DNA of 63,184 nt, the filler included, from Stramenopiles sp. TOSAG23-2 (taxonomy: Eukaryota), in assembly GCA_900128395.1 (NCBI GenBank). It is 9 parts of 9 records of this genome, joined end to end, with 100 filler letters (N's around TTAATTAATTAA, not from the genome) between each part and the next. Parts side by side here need not be neighbours in the genome. Positions count along the whole stretch, not along the records: positions 1 to 25,870 come from LT649445.1; 8 more parts are not named here. One strand, 5' to 3'. The notes under the pieces were generated by a model. The model was not told the origin of the DNA and made no database searches. It worked only from the letters and a program-made list of their open reading frames with translations. The translations under genes and the position numbers were made by a program. This document shows positions 1-63,184 of the stretch, piece after piece (position 1 is the first letter of the stretch; each line of letters begins with the position of its first letter).

Positions 1-114
1 TTATTAGTACTATATACACGCAGATAGAACCGCAATCATTTATATATTACCTACCCATATAGGTATTATCATCATCATCATCATCTTCTTCTAATAATAA
101 TAATAATAATAAAT

Positions 115-3100
115 ATGTCTAACTTACATGCAACTCCAGGTTTTGAAGTATTAGCCAGTGAAAAACAAGAACTTACAGATAGGACAAGAGTATACCTTCA
201 ACGAAGAGTAAAAGAAACAGATGAAATTCCGCTTACACTGAAAGAGGAAAATGAGTTAGTGGGACAAGCTAGAAAAGAAAAGCTCGGGGAATGGCTTGCA
301 ACTGGTATATGTGGAAATAATATTACATCTTCAGCATTATATGTTGTTGCGCTATGCTCCGTACCCGCTGGTAAATTTGCCCCTGTTGCACTATTATGTA
401 TTGCCGGTTTGCTATATTTATTCCGCCGGATATACGAGGAGGTTGTAACAGCACTGCCAGTCAACGGCGGTACATACAATCTATTATTAAATACAACGAC
501 AAAAGGAAATGCTAGTATTGCTGCATGTTTAACTATGTTGTCATATGTTACAACTGCTGTGATATCCTCGACATCAGCTATGCGTTATTTGCATACTTTA
601 TGTGATAACTGTGAAGAGTTTGATGTAATCTTTGCAACTTGTGTAACATTATCAATAGCGGCATTTTTGAATTTAATGGGTATTACGGAAAGTGCTGTGG
701 TAGCTTTAGTTATTTTTTTGTTCCATATGTTATCCATGGTTTTGTTAGTAGGTGCATGCCTTATAAAAGCTATTGTAGATATGCCAACAGTTGATTTACT
801 TGCTGGTACATCAACTTTAGCAGCAACTGCAGTTTCTCCTGCAAGTTTGACTACGCCAATAACATTCCCATATAATTTTTCATCTAATACACAATGTACA
901 TGTTATAATGATACGGCGTTAAGTACGGCGACTGCAGAAGCTGCTTCTCAATCAGTTGACACGGTGTCAATGTTTATTTATAATTGGGTACATACATCAC
1001 CAGCCATGGGAATTGCGGGGGCAATTTATTTCGGTTTTTCAAGTGCCTTGCTCGGTATATCTGGATTTGAAAGTTCCTCCAACTATGTTGAAAATCAACA
1101 AGATGGCGTGTTTCCTAAAACGTTACGTAATATGTGGATTGCTGTTACTTTTATTAATCCATCCATAGCATTTTTAGCTCAATGTTTATTGCCAGTGAAT
1201 GATATAGCAGGGCAAGCAGAGGAAGGAGCGTTGTTATCGATTATGGCAGAGAAAGCTGCTGGCCCATGGTTAAAATATTGGATTGTAATTGACGCTACGT
1301 TAGTTTTAGTGGGTGCGGTTATCACTGCTTTTGTCGGCTTCACTGGCCTTAGCCATCGGATGACAGTAGATAGATGCTTACCACAAGTATTTTTAAGTAT
1401 CAACTCCTTTCGCAAAACACGACATTGGATTATTATAGGATTTTGGATTTTAACAACTTTGCTTGTATTGCAAACTCAAGGCAATGTCGAAATTCTTGCT
1501 GGCGTTTACACAGTAGCATTTTTGTCAGTAATGTTTAGTTTTACTGTTGGAAATATGCTTTTGAAACTGCGTAGGGCTGATTTGCCAACACCTGTCCATG
1601 TAAAATGGAGAATAGTACTTCTTGCATCGTTTGCAGTAATGCTAGGTTTGATTGGAAATATCGTATCGCGACCACGTAGTCTATCGCCATTGTTAATATT
1701 TGGTGTATGTTTTATTATACCGGTCCAAATTATGTTAAATCGGCGAAAGGTGTTGAGCATCATCGTAGCAATCACTAGTGACGTGGAAGATCGCGATGAT
1801 AAGAATAAAAAATTAGATCAAGCAACGAAACGGATAGCGGAAAAACTGGAGTTAGATGATTTGTTTATGGAAGCTATGAAAAATGCATCGGATCTAATGA
1901 ATGCCGATCGTGCAACTTTATGGTTAATTGATCATGTGAATAATGAATTGTGGAGTAAAGTGGCCCTTGGCATTCCCACAATACGGGTTCCACTTGGGGT
2001 TGGTATCGTTGGTTGGGTTACTACGCATAAAAAAACGCTTAATATTCCTGATGCATATAAAGATTCTAGATTTAATCCTGCTGTTGATAAAAAAACTGGT
2101 TACAAAACGGATACCATCCTATGCATGCCAATATATAATTCAAGTGGAACGATGGTTGGTGTCATGCAAATTATAAATAAATTAGGCAAAAATGCTATTT
2201 TTACAAAGGAGGATGAAATTGTTTTGACTGATTTTTGCACAAGGATTGCCGTTGCAGCGGAGAAGGTCCAAGAGTTAGGTACTACGCAAAAAGATATGAA
2301 GCGAATTTTAAAACGATTAAGAAAGCAATTGGAATCAACCAAAGCAATTGAAACAATGTTGAAAAGTGCAAGTGTACAATCGCAATTGGATCATTTATTT
2401 GTTGAAGCAATAAAAGTTGCGCATACATTATTAAGTGCAGACCGTGGGACCTTGTGGTTAGTGGATGATCGTACAAATGAACTATGGACACGGATAGCGG
2501 AAGGTATGGATCCAATACGAATACCAAAATCAAAGGGTTTGGTAGGATGGGTTGCAACAACGGGGGATAGCTTAAATATTGAAGATGCATATAAAGATCC
2601 AAGATTCAACAATGCAGTAGATAAAAAAACAGGATATAAAACTACACAAATTTTATGTTCGCCAATCGTGTCTAGCACAAGTGGAAAAGTTATTGGTGTT
2701 GTACAATTGATTAATAAAGTTGTAAATGAATCGCATAGTAATCTTGGATCCCCTGATGGATCTCCAAGGGGGACTGAAAACTTGGAGCAATCCTTATCAG
2801 AGTTCGACGATGCTTCCATCATACATTTTACTAAATCCGATGAGCAAGTGTTAGATAATTTTTGTAAAAGCATTGCTGAAACTATTGAATTATCACAAAA
2901 GTCGGATACGACGAGAGAGGAAATGCGCCAAACAGTGCGCAATCTTGAGAAGCAATTGGCTCTTGTCGAATCAAAAATGGTAACTTCGTACGATGATTTG
3001 TTTCAAAACACTGTTGAAAGCGCACGTAAAATTTTGCAAGCAGACCGCTGTACACTATGGATCGCTGATAGTGATAAAAAAGAGTTATGGTCTATAATTG

Positions 3101-4554
3101 CACAAGGGATGGCACCTATCCGAGTACCAAACGACAAAGGGATAGTAGGTGCATGTTTTCATACAAGTAATTGTATATCGATTCCAGATGCGTACCAAGA
3201 TCATCGCTTTAATTCTACCGTGGATAAAAAGACAGGCTATAAAACAAAATCAATCTTATGCGCACCGATATTTAATGGTGAGAAGGTTATTGGTATTTTA
3301 CAATCAATTAATAAAGTTTCTCAATATTCAGATACATTTACAAAAGATGATCAAATTGCTGCAAAGACGTATTGTACACATTTAGCAAAAGCTGTTATCC
3401 ATTGTCAAAGAAAAGAATCTGGTAAAGAAGAATTGTTAGAAAGTAGTATGGAAATTAAAAAGTTTACTTTAAACGTAGCGGCTAATTTGGCCGAGCTCAA
3501 GATAGAAGAAAGCCAGCCGAAGAAACCGACATTAAGAGGTCTTGCAAGATTTAAAAATGTAGCAAAGAAAGTTGCAGAAGTTAAAAAAGAAGAAAAACGG
3601 ATACAGGAAAAACGACGAACTTCTGTTACGCAAAAATTGCGTTTGCAATTGAAAGAGGAAAGGGAGGAATACGATGCGACGCACAAAAATGATTTGGGCG
3701 ATGGCAAAAAAGGGAGATCAACATGTTATAACTTCATGCTTTTAAAACGAGTCATTAATAATTGGGCAAATCGTTCCCTAATTGCTCTTACACAAAAACC
3801 ACTTGTTTATTTTACAAAAGATGATTCGCCAAAGGCATTGGCAAATGCTGTTAGATATGTTCTTGCAAATGAACAGAGATGTTGGATTAAATTTGTTCGA
3901 GTATATGCAAAAAAAGCAGATGTCCCAGTTAAAGTTCCAATTGTATATCAGTATTTGTTGGATTCAAATCCAAATTTAATTATAGAATACGTAGCGATGG
4001 TAGGCAAGTTTGGCCCTGGTATTGTTCGTGAATTATCTCTTCGAGAGCATATTCCTTCTACGTTTATGTTTATGGGGTCGTTTGGAGAGAAATTTGAATA
4101 TACATTCACAGAAATGGGTGGTTTGCGTTTGATCACTGAGAATACGGCGACATATTATCAGCCTACTGCTGTGAAAAGCAAAGCTGCTGCAGCTGCAAAA
4201 ATTCAGTCTATTTTTAGAAGAAACAAAGTGAAGAAACGGTTCTCTGCATTAAATGACCATTCAAGGCCTAAATCGCCAAGGTCGAACTCTCCTCCACTTG
4301 ATAAAATGTTCAAAGAAACCCTGTCTATCAAAAAAGTTGGCGATGATTTAAATAATAATAATAATGACGACGATGATGATGATGTTATTAAAGCACTATC
4401 GCAAAATTCGTTTCATGGAACGTTCGCAGGACCAAGAGAATCTTTTCAAGTACTAAATAAACGTACTTCTTTCACAACGGATGATGTGGTTTTAGAAATG
4501 GCGCGAACTTCATCTAACGATCATAAAAAGAAGGATAGAAAAATGTCTGATTGA
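115..4554 (+). CDS. APC-superfamily (amino acid permease / KimA-YdaO-like) transporter fused to three tandem GAF domains, a C-terminal cytosolic alpha/beta domain and an IQ-like motif
   Basis: About 12 hydrophobic segments in the first 540 aa with motifs ATGICGNNITSSALY, LPVNGGTY and SGFESSSN. Three repeats of ADRxTLW...G(I/L)VG...I(P/E)DAY.D.RFN..VDKKTGYKT..ILC.PI...INK...FTK.D(E/Q) at about 1850-2270, 2385-2900 and 2990-3405. IQ-like AAAKIQSIFRRNKVKK near 4190-4240. Confidence 0.9.
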   Translation: MSNLHATPGFEVLASEKQELTDRTRVYLQRRVKETDEIPLTLKEENELVGQARKEKLGEWLATGICGNNITSSALYVVALCSVPAGKFAPVALLCIAGLLYLFRRIYEEVVTALPVNGGTYNLLLNTTTKGNASIAACLTMLSYVTTAVISSTSAMRYLHTLCDNCEEFDVIFATCVTLSIAAFLNLMGITESAVVALVIFLFHMLSMVLLVGACLIKAIVDMPTVDLLAGTSTLAATAVSPASLTTPITFPYNFSSNTQCTCYNDTALSTATAEAASQSVDTVSMFIYNWVHTSPAMGIAGAIYFGFSSALLGISGFESSSNYVENQQDGVFPKTLRNMWIAVTFINPSIAFLAQCLLPVNDIAGQAEEGALLSIMAEKAAGPWLKYWIVIDATLVLVGAVITAFVGFTGLSHRMTVDRCLPQVFLSINSFRKTRHWIIIGFWILTTLLVLQTQGNVEILAGVYTVAFLSVMFSFTVGNMLLKLRRADLPTPVHVKWRIVLLASFAVMLGLIGNIVSRPRSLSPLLIFGVCFIIPVQIMLNRRKVLSIIVAITSDVEDRDDKNKKLDQATKRIAEKLELDDLFMEAMKNASDLMNADRATLWLIDHVNNELWSKVALGIPTIRVPLGVGIVGWVTTHKKTLNIPDAYKDSRFNPAVDKKTGYKTDTILCMPIYNSSGTMVGVMQIINKLGKNAIFTKEDEIVLTDFCTRIAVAAEKVQELGTTQKDMKRILKRLRKQLESTKAIETMLKSASVQSQLDHLFVEAIKVAHTLLSADRGTLWLVDDRTNELWTRIAEGMDPIRIPKSKGLVGWVATTGDSLNIEDAYKDPRFNNAVDKKTGYKTTQILCSPIVSSTSGKVIGVVQLINKVVNESHSNLGSPDGSPRGTENLEQSLSEFDDASIIHFTKSDEQVLDNFCKSIAETIELSQKSDTTREEMRQTVRNLEKQLALVESKMVTSYDDLFQNTVESARKILQADRCTLWIADSDKKELWSIIAQGMAPIRVPNDKGIVGACFHTSNCISIPDAYQDHRFNSTVDKKTGYKTKSILCAPIFNGEKVIGILQSINKVSQYSDTFTKDDQIAAKTYCTHLAKAVIHCQRKESGKEELLESSMEIKKFTLNVAANLAELKIEESQPKKPTLRGLARFKNVAKKVAEVKKEEKRIQEKRRTSVTQKLRLQLKEEREEYDATHKNDLGDGKKGRSTCYNFMLLKRVINNWANRSLIALTQKPLVYFTKDDSPKALANAVRYVLANEQRCWIKFVRVYAKKADVPVKVPIVYQYLLDSNPNLIIEYVAMVGKFGPGIVRELSLREHIPSTFMFMGSFGEKFEYTFTEMGGLRLITENTATYYQPTAVKSKAAAAAKIQSIFRRNKVKKRFSALNDHSRPKSPRSNSPPLDKMFKETLSIKKVGDDLNNNNNDDDDDDVIKALSQNSFHGTFAGPRESFQVLNKRTSFTTDDVVLEMARTSSNDHKKKDRKMSD

Positions 4555-4841
4555 GAAAAAAGTTTTTTTAGGTGCATCATTTTTGGTAATATTTTAATTT
4601 TAAATTTTGTAAAAATTACGCGTACTTCGTATGTATATCATAGAGAAAAAGCATCAATGATATGTTTTACTCGTTCTACACACACAAACACACCACACAT
4701 AGACACACACATATCATTACCAAAATTTTAATATATTATATATGATTATATGCATAATATTATTATACCGAAGTACGATTATAAAAAAAAATACGTCGTA
4801 TATTACGAATTTTTTTATAAATGCATGTACGCTTCGTACCT

Positions 4842-5117
4842 CTATTTAAATCGATTTGATTTGTTGCGAAGTGCTTCGATTCTGTTCTCTTCTTTAATTC
4901 TAGTTTTCCATAAGACATCATGATTAACTGCATGATCAGCACTACTTCCGTAATAGAATTTCTGTTGAGAAAATTGGTCTTTTTTATCATAGCAATTATT
5001 TTTACCAAATCTTGCGCTTATCATTTTTGGACCTACTAAAGGATTAATATCTGGACCAAAATTTACTGGTAAGACATATTCTCCAGGACCAGGTGTCCAA
5101 CTTTTTCCATGTAGCAT
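4842..5117 (-). CDS. Small protein with a PGPGxY (SHIPPO/STPG-type, ciliary microtubule-associated) motif; may be 5'-truncated
   Basis: TPGPGEY motif; ATG at 5117 (MLHGKSW); AT-rich 3' region downstream of the stop. Confidence 0.5.
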   Translation of the reverse strand: MLHGKSWTPGPGEYVLPVNFGPDINPLVGPKMISARFGKNNCYDKKDQFSQQKFYYGSSADHAVNHDVLWKTRIKEENRIEALRNKSNRFK

Positions 5118-5221
5118 CTGCAAATAATAATAGCAATAAGGAATCGAATGGAGTGCCATCTGATTTGATAAAAAGTAAGGAAAATGTGAAGGACGTCACT
5201 ACAAATAGCAGTAAAGGAAGT

Positions 5222-6310
5222 ATGGAACCAATAAAAAACATCGATAATAATGATGATAACAACAACAACAACAACGACAATAACTTAAACAAAACGACGA
5301 TTAATTTATCACCAGCGACATTATTATCTACACCAGGACATCAGTCGCAACTTTCCCCAACAGCACGAAGCAATAATCCATTTTCCAATCCGTTAGCATT
5401 AGCACCGGTAACAAATGCTGCAGTTGATGTTTCAAAAGCAAATAGCAAGAAAAAAAACAACCAATTATCTGCTATACCAAGATCCTCTTCCTCCTCATCA
5501 TCATTATCATCACCACCATCACAACAAATATCTATTGATAAATGGCCTTCGCCACTAAATTTTACCATGAAATCTGTTCTATCCGAATCCAGCAACCAGA
5601 ATAATAATAATGGTAATGATAAAATTTTAGCACTAGAAGCAGAAATAAAAAAATTGAGAAAATTACAAACAAAAGCTTTAGTTGCTCATGATGTTGAATT
5701 AGCAAGATATCAAAAACGACTTGACGACGCAAATGAAAAATTAGAATCTGTTCGAAATATTCATTTAACATACAAAGATGAAACTGATAAAGCAAAGGAA
5801 GAAGTTGAACATGCACATTTAATTGCAAAAGATTATGAGAAAAAATTGAGAAGAGTAGAGAAAGAAAATGGAAAATTGCATGAGAAACTAATAAATGCTC
5901 AACAAGAACAAGCTCATACAAAGGAGGAAATGTTAAAACTAAAATTAGGTTATGAAGAATTACAACAAAGCCACAATCAATTGATTGAACGCTTAAATGC
6001 ATATGTAAGTGCATCATCTTCTAGATCAAATTTGCTGGAAAAATCGTTGTCATTAAGCCAGCGAAGCAATGCTAGTTTTGATTCATTAAAAGTTTCTACG
6101 AACAACAATAATAATTACCACAGTAATCAAGTGACTGGTTATCATCACCAAAAAGGATTAAATCTTTCCTCTTCGGATTTATCTCTTACAGAACGAAAAG
6201 AAAACAATGGAAATAGGAGGCATGTTAGTTTACTTAATGAGACAGTAAAAACGATACAGTATCCAAAGTCACCATTTGATGATGATCAAAGTGATTTAAA
6301 TTGGTATTGA
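5222..6310 (+). CDS. Hypothetical protein: Asn/Ser-rich disordered region plus a central coiled coil
   Basis: The track's start at 5093 is GTG; the first in-frame ATG is 5222. Heptad-like E/K/L region KILALEAEIKKLRKLQ...LIERLNAY. Confidence 0.75.
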   Translation: MEPIKNIDNNDDNNNNNNDNNLNKTTINLSPATLLSTPGHQSQLSPTARSNNPFSNPLALAPVTNAAVDVSKANSKKKNNQLSAIPRSSSSSSSLSSPPSQQISIDKWPSPLNFTMKSVLSESSNQNNNNGNDKILALEAEIKKLRKLQTKALVAHDVELARYQKRLDDANEKLESVRNIHLTYKDETDKAKEEVEHAHLIAKDYEKKLRRVEKENGKLHEKLINAQQEQAHTKEEMLKLKLGYEELQQSHNQLIERLNAYVSASSSRSNLLEKSLSLSQRSNASFDSLKVSTNNNNNYHSNQVTGYHHQKGLNLSSSDLSLTERKENNGNRRHVSLLNETVKTIQYPKSPFDDDQSDLNWY

Positions 6311-6806
6311 AATATTTTTTGTGTGTCCTTACCAATATTTTTTATGGAGAGAGAGATACTATTATATTTAAAAAAAAAAAATACAAAAAAAGACATCTAT
6401 CATACGTATTTTTTAATTTTTCCTACGATTCGTAGCAAAAGTACGCGTATTTTATACTTCGTAATATTTTTTAAATTTCTACCCATGACACATGACAGTT
6501 CCTAATAAAATACTCTCAAAAGAAATAATATTTTTTATAGCGTGCGTGTTTATTGAGCCAACATTAATATCTATCTCACAAAATGTGTCAATAAATAATT
6601 TATATATAAATATATCAAATATCGTATATATTTATTATATGTACATACACATGCGAATAATATGAACTTATACGCATGCACACACGCTCATTACATTTCT
6701 AAATATATACATCCCATTTTGCCCCAAAAGCAATATCGCAAATAACATCATGCGTATTATAAATACAAATGATACGCCTAATTGAAGTATAAATTTTTAT
6801 GATATC

Positions 6807-7400
6807 CTATACTTGCGCAACAGCTGCTTGTTTAGTAGCAACAACTGGTAATTCTTGGCTTGGTTGTAAATTATCTTGTCTTGTAGCTAATTTCAAATTA
6901 TGTGCTAATGAAATCGTAAAGAAAATAAACAAAATAAACGCAAATGCCATGGAAACCGCATATTTTGGCGCATCACTTGATAATTGCATAACTGTTTTCC
7001 CTTGGTTATCGTTTGCCTTTGCTTGATTTAATTCTATTGCCATAGTGATGTAAGCCACTAAATTTAAAATTGCTAATAAAAAGTCACTGAAGTATTCAAT
7101 ACATTCACCATACTTCTGACAAAATACGGGTTGAGCCTTATGCGTGAATAAATGCGATAAGATCAGAGTGAAACACCATGCGATAGTGAAAGCTGATATT
7201 ACAACATAATAAACACAACTCGGAAATATTGTAAATGGCATTTCAGTTTTACAGACTTCAGAACCTGGACCAGCTGTTGTTTCTGTACAAGTACTGTTCC
7301 CAACAGCCGTTAGCATAACAATCATGCCGGTGCATGCTATAGCTGTTTCCAACGCCCTCAATGCGAATCCTTTCGTACATAATGTTTTATCTTCCGCCAT
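6807..7400 (-). CDS. Four-TM MARVEL/CASP-like membrane protein
   Basis: Four hydrophobic helices; Arg in TM1 (ALRALE), F..F...Y.V in the loop/TM2 and Asp in TM3 (FSDFLL) match the MARVEL/CASPL pattern. Confidence 0.7.
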   Translation of the reverse strand: MAEDKTLCTKGFALRALETAIACTGMIVMLTAVGNSTCTETTAGPGSEVCKTEMPFTIFPSCVYYVVISAFTIAWCFTLILSHLFTHKAQPVFCQKYGECIEYFSDFLLAILNLVAYITMAIELNQAKANDNQGKTVMQLSSDAPKYAVSMAFAFILFIFFTISLAHNLKLATRQDNLQPSQELPVVATKQAAVAQV

Positions 7401-7764
7401 ATTTTCACTTATGATGATAACAGTTTCGTTTTCCTATTGTTTTTATAACACACTTTCTTCTTTGAATCATTTAGTCTAAATTTATTGTTACCTCTTATAT
7501 ATATATATTTGCGGATTAGCAGGTAAATATAGGGAATAATAGAATTGAAATATTGAAGGTTCGTGCATGCGGCACCCTTGGACAAATCTTCGTTGATGAT
7601 GTGGCGCTAAAAAATAAAAAAAAATAGCAATAATAGGGATTTCTAGATTTATTTAATCAGTACTTTAACAAGTATAATATTAGAAATATGGATTAGCAAG
7701 TTTTCTGGTTTCTAGTTCCAGGTTTTTTTGCTTTTCCAAGTTATCTGGTTATCCAGTTCAGCTT

Positions 7765-7817
7765 TTTCCAGCTTTCCAGCTTTCCAGCTTTCCAGCTTTC
7801 CAGCTTTCCAGCTTTCC
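7765..7817. repeat. (TTTCCAGC)n tandem repeat, about 6.5 units, in a divergent intergenic region
   Basis: Read directly from the sequence. Confidence 0.95.
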
Positions 7818-8105
7818 TGAAGCTTTTTTTATTTTCAACAAATATAATATAATAACGTTGAGTTTAGCTGACTAGCACTAGAGTATTATAATCTCTTTTA
7901 TCATAAATACTTATATATTATTATCCACCGACCAGGTCGGTAGTAGTATACACCTACAATATTATACAAAAACATTTTTTATATAATAGATATACATATA
8001 TATACAATCTAACATTGCATTAAAACGTTGTTTATATAATACTAAAAATCTAATACTAGACAACGTATCATTAGTATTATATAGGTAATCAAATTAGAAC
8101 GAAAT

Positions 8106-8852
8106 ATGTCGTCTAATGAACTGCGCAATAGTATACGTGGTGCCTTGGCACATAGAGTCACACGTAGCGATAGCAGTAAACCATATTTAGATAAAATTAG
8201 TGTCACAAAGCACATGCCTGCCCTTGGTAGAACTGGGTGGAAGCATTTACTTATACAACCAATAAGTATACCAAATTTAGAACATACAGGTATACAATCA
8301 GCTTTTGAAGATCCTAAACAGCCATTGATGAAGCCAGATGGTTCAATTAACAATGCGATGAGAACAACCATTAAAAAGCAATATACAAGTCTTTCACGCG
8401 AATATCAAAGAATGAAAAATAAAAGTGAAAATCCGAGAGAAGATGATGACGAATATGACGATTATGATGATGACCGAATTGAATTAGAGGATACGGAAGA
8501 ATCTAGAGCAGGTCCTGGTCCACCAAACTTTGAAAATTTCTTAGACTTTGTATATGGACCTTCCAATGTTGCTGGGACATACCGTCGTAACTATGAAAAG
8601 CAAATGCGTATATACAACCCGGTCGAAGATGAAACTAATAGAAAAGGTACACGACGAAGTGGTAATAGAAAAAAGAGATATATAAAACCAGTTTCGCCAC
8701 ATGAAAAAGAAATGTATACAACAAATATAAATTATTACACAGATAGTGAGAAAATGGATGAAGAGGAAGAAGAAACGGAAAAAGTTTTAGCATTATATGA
8801 TGATTCTATTCAACAAACTATAGATAATGATGGTGATTATATACGAAAGTAG
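8106..8852 (+). CDS. Hypothetical protein, acidic and low-complexity
   Basis: 248-aa ATG-started ORF with coding-like composition and AT-rich flanks; no recognisable domain. Confidence 0.7.
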   Translation: MSSNELRNSIRGALAHRVTRSDSSKPYLDKISVTKHMPALGRTGWKHLLIQPISIPNLEHTGIQSAFEDPKQPLMKPDGSINNAMRTTIKKQYTSLSREYQRMKNKSENPREDDDEYDDYDDDRIELEDTEESRAGPGPPNFENFLDFVYGPSNVAGTYRRNYEKQMRIYNPVEDETNRKGTRRSGNRKKRYIKPVSPHEKEMYTTNINYYTDSEKMDEEEEETEKVLALYDDSIQQTIDNDGDYIRK

Positions 8853-8875
8853 TGTGTGTGTGTGTGTGTGTGTGT
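8852..8875. repeat. (GT)n microsatellite directly after the stop codon
   Basis: Read directly from the sequence. Confidence 0.95.
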
Positions 8876-9120
8876 AAAAGTCATAATTATGTCTGTACAA
8901 ACTAGAAAAAATAAATCTATGACCGTATACAATCGTATGGTATCATCCGGTGATGAATACTTTGTGCTCAATACTCTATCTCAGAAATAATAGAGTTTTA
9001 ATATTATGATAGATATAGATATAATATCATAATCATATCTCTATGAAAATATGATATTTTACTGATACTGAGATATGATAGAATAAACAGGTGTTTCTAC
9101 GTACGAGTATTATTTTATTT

Positions 9121-12100
9121 TTAACAAAAATTATATGCACCATACAATATCTTTTCACGTTTTGATTTTATTTTACGATTATCTTTGAAAATAGTTTCTG
9201 GTAATGCTACTGGTTTATTTTTTTGCTTAAATGGTTTACCTACACTCCAATTAATCTTCCACATCTGTTTCATTAAATTTCTTTGTTCTATTGCCTCATC
9301 AATAATTTCATTTTTATTACTTCTGTTTTGTTTCATTGTTTCAAGTTTTGCTAAATTTTGCTCGGGTACTTCTACAGGTGAATCCATCAAGTCCATTGAC
9401 CCATCCTTATCTTTTTCTATTAATTTAAATTTAACTTTACGTGGAGATGGATGATTCATATTCTTCGATCGATTTTTATTATCTTTTGGCATTGTCACAA
9501 TATTATTATTTACTGCTGGTTTAGCATTTGAATCTAATGTGCTATTAAACATTTTCTTACCGATATGCCCAATATTAGTAGCACTATCGTCATTATTTTT
9601 ATTAACATTCTCTTCTCTCTTTTGAATTTTGAAGGAACCGCTTAATGATATATTTCCAGCATCATTTAGATCAGTCCGTGTGTGAACTTTTGTCATTGCA
9701 TTATGTAATCGCTTACGTTGCATATCTTCAAACGCACTCGGTATAGGCTTTGCACGATGCTTACGAATTGAATCCTCTACTATATCTTTAATAATACGTG
9801 GTGATGAAGGCCGCCCAGGATTTTTTTCATAACCTAACATGATTTCATCAACAACATTTTTTAAAGATTCTGTATCGCACATTGTACGCAAGATGTCTGT
9901 CCTGCGACAAAAGTATGCATTTTCCGTTATTGTCGATCTCCATGCATTTCTAGTTACATAGTCTTCTTCAAAACAGTGCAATATGCGTTTCGGTAATCGC
10001 CGCAATATATAATATGGCATAATCAAAACTTTAACTTTAGTTTTTGCAACGTAGGATTCTACTTCTACAGAGTCAGGAGCAGAAACATTTGCAGGATTAA
10101 TAATATTGTTATTTTCTAAAAGTTGGCTTGATTTATCCTCTTCTTCTTGATTGACATCAAGAGATTTTGTTGTATTTGCAACGACGCTTTGAATAGGATT
10201 TTTACTATTACTAGTATCTCTGGGTTTATCAGGCGAAGATGGTACATTATTAGTATTTTCAAGTGTATCTTCACCATTGCCTTTTTTCAATAAACGAGTA
10301 GGGGATTCAACAATTTTTTCGCCCCCACCATTTAACATTGATTTAACTGCAGATATGCCAAACCATTGTGCTTTGCCAATGGTAGAAATATGTGCCAGAT
10401 AGTCATCGACAATATTTTGATATTTGCTCTTAATTACTACGGTTCGTTTAATATTTATTTGCCCGGATAAAATAACATATACAGAATCTAGTTGGTTACC
10501 AACTAGATTAAATACATGACCTGGCATGTATGTATGTGTTGAACATTTGTTTACATTGTCTAATAAAACGTTTGCTTCAACGTCGATAAACGGGGTTACA
10601 TTTGCTTTTAAAAAATCAACTAATTCCATTATTTCATATGTGCGGTTACTATTTACTACAGAATCTTCCTTTATACCTTCATATGATGTTCGATGTATTT
10701 CGATTAAATGCGTTTTTCCCCTTGCGCATGCAGTGAATTTACGACCAGTACTAGAGGATAAAGCCAATACGCCAAATATATCCCCTTCTACATATATTTT
10801 GTGAACATTTCCATACTCATCTATTTCGTCTATGGAACCATGTAGTATTAAATATGCATTACCATTATTCAATTCTTCTTCACGATTATATAAAATTACA
10901 TCTTTACCAAGACTAGTATAATACAAATGTTTATAGAAATTGTTATTATGTTTAAACCTATGTAATTGTTTTGGCCATACTACTGTTCTTAATAATAATT
11001 TCAAAAAATGAAGCTGTACTTCATTTCTATCAAAAGGAATTGTTTTCAATATTCTTTTCGTAACCTTTTCAAATGTATGCAAAGCTTTTTGACTATCGTT
11101 CCACCTGACATGTCGTAATAATTGTTTCATGGGATCTAAATGCCTCGGATTGTCTAATAAATAGTGCATTAATGATTTATACAAAGAGACAGGTCCATCT
11201 TGTCCTTTTTTTTTTCCTACTAGTGATAATTGACCGACATTGTGCAATACGTGGTTTATATGTCCTTTACGTTTCATCTTTAAATGATATAAATATGCCC
11301 TTGATCGCCTTACAAAAAGTGGGTAAAAATCTGAACCTAAACATGATTTTAAATCTGATAATGTCACCCATACACACATAGCAGTTGTACTTATTGTTTC
11401 TAATGTATGATTCCAGTGGTTTTCGTATTGATGATGAGGAGGAGGATGCTGATTAGCGCTACCATCGTTATGTTCAGACGTTTCGCCACTATTTATACCA
11501 CTATTATTCTCATCAATTAGACATTTAATGCCATACATATCCCCTAATGAGGAAATTGTTTCACCATGGTGGATTTCTTTCACTTCTCCTTCTATGACAC
11601 ATATCATATATTTTTGCACAGTTCCTCTTTCTGCTACCAAGTCTCCCTTCGAATAAATCGCTGGATGCATTATATCTCTTAAATGTGATAAAACAAGCGG
11701 AGGCAATTGATTAAATGCCGGATGTCTTTCAAAAATTTTTTCTGACTCTAAAAATTGTCTACATCTCATAACTGTATTTACAGGGAATAAACATGCGAAT
11801 GCTTCTTTATGAAGCATATAACAAGAACAATTGTTAGACGCTGCTATAACACTTGCTGTTCGTGGACTGCTTGCCAATAATGCATATTCGCCAAAATAAC
11901 TAGGTGGTTCTAAAGTTCGAATAAATGTTGGCTTTGGTGATTCATCAGACATTTGTTTATAAATATTCACCTTTCCAGATTTCAATATATACATAACCTC
12001 TCCAAGTTCTCCTTCCCTTATTATTACATCTTTATCATTAAATTTTATTTCTGTAAAACTATCAGCTATTCTATTTAAATTATCTTTTGATAGAGCTTGA

Positions 12101-12213
12101 AACAATGGTACTTTGATTATAAGTTCAATAGATTTTTCTTTCAAAAATAGTTTTTTCTCTTCTGCCCATTTATTTGGATTAGTAGTAGTAACGAAAGTAC
12201 TGGAAGACGCCAT
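9121..12213 (-). CDS. Protein with about four cyclic-nucleotide-binding (CNB) domains and no catalytic domain recognised
   Basis: Canonical CNB1: IIREGELGEVMYILKSGKV...FGEYALLASSPRTASV. Further CNB-like blocks at YSKGDLVAERG, YLILHGSI...GDIFGVLAL and VYVILSGQI...WFGI. Confidence 0.85.
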   Translation of the reverse strand: MASSSTFVTTTNPNKWAEEKKLFLKEKSIELIIKVPLFQALSKDNLNRIADSFTEIKFNDKDVIIREGELGEVMYILKSGKVNIYKQMSDESPKPTFIRTLEPPSYFGEYALLASSPRTASVIAASNNCSCYMLHKEAFACLFPVNTVMRCRQFLESEKIFERHPAFNQLPPLVLSHLRDIMHPAIYSKGDLVAERGTVQKYMICVIEGEVKEIHHGETISSLGDMYGIKCLIDENNSGINSGETSEHNDGSANQHPPPHHQYENHWNHTLETISTTAMCVWVTLSDLKSCLGSDFYPLFVRRSRAYLYHLKMKRKGHINHVLHNVGQLSLVGKKKGQDGPVSLYKSLMHYLLDNPRHLDPMKQLLRHVRWNDSQKALHTFEKVTKRILKTIPFDRNEVQLHFLKLLLRTVVWPKQLHRFKHNNNFYKHLYYTSLGKDVILYNREEELNNGNAYLILHGSIDEIDEYGNVHKIYVEGDIFGVLALSSSTGRKFTACARGKTHLIEIHRTSYEGIKEDSVVNSNRTYEIMELVDFLKANVTPFIDVEANVLLDNVNKCSTHTYMPGHVFNLVGNQLDSVYVILSGQINIKRTVVIKSKYQNIVDDYLAHISTIGKAQWFGISAVKSMLNGGGEKIVESPTRLLKKGNGEDTLENTNNVPSSPDKPRDTSNSKNPIQSVVANTTKSLDVNQEEEDKSSQLLENNNIINPANVSAPDSVEVESYVAKTKVKVLIMPYYILRRLPKRILHCFEEDYVTRNAWRSTITENAYFCRRTDILRTMCDTESLKNVVDEIMLGYEKNPGRPSSPRIIKDIVEDSIRKHRAKPIPSAFEDMQRKRLHNAMTKVHTRTDLNDAGNISLSGSFKIQKREENVNKNNDDSATNIGHIGKKMFNSTLDSNAKPAVNNNIVTMPKDNKNRSKNMNHPSPRKVKFKLIEKDKDGSMDLMDSPVEVPEQNLAKLETMKQNRSNKNEIIDEAIEQRNLMKQMWKINWSVGKPFKQKNKPVALPETIFKDNRKIKSKREKILYGAYNFC

Positions 12214-13423
12214 AATGAATGCTTGTAATCTTTTCGTTTACGTAAGTTTTTGTCTGTATATATACATTGTTTGTAAATTAATGTATCGCAAATTTTTTGT
12301 TTTAATATTTATTATTATTATTTGTTATTTCTATAATAATAATTCTAATGATGTGAAACGAACTTGTTTTTTTGTGTTTCTGTATGATCAAGAAAGGCTG
12401 TTGTGTTATAAATACCTTAAACATTGAGTGGCATAGTGGCATCTTTACGCCGTTTTAGTTTATACGAGAGTATATAAATAGTACTAATACTGTAGTACAG
12501 TAGCTGCTAGCTACCACAGCCTAAAAGGCACGTCAGGTATTTAGTCTATAATATGACAATTGCATTGCAATTGTGCAATTCGAACAAAGCCTGGAAAGCC
12601 GGAAAGCTGGAAAGCCACCAGGAAAGCAGTGCGAAAGAAGCACCATCCAAAGAAAAAAAAACAAAAAAAAAAAAGACGAGACACGAATCACATAAAAGAC
12701 ATGAACATGTACATGAATATTACTTGTACATAGTAAATGGAAAAGAGAAGAACGTATGTAAATATAACATACGTACCAGTATATTATAAGATTTTATAGT
12801 TTATTCATATATATATCTGTCTCTCTCAACCAATAAACTAAATTGTACATTGTGTGTATATATATATATACAATATATATTAATGCAGATATGTATATAT
12901 ATACATATATATATATGCACATATTTATAGTATTATAGCAACATATATGCATCAGAAGTAGTTTACTCGATCCCCTCATCTTCGCCTGCTACAGCCCATA
13001 ATAATAAGAAGTAGTTGGTGTCAGTGGCGAAAAGCTACAGTATACCAGGTACTGTAATATATAGGGAGTGTATACTACATTGTATGTAGTAGTAGGTGCT
13101 ACTTACCGATACTAATGAACGGATCCTCTCTAGAATAAATATGGTGGTATGGTGGTGCATCATCATCGAATTTATATTATAATTAATACATCAGTATAGA
13201 CTATATGAATATAGTTTTGTCTGCTTAATAAAATTAATAATTTTAATAATTAATAATTCATGTTATAAAATTATGAAACTGTAAGTTTTATATACAGATA
13301 TTTCAAAGGAGAAAATCATTTTAACAATAGACATATATATATACAACGAGATAATATAACAACGGTAGGTTTCAATATTTTAGTTAGTTAGGACAACTTT
13401 TCAAACAAAAGAAGAGAAAAAAG

Positions 13424-15904
13424 ATGAAGAATATTATATTAATAATCATAAGTAACATTATTATTATTTCCACCTGCTGTTCAATATTATTAGTCTTTGC
13501 ATCAACAAAAGATACGAATAATGATGTAAATATATTTCCTATCAATACATGGTTGAAACCAAATATTTACTATGGTACAAAAACAGAAAGTTCTATACCA
13601 TTAACAACCGGTTTAATGTGGTTCACAGGGGATAAAATTGACTTTTTAAGACATGATGCAAGGCAGGAGGATCGTTTAAAACGTTGGGGATGGATTGAAC
13701 ATAATGGCAATGATTATGGTAAAGAAAAATTAATTGATGATAAAAATAATATTAAATTAGAAATATCACATATAAAAAATGATATGACAATTATTAATGT
13801 TACCAGTAAAAATAAAAAAAAGTTAGAGGAAAATTGTTCGATAATATTCTATGTATGGGACGAATCGAATAGTGGTAAATTAAGTGTAAACACAAAAGGT
13901 GGAGACAATACGACATATATTAATGGTGAACATGGGGAACATGGTAAATATCGATTTAAACTTTTTCATCACCTTCTTTCTCCATCATCATCGGAAAAAA
14001 AGAAAGAAGCAAATACATTTTATGAAGGTAGATATGTAAAATCAACAAGTGATTTATGGAAATTAAAGGATGACTGGGTACGACCAAGCTTAAGAAATAA
14101 TTACATGGAACAACAAGAAACATTAAATAAAAGCAACAAGAGAAAAAAGAACAAGAAAAAGAAAAAGAAGAAAAAAAATAAGATGAAAAAATATCCAAAT
14201 GTCATACCAAAATTATCTAATCATATTTATAGTTTTGGAGGAAACAATGTGGAGAAAACTAATATTATAGCTGTACAAAAAGTAATTACTACACCATTTA
14301 TTTTAAATATTCAAACCATATATAATAGTGAAAATGGTGAGTATAACAGCGATGATGAAATGAATATGGAAAATAACGATGTTGCAAAATCAAGAATTTT
14401 AGATAAATTTGAAAGTTATTCCAATCAATTTTCACAAACATTTCAAAAGATATTTAATTTCAATAATGAATATACAAATAATATTAAATATACTAATTTT
14501 GCAAAAGCAGCATTTAGCAATTTAATTGGAAGTGTCACGCACTTTCATGGAAGTTCATTAATAAAACATCCACGTGATGACGAAGAGCCAACACTAAGTA
14601 AAGAAGGACCGTTGATTACCGGTGTACCCTCTCGTTCATTTTTTCCACGTGGTTTTTTATGGGATGAAGGTTTTCATCAATTATTAATTGTTGAATGGGA
14701 TCCAATTTTAACTATGAAAGTATTAAAACATTGGTTTCATCGAATGGATGATAAAGGGTGGATACCAAGGGAACAAATATTAGGCGACGAAGCGTTAAGT
14801 AAAGTACCAAAACAATTTCAAATACAATCCCCTGATGTTGCAAACCCTCCTGCATTGTTATTATCCATTGAGCGATTGGTTGAAATTGCAAATAGTAGTA
14901 TGAACAAGAAGATGACGAAAATGGAAAAAGAGATTCATTCTGATGGGATGGATGATAATAGTAATAATATAGTCGAAAATACATTATATAACAATGTATA
15001 TGAATTTTTAAATGATATTAAGCCATATTTAATAAAATGGTATAAATGGCTTAAAAGTACACAAAGTGGACCGTCATATGGTACATTTCGTTGGCGGGGG
15101 CGTACAAAAACACATACATTAAGTAGTGGGCTGGATGATTATCCTCGTGGCATGTATCCTTCCGATGATGATAAACATGTAGATTTATTATCATGGATGG
15201 CATATAGTGCTGGGACATTAAAACGATTGTTTGAACTGTTGAATAAATACGATGGGTCAATGGAGGATAATAATACAGAAGAACATGAAGAAAATTTGAA
15301 ATATATTGAATTATATAAAAACGACAATGAGCTGTATCTGAAAAATTTACAACAACATTGGGACATTGATACAAACTTATTTTATGATATTGGGGTAAAT
15401 GGTTTAATTTATGATGAAAACACTGGAAGGCCTATTAGTTATGATGAACCAAAATTGGTAAAACATTATGGATATGTGTCAATTTTTCCGCTAGCATTAC
15501 GATTATTAGAAGCAACTGATGAAAGGTTAGGCTTTTTAATTGATAACATTCGTGATGAAAACCTTGGATTATGGAGTAAATATGGCTTACGTTCATTATC
15601 TAAAAATGATAATTTATTTGGTAAAGAAGAAAATTATTGGCGTGGAAAAATATGGATTAATATTAATTTTTTAACATTGAAAGCTTTGCATAAATATAGC
15701 ATGATGAAAGGTCCATACCAAACAAAAGCAAAGTTGGTTTATGATGAATTACGTACAAATGTGATAAATAATATTTATCAACAATATCGTAAAGGTGGTT
15801 TTATATATGAAAATTATAATAGTGAAAATGGACGTGGTGCTGGGTGTCACCCATTTACAGGTTGGAGTTCATTAGTTGTTTTAATTATGGGTGAGAGGTA
15901 TTAA
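13424..15904 (+). CDS. MOGS: Mannosyl-oligosaccharide glucosidase (ER glucosidase I, GH63)
   Basis: N-terminal hydrophobic anchor; VPSRSFFPRGFLWDEGFH, GWIPREQILG, SGLDDYPR, YWRGKIWININFL, HPFTGWS. Confidence 0.97.
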   Translation: MKNIILIIISNIIIISTCCSILLVFASTKDTNNDVNIFPINTWLKPNIYYGTKTESSIPLTTGLMWFTGDKIDFLRHDARQEDRLKRWGWIEHNGNDYGKEKLIDDKNNIKLEISHIKNDMTIINVTSKNKKKLEENCSIIFYVWDESNSGKLSVNTKGGDNTTYINGEHGEHGKYRFKLFHHLLSPSSSEKKKEANTFYEGRYVKSTSDLWKLKDDWVRPSLRNNYMEQQETLNKSNKRKKNKKKKKKKKNKMKKYPNVIPKLSNHIYSFGGNNVEKTNIIAVQKVITTPFILNIQTIYNSENGEYNSDDEMNMENNDVAKSRILDKFESYSNQFSQTFQKIFNFNNEYTNNIKYTNFAKAAFSNLIGSVTHFHGSSLIKHPRDDEEPTLSKEGPLITGVPSRSFFPRGFLWDEGFHQLLIVEWDPILTMKVLKHWFHRMDDKGWIPREQILGDEALSKVPKQFQIQSPDVANPPALLLSIERLVEIANSSMNKKMTKMEKEIHSDGMDDNSNNIVENTLYNNVYEFLNDIKPYLIKWYKWLKSTQSGPSYGTFRWRGRTKTHTLSSGLDDYPRGMYPSDDDKHVDLLSWMAYSAGTLKRLFELLNKYDGSMEDNNTEEHEENLKYIELYKNDNELYLKNLQQHWDIDTNLFYDIGVNGLIYDENTGRPISYDEPKLVKHYGYVSIFPLALRLLEATDERLGFLIDNIRDENLGLWSKYGLRSLSKNDNLFGKEENYWRGKIWININFLTLKALHKYSMMKGPYQTKAKLVYDELRTNVINNIYQQYRKGGFIYENYNSENGRGAGCHPFTGWSSLVVLIMGERY

Positions 15905-16115
15905 TGAAATATGATTATGTTCATATCATAAATTTGATTATATATATGATCAAATTGAGAAAAATTTTATATGATATGATATACATACAGGATACAGCGC
16001 AGTATACTAGAACATTTTTATATATTATACATACGAAGTATTATATACATCATCATACGACTTCGTATAAAATATAAAAAAATATTTTACATATATATAT
16101 ATATATCTACTATCT

Positions 16116-16820
16116 CTATATACCCACTTTTTTCATATTACCATCAAATATTAAGTTATCAGATAAGCATTTTGAATCTTTTGTGACAAATAAACAATTT
16201 CGACAACGTGGCTTTGGTTGTCCACTCATTATATCTACAACATTTATTATTAAATCATCAAGAGTTTTTCCATCATTTAAAAGTTGATTTGCCACTTTAA
16301 ATTCAGCACATGTACCTCTTTTTCGACCTTTGACTAAGCTTTTCCCCCAGATAGACCGATGAATTTTTATGTTTTTACTTTGACCACTCATGCCATAATA
16401 AATTTGTTTTGATGGTGGATGATATGCAACAGCTAGAGCACGTATACAAACATCATGCTCAATAATAGTATTATTTTTCATCCAAGGCTTTTTAATTTGA
16501 TGATTTTTTAAATTTTTTCTTTTTTTTTTCTGTTTAGGTGCTAGATTGGTATCATCGCCTGCATCATTATTTCTTTCATTTCTTTTACATAATAATGGGT
16601 AATTTTTGTATGCCTCACACATGCTATTTGTTAATTTTTCCAAGGTATCTGTAATATTATTAGTAGTAGTAACAGTAGTAGTAATAGTAGTATTGTTATT
16701 ATCATTATTATCTACTATGTTATTATTTATAATTAGTTGTCCATTTGCATCTTTAGATAACTTTCTAAAATCTTTATTTAACAATTTTCGTTGTTGTTGT
16801 CTATCTGATGCAGAAGCCAT
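16116..16820 (-). CDS. YwqJ-like zinc-dependent deaminase (polymorphic-toxin type) with an Asn/Thr-rich N-terminus and a putative NLS
   Basis: AVAYHPPSKQIYYGMSG...GTCAEFKVANQLLNDG..L..L.INVV...SGQPKPRCRNC gives the [C/H]xE...P.CxxC deaminase signature. PKQKKKRK lies upstream. The likely start is MASASD at 16820; the upstream extension of the ORF looks like UTR. Confidence 0.75.
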   Translation of the reverse strand: MASASDRQQQRKLLNKDFRKLSKDANGQLIINNNIVDNNDNNNTTITTTVTTTNNITDTLEKLTNSMCEAYKNYPLLCKRNERNNDAGDDTNLAPKQKKKRKNLKNHQIKKPWMKNNTIIEHDVCIRALAVAYHPPSKQIYYGMSGQSKNIKIHRSIWGKSLVKGRKRGTCAEFKVANQLLNDGKTLDDLIINVVDIMSGQPKPRCRNCLFVTKDSKCLSDNLIFDGNMKKVGI

Positions 16821-17255
16821 GATTGTTGATGATGGGGGTGGTTCTATTTTGTTGGTTTGTTGTACAGAAATAAAGTGGTCAACATTTTTAATGATGATAT
16901 GTTTTTTAAAATTATTATATAGATTTGTATATTTGTTTTTACCTGATATGCACACATGCACACATGTACGGAACTATGATGCACGGACCTGGATGACCAG
17001 ATGACACCTTAAAACCTTAACCTCCCTCATATATGTAATATGTGCAAATGTGCATATATGTCATAATAGAGGCCGCTATTTAATCCGTTAATCGTTGATC
17101 GTGATGATGCAATACCTGTGTAATGGATATATAAACTATATATTTGCATTTAAAAAACAAGATATATATTTAGAAAGATATTTGTATGAAAACCCAAGAC
17201 ACATAAACAATACACTCACAAATTTGTTTATAACATTCATCCTCCATCAAAAAAC

Positions 17256-17951
17256 ATGGCATCTTCTTACAAATATAATAATTTTAAAAATCTCAAATCT
17301 GAATTTTGTCCATCTGATAATCAAATTAAAATATTTAACCAAACTGGTAAAGTTGTTCGACGTAATTGTAATGGTCCATGGGCAGGATACTCAACGGAAA
17401 AGGCGAAATCAGATCGCGCAACATTAATCAATAGTATCAGTGCCAATGCTGGACACAATAAGCGTAGAGTTAGTCCAACACCATGGAAACGTTCTGACGA
17501 TCCAAAAGTAAAAGCATATGTATCTACAGAGATAACACCAAAATGGACGAAGATAAGTGTCCCACCAGAAAGTAAATATGATCAGTGGCAATCGAATAGG
17601 TTAAAAAAACGGGGTGCAAATTATAAAAAGCCGTTCTTTAAAAATCGATTATCTGCATCCACACCAAACTTTATGGATATACCTAGATTAGCACCTGAAG
17701 AATTCAAACGAAGACAAAAACAAGATCATGATGAATATATATCAAAGAAAAGCCACGTAAAATCAGATTTCGGTGTAAGTTGGGAAGCACCGGGCTGGTT
17801 TCACACCGATACTAATGGTATTGGTGCAGATAGAACACATAAAACATTAACATATGCAGGCAAACGAACCCTGTTAAAGTTAAAAACACCAAAAAATGCA
17901 AAATCATGCAAAACATTAAAATTATTGGAAAATAGAACCTTCTCATATTAA
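17256..17951 (+). CDS. Hypothetical basic protein
   Basis: 231-aa ATG-started ORF with AT-rich flanks; no domain recognised. Confidence 0.7.
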   Translation: MASSYKYNNFKNLKSEFCPSDNQIKIFNQTGKVVRRNCNGPWAGYSTEKAKSDRATLINSISANAGHNKRRVSPTPWKRSDDPKVKAYVSTEITPKWTKISVPPESKYDQWQSNRLKKRGANYKKPFFKNRLSASTPNFMDIPRLAPEEFKRRQKQDHDEYISKKSHVKSDFGVSWEAPGWFHTDTNGIGADRTHKTLTYAGKRTLLKLKTPKNAKSCKTLKLLENRTFSY

Positions 17952-18382
17952 TGCCCATTTTTCATCAACAGAAGGTTGATAAAATAATCTATTTTACTCT
18001 TACCTCATCGGTAATTCCTGTTTCGGGAGTTGACACAATTACAATTCATATTGTGAGATGATTAGATATTATTAAAATATATTGGCTTGGTTAAAGTTTT
18101 ATTCTTTTTTGAGAGTAAGGAATTATGACAATACGTATCAGGAGAGTAAAAATATTAAAAAAATCCAAATACGCGTAATTTATTCGTACAAAATGTAAAT
18201 ATGATGAGCGCGTGTTAAAGATGACTGATATACACTCTTTTCAACTTAATTATATTATTACGAAAATACAGTAAAAAAATACTTCGGTGTATTATTAATT
18301 AATGCACTAATTAGACTAATACCATATGTGTTTTTTTTTTGTGGTAACTTAATTTTTCAGCGAAATAAAAATCTGGCTCTTT

Positions 18383-19909
18383 TTACAATCTTGAAAGATG
18401 TTTCACTGAGTCATCACCTTCAACAATTCGTTTTGCAAACAATAAACCGCTATACTTCGGATTTGCTATATACATTCTCTCGCTTGCAGTAATCCATAAA
18501 TGAATTTGTAACTCTTCCTCATCGAGTCTAATAATTTTTTCACGAATTGCTACTCCTAACTTTTCACGATAATTAAGCAACCTATTTGTATTATTAATAT
18601 CAATGTTATGATTATTATTATTATAATCATCCACTAGTAAAGAAAAACGTTCTAATATTGTACCTATTCGATTTTCTTCATCCACTTCCATTCTTCTACT
18701 GTGCACTAATTCTCTACGACCCATTGCTAACATATTTTTCGCAACGCTAAGGTAATATTTTGAAGGACCTTTAACTTCTTTTTTCAAATCAACAAATAAA
18801 TCTTGTACAGCTGATAGTAAATCCGAGGCATCTGGATGCCGTGTACTACGTATAACGGTCTCTGTTACTTCATTTGGTATTTTAATATTTCCATCATTAC
18901 CAGCTTTTAATAATGTTGCTAACGGGATGATATCATTTAAACTATCTAAGACACCTTCTGCTGCTCTTCTAGCAATTGCTGCAGGTTCCATTCTTCGAAA
19001 TTTCTTATTTTCAATCCAACGATCACCAAACCCTAAGCACATGACAGCCCACATAATTTGACCTTGAATTTGCCAAAATTTTACACGTTCCCTATCCACT
19101 TTCAAGCCTTCACTCTCATAACCTGCAAAAAATGTCTCATACCCACCAAATCCACCAACATTCTTTTCAATATTGCCAAATCGCCATGAATTTACACACA
19201 TCCAACCTAGATCAGCCATTGGATCACCAATACAAGCCAATTCCCAATCCAATACCCCTACAATACCTTTTTCTTTTGTCATCATTAAATTCCCATTTCT
19301 ATAATCACCATGTACTAATGTTTTCTTTTTCAATGGTGGAGGAACATTTTCCCTTAGCCAGCGAAATACGTATTCAAAACCTGGATTAACGCCTATATTA
19401 CTTGCTTGTAACTGTTCATAATATTTATCAATTGATATTTCAAAATTTTGTTGCGGCAATAATTTTTCGCTCAGTGTACCATCTAAATTGATTTTATGTA
19501 TCCGTGCAATTGTTTGCCCCGCATTGAATGTCAAGTCAACATCAAAATCCATTTTGACAATACGTTGTCCAAGCGCTTCACCATCAAGCCATTCCATTAA
19601 CAATGCTTCGATCCCATCTTTTTCATGGGAATAAACACCATATATTTTTGGAGCTGGGGCATTTACAGTTGTGCATAGTTGCATCAAATCGGCTTCAACA
19701 CTTAACGGAAATGGTATGGCACCAGGTGCTAAACCACGAGCCCGTACACAATATTTTTCAACCGTCTCCTCTGTCCCGTCACGTTTAAATTTTAAAAATA
19801 CTCGGAACAATGCATTTACTGCTCCCCCTGTCAAGCGCTCCATTTTATCGACGCCAACACAATTTGGCACACTGTTTTTAAATAAGCCATTCCAATCAAA
19901 TTTATCCAT
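18383..19909 (-). CDS. Aminoglycoside-phosphotransferase-family kinase (ACAD10/11 N-domain-like) with a helical C-terminal domain (DUF6285-like) and a PTS1 (-SRL)
   Basis: LTGGAVN, LVHGDYRNGNLM, VLDWELACIGDPMADLGW; ends ...KHLSRL. Confidence 0.88.
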   Translation of the reverse strand: MDKFDWNGLFKNSVPNCVGVDKMERLTGGAVNALFRVFLKFKRDGTEETVEKYCVRARGLAPGAIPFPLSVEADLMQLCTTVNAPAPKIYGVYSHEKDGIEALLMEWLDGEALGQRIVKMDFDVDLTFNAGQTIARIHKINLDGTLSEKLLPQQNFEISIDKYYEQLQASNIGVNPGFEYVFRWLRENVPPPLKKKTLVHGDYRNGNLMMTKEKGIVGVLDWELACIGDPMADLGWMCVNSWRFGNIEKNVGGFGGYETFFAGYESEGLKVDRERVKFWQIQGQIMWAVMCLGFGDRWIENKKFRRMEPAAIARRAAEGVLDSLNDIIPLATLLKAGNDGNIKIPNEVTETVIRSTRHPDASDLLSAVQDLFVDLKKEVKGPSKYYLSVAKNMLAMGRRELVHSRRMEVDEENRIGTILERFSLLVDDYNNNNHNIDINNTNRLLNYREKLGVAIREKIIRLDEEELQIHLWITASERMYIANPKYSGLLFAKRIVEGDDSVKHLSRL

Positions 19910-20256
19910 CTTTTATACTATGTTTTGTTTTATTTTTTGTTGTACAATATTGTTTTTGTTCTATTTGATCTGATCTGGAGTTTTATGACAATATTATATT
20001 TAATAATAAAACAATAATATTTTTAAAGATGCACAAAAAGTGGTTGGAATGGGGCTGCTGCTGCGTGCGATCCGATTTAGATTTGTAGAACATCTACTAT
20101 AGTATTTTTCATAGGAATATTTTTAATATGGAATATACGAATATACTAATACTAGTAATATTAATAGGATAAGCTTAAGCATGTATTAGAATATAAATAG
20201 TACGAAGAAAAAATAGCTAAACATCACTCACTCTGTGTATTTTATTATAGAGCTAC

Positions 20257-20523
20257 GCAGTGCTACCCTCTAAACCGTGAGAAAACTGTACACTTAATAA
20301 ATAACACTATTCACTATGGGAAATATGTATATATCGTTTTCTAAAATGCCAATTTTATTTTTCATATATTTGTAAAAAATATCAAATATCCGAAAATATA
20401 TAAAAAATGATGAATATTTCGATCACATCATATTTTTTTCCTATAGTGAATAGTGTTATTTATTAAGTGTACAGTTTTCTCACGGTTTGTACAGTTTTCT
20501 CACGGTTTAGAGGGTAGCACTGC
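20257..20523. mobile_element. MITE, 267 bp, with about 60-bp terminal inverted repeats and a 4-bp direct repeat (CTAC) on both flanks
   Basis: Left end GCAGTGCTACCCTCTAAACCGTGAGAAAACTGTACACTTAATAAATAACACTATTCACTAT. The right end is its reverse complement plus a 20-bp internal duplication. CTAC at 20253-20256 and 20524-20527. Confidence 0.9.
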
Positions 20524-20822
20524 CTACCACCAAGCCAGGCAAGGTAGCTAGCTCGAGCTACCAATTAGTCGTCTACCACACAGTATGTGTGTTCATATGA
20601 TACAAAAAATAATATCATCATCAAGTGCCGGAGAAGAGTATGCGAGTGCCAAACTATTCCTAGTACTTCCTGAAAATATGAAAAGTCTAGGACCTAGATT
20701 ATCAGTGCCAAACTGGCAAACAACATTTTTATTTTCATGCGTAAATATATTACGTACATATAATATATTTCATTTTATATTGTAAAACAAAATAATTTTC
20801 TCATATACACGTTTTTGAAAGC

Positions 20823-21407
20823 ATGGAATATGATGAATACCTTAGTGGCTTACCAACATTAGATGAAAATAATGATTCAATTAAATTTACTGTTCGTGAG
20901 GGTCGTCTTGAGGAAGCAAATTTGATTGGGAAAATAATTAACAAAGCATTTGTGGAGGGCGATGCGTGGTTCAAAAAAGCAGAAAACCATTTACGCTTTG
21001 ATAGAGAAGGGAAAAGAATGGCGCAGATATTATCTGATCGCGAAAATAGTCGAATTTTAGTTGCTGAGACGGATGATGATAATAAATATTTGATAGGTGC
21101 TGTTTTGCTTGATTGGAAAGATACTGTAGGTCACTGGGGTGCTTTATCTTGCCCATATATATATAGTGGGCGTGGTGTTGGAACTAAATTGGTACAAACA
21201 TCGATAAATTTTTTCAAATCCATGGAAAATGTGAAAAAAATTGAAATAACTGTCCTTTCAACAAAAAATGAAAGATTAGTGGCATGGTATGAACAAAAAG
21301 GTCTTAAAAAAATCGACGGTGAATATGATTTTGTCGCTCCTAAAATAGTGTTAGATGAATACAAAGGAAAAATAAAAATGATATCAATGGAGATGCCGTG
21401 TGTTTAA
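20823..21407 (+). CDS. GNAT-family N-acetyltransferase
   Basis: Acetyl-CoA motif YSGRGVGTKLV; LVAWYEQKGL; ILVAE...IGAV. Confidence 0.88.
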   Translation: MEYDEYLSGLPTLDENNDSIKFTVREGRLEEANLIGKIINKAFVEGDAWFKKAENHLRFDREGKRMAQILSDRENSRILVAETDDDNKYLIGAVLLDWKDTVGHWGALSCPYIYSGRGVGTKLVQTSINFFKSMENVKKIEITVLSTKNERLVAWYEQKGLKKIDGEYDFVAPKIVLDEYKGKIKMISMEMPCV

Positions 21408-21491
21408 AATAAAAATACGTATTATTTATTTACGCGAGAACGTAACAAATATTATATTTATTTTTATATTTCACACCGTTATTATTGGTTT

Positions 21492-23702
21492 CTATTTTTC
21501 ATTATTTTCTTCTTCTTCTTCTATTTTGCTTTCATTTTCTTTTTTATATTCTACTGGTAAACCATATCCTAATTTTTGATGATTCTCTACTACTTGTTCT
21601 TCTGTTACTACATCCGTATCTTTTTCATACTCTACTGGTAAACCATATCCTAATTTTTGATGATTCTCTACTACTTGTTCTTCTGTTACTACATCCGTAC
21701 CTTTTCCATATTCTACTGGTAAACCATATCCTAATTTTTGATGATTCTCTACTACTTGTTCTTCTGTTGCTGCATTCGTATCTTTTTCATACTCTACTTG
21801 TAAACCATATCCTAATTTTTGATGATCGTCTACAATTTTCTCTTCAGCATTAGAACCATTTATAACATCACTTCTTGTTCCCAGAGCATCTTCCTTTACT
21901 TCTTTTCCTGCCTCTTCCTTTTTTTTTCGGTCTTCTTTTATTTTACTAACTCTTTTTCTAGCTATTTTTCCTCTTCCAATGCGTTGAATATTTTGTGCTG
22001 CTTTTAGTTTTTGTTCATCTTCTATTTTTTTCTGTTCTAATCGCTTTTTGTCTTGTGCTTCTTCAAATGCTTTTTTTCTTCTTGCCATTTTTTCTTCATT
22101 TACTTTTAAACGTCTTGCAATTTCTTCTTCTTCTATTTTACGCTGCTCTTCTTCCTCTTTTGCCTTTTCAATTGCATCTCTTTCTTTAATTAATCGCATT
22201 CTTTCAGCTGCTTTTGCCCGTGCTGCTTCTTCCTGCGCTAAACGTTCTTGTTCCTCTTTTTCAGCTGCTATACGTCTTAATCTATATCGTTCTTCCCTGG
22301 CAAGTCTTTCCTCGTCTGTTTCGATTTTTTCAACGTCATCATTAGCGGAAGTTTCTTTGCCGCCATCTATACTAACACTTTGAGTACTATGTTCATGTTC
22401 TAATGATTGATATATCGTTGGATCTGACGTATTTGGACGAGTTGGTTCTGTATCATTAGTATCAATATTACTATTTGGCGTTGTTTTTGGCCTTGTATTT
22501 GGATTTGGATTGTATACAGCTTTTGTTGACTTTGGGGAACCTCTATTTTTTCTACGTAATCGTGGTGCAGGATAACGTGGTGGAGTCATTCGAATATCCA
22601 ATGCTGATGATGCTTTTTTCAATGCTTTTTTAATAGGTTTACGCATATCAAGTGGAGCATCAGTAGTTTGTTCCAATCGTGTTAAAAAGCGTGGCATACC
22701 TTTTGGTGCGGATGTCGGCCGTATCGCTTGCCAATTACCATGTCTTGTAGGGGGATTCACTAATGGTGAGACACTTAAACGATATAAAGCAGCAATATCA
22801 TCTTGAGACATTCTATTTCGTCTACTACGTTTTGCACTTGTCGTTTTTGGTCGTTGTTTATGATGGTGAAGATGGCTATCTTTTTTCGGAGGATTCAAAA
22901 CAGATACAATAGGTCCTGATTTTGCATTAGCTGATTCATCTTTCGCAAAATATTTTGGCTTTTTTTTCAATTTAAGAGGTTTTCTTGAGCCAGGTGGTCC
23001 ATGTTTCACTCTTCTTTTTTGTTCTTCACGATATCGCGCATTTTTTATTTTCATTAATTTAACTTGTTTTCTTTTCTCCTCGAGTCTTCCTTCCCATTCT
23101 TTTTCCATATCTTCTTGTGTTTTTTTCAATCTATTTTTTTCCTTTATTTTATTTCTTCTAGCTTCTTCACAAAATTCCTCATATGAAATACTTTTAGAGA
23201 TATTTTTGGTAAAACGTAAACGCTTTTCTTCCCTTTTCTTTGCAGTAGCTGCTTCTTTCGCTTCTTTGTCTGCTTTTTCTCTGGCTTCTAATTCCATTTT
23301 CCATGCTTCATAAGCCGCTTTTACCTCCTCTTCACTACGTATTTTGCGGTCGAAAGAGTGTTTTTTTACTCCATGATTGTTCCATAACCATTGTGGTGTC
23401 CACTTCGGTTTTGGGCTTTCGTTCCCAGCTTCCTCCTCATCTCCTTTCTTCTTCTTACTTTTAGGTGACTTTTTTCTAGGGGATCTGCCAAGCTGAATTT
23501 CTCCACCTCTTGCCATTATGTAGACATCTAACTTTCTATCAATTGCTATATCTTGTTCTAAATTTTTCAACCAAGCAGGTCGCCAAGTTGCACTGGAAGA
23601 ACTATGTGGTGTTGACATAGCCATTGGCATAAATTTATTAAATAGGGCGTTCGATTTCCTACCTCCACTTGCATGCCATACAGGTTTACTACCACCACTC
23701 AT
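21492..23702 (-). CDS. Hypothetical protein with charged helices, an IQ motif and a C-terminal 25-aa tandem repeat
   Basis: IQ motif AAQNIQRIGRGKIARK; E/K/R-rich segments; four copies of HQKLGYGL(P/Q)VEY. Confidence 0.85.
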   Translation of the reverse strand: MSGGSKPVWHASGGRKSNALFNKFMPMAMSTPHSSSSATWRPAWLKNLEQDIAIDRKLDVYIMARGGEIQLGRSPRKKSPKSKKKKGDEEEAGNESPKPKWTPQWLWNNHGVKKHSFDRKIRSEEEVKAAYEAWKMELEAREKADKEAKEAATAKKREEKRLRFTKNISKSISYEEFCEEARRNKIKEKNRLKKTQEDMEKEWEGRLEEKRKQVKLMKIKNARYREEQKRRVKHGPPGSRKPLKLKKKPKYFAKDESANAKSGPIVSVLNPPKKDSHLHHHKQRPKTTSAKRSRRNRMSQDDIAALYRLSVSPLVNPPTRHGNWQAIRPTSAPKGMPRFLTRLEQTTDAPLDMRKPIKKALKKASSALDIRMTPPRYPAPRLRRKNRGSPKSTKAVYNPNPNTRPKTTPNSNIDTNDTEPTRPNTSDPTIYQSLEHEHSTQSVSIDGGKETSANDDVEKIETDEERLAREERYRLRRIAAEKEEQERLAQEEAARAKAAERMRLIKERDAIEKAKEEEEQRKIEEEEIARRLKVNEEKMARRKKAFEEAQDKKRLEQKKIEDEQKLKAAQNIQRIGRGKIARKRVSKIKEDRKKKEEAGKEVKEDALGTRSDVINGSNAEEKIVDDHQKLGYGLQVEYEKDTNAATEEQVVENHQKLGYGLPVEYGKGTDVVTEEQVVENHQKLGYGLPVEYEKDTDVVTEEQVVENHQKLGYGLPVEYKKENESKIEEEEENNEK
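21540..21840 (-). repeat. 75-bp coding tandem repeat, about 4 units
   Basis: TAAACCATATCCTAATTTTTGATGAT recurs every 75 nt. Confidence 0.92.
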
Positions 23703-24335
23703 GACTTTATTTACTTCTATATGTATGTATATATATGTGTGTATCTATATCACTTCTATAATTATTTGTTTTACTGTATCAAAAAAAAATGTAGTTTCTA
23801 TATGTTGCTTTGGTTTGAATCTATAATGTATTTTGTTCTTCCTGCATACCTGTACATAAGATTATAATATTATATTATTCCACAACGGAAAAAAAAAATG
23901 GGTCGACGAGTCTAATAATACTTTTCAGCTTTCGCGAAGAAGAAGCTTCGAGCAAAAGCTCGACTAACAGCGTAATATTACAGTAGTATATTATTGTAAT
24001 AGGAAAGCTAGGGAGTGTGTATATACTACACTATAATAATAGCTAGGTCGAGTCAAATTGGTATTTAATGCTGTGTGTGTACGTATATTGTTCCATAAAT
24101 TCCAGTTTCCAAAAACCTGTTTTTAAATTTTAAAAACTATTAGTTGGAACATTATTGTACTACTTTAGCAACTTTACGTATAGTTTAAGTTCTTCTGTTC
24201 AAAATATAGCAAAAAATAGACAAATAACAGTAAAGATAAATAAATCATGGTATATATATATATATATTTAGCCAGGGTTAGGTGGAAGAAAAGAAGGGAA
24301 TTTTACTTTTAAATATGCATCGATAACTTTTTATC

Positions 24336-25073
24336 TCATTCGAAGTCTGGTTCGACTTCGGCTTTTGCTTTAGATGATACACAACAACTAATACAATTCA
24401 CGAAGAAAGTAAATGTAGCAGCAATACATGTTATAAACGCTACACCAGCAAGAGTCATAAATTTCTCGCCCATACCACAAAGGGAATCAATAAATGCTGT
24501 AATAGCTGCCATACACTCCTTTGTACACCAAGCATTATTATCGTTATTTACTTTAGCTGCTGTCATAATAGGCAGCCACTTATCACATATCTGTTGATCA
24601 AGCATAGTCTTGGCTATATATGGAATTATCACACATGCTGCTCCGGCTGCAAATCCCAATGCTGTAGAAAAGCATGAAATGCAACCGCAACAATTTTCTT
24701 GGCACCTATTGTGTGTTTTCTTACCGCATGCCGTACACCATGGTGGTAAAAATAAAACCGCAACACCAAACCCAACTGCCATGACACCCAACCGAATAAG
24801 TTGAACTACTTCGTTGGCGAGATCATCTAATTCTGGTATCTGATCGGCATACATTGACTGATGAAATGAACATTGCTTCGTTATATTGTGCGTAATCCTA
24901 ACCCCCTTAACTGTTGTTGTATCTGCCGGCCAAGTCTCTATGCATTTCTCTGCCTTAGGTGTAATCCTAGTCCAAACAATAACTGTTAAAGCACAAATTG
25001 AAATTAAAAACCCAGATAAAACTGTTGCTATTGATGAATATTTCAATATATTTGCAGTTCTTTCGCCTGCCAT
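24336..25073 (-). CDS. Cys-rich multi-pass (about 4 TM) membrane protein
   Basis: Four hydrophobic segments; many Cys (CQENCCGCISC, CISCCV); two Cys-containing loops. Confidence 0.75.
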   Translation of the reverse strand: MAGERTANILKYSSIATVLSGFLISICALTVIVWTRITPKAEKCIETWPADTTTVKGVRITHNITKQCSFHQSMYADQIPELDDLANEVVQLIRLGVMAVGFGVAVLFLPPWCTACGKKTHNRCQENCCGCISCFSTALGFAAGAACVIIPYIAKTMLDQQICDKWLPIMTAAKVNNDNNAWCTKECMAAITAFIDSLCGMGEKFMTLAGVAFITCIAATFTFFVNCISCCVSSKAKAEVEPDFE

Positions 25074-25445
25074 ATTTCTGTTTTAATACTTTATTGCCTA
25101 TGACAAAGAGTGGCGTTTTTAAACATATGAGAGAAATTAATAGTGCGATTAACACACTTGTGTTTTGATATTTTTACTTTGCCAGAATGCTAGAATTTTA
25201 ATGTCTACGAGGATAAACGGTTGTTGTTAGTATAGTAGTTTATAATAGTCTATAATACTTAGTAATAGCGTTTATTACAGCTGATGGACAGCAGCAGTGT
25301 AAGAAGTGAAGTTATAATAAATACGTTTCTAGTTTCTATATATTGTACGTTTTTACCACACAGTACGCAGCCGCCTCCTCTAAAAGCTTGATCGTACAGT
25401 AATTATTACAGTACGAGGAGGAGTGGTAGAATATACTACGTGCAT

Positions 25446-25483
25446 CACCCGACACCCCGAACACCCGACACCCGAACACCCGA
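25446..25483. repeat. (CACCCGA/CACCCGAA)n short tandem repeat, about 5 units
   Basis: cacccgacaccccgaacacccgacacccgaacacccga. Confidence 0.9.
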
Positions 25484-25838
25484 CCTAACTCCGTATACTA
25501 GCTAGACTAGCTACTCAGCATAGGAAACCATGAGCAAAAGAGCACCACTAATAAGCTCCTCATTAAGAATCGTAGCGTTTTTTCATGTTATTTTATAGTT
25601 ATATACTGTATTTAACATGGAACATGGATGGAACATGGATCTGCCTTCTGTCTTAATAGCAGCTATCATCTGATTCTTGTATTATAATAAGTATAATATA
25701 TAAAGTTTACAAAAAAAAATAAATTTTATTATACCTGGTATAATTTTTGCCAGGTTTGCACATCTCATTTTTTTTGTCGTCCATCTTCTGGCCATCGCAT
25801 CTTAATCTGGCCATCCATTTCATGCACTGTACAAACAA

Positions 25839-25870
<32 letters not shown>

Positions 25871-25970
25871 NNNNNNNNNNNNNNNNNNNNNNNNNNNNNN
25901 NNNNNNNNNNNNNNTTAATTAATTAANNNNNNNNNNNNNNNNNNNNNNNNNNNNNNNNNNNNNNNNNNNN
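25871..25970. other. Artificial contig-join spacer (N44-TTAATTAATTAA-N44); also at 51792-51891, 53420-53519, 55048-55147, 56676-56775, 58304-58403, 59931-60030 and 61558-61657
   Basis: Identical 100-nt spacers carrying a six-frame stop linker. Confidence 0.99.
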
Positions 25971-26121
25971 TCGGTATTGTACGCTGTACGTAAATCATAA
26001 TGAATTAATAATAGAGAAAGAGTCTAGATAAAGTAGAAGATAGGAATAGTAACAACTAACAAAGGTATGTAGAACCAACTAATAATACAATTAATTAAAC
26101 AAGTCAACGTAAAATAAGAGA

Positions 26122-27555
26122 ATGTTTCGAAATCGTCTACTATTCAACGTTGCTAAAAGAAGAACACCATTTTTATATAAGGAAAGGAATCATAATGCTG
26201 CAATCATGAAAATGCAAAAATATTTTCTCAATACTTCTGCTTCTATTCATAATGAAAGTATATGTATCGCTTCCATAATTTTGACGGACCAAGGTGAAAA
26301 AATTGATATACAATGGAACAATGGAGAAAGTAGCACGTATCATGCTAGATGGTTATTTGAAAATTGTCCATCCATATATGAAGATCAAACCGGTCAAAAA
26401 ATAAGTCGTGATTCACCAAGGCATATTCTCAAAGGATATGATGATAACTATTATGATAAAACAACAAAAAAGAAACAAAAATTAATAATTGAAAAAGTAA
26501 ATATATTAAACGGTGGTAAAAAAATCGAAATAAAATGGCCATGGGAAGATGACGTGGATCAATGTAATAATAAAAGTATTTTTGATAGTGTACATTTGAA
26601 AAAACATAGCTATTCAAACAAGGCGTTAGAAAATCAAAGTAAACGTTTTGACCCTTTAAATACAGCATTAAAAAGTACAGATCCGATACCGAAAATATCA
26701 TATAATGAAATTATGGAGTCGGATAAAGGAGTGTTTCAATGGACCGACCATTTAACAAAATGCGGTATATGCCTCGTAACTGATTTACCAAATATACTGG
26801 AAACAATACAAGATGTAGCATCAAGAATATGTCCAACTATTGAAACATTATATGGTCGGACATTTGATGTTCGTGTGGAGGAAAATGCGATCAATATTGC
26901 TTATACATCAGCACCATTGGAGCCACATATGGATTTAGCGTATTATGAATCGCCACCGGGTATACAAATGTTGCATTGCTTAAAATTTGCAGATACGATT
27001 GTAGGAGGTGAAAGTACTTTTGTGGATACGTTTATTATAGCCGACGTCCTACGAAAACGTTACCCAGAGGCATTTGAAGCATTATGTACTATACCAGCAA
27101 CGTTTCAAAAAAGTCATGTGGAACGTGAGCACCCAGCACAAATGTTTTACCAAAGGCCACATATCTCAACAAATCATCAAGGGGAAGTAAACGCAGTTTT
27201 TTGGAGCCCACCATTTGAAGGTCCATTGAAGGTTCATGCAAATGATGTTGATAAATATTATGATGCATATGATAAATTTAAATATTTGTTATTGCATGAT
27301 ACAGAATTTCTAAATCAATGGAAGCTTGAATTTAGGCTGAAACCAGGGGAAATGGTTACATTCAATCAACGCCGGATGCTACATGGTAGAAATGGTTGGG
27401 AAGATTTACATAGTGGGGGTGTGAGGCATTTACAAGGTACATATTTAAATATCGATGACTTTTTAAATCGCTATCGATATTTACGTTCAAAATATGATAA
27501 TGTTGACTTAGGATTGGAAAGTATTGTACGAGCAAGTAATAGTTCTTTTTCGTAG
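26122..27555 (+). CDS. Gamma-butyrobetaine/trimethyllysine dioxygenase family (TauD-type Fe/2OG dioxygenase), likely mitochondrial
   Basis: GBBH-like N domain (I.W..G..S.Y...WL..NCP); facial triad PHMD...RMLHGR; GGESTFVD; RHLQGTY; Arg-rich presequence. Confidence 0.92.
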   Translation: MFRNRLLFNVAKRRTPFLYKERNHNAAIMKMQKYFLNTSASIHNESICIASIILTDQGEKIDIQWNNGESSTYHARWLFENCPSIYEDQTGQKISRDSPRHILKGYDDNYYDKTTKKKQKLIIEKVNILNGGKKIEIKWPWEDDVDQCNNKSIFDSVHLKKHSYSNKALENQSKRFDPLNTALKSTDPIPKISYNEIMESDKGVFQWTDHLTKCGICLVTDLPNILETIQDVASRICPTIETLYGRTFDVRVEENAINIAYTSAPLEPHMDLAYYESPPGIQMLHCLKFADTIVGGESTFVDTFIIADVLRKRYPEAFEALCTIPATFQKSHVEREHPAQMFYQRPHISTNHQGEVNAVFWSPPFEGPLKVHANDVDKYYDAYDKFKYLLLHDTEFLNQWKLEFRLKPGEMVTFNQRRMLHGRNGWEDLHSGGVRHLQGTYLNIDDFLNRYRYLRSKYDNVDLGLESIVRASNSSFS

Positions 27556-28116
27556 AAAAAAATCAAATAAATGGGAATTTTTTTGATAAATACGAGAGGT
27601 GTTTGTGTGTGTGTATCTCTGTGTGTGTGTTCCTTTATTTTGTAAAAGTATTTTAACTTAAAATTTACGACCGTGTAATATTTTGTACGTAGCAGCGGTA
27701 CCTGTATATTATAATATTTTTTTAAAAATTGATACCAGGAGAGGTATATATCATGCTGGTATATGATATTTTTATGCATTTACGAAAGTAACATTTTATC
27801 ACAATTTTTTTTAGTACGCGTCGTAAAAGAAAATAATTTTTTAAAATAAAACGAACTCGTATATATTTGAATTTTAAATAAAACATATATGAGTAAAAGA
27901 GAACATTTTATATATGACCATACTGGTATTAGCACAACTCACAAAAATTAACACCAGAATATCCGAATATATCTATTGTACATATATGCGCACCTCCTTA
28001 AATATATAAAAAATTTCTCTTTAAAATATATATATATTATATATATATATATAATATATATAAAATATACATATATGATACATATATATTTATACCACAT
28101 CATTTATACTGGGAAA

Positions 28117-29244
28117 TTATTTTTCATTATCATATACATTATCATAATTTAAATGTTTAATTAAGTAAGATCCTTCCTTTATTTCTGTTGTATATGTCCA
28201 ATCTTTAAAAACGACATTTGGATCACTTTTATTATTATTGTTATCATCATCATTTGTAACATCAATATTATCACATAAACGTATATTTGATTTATCTTCA
28301 ACAATTCTGCATGGTATACTAGATCCAGAATTTTCACCATAAATTTCCATAGCTTCCTCGTATTTTCTTGCAACGTATTCTGTAGTTGGTGTGTGAACAT
28401 CAAATTTTTTCCCCAGATCAAGCCCTAAAGTAATATCTTTATGCATCATTTTGCTAGTAAAATCTGGATAATAATCACCTTTCATCATTCTAGGTACTTC
28501 AGTCTCCCAACAAAAACTATTACCACTGCTAACACGCATTGCATCAAAAACTGTTTTCATATCTATCCCTGCTTTTTTCGCTACACACAGTGCTTCACCT
28601 ACTGCCACGTCATGCACTGCACATAGTATGTTACTAAATATTTTAATAATAGTGGCATGACCAAAATCACCACAGCGAACTATACGTGGTGCTGATAATG
28701 CTATTAAATCTTCCACTTTGTTTAAAACTTCTTCCTGCGCACCAACTAAAGTAACCATTTTACCTTCTCGCAAAATTTGCATACCTCCAGTTAACGGCGC
28801 TTCAACGGCATTTGCACCTTTACTTTCTACCAGTTGCTTTATTTTTTCAGTATTTTCAAAATCAGTTGTACTATGCTCGATCCAAGTTGATCCAGGTTGC
28901 AAACCAGCTAATATGCCATCATCACCAGAAAAGGCTTCAGTAACGTGTTCCGGTCTTGGTAACGCTGTAATGATGACTTCAGATTTTTGAGCTGCTTCAT
29001 ATGCAGAATCAGCCCATATTGCATCTGTTAACAACGGTCGCAACGGTTCTGGTATATTTTTGTCACCTTCAATATCATATAAGATTACAGGCACATTGTT
29101 ACGTAATAAATTTGTAGCTACTGCTGCTCCCATTTGTCCAATGCCAATAATGGCAGTTGATGACCAATTTGTTTTTGTTGAAAAATAATTGCAATACTTA
29201 GTTTTTGAAATAATCTTCCGGTTGAATAGAGATAAATAATTCAT
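28117..29244 (-). CDS. 3-hydroxyisobutyrate dehydrogenase / beta-hydroxyacid dehydrogenase family
   Basis: IIGIGQMGAAVATNL Rossmann motif; EAPLTGG; catalytic Lys in IIKIFSN; FTSKMMHKD. ATG at 29244 (MNYLS). Confidence 0.92.
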   Translation of the reverse strand: MNYLSLFNRKIISKTKYCNYFSTKTNWSSTAIIGIGQMGAAVATNLLRNNVPVILYDIEGDKNIPEPLRPLLTDAIWADSAYEAAQKSEVIITALPRPEHVTEAFSGDDGILAGLQPGSTWIEHSTTDFENTEKIKQLVESKGANAVEAPLTGGMQILREGKMVTLVGAQEEVLNKVEDLIALSAPRIVRCGDFGHATIIKIFSNILCAVHDVAVGEALCVAKKAGIDMKTVFDAMRVSSGNSFCWETEVPRMMKGDYYPDFTSKMMHKDITLGLDLGKKFDVHTPTTEYVARKYEEAMEIYGENSGSSIPCRIVEDKSNIRLCDNIDVTNDDDNNNNKSDPNVVFKDWTYTTEIKEGSYLIKHLNYDNVYDNEK

Positions 29245-30027
29245 TCTATTATTATAAATAATATTATACTTCACGATAATGTTAATGATAAAATCAATAA
29301 TATGATACAACGTTGTTATCTAAGTATCTTTTTTCGGATCAATCTGTACATACATATAAATGACTATATCTATTTTCCTTGAATACGTCTATCTTTATTA
29401 AAAGCAATTCAATATAATTGACGACAATTGACAACAAATATTATACATATATAATTTCAATAATAGCACAATACAACAATGCCAGAATGCAATGATGATG
29501 ATGAATAGTGCAATCCAGCAATCTAAGTACGGTAGCTACTCAGGAAACCTTAACGAGCAAATCCACTACGCACCTCAAGAATCGGAGCGTAGCGTATTTA
29601 TACGGTAGCTACAGTACCTGGGTATCCTTAACATTAAAAGTCTAGGACCTAGATTAGTATAACATCATCAGAAAAATTTCTGAAATCGTTCATACTTTTT
29701 TAAAAATATATTAAGTATATATAATTGTATACTAAGATTAACATCAATATTTCCTTGTGTAAGATGTAAAGGCCTATGCCGAAGTAGTATTATAAATAAA
29801 AGATCCATACAGTATAATTTGGTGGTGGATAATATGTGTGCTCACAGCACCCAGAGCACACATTTTTTATACATGTAATAAATTAATACTTATTGATGCA
29901 CATATTACTGTATGTACAAATGACATTGCAATTACATATTAATATACATATGAACTATATATTACATCGTATACATACGCTTAGATACATATACCCAACA
30001 TCAACATATTCTAACATCGGAGGAAAG

Positions 30028-31041
30028 ATGGGACAAGCAGGATCAAAAAGTGAAGGTCAATTCATACCATTATGGGATTGCACTGGTGGAACATTGGATA
30101 GAGGTTGCTCAACAGGAAATGATTGGAAATATGATCCTAAATTATTAACTATTTTAAATACTCCACCACCACGACGTAAAAGAAATAAAAATGTACAAAA
30201 GACACGTTCCGATTCATTTTCAAATGAACAATACTTTATAACAGAGTTGAGGTATCGTAAGGACTTCATTTGCAGAGTATTCGATTTCTATGCTAAAGAT
30301 CAAAAGCGACTATTTTTATCGGAGCTCAGGATATTAATAAATGATGTTGAAGATTCAGATAGTAAAAATGTAATTACCACCAAGGAATATCCAAAAAGTA
30401 ATAGTATCAGCAGCAGCAGTAGTAAAGATAATGATAATAATAACAGCAAAGAGGATATCATTCAACTTGGGACAAAAAATACAGAAGAAGAATTTAGCAA
30501 TGATTTAATATTATTTATATTAGAAAAGTTAGGAGGTCAAAGAAATGACGATGATGTGTCTAAATCGTTTGTAAGCAAAGACGCATTTGTTACTCAAATG
30601 TTTAACGCGATGAACATGAAGACTTTTGATGAAAAAACGTTTGATAGAATACTTTGCACCTTGTGTATTAAAGGCAAACATAAAGATGAAACACAAATCA
30701 TGGAGGTGAAGCTCATTTTATTGCATATATGGGATGCATTTGATTGGAACATGGATGGTAGGCAATCATACGATGAATTTGTTGCATTTGCTAAAACAGC
30801 ATTTGGAAATGAAAGTACAGAGGAAGCATGTAAAGACATGTATATGGCAATGCTTCCAGGTGTTGAAGAAAAAGATCTAGATAATCATCCAGGAGCACGT
30901 TTGCCAGATTTTGTGTATTGGCTATGGGACTCTTTGAGCCCAATGGAGAAAGCTGAACGTCAAAATGTTTTGCAAGAATTTATTAATATTGCATTACAAC
31001 AGCCAGGTGCAAAGAAAGAAATATTATCCAATTTGTTATAA
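30028..31041 (+). CDS. N-myristoylated EF-hand protein
   Basis: Start MGQAGSK fits the myristoylation consensus; EF loop DWNMDGRQSYDE; degenerate EF-like pairs elsewhere. Confidence 0.8.
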   Translation: MGQAGSKSEGQFIPLWDCTGGTLDRGCSTGNDWKYDPKLLTILNTPPPRRKRNKNVQKTRSDSFSNEQYFITELRYRKDFICRVFDFYAKDQKRLFLSELRILINDVEDSDSKNVITTKEYPKSNSISSSSSKDNDNNNSKEDIIQLGTKNTEEEFSNDLILFILEKLGGQRNDDDVSKSFVSKDAFVTQMFNAMNMKTFDEKTFDRILCTLCIKGKHKDETQIMEVKLILLHIWDAFDWNMDGRQSYDEFVAFAKTAFGNESTEEACKDMYMAMLPGVEEKDLDNHPGARLPDFVYWLWDSLSPMEKAERQNVLQEFINIALQQPGAKKEILSNLL

Positions 31042-31464
31042 TGATAGTCGTCGTCTTAAATTTAATATATTTATCTGTTTATATATATATACTCGTACAC
31101 GATATCATATTAGTCTGCGTCGTCAGACTCTAACTCTAATATCATATACCTCTGTTTTTTTAAATACCTTAATAATTAGCAAACTTGTACACGGTACAGT
31201 ACCAGTTAGGAGCTAAGAGTGTACTTAATTCACCGTATTAACTACAAATAATACCCTTATTTCAGTAATTTGTGCTTAACTTATACGAAGATCTACTAAT
31301 AATAATTCATCCATCACACATCATACTATCACATACTGGCATATTTATTATATATCCATGTAATAATTATTATATTTATAATATATTTATACATTATCTA
31401 TATCATTCTCATATACATTATCATATTGACAATACACTTCATATTGACGAACGTATCGTCAAAT

Positions 31465-34400
31465 ATGTTTACAAAACGAGCACAGAGATTATCACCAATA
31501 TTCAATAATAATGAAGTCCTTGCCGCTGCTGGACTTGCCGCTGCTTCTAGAGTCGGCGATTCAGCTATATTTTTTCATCAAAATGATTTAATTTGGATAA
31601 GTCACGAAACAGAGGCTTGGGTCCCTGGCAAAGTCCTTTCCGTAGTATCAAATTCTAAAATTATTGTTCAAGGTGATGGTGGTTCCTATTACAAGAATGA
31701 AAATATTACAATCGATTTAGAAAATAGCGAGAACAATGAAAAAAAAAACAGTCCGTCGAAAAAAAAGTTAAGGAGGTTCAACTCTTCTTCTAGGGAAGTA
31801 TTTGGTATGCAAAATTTAAAAGTATTGCCACGATATAAAGCAAATAATAATACTGTTGATAGCGGCAAAACCGCAGACGCCATGGGGACATTGGTACACT
31901 TGCACGAAGCATCGATCTTGAATAATATACGAAAACGATTTGAAAAGAATTTTATTTATACTTCAACAGGAATAATGATAGTAGCTATGAATCCATATAA
32001 AAATCTAGATATTTATGGTACCAAAGTAATTAATAAATATCGTGGGGAAAATTTATCCAGTGGATCTAAATTACAACCCCATTTGTACCTTGTTGCTGGC
32101 CAAGCGTATCAAAACATTAGAACAAACATGAAAAACCAGAGTATAATAATATGTGGTGAAAGTGGTGCTGGTAAAACCGTTTCAACAAAATTGATTTTAC
32201 AATATATATCAATAGTCGGAGGTAAAGCTGGGGTTGGTGATATGGAAAAGCAAATTTTATCGACAAATCCATTAATGGAAGCCTTTGGCAATGCTAAAAC
32301 AATACGAAACGAAAACAGTAGTAGATTTGGAAAATATGTACAGATTCTTTTTAGTGCCCAAGCATGGATATTAGGCGCACGTGTTAATAATTATTTATTA
32401 GAGAAATCACGCGTGGTCTTTCAACCTGCAAATGAGCGGAATTATCATTTATTTTATCAATTGATTGCCGGGATGTCAAATGAAGAATTGAAAGACTTCA
32501 ATTTACAAAGAGATCCATTTCATTATCGTTACTTGAACCAAGGAAATTGTGTTGAAGTAGATGGTGTTGATGATCGTCTAGAGTTTAAAAAAACAATTAC
32601 AGCAATGATATCTTTAAATATGAGTAGTCAAACACGAAAAGAAATTTTCGGCATAATAGCGTCTATATTACATCTTGGGAATATTAATTTTGTTGCATCA
32701 TTAAGCAATGGAAAGGTCATGATAGAGAATCCTGAACTGCTGCAATCAGCTGCAACGCTGCTTGGTATGGATATCAACATTATGGAAAATTGTTTTCGCT
32801 ATAAAACTAGGATTGTAGCTGGCCAAACTATAAAATCTCCCTTAGAAATGGAAGATTCGAAGCAAGTAAGAGATGCATTTGCAAAAGATTTATATAATAA
32901 AATGTTTACTTGGTTAGTATCACGTATAAATACAACGTTAGGGACATCCCAAAGTGTAAAAAGTATATTAGGAATTTTAGACATATATGGATTTGAAAAT
33001 TTAAATACAAATGGTTTTGAACAATTATTAATAAATTATGCCAATGAAAAGATGCAACACCTTTTCAACGAAGAAGTTTTTAGATCTGAACAAGAGGAGT
33101 ATATCACTGAAGGTATACCTTACAGTAATATTCAAGATAATTTAACTAAAAACAACTATGATTCATTGAAAATAATTGAATCTGTCCCATACGGAATTTT
33201 GTCTTTGATAGATGAGCAAGGTTTGCTAGGTATTGCTGGGAGCGACCAGGCTCTTGTTGCAAAAATGAGACAAAATTTTGGCCCGAATGGCAAATATACT
33301 AGCCCTTACTTTGAGAATGCTGGAATCTCATCCGGTTGGCGTGGCAAATCAGAAAATTTTGTTATAAAGCATTATGCAAGCGATATATTCTATTCAGGCA
33401 CTAATTTTGTGACAAAAAATAATGACACTTTGCCATCCTCTGTCGAAGAATTATATAGTAGTTCAATTGTAAATGTAGTGAAAGAAATGAAAGAAATAGC
33501 TGACATTGGTGTTCAAAATTACAATGATAACAATAAGAATTCTAAAAGTGGACCAAAACGTGATAGAAGAAAAACCTTTCAACGCGGGAACTCTTTTCAA
33601 ACAACGCTTGGGTCACGATTTCGTAGAGATCTAAATGTTCTAGTGAAAAACTTAAAGACAACTACATCACATTTCGTTAGATGTATACGTCCAAACGATG
33701 ATTCTGTCCCGGAAACTTTTGATGCAAGTAACGTTGTCAGGCAATTAAGATATTCCGGCGTTATTGAAGCGTTGCGTATACAGCGATCAGGATTTCCCAC
33801 TAAAATGAATTACCATTCGTTTATATATCGATATGATATTTTGTTTGCCGATGAGTTACGATGGAATATACATCGTTCGCCTGAGCTACTTGATATTAAA
33901 AGCTTACAAAATGGCATTTTGGAATTATTTGAAAATGATCTATGTAAAAAAGCTGAACTTGGAAGGCACAGTTATAAATTTGGCAAAACAAAGTTATTTT
34001 TGCGAAGCTACGTAACAAATACTTTGGAAAATATTAAAAAAATTATTTTGACCTCGCATGTACAGCTCCTTCAAGACATGTTTCGAAGACGGCTAGCATC
34101 GCAGCGTTTTTCACGGGTTCAAACAGCAGCAAATTTGTTACAAAAACACGTCCGCGGCGTTTTAGCGAGACGGCAACACAAAGCAATGGTTGCACAAATG
34201 CAGCGGAAAGCGGAAGATATGAAACGAGCAATGCAAGCTCGTAAAGAGAAGGAAGAGGAAGATTTGCGTATGGAACGTGCTACGGATATTATAAAAGCAG
34301 CGCAAACTAAATTGGATAAATTACAATCTGTTTCCAACATCGAAGGGAACAAGCTGATTGTAGTAGATGATGGTGTAAGAATAGGCTATGAAAAATGCGT

Positions 34401-36804
34401 TTCTATTTTACAAGAAGCTATTGAGTCTCATACTAACGGTGCAAAAACATTTTTAAATAGTGCAAACCGCGCCTTAAATGCTGTCAATCGTTGCGCTGAT
34501 AACTTTAGATCAGTCCAAGTAAGAATGGAGGAAGAGTATCATCGTCAAATCGAACTTCGAGAGAAACGAAACGCAGATAAAAAGCGACGAGAACAAATGC
34601 GAGAAGCAATGGAAAGGACGAGGATGATGCAAGAAGAAGAATACTTGCGTAATTATATCATGCGCATGAAAAAAATTGAAATGGTAAAAGAAAGCTCCGC
34701 ACGTTTTGCCATGAAACGCGAGGAAGACTATACACGCTGGGTGTTGAGTGAAAGACACCGGCAACAGGTACTGCTAGAAAGTACGGAGTTAAAACGGATG
34801 AGAAAGGAAGAAGAAGTACAACGAAAGGCAATGATTGCAATTTTGCAACAACAACTAGAGGCAGAGGAGCGGCTGAAACGTAAGGAACTGCAACGGGAAG
34901 TTGCTGAAAGGCAAATGATGGAATCAGAGGAAAATTATCAATTATGGTTAGTGCAGGAAAGAGCACGATTACTAGAAGTTGCTGAGAAAAAGCAATATGA
35001 CCATGATTTAGCTATTGCGAAGATGGAACGCTATGCTATGCGCATTGAGGAAGAAAAACAAAAAACTTTTGAATTAAATGTGTGGAAGAAATTTCAAAAA
35101 TCTTTAATGTTGTGGCAAAGAATAGAAGAGGAACGTTGTCTAAACGAGTTAACAGCAATGCAAAAAGAAGAGGAAAATCAAAAACGAGTGGAACTAGAAT
35201 TGCAAATTTTACAGATTGAGAAACGCAATAGCGATCGAGAGCGAGTATTGATGCAGGCAGAAGATATGCAATCCAAAATGTATAGTTTGAATCAATCAAT
35301 AGGGTCACATATGTTAAATATACGTAAATATGAACGCACGATGGAAAGAACACCGTTTGTACCACCAGAGGTAAATGACCCCTTTTCAATTGTGAGGTCT
35401 ATGACAGATGATTTAAATCGTCATACTTCACAAATCAAGGATTCTTATCATTTACGACATAGTGCGAAAAAGCGTCTGCTTGCAGAAAATACCCCGCCAC
35501 GTTACAGCAATATCACTACAAACAATGGTAACGAAAGTAGTTCGCAGACTGCCATGGACGAGAAAAGAAAAATGGAAGTTGAGGATGAACGTTCAACGGA
35601 GGTTTCTCATCAACTTGAATTTCAAGTAATGGCAACATCTTCCATTGCCAGCTCATCGTCAAAGGAAGGTACGCCAACAAGAGGACGAGAAAGTTTCGTT
35701 AGTACAAAAATTAATTCAAGTACCGGAAGCAATGCAAATAATAATGTATCCTATGAACACGGTAACAGCAGTGGTATGAAAAACGCAGATGAATTTACAG
35801 ATGCAAATGAATTCGAGGAAGATGTTGATGGAGAAAACTATATACCGAAAACGCCTAAATTACCCCGTGATTACGAACGCATGGAATTAAACGATTTAGA
35901 TGAAATGATAGCAATGTCTGGTAATATTTCTGAAAAACGAAAAAGATATGAGAAAGTACGAAATGAAGCCAAAAAATATATTCATGCATTAAATTATGGC
36001 GATAATTTCATCAACGATAAGACTAGTATCGATGACGATATTATTATACCAAGGAAAAGTGCTAATGATTCAGGTGTGTTAAATGCAGCAGTTTCATTGA
36101 TGAAAAGCAGAAGGCGAGGTATGTCAATGTTTATTGGCGGAAACTTGCTTCCGCCAAAAATGGGCTTTGAAGGCGGAGATAGTGCTGATCTTAAAGAAAC
36201 ATCAACAAATTTCACCCGTTTGGATGATGTGAATATTTATGATATTAAAAAGAATAATGAGAGTAAAAGTGAATTGGCTAATATAGATAGTTGGATTAGC
36301 CAAAACATACCAGAGCATGTACGTACACCAGATAATAAATCTCGTAGTACTGAAAAGATTGATGGTTTGATGCATTCTTCAAGTAGTAGATTCTTAAATA
36401 CAAGTAATACTAGTAATAGAGGTATTAAAAGTTACAATACAGCGAAAACAAGGAGTCCACGTAGGGGATCATTTTGGACGAATGATGATAACGTGGTAAA
36501 TACAAGTACTGCTGAATTTGAATTGTTACGAATAAGAAGAAACGTATCTCATTTAAAACTTCATGGCAATTATCCAACTTCATTCGATGAAGAACATTCT
36601 TCGCGTACAATACCTGAATTTCTATTAGAGCGTGATCTTAAAGAAGAGCAAGAGATAAAAGACTTAGAAAGGGAAATAGCTAGAACATTTGGTATGGAAG
36701 ATGCATCCCTCGATTTTAAGATTTCTAAATTTCAAAAAAGAATGCGTAGGAAACGAGATGAATTAAAATATTTAGAAAGCATTGGGTCCTCTGGTGGTGA
36801 TTAA
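31465..36804 (+). CDS. Unconventional myosin heavy chain (SH3-like N-terminus, motor, IQ motifs, charged helical tail)
   Basis: P-loop GESGAGKT, EAFGNAKT, NENSSRFGK, LDIYGFE, HFVRCIRPN, FGKTKLFL; IQ motif AANLLQKHVRGVLARR. ATG at 31465. Confidence 0.97.
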   Translation: MFTKRAQRLSPIFNNNEVLAAAGLAAASRVGDSAIFFHQNDLIWISHETEAWVPGKVLSVVSNSKIIVQGDGGSYYKNENITIDLENSENNEKKNSPSKKKLRRFNSSSREVFGMQNLKVLPRYKANNNTVDSGKTADAMGTLVHLHEASILNNIRKRFEKNFIYTSTGIMIVAMNPYKNLDIYGTKVINKYRGENLSSGSKLQPHLYLVAGQAYQNIRTNMKNQSIIICGESGAGKTVSTKLILQYISIVGGKAGVGDMEKQILSTNPLMEAFGNAKTIRNENSSRFGKYVQILFSAQAWILGARVNNYLLEKSRVVFQPANERNYHLFYQLIAGMSNEELKDFNLQRDPFHYRYLNQGNCVEVDGVDDRLEFKKTITAMISLNMSSQTRKEIFGIIASILHLGNINFVASLSNGKVMIENPELLQSAATLLGMDINIMENCFRYKTRIVAGQTIKSPLEMEDSKQVRDAFAKDLYNKMFTWLVSRINTTLGTSQSVKSILGILDIYGFENLNTNGFEQLLINYANEKMQHLFNEEVFRSEQEEYITEGIPYSNIQDNLTKNNYDSLKIIESVPYGILSLIDEQGLLGIAGSDQALVAKMRQNFGPNGKYTSPYFENAGISSGWRGKSENFVIKHYASDIFYSGTNFVTKNNDTLPSSVEELYSSSIVNVVKEMKEIADIGVQNYNDNNKNSKSGPKRDRRKTFQRGNSFQTTLGSRFRRDLNVLVKNLKTTTSHFVRCIRPNDDSVPETFDASNVVRQLRYSGVIEALRIQRSGFPTKMNYHSFIYRYDILFADELRWNIHRSPELLDIKSLQNGILELFENDLCKKAELGRHSYKFGKTKLFLRSYVTNTLENIKKIILTSHVQLLQDMFRRRLASQRFSRVQTAANLLQKHVRGVLARRQHKAMVAQMQRKAEDMKRAMQARKEKEEEDLRMERATDIIKAAQTKLDKLQSVSNIEGNKLIVVDDGVRIGYEKCVSILQEAIESHTNGAKTFLNSANRALNAVNRCADNFRSVQVRMEEEYHRQIELREKRNADKKRREQMREAMERTRMMQEEEYLRNYIMRMKKIEMVKESSARFAMKREEDYTRWVLSERHRQQVLLESTELKRMRKEEEVQRKAMIAILQQQLEAEERLKRKELQREVAERQMMESEENYQLWLVQERARLLEVAEKKQYDHDLAIAKMERYAMRIEEEKQKTFELNVWKKFQKSLMLWQRIEEERCLNELTAMQKEEENQKRVELELQILQIEKRNSDRERVLMQAEDMQSKMYSLNQSIGSHMLNIRKYERTMERTPFVPPEVNDPFSIVRSMTDDLNRHTSQIKDSYHLRHSAKKRLLAENTPPRYSNITTNNGNESSSQTAMDEKRKMEVEDERSTEVSHQLEFQVMATSSIASSSSKEGTPTRGRESFVSTKINSSTGSNANNNVSYEHGNSSGMKNADEFTDANEFEEDVDGENYIPKTPKLPRDYERMELNDLDEMIAMSGNISEKRKRYEKVRNEAKKYIHALNYGDNFINDKTSIDDDIIIPRKSANDSGVLNAAVSLMKSRRRGMSMFIGGNLLPPKMGFEGGDSADLKETSTNFTRLDDVNIYDIKKNNESKSELANIDSWISQNIPEHVRTPDNKSRSTEKIDGLMHSSSSRFLNTSNTSNRGIKSYNTAKTRSPRRGSFWTNDDNVVNTSTAEFELLRIRRNVSHLKLHGNYPTSFDEEHSSRTIPEFLLERDLKEEQEIKDLEREIARTFGMEDASLDFKISKFQKRMRRKRDELKYLESIGSSGGD

Positions 36805-37038
36805 AATAGATTAGGCATTGTAAAATAATTAAAAGACACAGGGGAGAAGTTAAAATTTGAAGTATCATACACACGATTGTGTTAAATATATATTGAATTT
36901 AGAAAAAACACATTTTTTCAAAATGTTCTCTTCGTTCATATTTTTTATAATATATATATTACGAAGTATATATAATATTATGAACACACGTAAAATATAT
37001 TATTTAAAAATGTGAAGAACACTCTCACATATTTTTTA

Positions 37039-37644
37039 TTATTTCATGACTCGATCAACTTGTTTAGTAGCATCACGGATAGTACCTAACATATCCTCTA
37101 ACTGTTGAGGCGTAGCTTGAAATTGTATTTCTTTAATATCTTGTGTACTTCCAACTGGTTCACGTACTTTCAATGAAACAAAGTAAATCCCTCTATTCTG
37201 TGTTCTTACCTCGCTTGTTGTTGCATTATAATCCAATCTCCAATCAATTCCAACTATTTTTCCAGCACCAATAGCAGAATAATCTAACCTCTTCCGCATC
37301 ACTTGTGAATATTGCTTAAAACCTTGCCCTAGTGTATCCGCTCTATCTCCTGACATGCCTAATTCCTCAAACACAGTTTTTACCTGTTCAATGGTGGAAT
37401 CTTGTTTTGCTGCTTCAAGCAATACTGTCAGCAAACCATTGAATGCAGCCTTGCCATTGATAGTTTCCCCGTCAAAGATGGATTCTTCGGAAAATAATCT
37501 ACTCGATGCTGTACTCTCCTGTTTTTTTACATCACTTAATATACCAAATGCTAATCTAGAAACTTTTTCAAACGCACCTTTTGACAAACTATTTAATGCT
37601 TCTACACCACCAATACATTCTTTGCTAAATGTTCCAACATCCAT
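37039..37644 (-). CDS. COMMD3: COMM domain-containing protein 3
   Basis: C-terminal COMM domain IDWRLDY...YFVSL...IQF....QLEDML..IRDA matches the COMMD3 pattern; ATG at 37644. Confidence 0.8.
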   Translation of the reverse strand: MDVGTFSKECIGGVEALNSLSKGAFEKVSRLAFGILSDVKKQESTASSRLFSEESIFDGETINGKAAFNGLLTVLLEAAKQDSTIEQVKTVFEELGMSGDRADTLGQGFKQYSQVMRKRLDYSAIGAGKIVGIDWRLDYNATTSEVRTQNRGIYFVSLKVREPVGSTQDIKEIQFQATPQQLEDMLGTIRDATKQVDRVMK

Positions 37645-38336
37645 AGTTGCTTTTCTTTCTTCGTAATAATGTGCTGATGGAATATATAATGAATATTTCT
37701 TGTTACAAATGACAATATTCACATTGATAATATATAATATAAAAATATACGTATACAAAACAAACACATGTATCTATTCCGTATTTATTATTCATTAATT
37801 ATATATAGATATATTTTTTCTTTCTTCTACTGTAGTATGATAGCTGGATAGCTGGCTGGGCTGGCCCAGCTGGCCCGCTGGATAGGCAATAGGCCAGGTA
37901 TTATAGGCACATAGAAGAAGATACTGTAATGTAGTCTAATTTTTTTTGATGAGCTGAGAGGGGAGAAATGACTATACTATAGATAGGAGTGAGTACGTGG
38001 TTCGGCGGTGCCTGTTAGTGTAGATCTAGTAGTCTAGTGAGTATACAATACTTTTGCTGGTTTTAAGGGGACGCCCAAAATGAGTGCCATAAGCTACAAA
38101 AAATGTGTACATAAATCAATCCGTTATCACACTACTATTATTTCATGTTTTATTTCGCCTAGGAATATTCATATATATAATATATATCTTTATGATATAT
38201 AAAGCAATCAATATTATATATAAGCAATTAAATAATAATTAATATTACAATAGAACGCACAGAATTACACATTCGTACACAAACATAAAAGTAAATACAT
38301 AGATATACATAATACATACAATACGTATTAATTTAA

Positions 38337-40052
38337 ATGGAACTTAGTGAGAAAAGTGATAGGGCCGCACCAGGTAACTGGTCCCCCCCTGTAAAAGTTT
38401 CTACAGGAGGAGGAGGAGTTAATTATAATGATAATACTGATGCAAGAACGAATCCAGCAGTTGAACATGAAGCCGAAAATATAATGCAAGGCGTTAGAAT
38501 AACACAAAACAATATACGCAATGATTTTCGAACATTTTTAAGATCTACGTTGTCAGTCCTAGAGGAAGATATAGTTGAAAATATAATTCATGTATATGAT
38601 CATCATTGTTCACAAGAAGACGATGTTTTGACCGCAAGTTTATTAGTTGCACAAGACAATGTAGAAAAAAAATATTTTCCGTTCGTAAGAACATTCCAAT
38701 CTAGTTTAAATGAAGCTAGTAGCGTTTGTTCAAAATCATGTTTAGCAACCATTCAAAAAGAGCATAATAATTTCAAAGGTTTAAAATCACAGAAGATTGT
38801 ACATTTTGCAGGAAGAAATAAGAATAGTTCATCATCTTGGCGAGAGGGTGATTTACAAATTATTGGTGCGTTGAATGACATGATATCATGGGGACAGAAG
38901 TTACGTCAAATTATGCTAGGGCATTATCGTGGTCATGTTGAAGCAGTTGAAAAGAAAAATACTGTTGTTCAAAAGAAAAAGTTAAAACCTTTGGCTGGTA
39001 TTAAAAAAAAGATACGAAAACGTCCTTCAACAGCAGGAAAATTACGTAAACCAAATAGAAGGCCCCCGGTTGGTGGTGGATTTCATTCATCCTTTTCAAT
39101 TGAAGGAGATGCACTTGCAACTATGGGTATGGGTGATATGGCACCAGGTATCAATAATCCAATGAATAAAAATGCTTCCATGGGAGCTGGATACACAATT
39201 GGTGATGGACGTCAAAAGAATCAAATTATGCAACGCGCAAATGAAATGCGACATCAATCCCGAACTATGTTACGAAACGCCTTGGGTTCATATTACAATT
39301 TCGATGATTCCAAGGGCGGCGTAACAGATCGTCAAAATCCATTTTCAACATCTGCCATGAATAATAACCGTTCAAAAATAAACAATGCATTTAAAGCAAA
39401 GCGTCCCCTTCGAAGTAATACCACAAATGCTGAAAAAACAAATCAAGAATATAGAGTACGACCAGCTTCCGCTCAATCATATAGACGAAAGAAAAGTGGT
39501 ATCAACATAGTTAAAAATGACTTTTCAAATTTACATAATAATCGTCCATCTTCAGCGCATCAAAGAAGAAGAAAACCATTTGATATGCCTCGTGGAAATG
39601 GTAGTAATAATCAGTATGATAATGGTAGCAGTAGAATTAGCAAAAGTTTAAATAGCTTAAATTTGCCAACAGGAAACAAGAATGAAGATTTGAATTTAAT
39701 AGATAGTAATTTAATAGGTGAAATGAATGACAATACACAAATGTTACAGATTAGCCCAAATAGACCAGAAAATACAAACATAACCGCAAGGTTTAAAGCC
39801 GTTGGCACGCCAGTATCAGAAAGGAAGAAAAAGGGTGGAAAGAAAACAATACAAGACATGACATTAGAAAAAGCAGCATTAAGTCCATGGGGGAAAGACG
39901 AAGACATGGAACGCAATAGCAATAAGAATGAGAGAACAATAACAGTTAAAAGTAGAACACGCCCAAAATCAGCATCTTCGAAAAAGAAAAATAATCGAGG
40001 AAGCTTTAACAATAAAAATTTTGGTGTTATAGGTAATAGTTTTAAAGCGTAA
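38337..40052 (+). CDS. Hypothetical protein: helical N-terminal half and a basic disordered tail with multiple RPx[S/T] motifs
   Basis: 571-aa ORF; RPSTA, RPASA, RPSSA, RPKSA. Confidence 0.8.
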   Translation: MELSEKSDRAAPGNWSPPVKVSTGGGGVNYNDNTDARTNPAVEHEAENIMQGVRITQNNIRNDFRTFLRSTLSVLEEDIVENIIHVYDHHCSQEDDVLTASLLVAQDNVEKKYFPFVRTFQSSLNEASSVCSKSCLATIQKEHNNFKGLKSQKIVHFAGRNKNSSSSWREGDLQIIGALNDMISWGQKLRQIMLGHYRGHVEAVEKKNTVVQKKKLKPLAGIKKKIRKRPSTAGKLRKPNRRPPVGGGFHSSFSIEGDALATMGMGDMAPGINNPMNKNASMGAGYTIGDGRQKNQIMQRANEMRHQSRTMLRNALGSYYNFDDSKGGVTDRQNPFSTSAMNNNRSKINNAFKAKRPLRSNTTNAEKTNQEYRVRPASAQSYRRKKSGINIVKNDFSNLHNNRPSSAHQRRRKPFDMPRGNGSNNQYDNGSSRISKSLNSLNLPTGNKNEDLNLIDSNLIGEMNDNTQMLQISPNRPENTNITARFKAVGTPVSERKKKGGKKTIQDMTLEKAALSPWGKDEDMERNSNKNERTITVKSRTRPKSASSKKKNNRGSFNNKNFGVIGNSFKA

Positions 40053-40554
40053 TAAAAATATAATTTTAATATACGCATTAATTTATTTATAATACGTACG
40101 AGTATAATTTAATTTACGCATAATTATTTATTTATAATAATATATATGTGTTTTTCTCTTACTCATATGTTATATAAAATTCTTTTACTCCCGTTTATTA
40201 TATATATATATATATATACGTATTAAAAGTTAACGCATAAATATACGAGTATATATAATGATGGTTAAAATCTAAGTTATAATAATTTTACACTTCTCGT
40301 GTTATATATATATATTACAAAAGCAACATCACTTCTGTTGTAAATCTCCAAAATCATTTCCAAATTTTCTATTTTTAAAATACAAAAGTCCGCTTAAAAA
40401 TATTTATCGAAGCGTAATATGCTCAATACTCAATCGCAAGAATAATATGCTATCCTACTATAGTAAAGCTCTAATGCACCGCTGTTCGTATTTTTTTTTT
40501 TTTTTAAATATTAAAAACAAAAAAATAGTAAGCCCCGTACCCTTTCTCGTGTGT

Positions 40555-42492
40555 TTAATTATTTTTACCTCTTTTCATTCGACTACCCCCACTTCCATCA
40601 ATATCGTTTTCATCATCATTTGAACGTTTCCTTTTACCACTAACGTTTCCCTTTACAGATTTTAATATATTATTGGCAATTACTTTCTTAGTACCGTCAT
40701 TACTGGCGCCATGCTTATCAGCTAATTGGATTAATTGATTTTTTTTCATTTTCATTAATTCAGCTAATGTAAATACTTCATCAACTTCTTCCTCTTCAAT
40801 ACTCTCTGCTTCAACGCTCTCTTCTTTTATATTTTCTTGTAATTCTTTCGTAGCTTCATCTTTATCTGTTTCTACCATCTCCGCTTCATCATTATTTGAC
40901 TCATCTGTAATATTTTTTTTAGCCTCTTTTTTCAATTTTAACGCATTAGCTTTTTCCTTCGTATAACAATGTTTACTAAATATGGTAGTACCTGGACCAT
41001 CCGGTTGTATAGCATCTTTATAAATCCAATTTTCAATCTCTTCATCATATACCAATTCAAATTTTTCCTTACTTATTGGACATATTTTAAAATTGTCATC
41101 CGCAATAACCTTTTGATTTTCAGTTGTTTTAGAAAGCATAGCATTAACTAAAGCTAAGCCATCATCCACAGCACCATCACCATTGTTGTCTTTTAAACCG
41201 GAACTACGAAGGGACAGCCATTCTTTATGATTTAAATACCACGGACGCGATACGATCTTGTCATTATCTTTGTCGCTGTTGCCAGATGTACTTTTCATTT
41301 TCTTTTTGAATACCCAGTCCAAATGAGCATTATATTCCTCCTCTGTCGCTAATCGTGCACCAGAAGTCTTGCAAAAGTATGGAAATTTTCCATATAATTT
41401 TTCAACTATATGTTCATTTCTTCTATTTACATGTTGAATAAAATTTGGAACCCCAAATACATCCTTTAAAGGGACTTTTGGAACTTTTGGTTTTGCACCT
41501 TCATTTGCCATTTGATTTAAAAATCCCAAAACAGATGCTAATGCATCACCATTTGAATTTCCATTATTATCATTTTGTCCTTTTAAAGACGAAGCACCAT
41601 CATTTTGAGTGTTTTCTCCACCAATCATATTTAATAAGTCTTCTGCTTGAGTAGAAATTGCATTGGTAATATTTGTAATATTAGGGTTTGGCAATGGTTG
41701 AATTGGTTGAGTAATAGTAGGCATATTACCATTATTATTATTATGAAATCTTGGTTGTTGGGTAATACCACCATAATTAACTTGTGAATGTTGTTGCTGA
41801 ACAAACTGTGGCGGCACTGAAGGCATCCTTGGCATACCTGGTCTCATAAATTGATTAGGATTCACCATAACTGGCATAGGTGGTTGTTGCTGAGGCATTG
41901 GCTGAAATTGAAATTGTTGTTGCACAGGCATTCGTTGAGATTGGAATTGCTGTTGTTGACCTTGCTGAAATTGCATAGCACTCATATCAATACCAACAGG
42001 TTTTAAATTCACAGCGGCACCAGTAGCATTAACAGCAGATGTATTGGCATGTGGCTTTTTTTTACCTTGCGCAATAGCCACTCTATCAGGATTTTTATTG
42101 ATCCAATCTTGTACAAAGTTATACAATGGATTTGTCACATTGGGTGGCAAAATATTTTGTTTTTGCCATGATCGTAAAACACCTCGTAACCGCAACTTGT
42201 CTTTATCATCTATATCCCTAAAACATACAATAAAAAAAGTTCCTAAATTGTTACTCAGTTCGGTGATATAGGTTCCTCGGAATTTTTTCACAATAGCATC
42301 AAGAGCATACACCAATGGAACTTTATACGAAGTTGGTACGTTTAGCATTCGTTTCACCAAATAATTCGTGACTAACGTTGCATTTGAATCCCCTTCTTTC
42401 CTTGTAGCTTCAATTATAGCACCAATTAAGTTAGAACCTGGATATTGTTTTAACTGGCCGACTGCATTTATAAATTCATTTGATAATGACAT
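40555..42492 (-). CDS. PCF11: Pre-mRNA cleavage/polyadenylation factor PCF11-like (CID, Q/P-rich linker, degenerate zinc fingers, C-terminal SAP-like motif)
   Basis: CID KVPLVYALDAIVKK; LY....FC...G.R.......HLDW.F; SRPWYL...EW; CPI..EKFE..YDEE...W..KDA. Confidence 0.88.
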   Translation of the reverse strand: MSLSNEFINAVGQLKQYPGSNLIGAIIEATRKEGDSNATLVTNYLVKRMLNVPTSYKVPLVYALDAIVKKFRGTYITELSNNLGTFFIVCFRDIDDKDKLRLRGVLRSWQKQNILPPNVTNPLYNFVQDWINKNPDRVAIAQGKKKPHANTSAVNATGAAVNLKPVGIDMSAMQFQQGQQQQFQSQRMPVQQQFQFQPMPQQQPPMPVMVNPNQFMRPGMPRMPSVPPQFVQQQHSQVNYGGITQQPRFHNNNNGNMPTITQPIQPLPNPNITNITNAISTQAEDLLNMIGGENTQNDGASSLKGQNDNNGNSNGDALASVLGFLNQMANEGAKPKVPKVPLKDVFGVPNFIQHVNRRNEHIVEKLYGKFPYFCKTSGARLATEEEYNAHLDWVFKKKMKSTSGNSDKDNDKIVSRPWYLNHKEWLSLRSSGLKDNNGDGAVDDGLALVNAMLSKTTENQKVIADDNFKICPISKEKFELVYDEEIENWIYKDAIQPDGPGTTIFSKHCYTKEKANALKLKKEAKKNITDESNNDEAEMVETDKDEATKELQENIKEESVEAESIEEEEVDEVFTLAELMKMKKNQLIQLADKHGASNDGTKKVIANNILKSVKGNVSGKRKRSNDDENDIDGSGGSRMKRGKNN

Positions 42493-43531
42493 ATTGATAC
42501 AATCTTACACAACACACACACACTTAATATTGGTTACTAGATACAATAACTGGATAGCTTGTAACACAGACTTATATAATAAAAATTTTATACTATAATA
42601 ATAATAATAGTATTACTATACGTTTACGTATATCAGAAATAATAGAGTGACACTTTTTGCAATTTAAAATACTTATTACTAAATTAGTATAGAACAATTA
42701 TAGTTTAGACGACTAAAGCTAAATAAATTATAAATAATAATAATAATAATAATACTAACAGAAGAAAGCAACGATAATTTTCTCGATTAAAACAATTTCC
42801 TTTTGATCTTCTAATTAAAATAATAAAAAATCGTTATTTCAATATTTAAATAATATGAAGTAAATGTATTACAGTACGTATACTTATATCATCTTGTGTA
42901 ATAATGAAATATTTCAATTGTATTTTTTTTTCTAATTACATACATATATTATTAATAGTAATAGGTGCATTTTTATATTATTTTATTATTTGTGTTTTTT
43001 AGAGTTCATCCTAGTCGCCTCTCACAATTCTAATTCATTTTTTTTTTTTCTGGTTGTTCTTCTTTCTAGCTTTCCAGCTTTCGATTTAAACTATTTTGGA
43101 TTTAAGGTGGTCCAGTGATAGGCGACAGTATTATACCTGGTACACAATAAGTATACGAGGAGTAAACAGGAACTACCACAACCCGAAAAAAAACCCGAGA
43201 TGCACATGTGAGAGATGTTGCAGATGCGTTACACGTTACACGCGAAAAAAATAGAATAAAAGTACAAAGAAAGCGATGGAAAAGTTTATTATATACAAGT
43301 TATACAATACATTATCTTATATCAAGAAACGAATTATATTCATATTATTAATACAATACTTCTCGTCATAATAAGCTGGTGTAAAAAAGAAAAAGAAAAG
43401 ACGATTACAATATATATATATAAGAATTATATTATTTTTTAATATATAATAATCTATAATAATTATTTAATTATTATTCTTTCGAAATAGTATAGTTTTT
43501 GTTGTCGTTGTTGTTGCACTTGTATATAAGA

Positions 43532-45598
43532 ATGCATAAAGCAAAAGCACGACGATCAATACATCAAGCCTTGAATGGTGGAAAAACTTATGGCGGTCTT
43601 AGTAGAAAAACACCGCAATCTCCATCATCGTCAGCTCGCAGAGGATCAACTTCCCCACGTAAATCAGTTGGACGATTATCCATACCTGGACTATCATCCC
43701 CACTTAGACAAGGTAATAATAGCAGCTCAGGTAGTGGCAACAAAAGTAATAAAAAACATGGTGTTAATGTTCAACCATTGGAAGTGGATACCTTAAGACC
43801 ATTAGTAGATTTGGCATATTGGAGCACATTTTTAGAAGTAAGACGTGATTGTGCAGCAGCGTTTGCAACATTGTCGATGAACGAGGCAAATTTGCAAGTA
43901 TTATCGCAAGCAGGTGCGCTTGGAGCTTTGTTAGCGTTAATTGGTGTTGGCAACAATCGTAACGATTCACAAGTACATAGGAATGCCGCAACTGCTTTAT
44001 CATATTTAGTAAAATTGAATGATATAAAATTCCGTTTACTAAAATCACCGAATGGTTTAAAAGCTTTGTTTTATTTGACGAGATCTCCAAATGTTGCTGT
44101 AAAACGAGCTGCAGTGAAGACGTTGTATAATTTAGCTGGTTTAGATGAGGCAAAAGATGTTATTGTCGATACTGGTGGTATTAGAAATTTATTAAATTTA
44201 GCAGAGGTGAAGGATGAGCGTACAAAACGACAAGCCGTTCGTGTTATCAGACGCTGTGCGGAATTACAGCGAAATAAATCTAGAATGATGGAAGAAAACA
44301 TATTAAAAGCAATAATCAATTTATTAAGTGAATGCCCTGACATAACAATGAGGAAAGATTTAGTAGAAACATTAAATTTATTAGCAGGGGAGGTGGAAAA
44401 TGCAAATAAATTAGTATCTATGGGTGCATTGATTCCGTTGTTACAACAAACCGATTTAACTGTAAGTTCTATTGAAACAGTGTTGCAATGCGTAAAAAGT
44501 ATATATTTACTGGTATCAAATAGCGCTGCAATGAATAATATAGCAAAAGTAGTAGAGGAGGGTACAATTGGTACATTAGTACGGTGTGTATTTGAAGATC
44601 TACCGCGGTTTTACAGCCAACGGCCATTAGCGGGAATGGGAGCGACGAATGATAAAAACACTGACAATGCAGCTATGATTCATGATATATTAAATGGTAT
44701 AGATGGAGGAACATCAACAGAGCAGCAAGGAAATGGTAATAATAAGCGAAGTAGTTTGAAATTTCAACAGAAACATAGCAATAGTAGCCACAAGCATCAT
44801 CGCGGACCACCACCTCCTGAAGTTGATTTAATGCGTACTGCATTGCATATATTTGAAAAAATTGCAGAGCAAAAGCGTACACGTGACACATTAGTAGAAT
44901 GGGGTGTATTAGATTATTTATTAGAAGAAACTACGTGTTTTAGCACGGATAAGCGTACGAGAAGAACAGCGAGTACAATTATTAAATTGTTAAGTGAAAA
45001 TGGTGGAGAAAGTTGTGTTCGGCATCAAGATATGGTAGCTAAAGGTACATTAAGTGTTTTAGCACAATATTTGCGCGGGGATGATTATGAATTGAGGTGC
45101 GATGCAGCTGCAGCATTGTCCCATATGTCAGTTAGTGACGAATTAAAAATGCCTATTTGTCAAGCACAAGTTCTTCCAGATTTATTGTCATTAGTTCAAC
45201 TTGGTGATAATGCGTTAACAATGCACGTTGCGCGTACAGTAGCAGAATTGGCTGATGTGACCGAAAATGAAGCAACTCTGTTTAAAGCTGGTGTATTAGA
45301 AGTTTTAGTGAAATTAATCGCCCCTTCCATTCATGATAGTGAAGCACGATTAGAAGCAGTAAGAGCATTGAGTAGTTTAAGTAGTAGTGAAAATGCAAAG
45401 AAAGAAATTGTTGGTAATGCAGCTTTAGGCCATTTAATTAGTTTAAGCAAAAGCGGGAAAGGTTTGGAGAAAATGTATGCATTGGCAACATTAACTAATT
45501 TAGCACATGATACAGCTGCTTTACGTATACAAATGGCATTTCGTGGTTTCGTTGCTAGGAAAATGGCAAAAAAAAAATTGGGATATAATAAAAAATAA
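43532..45598 (+). CDS. Armadillo-repeat protein (Vac8-like) with a C-terminal IQ motif
   Basis: Repeated G.L..L..L...A..AL..L units; AALRIQMAFRGFVARK at the C-terminus; ATG at 43532. Confidence 0.88.
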   Translation: MHKAKARRSIHQALNGGKTYGGLSRKTPQSPSSSARRGSTSPRKSVGRLSIPGLSSPLRQGNNSSSGSGNKSNKKHGVNVQPLEVDTLRPLVDLAYWSTFLEVRRDCAAAFATLSMNEANLQVLSQAGALGALLALIGVGNNRNDSQVHRNAATALSYLVKLNDIKFRLLKSPNGLKALFYLTRSPNVAVKRAAVKTLYNLAGLDEAKDVIVDTGGIRNLLNLAEVKDERTKRQAVRVIRRCAELQRNKSRMMEENILKAIINLLSECPDITMRKDLVETLNLLAGEVENANKLVSMGALIPLLQQTDLTVSSIETVLQCVKSIYLLVSNSAAMNNIAKVVEEGTIGTLVRCVFEDLPRFYSQRPLAGMGATNDKNTDNAAMIHDILNGIDGGTSTEQQGNGNNKRSSLKFQQKHSNSSHKHHRGPPPPEVDLMRTALHIFEKIAEQKRTRDTLVEWGVLDYLLEETTCFSTDKRTRRTASTIIKLLSENGGESCVRHQDMVAKGTLSVLAQYLRGDDYELRCDAAAALSHMSVSDELKMPICQAQVLPDLLSLVQLGDNALTMHVARTVAELADVTENEATLFKAGVLEVLVKLIAPSIHDSEARLEAVRALSSLSSSENAKKEIVGNAALGHLISLSKSGKGLEKMYALATLTNLAHDTAALRIQMAFRGFVARKMAKKKLGYNKK

Positions 45599-45974
45599 AA
45601 TGTTACTAGTACTATATGATTATTACAGTATTAAATGAAATTAAATATATATAGTTCTATATAAATACATGTTAAGGATATTGCTATTTTCATAATTCCA
45701 ACTATTTAAATCCATACTGTACCCTTCCTATGAATCTAAAGAATTCAATGAATAATATAATAATTTTTTTTTCTTCTTCTTCTTCTGAAAAATAATATGC
45801 TGCTGCCGTTATTATTATTATTCAAATAATTCATAATTTCAATAAAATAGACGGAATAGAAAAATATAAATTCGAAGTAAACCCAATCTATTTTTCAATC
45901 CAAATACATACAGAATACAACAAAGTGTTATTCCAATATAACTCATATATCTGAAAGCACTTTTTACATACAAA

Positions 45975-48900
45975 ATGATATCAAAAGAAAATGAAGTTGA
46001 TTGGAAAAGTGCTTTAAGTATCAAACGAGCATTGGTGAAAAGGAACTTAAGCACAAAAACGCCAAATTTGCGCGGTGATGCTCGTTTAGAAGCTTTACAA
46101 ACGCGTTTACGCACATTTCTAAGTTCTCAAGCACATGTTAACAAACTAAATAAGACTCACGGTAAAAATAGGCCATTATCCGCTTCATCGGTTGTTTCAA
46201 ATACAGAAAGCATAGTAAGTGACGGACAAACTCCACGTATTGGTACATTTACGCCAAGAGAAGTGGAAGAGTTAAACTCTGTATCAAGTCTTAAACAGGC
46301 GCTTGAAGGCATTGGTCTAAGCACCAGAACCCCAGGTGTAAAAGGTAAAGAGCGAGTTGAGGCTTTGAAGCAACGACTGTTGACAGGAGATGATGGGGGT
46401 CTGACCAGCAGAAGTGAAGGCTTAAGAAGTAGTAGGAGCGAAGGTTCAAAGACATGGCGGGATAAGTTGAATAATAGTAATAATACAAATAGTACAAGTA
46501 GTAGGCGTAACGTTCCAACAACGTCTAATAGTAATTCTTATAATTACGGCAACTCTTTTACTCATAAAAAAAAAAAACAATACGATGCTGAGGATATTGA
46601 AGAAATGAAAAGAAAATTAGCAGAAATGGAAGATGTAATAAGACCACCAATAGATTCTCCCCCGCAATCACCAAAACCACCAAGTTATGCACCACCATTT
46701 AAATCAGCAACGACTGATGATACCTCATCTGCAATTTATTGGTCTGGATGGAATAACAATAGTAATAATAACGACGGAAACAATGGGGAAGTGACGGAAA
46801 ATCAGGAAGAATCTAATAGTGATATATATGAACAAGCATATAAAAAGAATTTTCATAAATCAGCTAATAATCTTAATGAACTATTTGATCATATCGATAA
46901 AGATAAGAATGGTGTAATAGATAGAAAAGAATTTATAGAAGCTGGCATATCATCGCCATCGTCGGAAAAAGAAATACATACTGAACCAAGATTTCAAACC
47001 AACAATAACAACAACAACAATAATAATAATAAGATGACTGTTATGAATAATAATAATCAAACTTTATCTTCACATATGGGCAATGCATGGAGCAGAAAAG
47101 GTCGTCCAGATGTCATGCATAGTGTGCGAGGAGGTATCAGACGCCGTGGTGGTGGTATGACACGTGGAATGTCAAGAAGGAATTTTCACCAGCGTGGTAG
47201 TAATGGAATTAGATTAAACGTAACAAAAGCCAATAGTAATAAAAAAGATATAGCTAAACCGCCAACATCTGCGCGTCTTAATTCGCGATTTGAAGCACTT
47301 TCTAACATATACAACGACGCGGAGAAAGATTTGGAAGATAAAAAGCAGAAATACCAAAATGAAAAAAGCAATGTACAGTCATTAAAGGAACAAATCGCAT
47401 CAGTTCGATCTAAACGCGATGCTATTTGCGCTGAAAGATCAGATCCAGCATGTTCAACAGCATTGGCAAAATTAGTCGAACGATTATCAAAAGTGCGAGT
47501 AGAATTGGATCGTGCAAAGCGTAGAACATCGAGACAAAATCAAAATTTCGATACGGATGCAATCCATGGAAATGTTATGCAAAGATTTCCAATCAACGTC
47601 GCCATACAAAAGCTGGAAACAATTGAACAAGATGTTGATGCTAAAATTGATCAATTTTGTACACGGATTGTGAGGGAGGAGGAACAGAGTGAGGAACATG
47701 GCTTGAAATTTGAGCAGGAAATAAAGCGTTTATTAACACGATCGAAACAGAAAATGGAAGTATGCGAGAAGGAAATGAAAGAAAGCATTATAATAGAAAA
47801 ACGATCAAAGGTAAAACTGGAGGAAGAATTAGAGCGTCGTAGCCAACGACCCCCATTTAGTGGCCCAGAGGCAGCTAAAGATGCTTGGAAACTATGCCAA
47901 AATGCACAATTTCTTTGGCGAATTAGAGGGGAGGATGATACGGCAGACCGTGTGTTTGCACAGGCATACAATCGCAGCCCAGATAATCCCAATATTTTAC
48001 ATGCATATGCTGAATTTTTACACGAGCAAAAAAAAAATCATGCAAAAGCGATGAAATTGTTGCAAAGCTCTTATGATAGAAACCCAACCCATGTAAATAC
48101 GCTAGCATTGTATGGTCATATACTTCATCGAGTTATGAGTGAAAATGAAAAAGGTGAGACAATACTATTGAAATGTTTAGATTTATCCCCAAAGCACGTA
48201 AAGTGCCTTGTTAGCTATGCATTATTATTATCAAGTGTGAGAATGGATTTTAATGCTGCCGATCGTTGTTTCAAGCAAGCGTTGGATAATTCTCCTATGG
48301 ATGTTACTATTATGCATCATTATGCAAGATTTTTAAAGAAAAAACGCGGTGATTATAATGGCGCCGAAAAATTATATAAAGAAGCTTTAAAAATCGATCC
48401 ATGTCATCCAAAAGTATTATCCGCCTATGCTAATTTTTTAATGAAAGTACGTGGCGATTATCCAAAAGCAGAGAAATATTACCAAGCTGCTGTTACGGTT
48501 GTACCAAATTCTGCTACAGCGCTTGGAAATTTGGCAAACTTTTTCCAACGGGTAAAAGGTAATCCAGCAATTGCACAGGAATTCTATCTTAAAGCGATGC
48601 AACATGATCCAAACCATCCGTCCGTTAAGCGTAATTATGCAATATTGCTTCGAGATTTTCCTGAGTTACGGACACCAAACACGGAAAGAGCCGTGGGAAC
48701 TCCAAGTCACGTTAAAATCCAACGTGGAGGCAATAGAGGCAACAGAAACAATGATGATGTCAATAAGATACCATCTTATCAACCACAGATTCCAATAAAT
48801 CCATCTGGGCGATCCCGAACTCCAAATCGTCGTGGTAGGTCGAGATCACCAAATAATCGCAGATCGAGATCACCAGCAAATCGAAGATCAAGATCACCAG

Positions 48901-49046
48901 GTGGTCGTCGTTCTCAATCTCCTGCGCGAATTAGAAGATTGGCTAGCCGTCAAGGAACTCCTCAAGTTGTAAAAGAATCAAGCTTAGATGTTGTCGTTGA
49001 AGCTACACCACGTACTGAAGCTGGACTGAGAACTAGTAGAAGATAA
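45975..49046 (+). CDS. TPR protein with two N-terminal SAP-like repeats, an EF-hand, a coiled coil and an RS/SP-rich tail
   Basis: EF loop DKDKNGVIDRKE; about 8 TPR-like units (YA.FL.....DY..AE..Y..AL..DP); RSRSP repeats. Confidence 0.88.
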   Translation: MISKENEVDWKSALSIKRALVKRNLSTKTPNLRGDARLEALQTRLRTFLSSQAHVNKLNKTHGKNRPLSASSVVSNTESIVSDGQTPRIGTFTPREVEELNSVSSLKQALEGIGLSTRTPGVKGKERVEALKQRLLTGDDGGLTSRSEGLRSSRSEGSKTWRDKLNNSNNTNSTSSRRNVPTTSNSNSYNYGNSFTHKKKKQYDAEDIEEMKRKLAEMEDVIRPPIDSPPQSPKPPSYAPPFKSATTDDTSSAIYWSGWNNNSNNNDGNNGEVTENQEESNSDIYEQAYKKNFHKSANNLNELFDHIDKDKNGVIDRKEFIEAGISSPSSEKEIHTEPRFQTNNNNNNNNNNKMTVMNNNNQTLSSHMGNAWSRKGRPDVMHSVRGGIRRRGGGMTRGMSRRNFHQRGSNGIRLNVTKANSNKKDIAKPPTSARLNSRFEALSNIYNDAEKDLEDKKQKYQNEKSNVQSLKEQIASVRSKRDAICAERSDPACSTALAKLVERLSKVRVELDRAKRRTSRQNQNFDTDAIHGNVMQRFPINVAIQKLETIEQDVDAKIDQFCTRIVREEEQSEEHGLKFEQEIKRLLTRSKQKMEVCEKEMKESIIIEKRSKVKLEEELERRSQRPPFSGPEAAKDAWKLCQNAQFLWRIRGEDDTADRVFAQAYNRSPDNPNILHAYAEFLHEQKKNHAKAMKLLQSSYDRNPTHVNTLALYGHILHRVMSENEKGETILLKCLDLSPKHVKCLVSYALLLSSVRMDFNAADRCFKQALDNSPMDVTIMHHYARFLKKKRGDYNGAEKLYKEALKIDPCHPKVLSAYANFLMKVRGDYPKAEKYYQAAVTVVPNSATALGNLANFFQRVKGNPAIAQEFYLKAMQHDPNHPSVKRNYAILLRDFPELRTPNTERAVGTPSHVKIQRGGNRGNRNNDDVNKIPSYQPQIPINPSGRSRTPNRRGRSRSPNNRRSRSPANRRSRSPGGRRSQSPARIRRLASRQGTPQVVKESSLDVVVEATPRTEAGLRTSRR

Positions 49047-49064
49047 AAGGTATATAATTAAAAT

Positions 49065-49106
49065 GCATAACTTATTTTTTAATTTACTCATGATAATTCC
49101 TACTCT
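49065..49106 (+). repeat. Dispersed 42-bp element; other copies at 49440-49480 and 56638-56675
   Basis: GCATAA(C/T)TTATTTTTAATTTACTCATGATAATTCCTAC(TCT) is near-identical in three places. Confidence 0.9.
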
Positions 49107-49660
49107 CCAGAAAGAATACAATAAGTGCAAAGACAATAATATCTATACGTATCTCACTAAACTGAAAGATGGACAATAAATCGTAACATTGCGATAGAGA
49201 GTTCATTGAAATCCACAGAGTGTGCCAATATTTTTTTATATATATAATATTTTAAAGATTATAAAAACATTGGTGGAGGTAAATAGATGCAATTAACACA
49301 TTATATATAAATATGCATCGATTGAAAAACCGTGTATTGTTCAAAGGTGTGTGGTACATCGTACCGTGGTAGAGTATATATATCATGATCAGAAGATAAA
49401 AAAAAATAAAATATACTTCGAGTATTAATTTAGTTTTACGCATAATTTATTTTTAATTTACTCATGATAATTCCTACTCTTCATTAAATAATGATCATAT
49501 CTTTTTTCTGAAAGGAAAATTTTTTTTCTTATCTTAGTAAATATAAATATGATATATGATACGTAGGAGAGAGAAGTTTAGTTCTCTACACACACAATTT
49601 ATAAAATCATTAAGCTAATACACACATATATGTATATTATTTTTTGATCTCTTTTACATT

Positions 49661-51346
49661 TTAAACATTTGGCAAAATTTTAAATACACTGTCAATTATT
49701 ACAATAAGCAAAGTCAAAACAAGGCATATAGAACCAGACCAGAAAAATAATGTACCAACTGCTAAACACTGTGGCGAAGTTATGAGGCAATCACCAATAA
49801 AATACCCACTAGACACACTAACAAATATTTGTGCAGCTGGAAGTGTATTGTTACACAATGCGGTTGCCCATGCAACTTTATCATGACCAACGACGTCGCG
49901 TATCAAAGAATATATCGCAGTATTGTGTACGGAAAACATTGCCCCTGTTAAAAACATTAAGCCACATAAAATTAATGGTTCATTCGGACCTACAAACCAA
50001 AATGCAATCATCAATATACAATAAGAAATTTCACATACAAACCAAACTTTTTTAATTCCAAAAATCCGAGTAAAAAAACGATATCCATATACCGTATATA
50101 ATAAACCAGAAAACGTTTGTATTGCAAACGTTACTAACGCTGTCCTTAAACCGGTAGTTTCAAAAATGGTATCTATCCCAATCCAGGCTGTCCACCAAAA
50201 ACATGCATTGCATAGCAAGACCCATCCTAAAAATTGGAGTAAAAGGAGTAAAACTAATGGGAAAATATAATATTTCAAATTTCGTTTTTCTTCACTATGA
50301 TTATGAATACTATAACTTTCCGTATCTACAATACTATTATTATTATCATAATTATTATCATTAGTATCTAATTCATTCCGAGTATGATCATACCAATCCA
50401 AGTTGCTACTTAGATCATTAACTTGATCTTCTTCAGCCATCGATGTTGTTCGTATTATTGCTCCTTCGCTACTTCTCAATTGTTGATAATTATTTTCATT
50501 ATCATTACCATCCTCAGCCATAGATGTTGTTCGTGTTATTGCTGCTTCGCTACTTCTCAATAGTTGATAATTATTCTCATTATCATTACCATCCTCATCC
50601 TCGCCATTTTTGCTATATTTAAAATCTTCATCAACACCAAATATCAATGCTGTACCACATGCAAAAATCAAAAATACGGCGCTTGATAATAGAAGTGATT
50701 GATAATGATTAAAGTAACCTTTAAAATTCAAATTAAAACTACCTACAAGTAATGCCAAAAAGCGGCCTATTAATTGATATAATGTATACATGTTGTCTGC
50801 TTGTGATTCTAAATCTTTTTCAATTTCTTTTATTTCTTCATCCGTAAAACTCTTATAATCATCCAGTTTATCTTTGGAAGGCAATAATGATAAGACCATA
50901 TCCAACAACATACTACGACCTGGTATTAACAGAATATCATGTGCCAAATCCATACAACCAAATGCAGTAAAGCATACAACTATTTGTGCCATTCTTGCTA
51001 AGTGCCAATCAGTATAAAATACTAAAACGAGTAAACCAGCAACTGCGACAGCACCAAAAAGAAAAACAAAAGGCTTACGCTTGCCCCAAAATTTAGATTC
51101 ACAAGAATCTGATGCGTTTCCAACAAGTGGTTGAAGACAAATACCGAAAACAGGATTGACTAAAAATATGAAGCCCGCAGCAGTCGGACTTAATAAAATG
51201 GGAGGATTTAATAAATGTGGTATAATCACAGCTTCTCCAGCAGCCCAACCATATTCTACACATGCACCTGTCAAAGAAACCAAATGATATTTAATATGTA
51301 CAATTTTAGGTATGATAAGTTTCTGCGATGGTGATCTAGATGCCAT
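49661..51346 (-). CDS. Sucrose/H+ symporter-like MFS transporter (SUT/SLC45 family)
   Basis: ACVEYGWA, GICLQPLVGNASDSCESKFWGKRKPF, PGRSMLLD; about 12 TMs; large central loop. Confidence 0.9.
   Translation of the reverse strand: MASRSPSQKLIIPKIVHIKYHLVSLTGACVEYGWAAGEAVIIPHLLNPPILLSPTAAGFIFLVNPVFGICLQPLVGNASDSCESKFWGKRKPFVFLFGAVAVAGLLVLVFYTDWHLARMAQIVVCFTAFGCMDLAHDILLIPGRSMLLDMVLSLLPSKDKLDDYKSFTDEEIKEIEKDLESQADNMYTLYQLIGRFLALLVGSFNLNFKGYFNHYQSLLLSSAVFLIFACGTALIFGVDEDFKYSKNGEDEDGNDNENNYQLLRSSEAAITRTTSMAEDGNDNENNYQQLRSSEGAIIRTTSMAEEDQVNDLSSNLDWYDHTRNELDTNDNNYDNNNSIVDTESYSIHNHSEEKRNLKYYIFPLVLLLLLQFLGWVLLCNACFWWTAWIGIDTIFETTGLRTALVTFAIQTFSGLLYTVYGYRFFTRIFGIKKVWFVCEISYCILMIAFWFVGPNEPLILCGLMFLTGAMFSVHNTAIYSLIRDVVGHDKVAWATALCNNTLPAAQIFVSVSSGYFIGDCLITSPQCLAVGTLFFWSGSICLVLTLLIVIIDSVFKILPNV
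50435..50596 (-). repeat. 81-bp in-frame tandem duplication in the transporter's central loop
   Basis: EDGNDNENNYQ(L/Q)LRSSE(A/G)AI(T/I)RTTSMA twice. Confidence 0.93.
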
Positions 51347-51724
51347 CCTTTGCCTATATACACGTGTGTATCTAGATAAATTAAAACTAATTTAGGAAAA
51401 CATGTTTAGCAATTCAAACTATTAATATATATTTATTGCACATCTCATTTTGAAATCATCTGTCTAGAGAGTGGAAAATATTATTTATCGGAAGTAAATG
51501 CATTATTTCTATACCTTGTTTTTTTAATTATGGAATTATGTAGTCAAAATATAATATTAATAATATATTTTATAAAGGTATATTTATATCGGATATATCT
51601 CGTATATTTATGATAATAATGTTATATTGATATAAAAATGTAATTTAGAGCAGGAAACCATGATGACATCTATAATTGTATTTATTATAACAAAAGCAAG
51701 CGGGCAAGCTGGCAAGCAAAGCAA

Positions 51725-51791
51725 GCCCAGTCTGTGCATTAATTACTGACGGAAAATTTAGCACTACATAGCACCAAAAACAAGATTTCAG
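51725..51791. repeat. Dispersed repeat at a contig end; inverted copy at 55165-55231
   Basis: The reverse complement CTGAAATCTTGTTTTT..T.CT.TGTAGTGCTAAATTT...AGTAATTAATGCACAGACTGGGC matches 55165-55231 with several mismatches. Confidence 0.88.
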
Positions 51792-51891
51792 NNNNNNNNN
51801 NNNNNNNNNNNNNNNNNNNNNNNNNNNNNNNNNNNTTAATTAATTAANNNNNNNNNNNNNNNNNNNNNNNNNNNNNNNNNNNNNNNNNNNN

Positions 51892-53419
51892 GTTCTGCTG
51901 CTTTTGTAGACCATTCAACTGCTTTTTTGTAATCCTTTGTAACACCTTGACCATAATAATACATTTCACCAAGATTGTATTGCCCACATGCATTTCCTTT
52001 TTCTGCTGATTTTGTATACCATTCAAGTGCTTTTTTGTAATCTTTTGTAACGCCATTACCATTATCATACATTCTACCAAGATTATATTGACCATCTGCA
52101 TATCCTTGTTCTGCTGATTTTGTATACCATTCAACAGCTTTCGCTTTATCCATTGTAACACCTCGACCATTATCATACATTACGCCAACATTATATTGAC
52201 CAAGTGCATATCCTTGTTCTGCTGATTTTGTATACCATTCAAATGCTTTTTTGTCATCCTTTGTAACACCATAACCAGTATCATACATTACGCCAAGATT
52301 ATATTGACCACTTACATGTCCTTGTTCCGCTGCTTTTGTATACCATTCAACTGTTTTTTTGTCATCCTTTGTAACACCATAACCATTTTGATACATATAA
52401 CCAAGATTATTTTGACCCTGTGCATGTCCTTGTTCTGCTGCTTTTGTATACCATTCAACTGCTTTTTTGTCATCCTTTGTAACACCATAACCATTTTCAT
52501 ACATTGTACCAAGATTATATTGACCACCTGGATATCCTTGTTCTGCTGATTTTGTAAACCATTCAACAGCTTTTTTGTAATCCTTTGTAACACCATTACC
52601 ATTTTCATACATTACACCAAGAGTATGCTGACCAGGTGCAAATCCTTGTTCTGCTGATTTTGTATACCATTCAACTGCTTTTTTGAGATCCTTTGTAACG
52701 CCATGACCATTTTCATACATATAACCAAGATTACATTGACCACGTGCATTTCCTTGTTCTGCTGCTTTTGTATACCATTCAACTGCTTTTTTGAGATCCT
52801 TTGTAACACCTCGACCATTTCGATATATTATGCCAAGATTACATTGACCACCTGCATATCCTTGTTCTGCTGCTTTTGTACACCATTCAAATGCTTTTTT
52901 GTAATCCTTTGTAACACCTTGACCATGATAATACATTCCACCAAGATTAAATTGACCACTTGCATATCCTTGTTCTGCTGATTTTGTATACCATTCAACT
53001 GCTTTTTTGTAATCCTTTGTAACACCATCACCATTTTGATACATACAACCAAGATTATTTTGACCAGGTGCAAATCCTTGTTCTGCTGATTTTGTATACC
53101 ATTCAACTGATTTTTTGTAATCCTGTGTAACACCACGACCATAATAATACATAGCAGCCATTAAATATTGTGCCAAACTATCATCTTTGTTAGTCTTAAT
53201 GTATTTGTTAATTATATTATATCCTTTTTTCTCATCTTTGTCAAAATTACCAAGTCCATGTAAATGACAATATCCTATTGCAAGCTCAAACCCACCATAT
53301 GCCGATGCTTCCATCATAGTTTGATATTTTAATGGTATGAAAACTTTTGAATTATTAATTATTTCATGGTTTAATCCATCTTCAAATAATTTACGAGCAC
53401 CAAGTGACAAATCAACTTC
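51892..53419 (-). CDS. Sel1-like repeat protein, internal fragment with 12 highly similar 36-aa repeats
   Basis: GQ.NLG.MY..G.GVTKD.KKA.EWYTK.AEQG repeated; frame open across the whole contig. Confidence 0.95.
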
Positions 53420-53883
53420 NNNNNNNNNNNNNNNNNNNNNNNNNNNNNNNNNNNNNNNNNNNNTTAATTAATTAANNNNNNNNNNNNNNNNNNNNNNNNN
53501 NNNNNNNNNNNNNNNNNNNTATGGACGCGTATTATATCATAGACTAAAAAAGCTAAATCTCTACGACGTACTTCCGTAGAACGGAGTAGTATAATTAAAT
53601 GCATAACTACTACTCGTACTTCTTCTTCTTCTTATATATATATATATATAATGAAATAAAATTTTATTTTTTTTTAAATACCGGAGGTATATTTATTTAG
53701 ATATATACACATATGTGAAAAAATAAAGTGGTATATATCCAATAATTATCATACGTTTTGGTATGATATATATATTAATCATTACGGTTCGTATTATTTT
53801 TTATCTAGAAAGCACAGTATTTAAAAATCAAAATCTCTCAAAAATATTGTATTTTTACCACGGCGGCGCCCGTATTTCAAATC

Positions 53884-54250
53884 TCACAGTAAATCTACAA
53901 ACACACCATGCCCACTAATACTTCCTAATAATAATGTATTGTTATCATGTAAAAATATGATAGAACTCAAACCTTGCATGGCGCATGAAATTTTTATATT
54001 TTGTTCTGAATAACACACGTTCCAACAATGGCAATACAATCCGTATAAATTGTGCAGCAGCAACGCCAACATACCCTTGTGTTTTTCCATATTCAGTTTT
54101 CATATTTAATATTTCAAATAATGATAATGATGCACATGCAATTGAAAACATACTATTTAAACGATCTAATAATATTAAACATTGGTTTGCTATTGTATTT
54201 TCATTTTTTTCATCATCGTTTACTTTATTTTCCTCTTTTTTTTTGATGCT
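53884..54250 (-). CDS. Probable 3' fragment of an unknown gene, with a possible 1-nt frameshift near 53950
   Basis: Protein-like text (NQCLILLDRLNSMFSIACASL...VAAAQFIRIVLPLLERVLF). One extra T in the T-run would join it to LHDNNTLLLGSISGHGVFVDLL*. Confidence 0.4.
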
Positions 54251-54625
54251 ATGAGACAAAAATTAGCAGAATTAATAAAGCCTATTGGTAGTCAAGAAGA
54301 ATGGGATGAATTTATTCCAACTGTAGGAAAAAAATTACTTGTAATTGATATTCATAAAAAATGGTGTGGTCCATGTGATGTCATGAGACCCACATTTGAA
54401 CGTATATTTTTAAATACGGATGAATGTGATAAAAAATGTGAATTTCTTGCAGTTCATAGTGAGTCTGGTATTAAACAATTGGAACAATATTGTGAAAAAG
54501 CAACTTCAAAACCATATTTTGTATTATGGAAAGATAATGAAGTTGTTGCAAAAGTAGATGGAGCTAATGCACCAGAACTACAAACATTACTATCTGAAAA
54601 TATGCCAAATTTAATGGATGAATAA
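54251..54625 (+). CDS. Thioredoxin-domain protein resembling axonemal (NME8/9 or dynein light-chain type) thioredoxins
   Basis: VIDIHKKWCGPC; VDGANAPEL; ATG at 54251. Confidence 0.85.
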   Translation: MRQKLAELIKPIGSQEEWDEFIPTVGKKLLVIDIHKKWCGPCDVMRPTFERIFLNTDECDKKCEFLAVHSESGIKQLEQYCEKATSKPYFVLWKDNEVVAKVDGANAPELQTLLSENMPNLMDE

Positions 54626-54952
54626 AAATACGGTGTCCCCAACCGTCACACTACATATGTATATGTTATATTACATTATATGATATACATAAATAATTTG
54701 TGCGTGTTATATATATAATATGATATGTATTATAATAAATATAAATAATCATAATATATATATGGTGTCATTTTTATAAATAGGATATATTGTGTCATTT
54801 TTATAAAATAGGATATATGGTGCGCGTATGCAATTAAGAAAAAGTATTACAGAGTGATTATTATTTAGCCGCGTGTTTGTTTTAAAACTTATATTTTATA
54901 TATAATTTATTTTTATCGTAATATTTTTTCGTACCACACACACATCATTTCA

Positions 54953-55047
54953 TTATCTTGCTCGTGTTGATGAAACAATAAATAAATTTAATGAAGCATC
55001 TCTATCATTTCTTCTTCTAACACTAGCAGTGTGAGGACGTCTACTAT
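54953..55047 (-). CDS. 3' end of a gene cut by the contig edge (...SRRPHTASVRRRNDRDASLNLFIVSSTRAR*)
   Basis: Own translation; frame open from the contig end to a TAA, followed by an AT-rich 3' region. Confidence 0.5.
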
Positions 55048-55495
55048 NNNNNNNNNNNNNNNNNNNNNNNNNNNNNNNNNNNNNNNNNNNNTTAATTAAT
55101 TAANNNNNNNNNNNNNNNNNNNNNNNNNNNNNNNNNNNNNNNNNNNNCCGATAAATATTTTCACCTGAAATCTTGTTTTTAGTTCTGTGTAGTGCTAAAT
55201 TTATCGGAAGTAATTAATGCACAGACTGGGCCTGCCCAGCTTGCCTTAGCTTGCTGGGCTTGCCCAGCTTGCAATCGGGAGACAATATTATTATTATTAT
55301 ATTATTATTATTACCAGGATTTGCAACATTTGTTGTATCGTATATTTATCATTCTTTTTTTGATGATGATGAAGAATGTATAATATGTACACATGACGTT
55401 GTAAGAATCACCATCTTTTTAACCGGTTTTGGTGGGAAAAATACACGCCTATTGGTTAAGCATATACACTGTATCGAGCGCAGCGTTCAAAAAGG

Positions 55496-56309
55496 AAAAA
55501 AAAAAGAAAAAAAAAGAAAAAGCAGAAGAAAAAAAAGAAGATGGAAAAAGTACAAGATAAAAGTGAAAACCACAGCCATGATATAATACAAGATAAAATC
55601 ACCCCTGTTGTGACCAGCAGCAACACAGAACGGGGCAAATATAATGATTCCGATTCTTCAATAACTTCAAACGAGGTCTCTTATTTCCAATATCATAACA
55701 ACGCTGCCAGTGAATATCATAGCCAAACACAAGAGGAACATTCAAATTTGATGGAATTTAAATATGCTGATACAGTTGATGCCGTTCGAACTAGTAGAGC
55801 AGTTATTCGTATACAGAAGCATTGGAGGGCAAAGAAATCGAGGGAGAAATTCTGGGAGATGATAAATGCATTATGTAGTGACCATCGCATTGATAGTTTG
55901 CTAAATAGAGCAAAGCAAACTGTTGAGGAATTGCAAAATAAAGCATCTAATAACGAAAGGTCTAATGTAAATAATTCTGAAAAGTCTCATCAAGAGAAAA
56001 AGAAAAAAAAGAAAAAGAAATTGGAGAGAAAGAAAAAAAAAAGAAAAAAAAAGAAAAAGCAGAAGAAAAAAAAGAAGATGGAAAAAGTACAAGATAAAAG
56101 TGAAAACCACAGCCATGATATAATACAAGATAAAATCACCCCTGTTGTGACCAGCAGCAACACAGAACGGGGCAAATATAATGATTCCGATTCTTCAATA
56201 ACTTCAAACGAGTCCTCTTATTTCCAATATCATAACAACGCTGCCAGTGAATATCATAGCCAAACACAAGAGGAACGTTCTAATTTGATGGAATTTAAAT
56301 ATGCTGATA
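55496..56309 (+). repeat. Direct repeat of about 275 bp (about 55496-55772 and 56033-56309; period 537 nt)
   Basis: Near-identical DNA with only a few substitutions. Confidence 0.92.
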
Positions 56310-56566
56310 GTACTTCCTCGTCAAGCTCAGATGAACCAAGCTTTTTAGGGATCCAGCACGGTGTTATGAAAACGCATTTTCTAAAAGGGCGCGACGAAGG
56401 GTATGGTGGGGAAATTATTACTGAAGCAAACGCAGAGAATTTACATACGAAACAAACAGTCGTCAAAAGCCAGTTTCCTAAAAACGACAATAGTGACGCG
56501 ATTCGTAGATTTGACGACTCCGAATCGTTATCTGATAAATCGTCAATTTCGGAAGAGATGATATAG
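55541..56566 (+). CDS. Low-complexity protein with an IQ motif, a poly-Lys tract and a recent internal duplication
   Basis: AVIRIQKHWRAKKSRE; block MEKVQDKSE...EFKYAD present twice. Confidence 0.6.
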   Translation: MEKVQDKSENHSHDIIQDKITPVVTSSNTERGKYNDSDSSITSNEVSYFQYHNNAASEYHSQTQEEHSNLMEFKYADTVDAVRTSRAVIRIQKHWRAKKSREKFWEMINALCSDHRIDSLLNRAKQTVEELQNKASNNERSNVNNSEKSHQEKKKKKKKKLERKKKKRKKKKKQKKKKKMEKVQDKSENHSHDIIQDKITPVVTSSNTERGKYNDSDSSITSNESSYFQYHNNAASEYHSQTQEERSNLMEFKYADSTSSSSSDEPSFLGIQHGVMKTHFLKGRDEGYGGEIITEANAENLHTKQTVVKSQFPKNDNSDAIRRFDDSESLSDKSSISEEMI

Positions 56567-56840
56567 ATATATCATACAATATACATAGTATACACATATT
56601 TAAAAGAGAAGGTTGTTGTAAATATTATTTAATTTACGCATAATTTATTTTTAATTTACTCATGATAATTCCTACNNNNNNNNNNNNNNNNNNNNNNNNN
56701 NNNNNNNNNNNNNNNNNNNTTAATTAATTAANNNNNNNNNNNNNNNNNNNNNNNNNNNNNNNNNNNNNNNNNNNNTGGAAATACAAATTACCACCGGTCC
56801 ATTTATAATGATGCAAAAAAATATATTACATTCTTTTTAT

Positions 56841-57697
56841 TTATAATTTTGATGGCATTGGTGGTGGATCTGTATCTGCATACGATTCATATCCAATAAA
56901 ATTAGGTTTTCGTTTCTCAGCAACTGCTTCAATACCTTCTCTGCAATCTTCTGTACTATAACCATATGATTGTGCATCTGCTTCCCTCCACAATGCTCTA
57001 TCCAAACCTTCATCTTGTTTCATACGCAAGGAACGGACTGTTGCTCGTACTGCAATAGGTCCTTGTGATGCAATTCTTGCTGCCAATTCCATTGCAGCTT
57101 TTTGTGCTGATTCACCATCAGGTGTCGTTTGTGAGACAAGACGCAATTCTTTCGCTTCTTTACCAGATACAATATCACCTGTTAACAACATTCTCATTGC
57201 AACTTCCATACCGGCAATACTTGCAATCAAATGTGTCGCACCCATGCCTGGGTGCAAGCCTAAACCTACAAATGTGAAGCCTAACTTAGCCTTTTCAGAT
57301 GCAATACGAATGTCACATGCCATCGCAAAGCAAAATCCTGCACCAATTGCAGCACCATTTAATGCACATATCACAGGTATTGGAATTTCTCTTACACGTA
57401 AAAATTTATTATAAAAATCATGCATGATTTTAGAGTTACGTGATGGGGTGTCGCGTGTACGTAATCTCAGCCAATCTAAATCGCCCCCAGCAGAAAATGC
57501 ACGACCAGATCCGGTCACAACAGCACAACCATATTCAGATGGATCGTCTACTAACTGTGTTACTATATCTNNNNNNNNNNNNNNNNNNNNNNNNNNNNNN
57601 NNNNNNNNNNNNNNNNNNNNNNNNTTTTTTCTACTCTGTTAATGGTTATCAGTGCAACGCGGCCAACTTTTGTTAATGTTACTGCAGGTTTTGACAT
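56841..57697 (-). CDS. Enoyl-CoA hydratase/isomerase (crotonase) family, peroxisomal (-SKL); spans a scaffold gap at 57571-57624
   Basis: N-terminus MSKPAVTLTKVGRVALITINRVEK read by hand at 57697-57625; TGSGRAFSAGGDL, ALNGAAIGAG, ACDIRIA, GLHPGMG; ends PSKL. Confidence 0.93.
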
Positions 57698-58200
57698 GAT
57701 TTAGTAATTATTATTATTATTATTATTTGTCCTATTATCTGTATTATTATGAATATCTAAATATAATTTATTTATATATATATATATATATCGTTCAATT
57801 ATCCTATGTATTTCTACTAAAGACGACGACTGCTTTCTATGTATATATATATATATATATTGCAACCATTTCTATTTCTATATGTTGTAATACTTTACCA
57901 TTATTATGTAAAAAAAGTATAAATAATTATGTATATATTATACCATACGTGCGACTGAGGAGAGATGATCCTTTAAAAATTTTAGGTTCTTTTAAGGGGT
58001 ATACTATTTGTTAAGGTATTCCCTGGTTTTTCTTCCCCTCTTAGTATGAATTATTAGTACCCTCTATCTAAAAAAGTACTATATAAATGGTTCTTTATCA
58101 TCTTTAATTAAGGTATTAATATTTCCTGGGGTGCCCTGGTATAGCCCTGGTATTAAAATTATTCCGTCTTTGAATTTAGTAGATTATACAGCAGCGGATC

Positions 58201-58303
58201 GCAGTGCTACAGTACCCTCTAAAACATACCAAAACTGTAAAAACATCACAAAACTGTACACTTCACAAATAACACTATTCACTATGGGAAATATGTAAAT
58301 ATC
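58201..58303 (+). mobile_element. Diverged left end of the MITE family seen at 20257, truncated by the contig end
   Basis: GCAGTGCTAC...ACCCTCTAAA...AAAACTGTACACTT...AAATAACACTATTCACTATGGGAAATATGTA.ATATC. Confidence 0.88.
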
Positions 58304-58403
58304 NNNNNNNNNNNNNNNNNNNNNNNNNNNNNNNNNNNNNNNNNNNNTTAATTAATTAANNNNNNNNNNNNNNNNNNNNNNNNNNNNNNNNNNNNNNNNN
58401 NNN

Positions 58404-58786
58404 GTGTCCACATCTCTTTCCCGAATATTCGGGTTTAGCTTCCCATCATCAGCTCCCGGAGGTACTTTCCACTTGAAACTTATCTCGTTGTTCTCATTGT
58501 CGTTGTTCTCGTGATCCTTCTTTTTTTCCCCTTCGTCGCCGCCGTTGCTCCCAAACGCTCCATCAAACGCCTCCGCGCCTTCCGTTAAATATTTCGTCAC
58601 CACCTCTTTAATCAATCCTTTTTTCTCGCTCAAATCCATGTTCAAACATTCCTCCGACCCGAGTTTTTTCCTGATCATCTTCTCCGTCATCACGTTCATG
58701 TCGCACGTTTTCAGCAATCGAACCAACTCTTTCGCGATGGTGTCGTCATCGACGACTTTTTTATCGTCGTTGTTCGTCGCATTCGT

Positions 58787-58827
<41 letters not shown>

Positions 58828-59308
58828 CGTTCGTCGCATTCGTCGTCGCGGCGTTCTCTGCTTTTTCTTCCTCTTTCTCTCGCACGACGCCGTAATTCAC
58901 TCCTCCGTGTCGTTCCAGCCAATCGAAGACGTCTCGGATCATGGTTTCTTCGTAATTGGTCACTCGTTCGATCACCTCCGTCACGTCCAATCGTCTTTTC
59001 ACGTCTCTCCTCCACGCGGCGACGATCGTGTTCCTCACCCCGAGATAGTGCGCTTCGGCGCGTCCGTCTTTCAGTTGGTGTTGAAAGGCTTTCTTCTCGA
59101 GAAACGAGACGCGCTCGAAATCGAGACCCGCCGAGGCAGCGGCGCGTTGCTCTTCCGACACGGGCGCACGATTCCCCTCGGAATCGGAGCCATCAAAGTC
59201 GTCGTCGTCGCCTCCGTCGTTCGTGTCGAACAAGTCGTCCAAGACGAACTTCGACGCGCGGCGGTACCCGACGCGACGTCGGTGGTGGTGGTGGTGGTCC
59301 GACGACAT
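58404..59308 (-). CDS. N-terminal part of a SWIRM + DEK-C domain protein (probably an LSD1-like histone demethylase) on a compositionally foreign contig
   Basis: SWIRM: HYLGVRNTIVAAWRRDV...VFDWLERHGGVNYG. DEK-C: LLKTCDMNVMTEKMIRKKL....MDLSEKKGLIKEVV. Truncated by the spacer. Confidence 0.8.
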
Positions 59309-59726
59309 CTTCTTCTTCTTCTTCTTTGCGCGTGGTCGTCGTTATTGTGTGTCCAATCAACACTAAAACAACACCAACAACAACTCGAGAGAGAGAGAGA
59401 AGTCCTTCCTTCAAAATGTCCCTCTTTTTTGTCCACCCCGAGAAAAGAAAAGAAAAAAAAGGAGAAACTGTTTTGAGGAGAGAGTTTAGGGTTTTTGAAA
59501 CAAACAAAAACAAAAAAAAACTTTCCTTCTTTTTAGTCCTTCCTTTGTACAAGGGAAAAGAGGTCTCTCTCTCTCTCTCTGTTTCAAAAAAGTTCATCAC
59601 AAAAAAGCTTTAATAAGCGCACACGACGAATCTCTGGTACACCCACACAAAAACGCGAAGAAGGAAGGAAGGAAGGAAAACAAACCAAAAACGACGCCTC
59701 TTTATTACTACCTACCCGCTATTATT

Positions 59727-59930
59727 ATGACGCAAAGAAGGAAGAAACAGACGCACTACGACGTCCTCGAGGTGACTCCAGAGGCGACGCAGGCGGAAAT
59801 CCGGAAAGCGTACCATAAATTAGCGATACAATGCCACCCGGACAAATCGACGGCATTGGAATGCAAAGAAGAGAAAACGGAACAGTTTAAGAAGATATCG
59901 GCGGCGTACACGTGCCTCTCCGATCCGAAT
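59727..59930 (+). CDS. DnaJ (J-domain) protein, 5' fragment
   Basis: HYDVLEV...EIRKAYHKLA..CHPDK...FKKISAAY..LSDP. Confidence 0.93.
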
Positions 59931-60030
59931 NNNNNNNNNNNNNNNNNNNNNNNNNNNNNNNNNNNNNNNNNNNNTTAATTAATTAANNNNNNNNNNNNNN
60001 NNNNNNNNNNNNNNNNNNNNNNNNNNNNNN

Positions 60031-61390
60031 TATATTTCGCTATTTCACTTTTCAATTTCATCGTCGCCATCACTGCTTTTTTAGGATCGGTAAATATCCA
60101 TAAAACATCTTCTAATTCATTTCCATCAAATGCACTTAACACTGGTCTTATTAAATCTAAAGCAAGGAATTTCAATCTTAAACCAGCCTCTGCTCCTGCC
60201 TCTGCTTCGATATGTTCAAAATCAAATTCAAACATTAATGCCGAATAAGGATTCATAAATTTTGTATGGATCTCCTCATCAATGTTTTTAACATCTGCAG
60301 TTGGATCGTGCCTAGATACTAATTCTTTTAGACTAGGGTGTAAATAACGCAAATCATCTGTTTTTACTAATTCGGTTTCTAATGCAGCAGTCTCGCCACT
60401 AACTTCAAAAATTTCACCATCTTCAGCTTCATCTGGGTTTTCAATTTTTTTAAATTCTGTTTTTACAAAGTTTGGGTTTTTAGAAACAACATCCGTCACC
60501 TCTTTGCTAAACAATACACTAGTTTTAGCGCATAAATCTTCTCCAATATGATACGCGATATTTGCTACTTTTCCATGTAATTTACCTTGTTTATCTACAA
60601 CTACACCTTGGCCACAATGAACACCGATGCCATTTAATTTTATCTTGTAATGGTCACGTTCTGGTGTCAATGATTCCTTATATTCTTTTATAACTTTTTG
60701 CATTTCCAACGCAGCGTGTGCTGCTTGATGAGTATCAGGGAAAATTACAATGAAATTATCAGCTTCTGTTCCGATATAAATAGCACCTCGCCTTTTTAAA
60801 ATTGGTAAGCAAAGTTGTCTCATACGTACTATTACACTTGCAAAGTGTACAATACCATATTTACGTGTAGTCGAAGTAAAGCCACTTAAATCAGACACAA
60901 GAACTGCCACGTTCATATCAGCATACGATACTCGTATCCATGATTGAAGTTTTTGTATAGCTTTTTGATCTTCGCTTGTTAATTCTGGTAGTTCTTCCTC
61001 AGTATGATGTGCTCCTTCTTCCACATGCAACGAGTTATGACGTGTTAATGGTGACTTTGACGGGGATTCCTTTGCCGTTTGTAAGTCTTTAATAAATTTT
61101 TTACGTAATTGTTTATTCACTGCTGGAGATCCAAGTGAAACTGCTGAATCTTGTTTAATGCGATGTTTATTTTTAGAGTCTTTCATACGCTGTTGATGTT
61201 CTTGCCGTTGCATCATATCCGCCTCTGCTGCAACATCTGCTAATAATTTACGTAAGCGTACAACTTCCTCTTGTGCAGAGACACCACGTGGAGTTTTTAT
61301 ATCTGCCCCATCTACAGGTTTTTGTAATTCTACATTTAAATCCGTAAATGCTTGCGACGTTTGATATTGGCTACTAACACCACCACCCAT
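60031..61390 (-). CDS. Class III nucleotide cyclase-like protein, probably N-myristoylated, with a second degenerate cyclase-like domain; 3'-truncated
   Basis: MGGGVSS start at 61390; VAVLVSDLSGFT, GTEADNFIVIF, GIGVHCG, GKVANIAYHIGED. Confidence 0.82.
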
Positions 61391-61662
61391 GACTGTATTT
61401 GTTTTCGTAAACAAACAATAACGACAAAATTATATATATATATATATTACAACAACACTGTACCTTTTTCTTCTTCTTCTGAATATATATAATGATCCTC
61501 TTATGTTTTAATGTGAGTAAATAAATAATATATTAAAGGCTTTATTATATATATATTNNNNNNNNNNNNNNNNNNNNNNNNNNNNNNNNNNNNNNNNNNN
61601 NTTAATTAATTAANNNNNNNNNNNNNNNNNNNNNNNNNNNNNNNNNNNNNNNNNNNNATGCA

Positions 61663-62613
61663 ATGATAAATATGTTTGCGAAAACATGTAAAAAATTTCT
61701 TGAATATGATCCCTTGCGTTGTTATTATTTTAGAGTTGTATTAACAAAAAAATATGGAGTCAATTTTGATGACAGTAGAATAACTTTGGATGGAAAGAAC
61801 ATCTGTGATGAGGATTTACAAAGTATTGGTGAAGCATTAAAAGGAAACAATACATTGACATACTTGGACCTAGATAATAATAATATTACAGATGTACAAA
61901 GTATTGTTGAATTGTTAAAAACAAATAATACATTAGAGACATTGTACCTAAATAGTAATAATATTACTGATGTACAAAGTATTGGTGAAGGATTAAAAAC
62001 AAACAATACATTAAAGTGGTTGATCCTAGGTGATAATAATATTACTGATGTACAAAGTATTGGTGAAGGACTAAAAACAAACAATGCATTAGAGACATTG
62101 GACCTACATAATAATAATATTACTGATGTACAAAGTATTGGTGAAGGATTAAAAACAAACCATACATTAACGGCATTGAACCTAGATAATACTAATATTA
62201 CTGATGTACAAAGTATTGGCGAAGGATTAAGAACAAACAATACTTTAAAGGAATTGGACCTAGATAATAATAATATTACTGATGTACAAAGTATTGGTGA
62301 AGGATTAAAAACAAACAATACATTAAAGTGGTTGATCCTAGGTGATAATAATATTACTGATGTACAAAGTATTGGTGAAGCATTGAAAACAAACAATACA
62401 TTAAAGTGGTTGATCCTTAATATTACTGATGATAGTGGAATACAAAGTATTATTGATGTATTAAAAACAAACAATACATTAAATGACTTGCACCTATATA
62501 ATAATCAACTTAGTGATAATATGTGCTCACAATTAAAAGCTATAATGGAATATAAAGAAGATGGATCAAACGGGTATCAACAAGTGGAAGAGATGGTGAT
62601 ATACTGCTGGTAA
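61663..62613 (+). CDS. RI/NLRC3-like leucine-rich repeat protein (26-aa units), possibly 5'-truncated
   Basis: NITDVQSIGEGLKTNNTLxxLxLxxN repeated about 8-9 times with a 78-bp period. Confidence 0.9.
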   Translation: MINMFAKTCKKFLEYDPLRCYYFRVVLTKKYGVNFDDSRITLDGKNICDEDLQSIGEALKGNNTLTYLDLDNNNITDVQSIVELLKTNNTLETLYLNSNNITDVQSIGEGLKTNNTLKWLILGDNNITDVQSIGEGLKTNNALETLDLHNNNITDVQSIGEGLKTNHTLTALNLDNTNITDVQSIGEGLRTNNTLKELDLDNNNITDVQSIGEGLKTNNTLKWLILGDNNITDVQSIGEALKTNNTLKWLILNITDDSGIQSIIDVLKTNNTLNDLHLYNNQLSDNMCSQLKAIMEYKEDGSNGYQQVEEMVIYCW

Positions 62614-62706
62614 TAATATAATATATATTTGTTTGTATACTACCAACCACATTATACCTATATATACTCGAAATTATTATTATGAAAATTTTTGTTCGGA
62701 GATATA

Positions 62707-62786
62707 TAAAAAACGATATACCAAAATGGGAATTATGGTAATATTTAAAAAACGATATCCCTATAATGGGAATTATGGTAGTATTT
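62707..62786. repeat. Two-copy tandem repeat of about 40 bp downstream of the LRR gene
   Basis: AAAAAACGATAT..C...AATGGGAATTATGGTA.TATTT twice. Confidence 0.8.
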
Positions 62787-63184
62787 AGGGAAAAATGTTA
62801 TAGCTATAATTGCATGGATGCCATCCTGATGTTTTTTGATATTTGGTGTTGGAATTTCACCTTATATATTTCACCCTCCGATTACGGCTCCAAGAAAGAT
62901 AGTTTTTGACCAAAACAAAAATTTTAGACAAATTTTGAGTTGGCATTTTATCCATTAAAAACAAAAAAAACATACCCACATGGATAATAACAATTGTATC
63001 AGAAATACATCTAAATATCAATAGTTACCGATACAGAGTATGTTTACAAGATCGGATATTATATTAGTGTCTAAACATTCATACATAAATGGTACAATCT
63101 GGAACATAATCCAACATTTCTGTGTGTGAATATCAAAATGACACATATAGGTAAACTTATACTTGAAAGGGACATTAGAATATC

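Follow-up and report, generated by a model that had tools for sequence, protein, structure and literature searches.

A candidate cNMP-regulated APC-superfamily transporter with a GAF triplet between permease and C-terminal domain in an uncultured marine stramenopile

Gene and domain architecture

The window, that is, the whole stretch of DNA that was analysed (63,184 nucleotides, comprising nine parts of Stramenopiles sp. TOSAG23-2 assembly GCA_900128395.1 joined end to end with filler), carries near its start, on LT649445.1, a gene for an APC-superfamily permease in which three GAF domains stand between the membrane domain and a conserved C-terminal domain (CTD). Its features are as follows.

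115..4554, + strand: whole gene, a single ORF of 1479 aa, stop codon within the coordinates
115..282, + strand: N-terminal cytosolic segment, residues 1-56, preceding the Pfam permease match; 45-86% identity to orthologues
283..1758, + strand: APC-superfamily permease, residues 57-548, from Pfam, hydropathy and the KimA match
Predicted TM1-TM6 (hydropathy): residues 65-81, 87-103, 134-150, 171-187, 195-211, 299-315
Predicted TM7-TM12 (hydropathy): residues 342-358, 390-406, 438-454, 460-476, 500-516, 525-541
304..321, + strand: TM1 unwound-region motif GICGNN, residues 64-69, with N69 at the position of KimA D36 (profile alignment to 6s3k)
748..1008, + strand: long TM5-TM6 loop, residues 212-298, predicted extracellular
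1060..1077, + strand: TM6 motif SGFESS, residues 316-321, with E319 at the position of KimA E233, which serves in proton coupling
1846..2259, + strand: GAF1, residues 578-715, full NKFDE; most conserved GAF, 64-93% identity to orthologues
2371..2889, + strand: GAF2, residues 753-925, NKFDE with a 28-residue insert between NK and F
2971..3399, + strand: GAF3, residues 953-1095, NKFDQ; least conserved GAF, 32-80% identity to orthologues
3400..3792, + strand: K/E-rich linker, residues 1096-1226, poorly conserved (20-74% identity)
3793..4140, + strand: conserved CTD, residues 1227-1342, 116 aa, common to all GAF-less relatives
4201..4242, + strand: IQ-like string IQSIFRRNKVKKRF, residues 1363-1376, in a poorly conserved tail

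An earlier, sequence-only reading of this DNA had claimed one uninterrupted ORF encoding a 12-TM APC permease, three GAFs with NKFDE, NKFDE and NKFDQ motifs, and a C-terminal block beginning LVYFTKDD, and this architecture was borne out. The ORF begins at an ATG and is closed at its 5' end, Pfam AA_permease_2 matches residues 57-512 (E 5.7e-42), and a hydropathy scan gives 12 peaks over residues 65-541, with two weaker extra peaks in the TM5-TM6 loop. Pfam GAF matches three stretches (E 1.4e-52; best stretch 960-1094), the motifs are exactly as read, and the C-terminal block is present as the CTD.

The gene is real and expressed, and belongs to the nuclear genome of an uncultured marine eukaryote. 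Contigs from RNA libraries align over 123-4619 with zero joints, a single 2804-nt contig spans 1642-4445 with two letters differing, and the TM12-GAF1 junction, for which the sequence-only reading had proposed seeking read or transcript support, is bridged without joints by contigs in three of the four RNA libraries examined (X2, X3 and X6). Since RNA libraries may contain DNA, these contigs are firmer evidence of presence and continuity than of transcription. All or part of the stretch is contained in 20 of 21 listed runs (13 of the 20 recorded as RNA; 11 studies), and the protein's cluster at 90% identity counts 41 sequences, many of them from contigs 4.6-5.0 kb long. Orthologues P0002-P0005 are full-length, 50-85% identical, share the domain order and align end to end; the permease (69-94% identity), GAF1 and the CTD are the best-conserved parts, the permease most strongly so.

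Insertion of the GAF domains

Comparison with GAF-less relatives supports the earlier claim that the GAFs were inserted into a protein that ancestrally consisted of a permease and a cytosolic domain. Such relatives, all uncharacterised, include eukaryotic proteins of ~700-790 aa, among them Thecamonas trahens AMSG_05865 and EukProt transcripts, and bacterial proteins of ~615 aa annotated 'APC family permease', found in at least 597 bacterial species genomes (Acidobacteriota, Myxococcota, Gemmatimonadota, Planctomycetota and others). Their permeases are 43-59% identical to that of the window protein and they carry the same CTD with the same invariant residues, but the CTD directly follows TM12, the gap being ~35-70 residues as opposed to ~680 in the window protein. 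The eukaryotic relatives share the TM1 GNN motif and group with the window protein in a single clade, whereas the bacterial ones have Asp at the N69 position. In the permease tree the GAF-bearing rows are one clade (support 100), nested within a 14-row clade (support 100) that also holds GAF-less eukaryote-type rows. The ancestral form, which is widespread in bacteria and also occurs in some eukaryotes, consists of 12 TM helices and a small CTD, and in one eukaryotic lineage three PDE/CyaB2-type GAFs and a long flexible linker came to lie between them.

The CTD itself (LVYFTKDD...GGLRLIT) is 60-97% identical to that of four orthologues, the best-conserved region outside the permease, and an alignment of 42 sequences shows invariant F, Y, N-E, F-x-P, S, M-F, G and R. 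It matches no Pfam family and has no significant PDB sequence match, and its alternating sequence pattern suggests an alpha/beta domain. The linker before it carries a basic-basic-x-S/T site, KRRT(S), at 1166-1170, which reads KKRTS, KRRNS and RTRNS in P0002-P0004. Control by Ca/calmodulin, which the sequence-only reading had proposed from the IQ-like string, was not supported: Pfam IQ gives 14 bits against a cut-off of 20.3, 18% of shuffled versions of the protein contain one or more matches to a relaxed IQ pattern, and the string is kept in P0002 and P0003 and absent from P0004-P0006.

The GAF domains as putative cyclic nucleotide sensors

The identification of the GAFs as PDE/CyaB2 (cNMP) type is supported by several lines of comparison. 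Their best PDB matches are the GAFs of CyaB2, PDE5, PDE2 and PDE10, with GAF1 matching 1ykd at E 8.5e-46, 4mcw at 7.2e-29 and PDE5 at 1.3e-26. According to an excerpt of PMC4411481, most characterised cNMP-binding GAFs retain NKFDE, and the cAMP contacts of CyaB2 GAF-B are R291, T293, I308 and D356; in each of the three GAFs here the matching positions hold R, T, I/V and D. In GAF1 (motif N688 K689 ... F696 ... D700 E701) the equivalents R599, T601, V616 and D658 are kept in six of six aligned sequences, V616 being I in one. GAF2 (N867 K868 ... F905 ... D909 E910; R777, T779, I794, D836) is 41-80% identical to its orthologues, with the motif's E changed to L in P0004 and P0005, and the contact equivalents of GAF3 (N1066 K1067 ... 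F1075 ... D1079 Q1080; R978, T980, I995, D1037) vary in P0003-P0005. Like the window protein, Anabaena CyaB2 (1ykd) and mammalian PDE2/5/6/10 combine Pfam GAF, NKFDE, equivalents of the CyaB2 GAF-B contacts and helix-like inter-GAF linkers; unlike it, they have two GAFs rather than three, placed ahead of the catalytic domain of a cyclase or phosphodiesterase instead of between a membrane domain and a CTD. In the GAF tree GAF1 forms one clade across orthologues (support 93), with GAF2 and GAF3 grouping less cleanly, and this grouping of each GAF position suggests that the triple GAF is older than the split of the orthologues.

We give roughly even chances to the reading that this APC (LeuT-fold) superfamily protein with its inserted GAF triplet is a cNMP-regulated secondary transporter. 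In the mechanism that we infer, cAMP or cGMP would bind mainly to GAF1, the one GAF whose NKFDE motif and pocket are conserved throughout, and binding would shift the conformation of a helically linked GAF rod, as in GAF-regulated phosphodiesterases and cyclases. This change would then alter the way in which the CTD and TM12 extension act on the permease from its cytosolic side, so that transport is turned on or off.

Perhaps, though we would not bet on it, the GAF module is instead a dimerisation or spacer scaffold, or binds some other small ligand or ion, any regulation being independent of cNMP. NKFDE alone is not proof of cNMP binding and some PDE GAFs serve dimerisation only; moreover, GAF2 and GAF3 lose the NKFDE E or pocket residues in P0003-P0005, and four of the nine nearest non-family GAF proteins have GAFs only, with no recognisable output domain (the others being three PDEase_I proteins, one with HD and cNMP_binding, and one histidine kinase). 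GAF domains in general bind many ligands, as an excerpt of PMC4411481 notes. Against this, NKFDE and the equivalents of the CyaB2 cAMP contacts (Arg, Thr, Ile/Val and Asp) are intact in GAF1 of all aligned orthologues, and its best matches (E 1e-23 to 1e-46) were solved with cAMP or cGMP.

The permease and its possible substrate

The solved structure closest to the permease is KimA of Bacillus subtilis (PDB 6s3k, 8b70, 8b71), a c-di-AMP-inhibited K+/H+ symporter of the KUP family, matched at E 8.6e-5 with the single sequence and at E 1.4e-11 (47 bits) with the family profile. KimA likewise joins a LeuT-fold domain of 12 TM helices to a small cytosolic domain behind it, through which a nucleotide second messenger regulates the protein; an excerpt of PMC10284832 describes inhibition by c-di-AMP on this domain, which touches a loop of the TM domain. 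The earlier label 'KimA-like' is borne out in part, the similarity being remote: profile and PDB sequence comparisons detect no sequence similarity between the CTD and the KimA cytosolic domain, N69 and S143 replace the TM1 and TM3 Asp residues of KimA, and the sensor is three GAFs with cAMP or cGMP as presumed ligand where KimA uses c-di-AMP.

It is tempting to see in the protein a KimA/KUP-type K+/H+ symporter under cNMP control, serving potassium or osmotic homeostasis, yet we consider this unlikely. The match to KimA extends to individual residues (Y76, T147, S151, S316, E319 and Y465 for KimA Y43, T121, S125, T230, E233 and Y377), bacterial relatives retain the TM1 Asp, Na+/H+ exchanger genes adjoin a bacterial homologue at four of 48 loci, and carboxylate-free K+ sites are known in APC-fold NKCC1, as described in part of bioRxiv 10.1101/2021.11.11.468215. 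However, KimA D36A/N abolishes K+ uptake (PMC6994465), and the study in which AtHAK5 D72A likewise abolishes uptake reports that Kup D23 is essential too; with N69 in place of this Asp, the permease might not transport in the fashion of KimA. Loss of the TM3 acidic residue and the low profile score also speak against K+ symport, as does the finding of neither a ydaO-type c-di-AMP riboswitch nor any other Rfam element near 19 bacterial homologues. 

Under our main reading, because the Tyr/Thr/Ser/Tyr residues of KimA and the proton-coupling Glu are kept while the KUP-type TM1 and TM3 carboxylates are absent, we would guess that the protein couples protons to the movement of a cation or of a small polar solute.

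Still less probable, in our estimate, is a transceptor, in which transport has been lost, the permease senses an extracellular solute, and the GAF-CTD part relays or integrates the signal. A motif scan of 180 proteins found D at the TM1 position in 107, N in 45 and no match in 28, and N, the change that kills transport in KimA, is fixed in every eukaryote-type member. The TM5-TM6 loop, predicted from LeuT-fold topology to lie outside the cell, is large and conserved, with invariant C261, C263 and N265 and N-x-S/T sequons, and is mostly missing from the bacterial relatives compared; its invariant Cys pair would suit a sensor. On the other hand, N69 also occurs in GAF-less eukaryotic relatives and so is not tied to GAF insertion, domain searches found no catalytic or known output domain, and the permease, proton-coupling Glu included, is the most strongly conserved part of the protein.

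That the gene is an assembly chimera, or a read-through of neighbouring permease and GAF-protein genes, is so improbable as to be effectively refuted already: apart from the metagenome-type nature of the assembly we found nothing in its favour, and the domain E-values, a single frame without a stop, three independent RNA-library runs bridging the junction, the same architecture in separately assembled orthologues and in EukProt, and a permease-family CTD downstream of the GAFs all argue against chance or artefact.

A rare design

The literature searched gave no description of a permease + GAF + CTD protein, in keeping with the sequence-only reading, which knew no characterised transporter of this kind; three cNMP-type GAFs between pore and CTD are a rare and apparently undescribed design. 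On our reading, cAMP or cGMP would switch the passage of solute through such a GAF-bearing permease. A parallel in animals is SLC9C1, the sperm Na+/H+ exchanger, a secondary transporter that contains its own cyclic-nucleotide-binding domain (CNBD) as sensor; SLC9C1 differs in its CPA transporter fold, in using a CNBD rather than GAFs, and in having a voltage-sensor domain. As a side observation, counted for cNMP signalling in the organism, a gene with a cNMP_binding domain lies 4.5 kb downstream.

Gene and domain organization

The open reading frame at 115..4554 on the + strand, with 1479 codons, an ATG start and an in-frame stop upstream within the window, encodes the window protein. Pfam places AA_permease_2 on residues 57-512 (144.6 bits, cut-off 27, E 5.7e-42) and GAF on three stretches (E 1.4e-52). 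The 12 peaks seen in a rough hydropathy scan, all within residues 65-541, fit the approximately 12 TM helices of the APC superfamily. The layout proposed by the sequence-only reading is thus borne out: a single frame carries the permease, three GAF domains and a C-terminal block at residues 1227-1342, and NKFDE-type strings occur where that reading had placed them, full in GAF1 and GAF2 and ending in DQ in GAF3. The sole NCBIfam match of the protein was to the GAF part of PtsP, far under the cut-off, and Rfam had no match in the window.

Features of the window protein
Window 748-1008, residues 212-298: TM5-TM6 loop of about 85 residues, with an invariant C-x-C-x-N (C261, C263, N265) and N-x-S/T sequons
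29 residues: link between TM12 and GAF1
Residues 688-701: GAF1 NKFDE string
Residues 867-910: GAF2 NKFDE string, with an insert
Residues 1066-1080: GAF3 string ending in DQ (NKFDQ)
130 residues: K/E-rich, poorly conserved tether between GAF3 and the C-terminal domain (CTD)
Window 3610-3624, residues 1166-1170: KRRTS in the tether, kept as KKRTS, KRRNS and RTRNS in the orthologues P0002-P0004
Residues 1227-1342: C-terminal block, LVYFTKDD...GGLRLIT

To judge by its sequence, the TM5-TM6 loop, which is mostly absent in bacterial relatives, is probably glycosylated, disulfide-bonded and extracellular. The KRRTS string resembles a PKA/PKG-type kinase site (basic-basic-x-S/T). Calmodulin control through an IQ motif, as the earlier reading had also proposed, was rejected: the IQ score is below the Pfam threshold (14 bits against 20.3), the motif is kept in only two of the orthologues, P0002 and P0003, and a relaxed IQ pattern arises in 18% of shuffles of the window protein.

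Continuity of the gene and support from RNA libraries

The joining of a permease to GAF domains raises the question of an assembly chimera, which is effectively ruled out by three kinds of evidence: RNA-library contigs that bridge the joint, a 90% cluster of the window protein with 41 members, many of them on contigs of 4.6-5.0 kb, and four full-length proteins with identical domain order (P0002-P0005, at 85, 59, 53 and 50% identity, P0005 being from EukProt). The stretch is present, whole or in part, in 20 of the 21 public runs listed. Thirteen of the runs that contain it are labelled RNA; they come from 11 studies, are all of the marine or seawater metatranscriptome type, and in several cases are polyA-selected.

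Contigs from four RNA libraries (X2, X3, X4 and X6) were aligned to window positions 1-5000, taking the junction as the end of TM12 (~1758) and the start of GAF1 (~1846). The sequence-only reading had named reads or transcripts over this junction as a check, and contigs from three of the four libraries bridge it. In X2, a single 2804-nt contig with two differing letters spans 1642-4445, while the crossing contigs of X3 and X6 cover 1676-1886 and 1702-1973, respectively. The junction is uncovered among the X4 contigs listed (48 further pieces), which is not evidence of absence. No joints are reported in the RNA contigs, and nothing in them therefore points to an intron or to two transcripts, with the proviso that RNA libraries may contain DNA and that contigs cannot reveal transcript ends.

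N/D-rich low-complexity codons at ~4350-4385 (window 4343-4509) draw many unrelated RNA contigs and many loose ends. X2 has a depth spike of 239.6 at 4343-4509, where depth is uninformative about the gene.

The GAF domains resemble those that bind cyclic nucleotides

The top solved matches of the window protein are the CyaB2 GAF tandem (1ykd, E 4.6e-42) and the GAF domains of PDE5, PDE2, PDE10 and PDE6. GAF1 alone, compared with the PDB, likewise finds 1ykd (8.5e-46), the GAF of an HD-phosphohydrolase (4mcw, 7.2e-29) and PDE5 (1.3e-26). Nine of the nearest GAF proteins outside the family were scanned: three carry PDEase_I, one HD plus cNMP_binding and one a histidine kinase, and four show GAF only. 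CyaB2 GAF-B is reported to hold cAMP through R291, T293, I308/T309, D356 and N359, and on its own to bind both cAMP and cGMP (PMC4411481). In the alignment of GAF1 to the PDB (chain-index offset 57), these contacts lie within the strings DRxTLW, ELWxx[IV] and DxxTGYxT.

Equivalents of the CyaB2 GAF-B contacts R291/T293/I308/D356 in the window protein
GAF1: R599/T601/V616/D658
GAF2: R777/T779/I794/D836
GAF3: R978/T980/I995/D1037

The N359 position is Thr in the window protein, as it is in the aligned PDE5 and 4mcw. The features of cNMP-type GAFs (cNMP, cAMP or cGMP) found in the sequence are, in sum, the GAF family model, NKFDE and the CyaB2 GAF-B contact residues. Because GAF1 is the only one to keep NKFDE in every orthologue, it is predicted to be the likely ligand site.

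Identity of the window protein to P0002-P0005, by part
Permease: 69-94%
GAF1: 64-93%
GAF2: 41-80%
GAF3: 32-80%
CTD: 60-97%
Linkers and tail: 15-97%, mostly <45% outside P0002

Two near GAF relatives from outside the window are themselves rich in GAF domains: P0181 (2051 aa) has six GAF stretches as its only domains, and P0186 (2922 aa) has seven, together with three PDEase_I stretches.

The permease matches KimA remotely and lacks two of its acidic residues

Apart from GAF structures, the window protein has one solved match, KimA (6s3k), and a remote one (E 8.6e-5). When a 26-sequence profile of GAF-less relatives was used, KimA was again best (E 1.4e-11, 47 bits), ahead of xCT (29 bits) and ApcT (26 bits), with an alignment that spans TM1-TM10 and then stops. 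By sequence comparison, the relation of the window permease to KimA appears real but is remote, and the permease is a separate family. Residues were mapped through the profile alignment.

KimA residues with their reported roles (PMC6994465) and the aligned residues of the window protein
Y43, external gate, no uptake in Y43A: Y76
T121, contacts K+: T147
S125, close to the K+ site: S151
T230, thin gate: S316
E233, couples protons, no uptake in E233A/Q: E319
Y377, contacts K+: Y465
D36, binds K+, D36A/N abolish uptake: N69
D117, contacts K+ in the cytoplasmic tunnel, dispensable in KimA: S143

E319, Y76, T147 and Y465 are invariant in the orthologues. The TM1 Asp of KimA and KUP is missing, being N69 in the window protein and N in all six aligned family members; the TM3 acidic residue is missing as well, being S143, a Ser invariant across the whole family. 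The Asp equivalent to D36 is reported to be essential in Kup (D23), and D72A to inactivate AtHAK5; the equivalents of D117 (Kup E116, AtHAK5 D201) are described as essential in both (PMC8133630). Thus, the earlier description of the permease as 'KimA-like' holds for its layout and for its nearest solved structure, but not for membership of KimA/KUP, two of whose defining residues are replaced.

A motif scan of the D36 position in 180 proteins found D in 107 and N in 45, with 28 giving no pattern match (GAF-only proteins or fragments). Every N belongs to a GAF-bearing protein or to a GAF-less one of eukaryote type. The TM1 motif (window 304-321, residues 64-69; read in the relatives P0019-P0138) is accordingly CGND in bacterial relatives and CGNN in all eukaryote-type proteins, with or without GAFs. 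In the eukaryotic clade, the key carboxylate changed before the GAF domains arrived. The bacterial relatives, which have D at this position, may well be KimA-like cation transporters. For the window permease itself, K+ is still a possible substrate by analogy, because the APC-fold transporter NKCC1 is reported to have K+ sites without carboxylates (bioRxiv 10.1101/2021.11.11.468215).

GAF domains were inserted into an existing permease

Of 8000 candidates scored as shorter relatives of the permease, 5888 matched. The nearest GAF-less proteins are of two kinds. The first, of ~700-790 aa and 55-59% identity, includes two EukProt transcripts and Thecamonas trahens AMSG_05865; the second consists of bacterial 'APC family permease' proteins of ~615 aa and 43-50% identity. 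Bacterial relatives occur in at least 597 species genomes (597 of at least 600 pattern matches, with one genome per prokaryote species), and the main phyla among the matches listed are Acidobacteriota, Myxococcota, Gemmatimonadota and Planctomycetota. Eight GAF-less relatives were read, one of which (P0019) ends after TM12; in all seven complete ones the CTD directly follows TM12. Their common CTD signature is VxFF[ST]xxD, Y..L.NE, G.F.P, MF and GG[LV]R.

A permease tree was built from 60 rows and 430 columns by quick IQ-TREE, with SH-aLRT support. All six GAF-bearing rows fall into a single clade (support 100), which is nested in a 14-row clade (support 100) whose remaining members are GAF-less and eukaryote-type, with the bacterial rows on the opposite side. 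The labels 'eukaryote-type' and 'bacterial' follow the source name for P0025, P0095, P0087 and the named bacterial records, and clade membership plus length for the other sequences; P0095, from EukProt, groups with bacteria. In a tree of single GAF domains, each position groups across the orthologues, GAF1 as one clade (support 93) and GAF2 and GAF3 less cleanly, which suggests that the triple GAF arose before the orthologues split. The GAF-only fragment P0183 groups in this tree with the GAF2 and GAF3 of the family.

The proposal that GAF domains were inserted into a pre-existing permease-plus-cytosolic-domain protein is therefore well supported, both by the position of the CTD in GAF-less relatives and by the trees, and the insertion probably happened once. 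Together, these comparisons establish the architecture, the history of its insertion and the pattern of its conservation.

The C-terminal domain

The cytosolic domain of KimA has a five-stranded parallel sheet and four helices, and lies domain-swapped beneath the membrane domain of its partner. When bound there, c-di-AMP is reported to touch a membrane-domain loop and to trap an inward-occluded state (PMC10284832). The CTD of the GAF-less relatives occupies the same place, after TM12. An alignment of 42 CTD sequences has eleven invariant positions. The sequence of the window CTD, read by eye, alternates five hydrophobic strand-like with four amphipathic helix-like segments. We hypothesize that the window CTD is homologous to the KimA cytosolic domain. 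Against the PDB, a single CTD sequence found nothing below E 0.45, and the best match of the 42-sequence profile was an unrelated recombinase domain (E 0.032), with KimA not matched. Four CTD-bearing sequences without the GAF part matched no Pfam family in the CTD at E up to 10. The bacterial permease family, which is very large and wholly uncharacterised, carries this conserved domain, for which Pfam has no model.

Rarity, proposed mechanism and significance

Residues 290-1479 were scanned against 1.84 billion representative proteins, giving 17,149 matches at E <= 0.001, and domains were parsed in 326 proteins, including the best 150 of these matches. Among these 326, GAF together with the permease or CTD was seen only in this family and in four fragments (P0185, P0193, P0210 and P0232). 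A literature search, whose scope lay outside subscription journals and supplements, found no transporter with GAF-domain control and no account of a permease-GAF-CTD design. The statement of the sequence-only reading that it knew of no characterised transporter with such an architecture therefore stands, as far as this literature and the best 150 of 17,149 matches extend.

Nucleotide messengers govern transporters through other modules: c-di-AMP acts on KimA, Kup and Opu, and CNBDs act on channels and on SLC9C1. We class the window protein among the transporters with a built-in nucleotide-messenger sensor, and regard gating of its permease by cNMP as plausible. The protein would be dimeric, as KimA and GAF tandems are, and cNMP bound at GAF1 would change the GAF rod. 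The 29-residue link joins this rod to TM12, and the 130-residue K/E-rich tether joins it to the CTD. The tether would allow the CTD to reach back to the membrane domain. A change in the rod may then alter the hold of the CTD and the TM12 extension on the cytosolic face of the permease, thereby gating transport.

A bolder proposal, which we advance tentatively and with less than even confidence, is that this is the first known secondary transporter with GAF-based cNMP gating. Here, a KimA-related, bacterial-type scaffold of permease plus regulatory domain would have been rewired to cAMP/cGMP by the insertion of a PDE-type triple GAF between pore and clamp domain, with GAF1 as the ligand switch and the tether giving the CTD room to fold back against the permease. 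If the GAFs do gate transport, they would represent a new regulatory solution, with a bacterial scaffold for regulation adapted to the cAMP/cGMP signalling of eukaryotes, and would link that signalling to nutrient or ion uptake in an uncultured marine protist lineage frequent in RNA libraries. Because several marine surveys have the protein in their RNA libraries, solute uptake under cNMP control could serve as a routine physiological switch in an abundant, uncultured protist group. Such a protein would also offer a compact natural part for cNMP-switchable transport, perhaps made light-switchable with light-activated cyclases.

Neighbouring genes

Outside the GAF-permease gene, the window is ordinary nuclear DNA of a eukaryote, and its long ORFs include a myosin (a 1792-aa uninterrupted ORF), a GH63 glucosidase, a Pcf11-like protein and armadillo repeats.

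Genes near the GAF-permease
Window 9121-12213, - strand: cNMP_binding gene, 1030 aa, with an N-terminal cNMP_binding domain on residues 56-140 (E 1.3e-29)
Window 13424-15904, + strand: GH63 glucosidase, an 826-aa uninterrupted ORF

For the GH63 protein, identity to the best named relatives is only 33-37%, these being spread over Amoebozoa, fungi and animals, and marine assemblies reach up to 69%; with named relatives so distant, the lineage is one without a close named relative in the collection. The cNMP_binding gene, 4.5 kb downstream of the GAF-permease, has no other Pfam match and is a second cyclic-nucleotide sensor gene. Without proving anything about the window protein, this gene and the KRRT site at residue 1166 are consistent with active cNMP signalling in the organism.

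Around the bacterial homologues, no c-di-AMP riboswitch or other Rfam family was found in 19 loci (146,608 bases), and no conserved neighbour in 48 loci (95 ORFs scanned, plus 3 over-long ORFs), many of the neighbour ORFs being crude longest-ORF calls in GC-rich DNA. As a weak hint, genes for Na+/H+ antiporters or exchangers adjoin the homologue in four of the 48 loci (L044, L050, L059 and L062), and at L062 they flank it on both sides.
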